Source: Octopus bimaculoides (taxonomy: Eukaryota). From it: a DNA stretch of 32,845 bases. Shown here in pieces: positions 1 through 32,845 of this stretch (positions are counted from its first letter, which is position 1; the number at the start of each line of letters is the position of its first letter). Position numbers and translations under genes: made by a program. Location of the stretch: positions 46,088,114 through 46,120,958 of the forward strand of contig NC_068987.1 in assembly GCF_001194135.2 (NCBI RefSeq). Direction: 5' to 3'. The notes under the pieces are model-generated. The model had not been told where the DNA came from. It searched no databases and saw nothing but the letters and a program-made list of their open reading frames with translations.

Positions 1-525
1 GTATATGCATATATATGTACATGTATGTACATACCTTCATCTACATGTGAATATAGATGCATATCTGGGTACATGACGTTGCAAAAAAACATGGACAAAA
101 TGATAAACAAGGTACAGAAAACACACAGGCCACATAGAGAATATTTCCTTCATCAGCTGCCACCATTATAACACTGGCGTTGATGCATCGTTACAATGGC
201 TCTTCCCACGGACACAAATTAAATTTGTTCCATGGAGGTATGTAGTGGCGGACATAAAACAAGACAGGAAAACGAAACAGTGAAATAAACAAACAAAAAA
301 GGCTATACGGCCAGACGTGAAAAAGTATGTGTATATTGAACGTTGTGAAGCACGAACTGGAATGAAACAGGACGAGGAATGTTCGTGTTTGCATATATAT
401 GTATATATGTATGTATATGTATGTATATGTATGTATCACAAAAATATATACCGTGCTTATTAAATAATATATACATATATATGCAATGGTGTTGATACTG
501 CTACACACTCACACACATATATATA

Positions 526-668
526 GGCACAAGCATGACTGTGTGGTTAAGAAGTTTACTTCCCAGCCACATTGTTTCAGGTTCAGTCCCACAGCATGGC
601 ATGTTGTCTTTTACTATAGTCCAGAATCGACCAAGTACTTGTGTGAGTGGATACAGTAGATAGAAACT

Positions 669-736
<68 letters not shown>

Positions 737-956
737 ACCTTGTGTGATATTTGTAAGTGAGAGAATCACTGTCATACAAGCAGCATCATTCATTTCCAAT
801 ATTCTACAAGTACAGGTCTGGATATGAAGAAATATTACCTTACTTGCAAACAGGTGAGGATTGGTGACAGGAAGGGCATCCAGCCATAGAAAAGCTGCTG
901 CAATGAATTCCATTTGACCAATGCAATCATGGAAAAGTGGATGTTGTGATGATGAT
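526..956 (+). mobile_element. tRNA-derived SINE, family A head with type-1 tail and internal (TG)n
   Basis: A-box-like TGACTGTGTGG and B-box-like GGTTCAGTCCC; head recurs at 6505, 12513(-), 21062 and 28993; tail AGGAAGGGCATCCAGCC...GAAAAGTGGATGTT-(GAT)n. Confidence 0.85.
672..734. repeat. (TG)n microsatellite
   Basis: Perfect dinucleotide run inside the SINE. Confidence 0.98.
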
Positions 957-1839
957 CTTAAAAATTGTTTTGTAACCATAGAAATTGTTTTTTAACAAAA
1001 ACCTTTGTATATCTACATGCATGTAGACAAACATACATGTGATTACACACACACACACACACACACACATGCACACACATGTATTCAGACACACTCACAC
1101 ATACACACATGCATACATATCTGTGTCTGTAGTTGCAAATGTGCTTACGTTTCCAGGTATAAATACGAATTTTAAAATTTACCTTACACAGGTGCAAAAC
1201 ATACACTCATATACACTCACACATTCATACACACACAAACACAAAATAATAAAGTGAGCAAGTAGCTATAGTAATGGTGATGGTGGAAACAACAGTGGCA
1301 GTAGTAGTAGTAGTAGCAGTAGCATTGGCAGCAATAGCAGAAGCAGCAGTGGTAGCAGTAGCAGTAACAGTCAAATCAAGTGATAAAAGAATGTAAAGTT
1401 GTTACTAATTTAAAACACCTTTAATTAGAGTTTACCTGTGAAATGCCCATAGCACATGACAACACACACACATATACCTTACTAGGTATGTATATTTACA
1501 CATTCATGTGTGCTTACATACATATACATTTACCAGCATAATGTCTGCTTACTCATGCATACCGATGCATATATGCATTTACACATACACATGTTTCATT
1601 CTCATGAGTTTGTGTGTGTGTGCATGTATCTGTCACACAGACTTTCATATGAAATTCAAACACATATGTATTCAGATGTATGAACCCCTGTCCCCTTTGC
1701 AAATAACCACTTGAAATAGAGTTTAGGAGCATTTATATCTATATCTATATCCATCTATCCTGGAGACGATGTCTCCAGCGGCTAAACAACAGTAGCATTC
1801 GCCCCAAAATAGGGCTGCCACATTAAGTTGACAAAAATT

Positions 1840-2270
1840 CATTACTTTATATCTATCTATCTATCTATATATATATATACATATATATATACATATATGT
1901 AGTGCGTGCTTCTCCTCCGGATTTATTTCTACAAATGATCTTATATTTATATATATATATAGATATAGATACACACACACACAAACACACACACATACAC
2001 ATATATATATGTATATATGTATGTAAATGTCTGTATGTATCTGTATATATATATATATATATACATGTATGTATGTAAATGTTTGTATGTATCTGTATAT
2101 ATATGTTTGCGTGTGTGTGTGTGTATGTGTGTATATATATATATATATATACTCACACACACATACAGATATACACATGCACATGCATACAACAAATCCA
2201 TACACACACACAACACATGCATACACTCACACACACACACACACAACACACAACACATACATGCACACAC
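1840..2270. repeat. Compound (TA)/(CA)/(TG) microsatellite
   Basis: Seen directly; explains the YI/CV/HT ORFs. Confidence 0.95.
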
Positions 2271-2510
2271 AGTACTGCCAAGAAAGTTCATGGTATCCAA
2301 ATGCTATTTACAAGTGCAGTTTACAATGCAATTTACTGTGCAGTGTGCATCTAATAATAGCATGTGCATTTCTAATGATATAACACTACTGCTGCATTGC
2401 ATAAGTGCTCTGCTAGTTGGTGCAGCAAATCTAGTCGGGTGGTTGCATCAGCTCATTGCACTTCCCTGTGTTCCTAGAATATCTATGGATTGTATGATGT
2501 AGATCTCTAC

Positions 2511-2550
<40 letters not shown>
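2511..2550. repeat. (TTG)n microsatellite
   Basis: Perfect trinucleotide run. Confidence 0.97.
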
Positions 2551-2552
<2 letters not shown>

Positions 2553-2779
2553 GACCCCAGATCAGACTTGATCGAGCAGATCAATGACCAGTGATATTCC
2601 AGATGTGATCACTCTACCTTTTTCGTATGTGTAAGTAACATCCGGGACCATATAGTTTAAATGTGCCACATGCTATGTGCCATTTTTAAAGATGGTAATG
2701 TAGAACATGAGGGATATTTAGCTGCCATTTCTGTCTTTTGCAGTGATTATGCATGACTATGAAGCTATCCCTTCATTTG

Positions 2780-3205
2780 TTTTTGTTGGTAGTGGTAGTG
2801 GCAGTGGTGGTGATGGTCATGGTTGTAATGTTAGTAGTAGTATTATTGGTGGTGGTTGTAGTAGTGATGGTGGTGCATCTTTGATGGTTGCGGTGCATGT
2901 GTGATGGCATTGATGGTTGTTGTGTAGATGATACCAGTGGTGTGTGTGATGGTATTGGTGGTAGTAGTAGTAGTAGTAGTGGTGGTTGTGGCTGTTGTAG
3001 TAGTTCGTAGGGGTTGTGTGGATGTTTGTTATAGTAATGTTACTGTTTGAAAGCAGGTGGAGGCCATCAACATTTCTGGGATTAGTAGCTGCAGTGGGGG
3101 GGGGGGTAGTGGTTCCAGTACTAATACTACCAACTGTACTCATTACACTTGTCCATAGTAGTAGTATTAGTATTATTATTATTATTAGTAGTAGTAGTAG
3201 TCATT
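2780..3205. repeat. Degenerate (GGT)/(AGT)/(ATT) trinucleotide low-complexity tract
   Basis: Seen directly. Confidence 0.85.
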
Positions 3206-4271
3206 ATTGCCAACTGTCCTACCATGTATATGGGAGATTCTAGCATCATTATTGCCAACTGTCTTACCATACTTGTGTGGCCAACAAGCTAACTTTTTTG
3301 TGGTTGCTCAACTGCTAGAAAAAATAGCCGAATTTCCTTCAAATCAAATTTTGCTTTTCTGCAGTAAGATGCATTGGATAATGTTATCATAGATAAAATA
3401 TGGGAACAGTGATGGGCTGGGATACAAATGGGATTAGGATTCAGAAGAGGGGAATATGAGAGATTTAAATTTAATTCAATCAAACATAATTTCACTTCAT
3501 TTCTGATAACAAGACCTCCACCATCCTCATCTCTTGGACTATATGCCTGCTCACTGATTACAGGTAAGTTCACCACTATCAGTTCATCGCAGATAAAGTT
3601 CACTGTGAGGAAAGTTCACTGTGAGGAAAGTTCACCGCAAGGAAAGTTTACCAAGAACATGCAGCTATGCAGCCATAGCATCTCACTATTAATAGCTAAA
3701 AACTATTTTATTGAAAAAAAAAACCAAAAAAAAAACCAGTGGAATGATGACTGAATAGCAAACAGATCAGTCAAAATGCTTAGTGGTTTTTTTACATCAT
3801 TCACCACTCATAGATTGATAAAATAAAGCACCAGCCAAATACTAGAGTTGATGTAATCCATGAACTTCCAATCACTAAAATAGCTGGCTTGTGCTAAAAT
3901 TTAAAACAAAAACTAATAAACTTATTAGTTAAACTAAGAGGGGCAGGACCCATAATTCATATGATCTGGTTGGGGTTAGGAATAAAATGTGAGATAGGAT
4001 TAGCAATAGGGATTTTGGGGTTAAATGTTCATTTCAACTGTTGCATGTCACTTGGTGGTGGTGGTCAGTAAAAATCTAGTAGTCAAAATGGCTACCCAAC
4101 GATCTAAGTAAATTCTGCCTATTAGGAGTTGTAGTAGCTACCATGTATCACCTACAATAAGAACTTTCTGCCGCTAGTTATACCGCTTCCAGAATTTTAG
4201 TGCATAGATTCAATCTTGTCATTCGGATGACAGTTCAAAGTTCAGTTCTATATTTAAGAGATGAGGAATTA

Positions 4272-4428
4272 TGTACATTATTTACATTATTTACATTCGA
4301 TGGATATTTGTCCTCATCTTGTTTGTTGTTAACACAATGTTTTGGCTGATATACCCTCCAGCTTTTGTTAACAACAAACAAGATGTGGACAAATATCCGT
4401 CGAATGTAAATCATGTAAATAATGTACA
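4272..4428. repeat. 157-bp fold-back (63-bp arms, 3 mismatches, 31-nt loop)
   Basis: 4272-4334 is the reverse complement of 4366-4428. Confidence 0.95.
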
Positions 4429-4641
4429 GTTCAAAGTTGTTTATATGGGGTAACATTACATTATGGAGTTGAACATACAATTTCCTGTGATTCAGACCGC
4501 CTCATGGTTCAAGCAGACATAATGGAAAAGGTGTTGCTCCAAACGATAGCAAGTGAGATGTACTGGAACAGCCACTTTGACTCATGGGGCTTGCACTTGT
4601 AGATAGCCACCTCTGCTCCAATAGCAGTGAGCAGGATGTCT

Positions 4642-4864
4642 GGTAAGTTGACCGTCATCAAATCACCGCAGGGAAAGTTCACCGTCATCATTCCACGGGT
4701 TTTTTTTTTTTTTTTTTTTTTCAATAAAATAGTTTTTAGCTATTAATAGTGAGATGTTATGGATGTATGTTCTTGGTAAACTTTCCTTACAGTGAACTTT
4801 ACTCACAATCAACTTTCCCCGCAGTGAACTTTCTCTGCAATGAATTGATGGTGGTGAACTTACC
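4642..4864. mobile_element. MITE-like element with GGTAAGTT(C/G)ACC TIRs
   Basis: 11/12 TIR match; internal GGAAAGTTCAC subrepeats; a partial copy starts at 3563; no clear TSD. Confidence 0.65.
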
Positions 4865-5124
4865 TGTAATCAGTGAGCAGGCATATAGTCCAATAGATGA
4901 GGATGGTGGAGGTCTTCACTGCCACAGATTTGACCATAAACCTGTTAGAGAGTGACTAATACCTTGACAATATAGACAAGAAGTGAATTTCCAAGTGGTA
5001 AAAGCATTGAGAAAAAGGCTTTATGAGTTGGTTTGCGGTTTGTGGTGTGGAGTCGAAGGACCCATTAAAAGTGATGAGAAGAAATAGAGACAGTGTGGCA
5101 TAAAAGTAAGGGATACAGAGTTAA

Positions 5125-5312
5125 GCCTTTAACATTTAGCTTACTCCGTCAAATTTATTCACATTGTTTTGAATTAATCATACATTATCTCATACCTTTG
5201 AAATTTTAATGATGTGATTGCATATTTTTAGAATGAGATTACAAGTTAGGTATAAGAGGCCAGATCTGGTAGATTATTTGGGCCAAATATGACCAGTTTA
5301 AATGCTAAAGGG
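5125..5312. mobile_element. piggyBac-type non-autonomous MITE
   Basis: TTAA on both sides (5121-5124, 5313-5316); TIRs GCCTTTAACATTTA / CCCTTTAGCATTTA (12/14). Confidence 0.8.
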
Positions 5313-5523
5313 TTAAGCAGTTCAGTAGAGTTAAGGACCATTGTTATCAGCCAGAGCAAGACAGGGAGAGGAAACAGGTGAACAGAAGACTTTGTTGTAG
5401 TATCTTAAGGAGTGAAGGTTTACATGGAGTTCAAAATGAACACAAGAAATTTCCTGGAAAAGATTTGCATATTTTCTTTTAATAATTGGTGGATGTTGGC
5501 TGAGTTAAAAGTTGGGCTCAAAA

Positions 5524-5834
5524 TTAGAAGAAGAAGAAGAAGAATGATGAGGGGGAGGGGGAGGAAGAGAGGAGAGGAGAGAAGGAGGAGGATAATGAGG
5601 AAGAGAGGAGGAGGGGGAGGAGGATAATGAGGAAGAGGTGGAGGAGGAGGATAATGAGGAAGAGAGGAGCAGGAGGATAATGAGGAGGAGAAGAAGAGGA
5701 GAGGAGGATAATGAGGAGGAGGAGGAAAGAAGGGGAAGAAGAAGAAGAAGAGGAAGGAGAGGAGAAGGAAAGAAGAAGAAAGGAGGAAGAAGATGTAAAG
5801 AAAGAAAGGAGAAAAAGATGATGATGATGATGAT
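5524..5834. repeat. Purine-rich (GAG)/(GAA)/(GAT) tract
   Basis: Seen directly. Confidence 0.93.
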
Positions 5835-6504
5835 GAAATTTGTTAATATTTTGTTGCCTATTCGAGATACATGAGTGAGCGTCGAGTCAACAACAATTTA
5901 AAGCAGCAATTGCACGAGATTTACTCAGCGAACCTTCCGTCGTCTTCTAACAACTCTGCTGTCACTCGACTGACATGTCACAACATCCGAACCGGTACGA
6001 CATCCTGCCTTGACAGATTTTTCATTTATTTCTCCTCTGTAGAATGATCTAGAGGTTTCTTTAATCAATACATTTCTATATTTCATTTTTCGGAATCTCT
6101 TCACATCATTTGCAGTGGCCAGCCTCATCCAACATCCCAACAACCTTCCCATCATGACCACCACCACTGCCATTCTTTTTCTTCTCACTTGTCTTGTCCG
6201 TGTTCCAGCATGGCTGCTTGTTCCCTTTAAAGTCTTCAAAGGATTCACTCAAGTTTCGAGCTCTTTTTACATGTATACAAAATTCTTTGACAATCAGTGT
6301 GCAAGTGCATGTATGGGAAGAGGTGTATGTACATGTATGTGTATATCTGTATGTATTTATGTGTGTGTGCGTGGGAGGAGGCAATGTTGTGTGTGATTTT
6401 CTATGCACATATGAATGCGTGTGAGTAAGCATTTGTGAATGAATGAGCATATGGATGTGCATGTGTGCAATTGTGTTTCTTTTTGTATGTATACATGCAT
6501 ATAC

Positions 6505-6665
6505 GCACAGGCATGGATGTGTGGTAAGAAGTTTGCTTCCCAACCACATGGTTCCAGGTTCAGTGCTACAGTATGGAACCTTGGGCAAGTGCCTTCTACT
6601 ATAGCCTTGGGCTGACCAAAGCCTTGTCAGTAGTTTTGGTAAATGGAAATTGAAAGAAGTCCATT
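6505..6665 (+). mobile_element. SINE family A head, 3' truncated
   Basis: GCACAGGCATGGATGTGTGG...GGTTCAGTGC...GAAAGAAGTCC matches the other family A heads. Confidence 0.85.
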
Positions 6666-6699
6666 ATGTATGTAAAATATATATGTAAAATTGTGTGTG

Positions 6700-7310
6700 A
6701 TCTGATAGAGGTATCACCTTCAAAACCAAGCTTAGTATCTATGAATCTTGCATTTTAACGGTCCTCCTGTACACTTCTGGGACCTGAACGACATATCGGC
6801 GCCACATCAAGGCTTTAGAAAGATTCCATCAGACTTGCCTAAGGAGGATACTAGACATCAAATGGGTGTCTTCAACGCTAGACACCGTTTTTCTTCAGCA
6901 GGCTAACACATCCAGTATTGAAATGATCCTCATACGCAATCAGATGCGTTGAGTTGGGCACCTTGCTAGGATGCAGGACGACAGGTTGCCAAAGCAGTTG
7001 TTTTACGAGGAGTTGCAGCGTGGCAAACGTCTGAGACAAACCTAAGAAACGTTTTAGTGATGCTGTCAAAAGCAACCTTAATGTGAAAGTTGAAGACTAG
7101 GAGCAAATGAGGCAAATTCGATCGGTTTGGAAACAAATGATCTACAATAGATGTAAGGCATTTGAAGCTCGAAGAATTGAACAATCTATCTTGAGACGAG
7201 CACTTCGTAGACGGGACTTAACAACAATCCCTGACACTTTTCTGCTTTAAAATATTTATAAGGTCTGCAGTAGAGTTTGTTTGTCAAGAACAGGACTTGC
7301 TAATCACACA
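6700..7310 (+). pseudogene. RTE-clade LINE, C-terminal RT/thumb region and zinc-finger remnant
   Basis: Hand translation DRGITFKTKLSIYESCILTVLLYTSGT*TTYRRHIKALERFHQTCLRRILDIKW...QMR*VGHLARMQDDRLPKQLFYEEL, later KVCSRVCLSRTGLANH; contains stops and frameshifts. Confidence 0.9.
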
Positions 7311-7367
7311 CACACACATACACACACACACACACACGCACGCGTACACACACACATCTACATATAT

Positions 7368-7730
7368 ATCATCGTCATCATCTTCTACCGTCCGCTTTCC
7401 ATCTGGCATGGGTTGGACGGTTTGACTGAGGCGAGTCAAGGGAAGCTGCACCAAGCTCCAATCTGCTCTGGCAAGGTTTCTACAGCTGGACGCCCTTCCT
7501 AACGCCAACCACTCCAAGAGTGTAGTGGGTACTTTTTACGTGCCACTGGCACGGAGCTAGTCAGGCGGCATTGGCAATGATCACGCTCGAATAGTGCCTT
7601 TTACGTGTCACCGGCATGGGAGCCAGTCAGGCGGCACTCGCATCGACCATGCTCGAATGGTGCTTTCCATGTGCCACCGGCACGGGAGCAAGTCAGGCGG
7701 CTCTGGCATTGACCACACTCGAATGGTACT
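7368..7730 (-). mobile_element. SINE 3' part (type-1 tail) with three 65-66 bp tandem units
   Basis: Reverse complement reads AGGAAGGGCGTCCAGCTGTAGAAACC...GGAAAGCGGACGGTAGAAGATGATGAC; units start at 7529, 7594 and 7660. Confidence 0.8.
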
Positions 7731-7744
7731 ATGTCGTTGTGTGC

Positions 7745-7951
7745 GCCTTTGTGCCCCACCACCACTTCACAACCGGTGCTGGTATGTTTACATCCCCATA
7801 ACTTAGCAATTCGGCAAAAAAGACCGATAATACAAGTACCAGGCTTTAAAAGGAAAAAGGTACTGGGGTCGATTCATTTGACTAAAATCTTTCAAGGCAG
7901 TGCTCCAGCCTGGCCGCAGTCTAATGACTGAAACAAAATACAAAACAAAAG
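7745..7951 (+). mobile_element. SINE family A 3' half with type-2 (CR1-like) tail
   Basis: Matches the 3' half of 11911-12513; ends GCCTGGCCGCAGTCTAATGACTGAAAC. Confidence 0.85.
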
Positions 7952-8375
7952 TTACATGTGTGGAGTGTGTGAGTGTGTGTGTGTGTACATGATTGTGCAT
8001 GCGTGAATACACAAATGAAGCTGTCCAAATGCATACATGTGCATGTGAATGCATGTCTATGCACAAAAGACAGTGTCTGTGCGCGCATGTGTATGTGCAC
8101 GCATCTGTGTGTGCTTGTGTGCAATGACATGTAATTTTTTTGGTCTGCATGCATACATGTGTGTGGATGTGTGTGTGAATGTACATATGAGTGATGAGTG
8201 TGCATGCGTGTGTGTAATGATGTTTCTTCCTGCATCCGTATATGTACATGATTATATATGAGTGTGAATACATATATGAGGGTGTGTGAATGTGTCTGTA
8301 TGCGTGCATACATTTATTAGTGTGTCTGTGTATATGTACAAGCATGTATTTGCCTTAGCATCTATGAGTGTGCAT

Positions 8376-10887
8376 TAGAGTGGCCTTTAGCAATAGGTAA
8401 TTTTTCGAAAGTTATAATTTTGCCGCTCCCACCCCCTAATCCTGTTCCAAAAAACAAAATAATAGGGGTGTACAAAATTTCAGCTTAATCAGACAACTGG
8501 TAGGCGACCCTCAAATGCCTTGAAGTTGGAACATAGTATACACAATGATTAATTCTTTTCAAAAGCAGTATACTGTTCCCTTTCTCCACCGTTTTCTATT
8601 TTTCTTCTTAAAGAAAATTATGTGGACACATCCAGGCAACCCCAAAAGATGTTTAAAAACGTTCAGAATCAAATTTACCCATATCTGATATGAAAAATTC
8701 CTGAAATAGATGAAAAACTTAAGAAATATTAGGTTTTCTTAATAAAGCACACAACTCCTATAAGAGAAACGCATTTTTATTTACAACAATAATTTCTATA
8801 GAACTAAAAACATAATGTGAACACTGAACACTGAATATTAAACATATTTTTGCATAAGAGACGATTTAGTGGCAGTTGGATATGTTTTACAGTTTTCGGT
8901 AACGATCGGTTAAACAAATCGTTTCTCAGTTTCATCTTCTGTGAGAATGTTATTGTAATCCTGAATGAGTTTGATACCTCTTTCTGCAACATCATTCACA
9001 ACAACTGTCTTTTCAAGTTTTTCAAGTCCACTTTTGTAACTAAGATCATCCTTCCCCGTTGAAGGGTTTTTGTCGAGGAAATCGGTGCTGATAGAAAATC
9101 TCGTGAAGCAAGTTCTTGTACCAGGCGTTACAAAAGACGAAAACTCGATGTTTGTAAATGAAGAAAAGTCATTTTGGTGCAGTTGATTTTTTCTCTTCCT
9201 CTTCTTCACTTTTTTTGCTTCAAACATAACTTGAGCAATATTTGCCTTCATTTCTATTGGAACATTGTCATCAAATATAGATAGAGCCACAGTTTCGGGG
9301 GCTAAGTACCAGAGGTGAATGGAAAATTTTTTCGCAGCAGCCTTATTGATTCCTTGATCAATATTCTGATAATTTATCAGTTGACACATGAATAGGAAAT
9401 CATGATGAGGTGCTTTAATTACCTCTGATGACAGAAACCAGGCTCGAACATACACTTGAACAAGAAAAATACTTATTTTTCTTAAAGGGTTCTTCTCCCA
9501 GGAGATAACTGAAATTGATTTTGAAACAGGTATATCTTGAATGCGTAAATTGCTTTTGACATTCACCTAGCATGATTTACAGTTCCTGCTGTACGAAACG
9601 ATATCCCGTTCTTCGGAATGCCGCCAAGAAAGGTCATCATTAACTCCAACAATTCTCGGTAATCAATTCGCTGTTGTTTCTGTGTAGAAAGGTGGTATTC
9701 AAGAAATCCAAGAATGGTAGAGCGGACATTATCAGGCACTTCATTGCTACTAGTTATGTAAACCTTCTTGTTGAGTTTCGTACCGGTTTCTCTAAATCTT
9801 TTGAAAAACGTCATGTCTGGACCAGAAGTTGCACCCATCAGTGTCACAACAACTCCTAAAAACTAACTCAAAAATGTGATGACAGCAAGGGAAGTACAAC
9901 AGGTCGCGATTGAACAACTTTTCTAGATTTGTACTGGTGCTGTCGTATCACAGCATGATGCCTGAATTTTGTCAATTATACCCCACCTCTCCACTGCTTG
10001 GTAAACAGCCATGGCTTGCTGTTCTCCTGAAGATATTGGAATTTCAGGGACTCCCAACAATTTCTCCTTGCCTTGAAGAATTATTATTATTGCCAGTCTA
10101 TCAACCTTTTCAACGCCTGCGAGTGCTAGGAGCAGCTTTCCATCTCAGTGCAACGCTAATTCTTGACAGTCGTTTAGGTTAAATTTGTACTGTATTTCTG
10201 TGTCTCGCTTCTCTAAGGCATTGAAAATAAATATAGAAAGGACATAACATTATAAAAACGGAGAGGTTATAAACATGGTATTACAACTTTGTCAGGGCTA
10301 CCAACAAAACATGGGAAGATCTATATCGTAATGCACCACAACAAAATGAATGAGGGCTTACAAGTTATTACAAGTAAATTAACTTATATTTACAAACGTG
10401 GACAAATCATATTAGTTTACTGCTTATCACTAACATATATTTCTTGATATTTTATTTCTCAACACTACCATTAGGTGCAGTACAATTCCTTCAACGGACG
10501 AACGTAACTCACAACCTCACTCGCTCATGGCTGGCCGCCGACTGGATGACGGCGAAAAATAGGTGTTTGACCTATATCTGTGGTCTGTCCCCAGCTTTGC
10601 AAGTTGCTTTCCCCATTATATTTATTGTCACTTATACTTCTAATACCAAGAATAAGTCTGAACAAGTTTTTAATTTAAGAGAGAATTAAATAAGTGATAA
10701 AAAAATTTTTTATCTGAAAAAATGACTTTCCGGGCAAAAATTTCAAAATTTCATGGTCGCTGAGGTTCGCCTTGCAGTTGTTCGATTGAGCTAAAATTTT
10801 GCATAGATTGTTTTTTTTTGTTAATTAGAACAAAATAGTTGAGTGGGAGCTAAACTTTTAGAAAGTTGAAAAATAAGGGCCACTCTA
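8376..10887 (-). mobile_element. hAT-superfamily DNA transposon (hATm-like), both ends present, 2512 bp
   Basis: TIR TAGAGTGGCC(T/C)TTA 13/14; 8-bp TSD GTGTGCAT (8368-8375) / GTGTGCTT (10888-10895); imperfect subterminal similarity; internal transposase remnant. Confidence 0.9.
8910..10170 (-). pseudogene. Decayed DDE transposase of the hATm-like element
   Basis: Motifs in order: LALH*DGKLL...VDRLAI...LLGVP...CCDTTA, LLYFPCCHHIFEL, QRIDYRELLEL...HAR, HLWYL, VVNDVAERGIKLIQDYN; stop at 10145-10147, deletion after DTTA, frameshifts. Confidence 0.88.
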
Positions 10888-11177
10888 GTGTGCTTGCATG
10901 TATAACACTGTTTATATATGGAGTTATGTATGTGCAGGCATGTATATATGAGTGTGTAAGGGTGTGTGCATGTTTATATACATAACTACATACACACACA
11001 CACACACACACATGTATATATTTGTATTGCAAGATTCCTGATGTGAAATCGTGTGTTGAAACAAATAGATATTGTATTTTGGGACGGTAATTTTTTTTCT
11101 TTTTGCCAACTAAACACACGCACTATATATTTGTTCTTCACTCGTTTATTACTGTTCTTATTTAAATGCATATCCAT

Positions 11178-11222
11178 TGTCCGGAAATCTTTCGTCACAC
11201 ACCTGTAACCTCTTCAGCGACA
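11178..11222 (-). ncRNA. Minimal type I hammerhead ribozyme (Penelope-type)
   Basis: TGTCG-CTGAAGA-G-GTTACA-ggtg-TGTGAC-GAAA-GATT-TC-CGGACA; core intact, 6-bp stem II with G10.1-C11.1. Confidence 0.75.
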
Positions 11223-11910
11223 CTTCGTTTTCGTGTGTGCTCTTGCTTTTCTGATCTTCTGAGGTGTGTCCTTATGTGCGCATACGTTTGCGTCGTGTTT
11301 GTGTGTGTGTGCTTGTGTATGTGTTATTGTTCTTAGCAGCAGTATAGCCTTCCTCTCAGCCTCATCCTCTCACCCCGTTGTCGCTGCTGTCCTAGGACCC
11401 CCAAAATTTGGTACAGTTCCTCTATCTCTTTATGTTTGTGTGGAAGATGAACTCAGCGGAGTCAATAAGCAACCAATAATGGGTATATATATGCAATAAA
11501 TATATATGTATCTTTAGTGGCTTCTTTGAATTTCATTCAAGTGAAGCATGGAAGAAATAAGTAACCTTCATCTTCACAACTTCGAAGTCAGTGGTAGCAG
11601 GTAAATGAGAGCAATTAATGCAGGTGACCACATAATATCATGTTAGGCTAGAAGCCATGATGCCGAGTAAACATCCAGAATAAACTTCCTCATCCATAGA
11701 ACTGCATTTCCATCTAGCTCCTAACACCTTGGGTGTTTTTTTGTTTTGTTCTCAACTCTTTTTCACTCATCCCATGCATTTCCTCTCATGAAGGACTAAT
11801 GTCCGAAATGTTAGGGCTCTTTCCTTCTTTTAACTTCTACAGTATTTTGTAACACTTGTCTCGCCTGTGCTATCATTTTTTTTTGTTTATTACATTTCCT
11901 TTATATATAT

Positions 11911-12138
11911 TACTCTTTTACTTGTTTCAGTCTTTTGACTGTGGCCATGCTGGAGCACCGCCTTTAGTCGAGCAAATCGACCCCAGGACTTATTCTTTGG
12001 ATGCCTAGCATTTATTCTATCGGTCTCTTTGCCGAACCGCTAAGTTACGGGGACGTAAACGCACCACCATCGGTTGTCAAGTGATGTTGGGGGGACAAAC
12101 ACAGACACACAAACATATATACACACACACATACATAC

Positions 12139-12179
<41 letters not shown>

Positions 12180-12513
12180 NNNNNNNNNNNNNNNNNNNNN
12201 NNNNNNNNNNNNNNNNNNNNNNNNNNNNNNNNNNNNNNNNNNNNNNNNNNNNNNNNNNNNNNNNNNNNNNNNNNNNNNNNNNNNNNNNNNNNNNNNNNNN
12301 NNNNNNNNNNNNNNNNNNNNNNNNNNNNNNNNNNNNNNNNTATATATACACGACAGGCTTTTTTCAGTTTCCGTCTACCAAACCCACTCACAAGGCATTG
12401 GTCGGCCCGAGGCTATAGTAGAAGATACTTGCCCAAGGTGCCACGCAGTAGGACTGAACCCAGGACCATGTGGTTGGTAAGCAAGCTACTTACCACACAG
12501 CCACTCCTGCGCC
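11911..12513 (-). mobile_element. Full-length SINE family A with type-2 tail (assembly gap inside)
   Basis: GGCGCAGGAGTGGCTGTGTGG head, GGTTCAGTCC B-box-like motif, central microsatellite, tail GGCGGTGCTCCAGCATGGCCACAGTCAAAAGACTGAAAC. Confidence 0.92.
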
Positions 12514-13119
12514 TATATATATATATATGTAACTTCGATGTGTGTTGAAAGAATGAGGAAAGGAGTATTCATTGCATATTGTAGAAAATATGTTTTTTTT
12601 TTTAAACTTAATAGTTACCTCAGGTTTTGAATTTCATGTTGCTGTGATCTTATGTTACAAGAGAAGATCACAGTGGCAAGAAATTTAAGTTAGAATGAGG
12701 TACAGCTGTTTATATATGTCCATTTATATAGATTTAGTGTTTTGTATGTGTCTGCTGATTGGTTTTATTTTGTCTTCGTTGATTGGATATTATATTACTG
12801 ACTCTTGATTGGCTGGGGGTTTTCTTTTTGCAGCCTGGTGTAATTTTTGTTGACTTTGGATGTTTGTATTCTGTTTTGCTGTTTATTTTTATTGGATTTA
12901 TGAAGAAATTTGTGTTAATACTGTACTAGTTATTTGCTGAATTTATCAGTTAATCTATGTTTTTAGTCAGGTCTGTTTCTTTCACTTAAACGATATAATT
13001 TAGTTTATGCAAAAATTTGGTAGCGTTTCTTATTGAATTTCGTAGATGCTGATAAAAGAATTCATAGTTGAGTGATGTTTTGTGAATTGACTTTGTTAAA
13101 GTGCGTTTGAATTTTCTTT

Positions 13120-14230
13120 AGATCAAGATTAAAGAGTTTAACGTCTCATAAATGGAACTGCAGCACCACCATTATCAACTGGTTTTGTGATATCAGGAAC
13201 AAAGAAGCCTAAAAACTTTACCTACTTTGTATCGTGAGTGTATTGAAATCTCACCTTTGGCAAGTTCTAGACTTCGAGAGGCAATATATTACAATTAACA
13301 ACCTCGGCATTAGAATAGTTATGAACGCTATGAAGTTACTATTATACCATCACGATTCCTACTAGGTCAGAAAGGAGGTAACCGTTTACTCGACGTCTTC
13401 ACGGGAAACTAAAGGCGGCTGAGGTCGCAGTCTTGTTGAATCACTGATACTGGATAGTCTCGTGAATGCACATCACCCCAAAGCTTAGAGCTGTACACAG
13501 ATGAGTGGCTAGTGATGTCAAGAACGATGAATGAACACATTATGGACAAATTTAGAAAGAACTTATGGTTTAAAAATAACTATCATGACAACCCAAACCA
13601 CATCAACCTCTTGGGAATTACACTGGACCTTACGACTAGCAAATGTTATCCTTAAATAATGTTTAGAAGAGACTGTATATAGAATTCTAGCTACCGAGAA
13701 ATTATAATTAGAAATGTAGTGAAATATATAATCTATCCACAAATAGAGATATCTTCAACATAGCCACAACCCATTATTATAGACGTCCATGAAAGTGACT
13801 TTAAGAGAAATTAGTACATATGGAGAATCCCCAAACCCACCTTAAATGAGAGTTAAGGAAAAAATGCCCTTGTGTAATCGCCCATTCGATTTTGATGTCT
13901 TCACTAATATAGTTATGAATATCTTGTCTCTAATTAAATATCAGTTTTGAAGCAAGTACACATATCATAAACTCTTTATTACACATAATATTATGCTGAG
14001 CTGTAATTTCCTAAACAATATCGCTTGTAACAACAGGCTTTATTCTACATTATTCCGAAAGAAAACAAAGGAGGAAGAAGACTCCAAAACATTTAAATGA
14101 CACTTAAATTCTTCCAAGAAGTATCAGAGAAGCTCCCGACACCAAGATACAATTCAGCAAACACAACTCACTACTCAAGCAAACTATGGAAACTTAAAAC
14201 ATGACTCAAAAGACTACACCAAGTTATGCT
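13120..14230 (+). pseudogene. Penelope-like element, degenerate RT and GIY-YIG region
   Basis: Hand translation across frameshifts: RSRLKSLTSHKWNCSTTIINWF, VLDFERQYITINN, LDVFTGN..GAEVAVLL, NLLGITLDL, NRPFDFDVFTNI...YHKLFITHNIMLS, YSSKLWKLK; same order as Penelope-type ORFs. Confidence 0.8.
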
Positions 14231-15384
14231 ATTAAGCTACATAGACATGGCCTTGGCCAATAATGACTGAAACCTAAGTTATGATACTTTTATCCCAAGT
14301 TCCCTGACACATTCGCCAAAATTCAAGCACCTACTCGCACAGAGCCTTATGCTTCTCCAAGGTAGTGGTCTGTAGGGCGATTCTCACCTAGGGTATTCCA
14401 GATTATGTCACAGGACTTACCACTCTTGTATTCAAGGGAACGTCTGCTCGACACATACACTCCATCGGGTTTACGAATAAGGAAAAATTCACTTCTCATC
14501 GCATTTTACCCGAAAACTTGGAAGTAGGGAATAGCATCGTCCGGTATAACATGAAGCATTCTTGATACAGCACTCCATTATTTGCTAGGGACAGAGGAAC
14601 ACGCAGCCATCACTTTTGTCTCTGCGAGAAACTGCACATATTGCAACAGTTAGATGTCTCCTTTTGAAAAAGAAAATGAACTGTCATTCTGCTGCTGCTA
14701 GCTGGGCTCCCACTTTTGGCCAACTTTAAACTGCAAGCTGTTAATATTATCTAATTAGTTTTTGCCCTACATATATCAACAGCCCACTTCTTTCCTCTAC
14801 ACGATACCCGAACTGCCTTCCTACTGTCTACACAAAATTAATTCCAAGTTATGAGCTACTAATATTTTCCATAAACTATCAATAACTGCAATCTTTCAGG
14901 CTTCTATACAAACTTTTACTCTGATCGGAAAGTGTGTTCAAAGTTAGTACTTCGGCAGTTGGCACCTAATTTGAAGGCGATAAGGGTGAATCTACTGGAA
15001 ATGGTCGAAACCAACGAAAATACTTCATCGTTTTTTCGATCTAATAACAGAAGAGGAAATATGGCCGTATTTTATAAACCAGAAACGAAAGTGCAGTTCC
15101 CGGAATGGAATTACACCTCTTCTCCAGGGCCTAAAACGTTCAGGAGCTAGCGATGCTGTAAAACTAGTTTTTAAACATAGAATAGTAACCAAGGGGCTCC
15201 ATAGAAAAAATGGTCAAGAACCCCTAATCTAGAGGATGACCTACCCTACCACTATGTTTAATTTGAACGAGCTACGTCAGTTAATATAACCGGCTACAGC
15301 GATTTTTGAATCCTCATATGCATGTATAAGTGCATAAAATTTGTGCTTAAATACGCACACTTATATATATACATATAAATATAC

Positions 15385-15420
<36 letters not shown>

Positions 15421-15430
15421 NNNNNNNNNN

Positions 15431-15465
<35 letters not shown>

Positions 15466-15644
15466 TATGTATATATAGATATATACATGAAAATATACAT
15501 GTATATATGTATATGATATATGTGTGTGTGTAGAAATATGTATACGTACATATACAAACACACGCGGCCATCTTTTATTAATTAAATGATTCCTTATAAA
15601 TGTAAAACAGTTTCAAGATATTCTTGTATTTCTTCGATGTCTAG

Positions 15645-15755
15645 ACTTAATAAAAGATGGAACCAGAAGTGAGCAACCACGTGCTGGTACTGGGAAACCA
15701 CGTGATGGTACTAGAAAACCAAGTGGTGATATTGGAAAACTATGTGGTGATGAAG
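15645..15755 (+). other. Candidate 111-bp phase 1-1 exon with 21-bp internal repeats
   Basis: Pyrimidine-rich tract plus TAG acceptor; AAG|GTTTAC donor; open frame LIKDGTRSEQPRAGTGKPRDGTRKPSGDIGKLCGDE; no homology recognised. Confidence 0.3.
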
Positions 15756-16185
15756 GTTTACTCGTCTAAGCGTTTGAATAAGGTGTCGGTGATAAAAGGA
15801 ATATTGTTAATAGCAGTGTTGGATTTAGGACAAATGAGACCATGTGCTAGTTAAGTGATGAGGCCCCTTACTTGGACAATCAGTCATACATACTCAGAAA
15901 ATTTAGGAGTTCGCATTATTAATTTCATTTTTATAAATTTTAGGAAAAAAATTTGAACGTTTGACATTTGAAAAATTCATCGTAAAACATTTGGTGGGCA
16001 GGAAGATGGACCTCCCCACCTGCTCAAGAACACCTAAGCACATTGGAAAATCTGGCACTGGTTAGTGTCAAGGGTTACTAAAAGTGTGTTGATGTCTGTT
16101 ATTTCTTCATTGGTCGGGATTCCTACTCGTTCTATACCTCTCCCCCTTTCAGGATGGTACTAACTGAATAATATTGATAGTAAAT

Positions 16186-16382
16186 TATCCTTTCTGCTAC
16201 AGGCACAAGTCCTTAAATTTTAGAAGATCCCAGTGCTGAACTGGTACTTATTTCATCGACCTCGAAATGATAAAATGCAAAGTAGACCTCGGCGGAATTT
16301 GAACTTAGAACGCAAAGTGGGACGAAATGCTGCTCAGTATTTTTATCCAGCATGCTAACGATTCTGTCTGCTCGCCATCTTA
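16186..16382 (-). mobile_element. tRNA-derived SINE family B
   Basis: Reverse complement shows A-box-like and GTTCTAAGTTCAAATTCC B-box-like motifs, core GAGGTCTACTTTGC, 3' end CTTGTGCCTGTAGCAGAAAGGA. Confidence 0.85.
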
Positions 16383-16406
16383 GGCTTACATAACAACAAC
16401 AATAAT

Positions 16407-16600
16407 AATCCTTTCTACTATAGGCACGAGGCCTGAAATTTTATCGGGAGGGGACTAGTTAATTACATCAACTCCAATGCTTGACTGGTGCTTAATTTAT
16501 CAATCCCGAAAAGCTGAAAGTCAAAGTCGACCTCGGCGGAATTCAAACTTCGAATGCAAAGCCGAAAGAAATGCTACTAAGTATTCTGTGCGGCGTGATA
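16407..16600 (-). mobile_element. tRNA-derived SINE family B (adjacent copy)
   Basis: Same sequence as 16186-16382, preceded on + by an (AAC)/(AAT) tail. Confidence 0.85.
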
Positions 16601-16804
16601 ACTTTAGTGAGGGTGGTCACTAGTTTAAAGTATGAAAGTGTTCGTGAAAAAGTCCAGTAAATGCGCTTTTGAAAAGCATGTGCAATGGAATATCAGAAGA
16701 CAGTTTTTAAACAAATAATTTGATTTATTAAATTATTACAAGAGCTAATAAGTAAAAAGAGTGTAGCCTGTATGTATGTGAGTCAGGTAAAGGATTATAA
16801 CTTA

Positions 16805-17214
16805 CGTTATATATACGTTAGATTCAGTTGGAAGTCGTTTTATACGTTAGCTTCAGTTGGAAGTCGTAATAAGCTAATAGGAACGGAGCTAGCTTAAACG
16901 AAAATGTACCGTTTATTGAGGAAGAGTTGTGGCTGGTGTCATCCAGAATTTTGCGGAGCGAAATTAGCATAAACGAAATAGGCTGTTCAAAATGTAACAA
17001 ATCAAGAGCCGATGAGTTAGCTGTGCGAAGATGGTGGGGAAAAACCAAGAACTGTTCCATGTAGAAAGAGGGATGTTGCTGTTCTGCCGTCTTTCCGCTA
17101 ACTACTTGCAACTCCCGCTTCTCTTCATAGGCAGAGAACAGCCTCTAGTATTTATACGCGCCTAGCCCTGATTGGCTGGCGTATGCCATGGCACAACTGT
17201 GCTATGACGCGACA
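16805..17214 (-). mobile_element. Probable solo LTR (410 bp)
   Basis: Minus strand starts TGTCG and ends ATAACG (CA>CG); 5-bp flanks ACTTA/ACTAA; CCAAT 17171-17175, TATAAATA 17149-17156, AATAAA 16912-16917 in LTR order; 29-bp tandem duplication 16812-16867. Confidence 0.6.
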
Positions 17215-17729
17215 ACTAAAATAGCTTTCCTGATTCATTGTGTAACGATTCTGCTAGCCACAATGATTTGATTCTAGCAACTATACATAAAACTTGCCCC
17301 GTATTTGTCTCTAAATAATCGTTAGTTTTGAAACTTACCCAATGATTCCTAAATTTAACCTCAACAATTGTAATTTGACCCTGTGTCATCTTCTTTCCTG
17401 TTCCCATCTCTCCCCCTCCTCATTTCTCACAACTCTATCTTTTTACTTTTACCAGTGAAGAAAAAAGTAATCGACGCCAAACATTAACGATACTTCTGAC
17501 TTCACTGTGAATCACTTATTCAAACGCCCACACAAAAGGCCTCCTCTTCTCCTTTAACCTATGTGATTGTCTAGGAACACCACGTGGTTTTGCTCGTACT
17601 GCCACATAGTTGTCTACTTATACGTGGGTCGAGCGTGTCAAAAAATACAAGAATTTACTGATATAGTTTTCACAATTGCAAAGCAATGAATTGAGTACTT
17701 TCTTGATCGATGACCAAGATATATAACTG

Positions 17730-18780
17730 ATATGTATGTATGTTTCCTTCTATTTAAAATAATTTTGAATTCGTCGTGAACGGAAGGACCTCGTTTTTGA
17801 CAATGATACGAAGCTCCATCGCTGGAATCTAGATAACAGAAATAATGTCACATGTTGAGAGAAGTTCTGCATATATTTTATTGTTTTGCATATATTTTAT
17901 TGTTCAGGTTACAAATTGTATTTTTAATGTGTGTTAGCTTTTCCGGATTGCTACTTGGGTATTTACTAACAAAACCAAGTACACCAGTTGTTATTGGTCT
18001 AAATGTGAATTTATTATCTAGATGTAGAAACTGCAGGTTTCAAAGCAGTTGTCCATAGTTATCCTCTTACCCTTTGATTTTCGAAAAGATATTCACATCA
18101 GCAGAGCAGCTGACCTATATGATGGTACATACTTGTCTGTCTCAAGTAATTATATCTGGCCTGTTATGTTTGCACTTTGAAATGTTGTTGGGAAGTTCCC
18201 ACTAATATTCCTTGTAATGATGTTTATATATGTATGCAACAACAAGCGGATTCTCCAAATTTTCCCCAGGACAGTTTTTTTTTTCGAATTGCATTGCATA
18301 TTGTTTTAGCGACATCGTCGTGTCGTATAGGGTGGCAGTACTTTTTTGGAACAGCTACTGATCACATGTGTGATGTCTTCCACAGAAATGTAACGTAATC
18401 GACAACTTTCGGTTGCATCTTGGGGCCCCAAGGTTTCACTGTTTCATTAACTTATACGGCATTTTGTAGCAATCTCCTTCACTTGGATTGCAAACGCACA
18501 ACCTTCGAAGTTTGATGTGATGTAGCGGTCATAAGTACTAGAAAGTAAATACTTTATGTCGATATTTGTCATTTTCTAGACTGCAGGGGAACATCCCTAC
18601 ATAGCTCGTTTTTAGTATGCTAAGCGTTTCACACCCAGATCTTTGAGGTTTGTTAGCCCAGTTGTTCTGAGGGTTGTATGGGAAATTGTTAGCATCCCTC
18701 TTAGAATCTCACAAGCGACACGTAGGATGTTGTTCTCTTCGCTTTTCAGCACTAGCTTTATATATCTATTTTCGTTCCAG
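17730..18780 (-). pseudogene. RLE-type non-LTR retrotransposon 3' end (R4/Dong or NeSL-like)
   Basis: Hand translation ITSNFEGCAFAIQVKEIATK, SCRLRYISVEDITHVISSCS, IRHDDVAK, KCKHNRPDII, *VSCSADVNI...EDNYGQLL, KICRTSLNM* (stop 17848-17850): CCHC knuckle plus PD-(D/E)xK endonuclease, many stops. Confidence 0.85.
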
Positions 18781-18787
18781 TTATTTA

Positions 18788-19140
18788 ATTGGCCCAGTGG
18801 TTAGTGCAGCGGACTCGCGATTTCGATTCCCAGACCGGGCGTTGTGAGTGTTCATTCACCGAAAACATGTAAAGCACAACGAGGCTCCGGCAGGGAGTGG
18901 TGGCGAACCCTACTGTACTCTTTCACCACAACTTCCTTTCACTCTTTCTTATTATTTCTGTTGTACCTGTATTTCAAAAGGTACAATACCGTGTCATGCT
19001 GAATCTCCCCGAGAACTACGTTAAGGGTACACGTATCTGTGGAGTGCTCAGCCAGTTACACTTTCATTTCACGAGCAGGCTGTTCCGTTGATCGGATCAA
19101 CTGGATCCCTCGTCGTCGTAACCGACTGAGTGCCACGACG
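18788..19140 (+). mobile_element. tRNA-derived SINE family D
   Basis: TGGCCCAGTGGTTAG A-box, TTTCGATTCCC B-box, 3' end GTCGTCGTAACCGACTGAGTGCC. Confidence 0.8.
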
Positions 19141-19146
19141 ATATGC

Positions 19147-19182
<36 letters not shown>

Positions 19183-19206
19183 GCATATCTGTAAATAAAT
19201 AAATTA

Positions 19207-19491
19207 ATGTAGACTTACCTTGTATTCAATATTTCGGGGTTATGACCCCATTTTCAAGAAATTAATGAATGTGTGCGTGTTTGTGTGGCCTCAGAGATTC
19301 TAAGGTTGCCCCTGTTCCGCTGTGTTGCCTTGATGTGCACTGTGAATTCCTGGGTCTGACATTTCTGTAGATGTTTCTTCACGGAAATGTCTGCCTGCTT
19401 GTGTTCCTTAACACACATATCGGCAACATTTGGTAATTTCTTGAAAATAGGGTCATAACCCGGAAATAATGAATACATGGTAAGTCTACAT
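19207..19491 (-). mobile_element. Mini Penelope-like insertion with inverted 58-bp termini and HHR motifs
   Basis: 19207-19264 is the reverse complement of 19434-19491 (4 mismatches); internal peptide CVKEHKQADISVKKHLQKC...F.V.I...NLRISEA resembles a GIY-YIG C-terminus. Confidence 0.7.
19221..19264 (-). ncRNA. Minimal hammerhead ribozyme with U3-A8 core variant
   Basis: TAATTTC-TTGAAAA-T-GGGG-tcataa-CCCC-GAAA-TA-TT-GAATAC. Confidence 0.6.
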
Positions 19492-19679
19492 AATTCATAT
19501 ATTTGTTTTCTTGTGATTTGCTTTGCCTTTACTTCGCATTGTTGTGGCTTTACTCACGATCCTTTATACAATATATTCTGCACAATGCTCCACAATAATT
19601 ATTCCATTATAAAGTGTGTGTGTGTGTAGCAATAATAAATCTCTGAACGAGATGTTCCCATTTCCAACCTGACGTGATA

Positions 19680-19724
19680 CACACGGACCCGAGTTTCTGG
19701 ATATTGCCCCGTCATCAGCGCATG
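19680..19724 (-). ncRNA. Type I hammerhead ribozyme, copy 1
   Basis: CATGCG-CTGATGA-CGGG-gcaata-TCCA-GAAAC-TCGG-GTC-CGTGTG; 6-bp stem I, GUC triplet, C.A mismatch at the base of stem II. Confidence 0.8.
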
Positions 19725-20034
19725 ACACCCACCGGCTGGTGATGGGAGACGATTTCTCAATGCAAATATATATACTTTTTCCAGAGACGAAAAGTCACTG
19801 ACCTCGAAAAAGGAGAAACAAGCAATAATAAATATGAGCGAGATGTAAACAGTAGCAGCACAACATCGTGGGGTACATTTACCACCTAAATATGGCTGAC
19901 CATAAATGGACGATGCTACTGTAGTTTATAGCCCCAGGAAGACATCTCTTCCAGCTGGTTATTGACACACTGTCTGTGCCCTATAGGTATTTGCAAAGGG
20001 AAACCATCGTTCCCATCTCTAGCCTGATGTGATA

Positions 20035-20079
20035 CACACAGACCCGAGTTTCTATGTATTGACCCGTCATCAGCGCGTG
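20035..20079 (-). ncRNA. Type I hammerhead ribozyme, copy 2 (stem II decayed)
   Basis: CACGCG-CTGATGA-CGGG-tcaata-CATA-GAAAC-TCGG-GTC-TGTGTG. Confidence 0.7.
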
Positions 20080-20184
20080 ACAACCATCGGCTAGTGATGG
20101 GAGACGATTTCTCAATGCAAATATATATACTTTTTCCAGTGACGAAAAGTTACTGATCTCGAAAAAGGAGAAACATAATATATA

Positions 20185-20863
20185 ATGGGTCATCCTATAA
20201 ATAATGAGGTTTTCTCAATTGCATGAACTAAAAGTCGGGGGTGGGGACGGGATAAACTATCTGCATCAACTTGTTATGAAAGCAGTTAATAAAGTGTGAG
20301 GAATATTAATGCAGTATATGGAGATCGGACAATAAGTGTAAGCCAGTGTCAACGGTGGTTCCAGAAATTCTGAACCGGAATTTACAGCCTAGAGGACGAT
20401 CCTCGTCCTGGAAGATCTGTAGAGCACGACGAGGATGTCCTGCAAACCCTGGTGGAATCCTATCGTAACTGTTGAAGAACTCGCAGAGAAGCTTGGATTT
20501 GGTCATTCAACTAGTCAGTCAAGTCCGCGCTAGAAGAAAAACGACCATCTCTGGTTTCAATTCGAGAGGTATTCTTCCATCAGCATAATGCTCAGCCACA
20601 TTCCAAAGGCTGAAGCAGTTTGAATGGGAAACAATACTCCACCCACCATATTCGCCGGATATTGCCACGTCTGATTATCAGTTATTCTGCATTCTTCAAA
20701 ATCATTTGGACGGAAAAAATATGAATACTGTAGACGAGGTCAGAACAGTATCGGAGGAGTATTTTTCACCACGGACAAGTGAATTTTAGAAGAACGGTCT
20801 TGCAAGTCTACCAGGAACGTTTTTATCTTAATTTCGAAAAATAAAATATTTAAGGGATGACCC
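20185..20863 (+). mobile_element. mariner element, internally deleted
   Basis: TIRs GGGTCATCC...TAAATA at 20187 and inverted, ending at 20863; peptides VYGDRTISVSQCQRWFQKF, LEDDPRPGR, TVEELAEKLGFGHST, HQHNAQPH, HPPYSPDIATSDYQLF. Confidence 0.93.
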
Positions 20864-21030
20864 NNNNNNNNNNNNNNNNNNNNNNNNNNNNNNNNNNNNN
20901 NNNNNNNNNNNNNNNNNNNNNNNNNNNNNNNNNNNNNNNNNNNNNNNNNNNNNNNNNNNNNNNNNNNNNNNNNNNNNNNNNNNNNNNNNNNNNNNNNNNN
21001 NNNNNNNNNNNNNNNNNNNNNNNNNNNNNN

Positions 21031-21061
<31 letters not shown>

Positions 21062-21063
<2 letters not shown>

Positions 21064-21470
21064 GTGGGTGTGTGATTAAAGAAGTTTATTTCCTAACTTC
21101 ATGGCACCATGAGTGTCTTATACTCTTGAGACCGACGAAAGCCTTGTGAGTGGGTTTGGCAGGCAGAAACTGAAATAAACTTATTGTATACTTATATGTA
21201 TATATATTGGTACATATGAGTGAGTGTATGTGTTAGTGTGTTAACATTGTGTGATAGTTGTGAACAAGCATAGCCAACATACTAGCAGCTTATCTTCGTT
21301 TCCAATCTGCTGCAGGAACATGTTTGGTTATAGGGAGATTTTACCTTACTTGGAAAAAAGTGAGCATTGGCAACAGGAAGGGCATCCAACACCTGTAGAA
21401 AATCTGCCTCAACAAATTCTGTCTAAGCTACCATAGCATAGAAAAGTTAAATTGACGACAAAGACAATGA
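21062..21470 (+). mobile_element. Diverged SINE family A with type-1 tail
   Basis: Family A head followed by CAGGAAGGGCATCCAACACCTGTAGAAA. Confidence 0.75.
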
Positions 21471-21479
21471 TATATAAAG

Positions 21480-21900
21480 AAGGAAGGAGATGGCAAAGGT
21501 GGGCCATTTTTTGCAGTGGCTGCTAGGGTGAGATGTGCATGGAAGAAGTTTTGGAAGCAGAGTAGCATTGTTATAAGGAGAGTATATGTTGAATGTGTGA
21601 GATGTAGGGAAGGGATTAAATGCATGCAAAACAGCAGGGAAAGTTAGAGAGAACAGAAATGAGAATGTTTTTGGTAGATGAGAGAGAGAAGATAAACATT
21701 TGGTTGTGTAAAATGGAAATAAATCAAGTGGTGAATGTTGTGAAGAGAAATGGGATGAAGTGACTGGGTTTTCTTCTGAGAAAGAATGAAAGAGATTGGT
21801 TGATGGAAAGAGACACGGAAATAAGAAAGACATAGCTAAAGGAAATCAAGGAGAAAATGAGAACAAGAGTGTTAGGAGCAGTTATGTAAAGGATGAAAGC
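21480..21900 (+). pseudogene. Highly decayed RTE-type LINE C-terminal fragment
   Basis: AVAARVRCAWKKF and ERTEMRM motifs in the expected order. Confidence 0.5.
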
Positions 21901-21959
21901 AATGTTAACAATTCTGCCAGGTTTCTGCCTTAATAAAAATAAGAATACAAATAGTAATT

Positions 21960-22255
21960 ACGATTTCAAAGTATAGCACTGTGCCAGCAGTGTTTTTGAG
22001 GGTATGAGGAAGTCAATTACATTGACCCCAATACTTGACTGGTAGTTATTTTATAAACCCTGAAAGGATGAAAAACAAAGTTGACCTCAAAGGAATTTGA
22101 ATTCAGAACATAAAGACAAGTGCTGCTAAGCATATTTACCCATAGTGCTGATGGTTCTGCCAGCTCACCACCTTCATGATACAAATTCTTTCTAATATAG
22201 GCACAAGACAAGAAATTTTGTGGGGAGGGGCTAATTGATTGTATTGACGTCAGTG
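21960..22255 (-). mobile_element. SINE family B copy plus a 3' fragment of a second copy
   Basis: Matches 16186-16382. Confidence 0.8.
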
Positions 22256-22274
22256 CCATGATAATAATAAACAA

Positions 22275-22610
22275 TGTAAGATCATAGACTTTGCAATATC
22301 ATATGATAATAGAGAGGATATCAAAGAGATTAAGAAAATTGAGAAATATCAGGACCTAGTTTAAAAGATTGTGAAAGACAGAGGTGACGACTGTTCCTGC
22401 AGTGATGGTGCATGTGGTACAACACCCAAAATACTACCTAAGAGGCAGAAGGATACTGGAACTGAGGCAGGCATTGTTGACCTGAAGAAAAGTGCAATCC
22501 TGTATTCTGCAAGAATATTAAGAAAGGTTCTTCAGACTTGAGGAGCTTTGCTGTCATCAAACTTCAAGGCACCATCCCTGATAATCAAATAAACTTTGAT
22601 AATAATAATG
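22275..22610 (+). pseudogene. R4/Dong-like RLE retrotransposon 3' end with (AAT)n tail
   Basis: CKIIDFAISYDNREDIKEIKKIEKYQDLV, VPAV.GACGTTPKIL, LKKSAILYSARILRKVLQT* (stop 22539-22541); AAT repeats on both sides. Confidence 0.82.
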
Positions 22611-22614
22611 ATTT

Positions 22615-32845: not shown

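Follow-up and report, generated by a model that had tools for sequence, protein, structure and literature searches.

A two-unit non-coding repeat with hammerhead-like motifs in Octopus bimaculoides, probably a fossil insertion of a hammerhead-bearing retroelement

The question raised by this locus was whether a short repeat of Octopus bimaculoides, which carries a hammerhead-like motif in each of its two copies, belongs to a retrozyme, to a Penelope-like element (PLE), or to neither. We analyzed the whole stretch of DNA that contains it (32,845 nt of NC_068987.1, hereafter the window). A first-pass annotation of this DNA had proposed a retrozyme-like 355-bp tandem with two type I hammerhead ribozymes (HHRs). 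Known metazoan non-LTR retrozymes include the 350-390-bp repeats of Mytilus, the 330/350-nt repeats of axolotl, and those of coral (PMC7229834), and no description of a cephalopod retrozyme was found in our literature search. The window is gapped, has 36-40% GC, and is rich in microsatellites.

The repetition itself was as annotated. The 167-nt block at 19654-19820 (copy 1) recurs at 20009-20175 (copy 2) with an offset of exactly 355 nt, and 151 of the 167 positions are identical (90%) without any indel. Twelve of the 16 differences are transitions, and the pairwise divergence is 9.6%. When the sequences were aligned end to end, the locus was resolved into exactly two head-to-tail units on the minus strand, L and S:

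19821..20175, minus strand: unit L, the full 355 nt, made of blocks A', B and X', from TGTTTCTCCTTTTTCGAG to ATTTATTATTGCT
19628..19820, minus strand: unit S, 193 nt, made of blocks A and X, lacking 164 internal nt when aligned to unit L
19845..20008, minus strand: block B, 164 nt, present in unit L and deleted from unit S, with AC microhomology at the deletion edges

The first 18 nt and the last 13 nt are the same in the two units, TGTTTCTCCTTTTTCGAG starting both and ATTTATTATTGCT ending both. On the strand of the HHR, the termini read 5' TGTTTCTCC... and ...TTATTGCT 3'. The units meet without gap or overlap (the last position of X' is 19821, the first of A 19820). Because random truncation would rarely give such a junction, a truncated slice of a long array is disfavored; TRF detected no tandem array at the locus, which has two units only.

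A block of the form AGCAATAATAAAT...CGAGATGT had been noticed on both sides of copy 1 and was taken to suggest a permuted junction. The block is indeed found on both sides, at 19628-19655 and 19821-19846, with about 85% identity. The permutation did not stand: two same-ended units fit better, and the interpretation as 1.5 units of a permuted array was rejected in favor of two units that share their 5' and 3' termini, the shorter having lost 164 internal nt.

We also rejected the interpretation that block B was inserted later into an (A-X)2 dimer. Upstream of the hammerhead lies the distal arm of A', and about 34 nt at the start of block B pair with it (-22.5 kcal/mol), forming the lower stem of the hairpin described below. 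Shuffled sequences gave -9.1 +/- 2.5 kcal/mol with none of 2000 as good, and among 34-mers taken from the window one of 3000 was. Block X in unit S, in contrast, pairs at chance level (465 of 2000 shuffles were equal or better). Since this specific pairing with the distal A' arm is seen for the start of B but not for X, block B is best regarded as an original part of the unit, structurally integrated with block A.

Both copies carry the hammerhead elements on the minus strand in the same order: the 5' strand of stem I, CUGAUGA, 14 nt, GAAA, CUCGGGUC, and the 3' strand of stem I. A type I HHR descriptor was satisfied in the window at these two sites only:

19680..19724, minus strand: hammerhead-like motif, copy 1; stem I 5' strand 19724-19719, CUGAUGA 19718-19712, helix II region 19711-19698, GAAA 19697-19694, helix III 19694-19687, C17 19686, stem I 3' strand 19685-19680
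20035..20079, minus strand: hammerhead-like motif, copy 2; stem I 5' strand 20079-20074, CUGAUGA 20073-20067, helix II region 20066-20053, GAAA 20052-20049, helix III (ACUCGGGU) 20049-20042, C17 20041, stem I 3' strand 20040-20035

With the core of a type I hammerhead defined as C3 U4 G5 A6 N7 G8 A9, G12 A13 A14, A15.1-U16.1 and H17, all 11 conserved positions (CUGAUGA...GAAA...U-C) were found in both copies and were identical between them, and the cleavage triplet is GUC in both. In both copies, stem I consists of 6 bp (CAUGCG/CGUGUG and CACGCG/UGUGUG), and a rod of about 45 bp extends it. Helix III, the 8-nt ACUCGGGU, is self-complementary with G-U pairs; C15.2-G16.2 and the loop UCGG lie inside this palindrome. 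Its predicted intermolecular duplex has -10.3 kcal/mol, and no hairpin is predicted in the monomer. Such a palindromic helix III would fit cleavage as a dimer. To this extent, the annotated type I hammerhead with a dimer-type helix III was found in each copy.

The first-pass annotation had also pointed out that the differences in stem I keep the pairing. Pairing is kept, but it is not a sign of selection. Both differences are one-sided C-to-U changes at CpG sites (CACG to CAUG, CCG to CUG), and a C-to-U change automatically turns C-G into a U.G wobble, so that retained pairing is what neutral decay would produce. We therefore rejected covariation in stem I, and no compensatory change was found anywhere in the motif between the two copies.

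The motif is located at the tip of a long hairpin:

19975..20140, minus strand: hairpin of about 165 nt in unit L with the hammerhead at its apex, MFE -63.1 kcal/mol, also detected as an inverted match in blastn

The arms of the hairpin (about 20085-20129 and 19982-20029) extend stem I, and their duplex has -49.7 kcal/mol, compared with -17.8 +/- 3.8 kcal/mol in the null, where 0 of 500 were as good. Stem I is thus not independent evidence for a ribozyme, because the long hairpin supplies it by itself. The 355-nt RNA from cut to cut folded better than shuffled sequences both as a linear molecule (z = -2.68) and as a circle (MFE -107.4 kcal/mol, z = -2.85). The plus strand also folded better than its shuffles (z = -4.4). 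Since both strands beat shuffles, folding asymmetry was uninformative as a pointer to the RNA strand, and the transcribed strand is not fixed by folding.

Helix II is where the motif departs from a hammerhead. As had been annotated, positions 10.1/11.1 are C.A in both copies; this leaves no contiguous core-proximal pair. The G10.1-C11.1 pair is highly conserved in natural hammerheads (PMC4209133). A type I hammerhead is expected to have a helix II that starts from this pair and has at least about 4 bp; neither copy has one. The annotation had described stem II as one transition away from C-G, and the defect turned out to be worse. There are at best three pairs in copy 1 and no stable hairpin in copy 2, with hairpin energies of -1.9 and 0 kcal/mol, respectively, compared with -4.9 kcal/mol in a control HHR. 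Taking the C after A9 as a bulge or an extra nucleotide gives copy 1 G-C, G-C and G-U at the cost of an unpaired A before G12, and leaves copy 2 still poor. No other segment has diverged as much as helix II, in which 4 of 14 positions differ, versus 12 of 153 elsewhere (Fisher p = 0.03).

The control was an HHR from a metagenome contig (L002; Ga0126336_10004877, minus strand, 6927-6969), which has the same CUGAUGA, GAAACUCGGGUC, helix III (ACUCGGGU) and a 6-bp stem I. It differs from the octopus copies by a clean 5-bp helix II (GGUUC/GAACC) with G10.1-C11.1. Outside the motif it has no sequence similarity to the octopus element, and it is a solo copy without any repeat. Since L002 is a genuine minimal type I HHR, the helix III variant ACUCGGGU belongs to real ribozymes.

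A check with covariance models, proposed in the first-pass annotation, gave a negative result: no Rfam hammerhead model matched either copy at the gathering score, or even at E <= 10 on 801 nt. Under the same conditions, L002 was reported weakly, by Hammerhead_HH9 with 18.5 bits (E = 0.11; gathering score 52). Because this real HHR scored far under gathering, the models are insensitive to the minimal class and the negative Rfam result counts weakly. The window copies still scored below L002.

The element has a GC content of 44.5% and no detectable coding capacity. Its ORFs are at most 70 aa, with no Pfam match and no homologue in six frames, in agreement with the earlier statement that the monomer has no credible coding capacity. 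When the 70-aa ORF and the six-frame concatenation were compared with a set of 5.8 billion proteins, neither a relative nor a sister copy was found. ARAGORN found no tRNA-like SINE head, and the element has no terminal inverted repeats (TIRs).

It had been foreseen that the repeat might prove to be simply the terminal repeat of a long coding Penelope. A Pfam search of the flanks found no RT or GIY-YIG domain in open segments of at least 60 aa within about 3 kb on either side. With no coding sequence and no RT or GIY-YIG nearby, a recognizable coding Penelope to which the repeat could belong as a terminal repeat is absent from this locus. The only RT in the window is of LINE type and is located about 12 kb from the element; its best named relative is an Octopus protein with 65% identity.

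Read along the strand of the HHR, the element is bordered by TA-rich sequence at its 5' end and by a (CA)7 run at its 3' end. The flanking features are as follows:

19608..19627, plus strand: left flank, TATAAAGTGTGTGTGTG and (GT)n, a microsatellite next to the element's 3' end in the orientation of the HHR; copy 1 of the candidate target-site duplication
20176..20186, no strand: TA-rich 11-nt spacer from the 5' end of the element to the mariner, probably part of a (TA)n tract that resumes at 21031-21057
20187..20863, plus strand: internally deleted mariner-like element with 34-nt TIRs at 20187-20220 and 20830-20863 and Pfam HTH_48 (E = 4.8e-9)
21058..21074, plus strand: candidate target-site duplication, copy 2, TATAATGTGGGTGTGTG, 15 of 17 positions identical to copy 1, past the spacer, the mariner, the assembly gap and (AT)n

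The mariner that had been reported to abut copy 2 is thus confirmed by its TIRs and HTH_48 at a distance of 11 nt. It sits in the TA-rich flank, not inside the repeat, and is followed by the assembly gap at 20864-21030. The 17-mer TATAAAGTGTGTGTGTG has one other match in the window at up to 2 mismatches, that at 21058-21074, despite 43 dinucleotide runs. Metazoan retrozymes have target-site duplications of more than 4 bp where they have any; the 17-nt candidate here is of low complexity, and its second copy is parted from the element by the mariner and the gap.

Further copies of the unit were searched for in several collections. None was found elsewhere in the 32.8-kb window by blastn. Exact-pattern scans gave nothing in viral contigs (four patterns) and prokaryotic genome contigs (two patterns), and in metagenome contigs they gave no sister copy, the only real HHR being the unrelated L002. 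The known copies are thus the two at this one locus, and a multicopy family behind them is hypothetical.

We compared the element with the two systems that it resembles. Like the metazoan retrozymes, it has a type I HHR motif in a short, non-coding, head-to-tail repeat (150-450 bp in retrozymes), a low GC content (44.5% against a criterion of <45-50%), a highly self-paired RNA, and size variants arising through indels (PMC7229834). The short palindromic helix III, which implies dimeric cleavage, is shared with the amphibian repeats (PMC7229834). The likeness to a retrozyme-typical non-coding repeat was therefore upheld in length, GC content and self-pairing. Unlike the retrozymes, the octopus locus has two units only, with no array or other copies seen in the window and the collections searched, its helix II is degenerate and lacks G10.1-C11.1, and its unit ends are fixed and do not lie at the cut site.

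PLEs insert with a bias toward microsatellites, form partial or head-to-tail tandems, and have 3' ends set by internal RT initiation, and their endonuclease recognizes the terminal 'tail' of the element itself (PMC8557442, PMC11167929). The minimal HHRs (min-HHRs) in the pseudo-LTRs of PLEs have a palindromic minimal helix III in common with the octopus motif (PMC4209133, PMC8557442, PMC11167929). They also have an extra nucleotide after A9, to which the C after A9 in octopus is possibly equivalent (PMC4209133). Head-to-tail insertion, a microsatellite target and a tail-like terminal block are likewise seen at the octopus locus (PMC8557442, PMC11167929), and its unit ends, like the 3' ends of PLEs, are defined independently of ribozyme cleavage. 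The element thus fits retrozymes in size, GC, non-coding nature, self-pairing and topology, and Penelope min-HHRs in helix III and style of insertion, and by the standard of either it fails in helix II.

Taking these results together, we concluded that the locus probably represents a fossil insertion, two units long, of a short hammerhead-bearing retroelement that lacks coding capacity and belongs to the Penelope-like/non-LTR-retrozyme lineage. Penelope families are known from octopus genomes (PMC13282606), which is in keeping with this reading. Judging from the degenerate helix II in both motifs and the divergence of about 10% between the units, it is most likely an old copy that has lost self-cleavage. 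The first-pass annotation had cautioned that the locus may be decayed, and the state of helix II supports this caution.

The strongest competitor is an autonomous PLE of which the locus would be a partial tandem, either heavily truncated or deleted internally and made of pieces of its pseudo-LTR and tail, with no separate retrozyme family. The minimal dimer-type helix III, the defined unit ends unrelated to the cut site, and the head-to-tail order with a microsatellite target are all in keeping with this explanation, and the 26-28-nt terminal block X recalls the 30-40-bp tail of PLEs. A preprint of 2026 argues that animal retrozymes derive from such pseudo-LTRs, or pLTRs (10.64898/2026.07.22.740005). 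What makes the explanation unlikely is the distance of 355 nt between the hammerheads, which leaves no space for an ORF, together with the lack of RT/GIY-YIG sequence between or near the repeats, the sole RT of the window being the distant LINE-type one. In addition, the short helix II and long stem I are the reverse of the published PLE min-HHR pattern: helix II has at most 3 bp in octopus and 6-8 in PLEs, and stem I has 6 bp with the extension of about 45 bp in octopus and 4-5 bp in PLEs.

Another explanation is that the motif is a chance look-alike at the hairpin apex of an unrelated short repeat, such as a SINE, a MITE or a local duplication, and that it was never a ribozyme. It draws on the helix II that does not form, the absence of an Rfam match, and the stem I that comes free with the hairpin. 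Moreover, the two copies in the window are one evolutionary event and not two independent observations, so that a single independent occurrence is known. We estimated how often the motif arises by chance. In Markov simulations, a relaxed descriptor that allowed any helix II gave 0.023 matches per window. In 320 Mb of composition-matched random sequence, the core plus an 8-nt palindromic helix III occurred 0.27 times per Mb of single strand, a rate at which such matches are to be expected genome-wide; the same combination with a stem I of at least 6 bp occurred 0 times. In metagenome contigs, CTGATGA-N10-20-GAAACTCGGGTC had 56 matches. Fifty-five of these were chance matches with a stem I of at most 4 bp, none reaching 5 bp, and without helix II, and the remaining one was L002.

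The octopus motif combines the 7+4 core bases, the spacing, GUC and a perfect 8-nt palindrome at a hairpin apex, in register with stem I. Its size, GC, non-coding nature and tandem order are all as in known HHR repeats, and the tRNA-like head or terminal inverted repeats of unrelated short elements are missing. The hammerhead motif is far beyond chance and an accident is very unlikely; a chance look-alike in an unrelated repeat is, as an explanation of the locus, improbable. One further match to CUGANGA...GAAA, at 11190-11217, was discarded, being without stems and at chance level (0.9 expected per window).

The remaining explanation is a live cephalopod retrozyme family with abundant circular RNAs of about 355 nt, of which this locus would be an active or slightly aged member, its HHR tolerating the C.A (or bulged) base of helix II with 3 bp and cleaving only as a dimer. 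In its favor, the core boxes, helix III and cleavage site have 0 differences at 19 positions between the copies versus about 10% elsewhere (not significant, as about 1.9 would be expected), copy 1 can keep G-C, G-C and G-U in helix II, and even well-formed PLE min-HHRs are weakly active in vitro (PMC4209133). We consider it highly improbable, given that copy 2 has no stable helix II, yet the release of a monomer needs both ribozymes to cut, that the conserved G10.1-C11.1 is missing (PMC4209133), and that the 10% divergence and the CpG decay indicate neutral ageing.

If the locus is the fossil insertion that we favor, its life cycle can be sketched from the literature on the related systems. 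A multimeric minus-strand transcript would fold, and the palindromic helices III of neighboring hammerheads would pair. Each ribozyme would then cut after GUC, and the 355-nt product might be circularized by a host RNA ligase. A Penelope-type RT/endonuclease acting in trans could copy the RNA into microsatellite-rich targets and give rise to head-to-tail copies.

The position of the unit ends bears on the template of the last step. The ends lie 135 nt upstream of the cut site and 57 nt (unit S) or 220 nt (unit L) downstream of it. Because the ends are fixed and offset from the cut site, we favor insertion from a linear template with defined ends, in the manner of Penelope, rather than from a ribozyme-cut circle. 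This bears modestly on the question of whether animal retrozymes arise from ribozyme-made circles or from linear templates on which initiation is internal, in the Penelope style.

Should the locus prove to belong to a family, the range of non-autonomous retroelements with hammerheads (retrozymes and Penelope derivatives) would come to include cephalopods, and octopus transcriptomes could be searched with the 355-nt unit for ribozyme-derived circular RNAs. Taken alone, this decayed copy is one more example and leaves existing concepts as they are; one cephalopod genome, that of the giant squid, already has 235 annotated type I hammerheads (Hammerhead_1; PMC6962438).

The time since the two copies were alike may be approximated from their divergence. 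In octopus genomes, a JC distance of 0.09 for transposable elements has been placed at about 25 My (PMC13282606). By this clock, the divergence of 9.6% would suggest that the two copies were identical roughly 10-15 My ago.

The locus L002, a control hammerhead on an environmental metagenome contig, carries one hammerhead copy alone.

L002 6927-6969 (contig Ga0126336_10004877), minus strand: minimal type I hammerhead with stem I, helix II and helix III

This is a textbook minimal type I hammerhead, in which stem I is GAGCAA/UUGCUU, helix II is GGUUC/GAACC, and helix III is ACUCGGGU. Its Rfam score with the HH9 model was just 18.5 bits, against a gathering score of 52. Minimal hammerheads of the L002 type are thus missed by standard Rfam annotation.

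Other features were located in the window, as follows.

8910-9847, minus strand: two neighbouring ORFs of 218 aa and 94 aa
11190-11217, minus strand: match to the CUGANGA-N-GAAA core pattern, CTGAAGAGGTTACAGGTGTGTGACGAAA
19207-19272 and 19426-19491: inverted repeat with arms of 66 nt, 89% complementary and spaced 153 nt apart
20187-20863: mariner-like element, internally deleted, ~677 bp, with TIRs and an HTH_48 remnant
26509-27231: long A/T-rich simple repeat, ~700 bp, with a 3-nt period
31714-32797, minus strand: fragment of a LINE-type reverse transcriptase (RVT_1 at E = 5.7e-21)

The core match was considered as a third hammerhead in the window and rejected, as it failed the filter for stem I and helix III in the type I descriptor scan; 0.9 matches to this core are expected per window by chance. 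The inverted repeat, which resembles a MITE or foldback element, was found ~135 nt away from the 3' end of the two-unit hammerhead-bearing element. The mariner-like element was inserted in a TA-rich tract, its TIRs are 34 nt long with 74% complementarity, and a 167-N assembly gap comes immediately after it.

The composition of the two neighbouring ORFs is ordinary and protein-like, and a Pfam search of both gave nothing at E <= 0.01; an exact look-up in the contig index gave no record either. The pair could derive from a transposase that has decayed, or be a domesticated gene fragment. In several frames the simple repeat gives rise to artificial ORFs (poly-I, poly-N/D, and poly-H/Y), the longest reaching 240 aa.

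The closest named relative of the reverse transcriptase fragment was an Octopus 'jockey-like' protein (65% identity). Within the fragment, the peptide KLAMKCRQLTGWILRTFRT occurs twice, flanking a 10-N gap, and this duplication across the gap suggests an assembly artefact.
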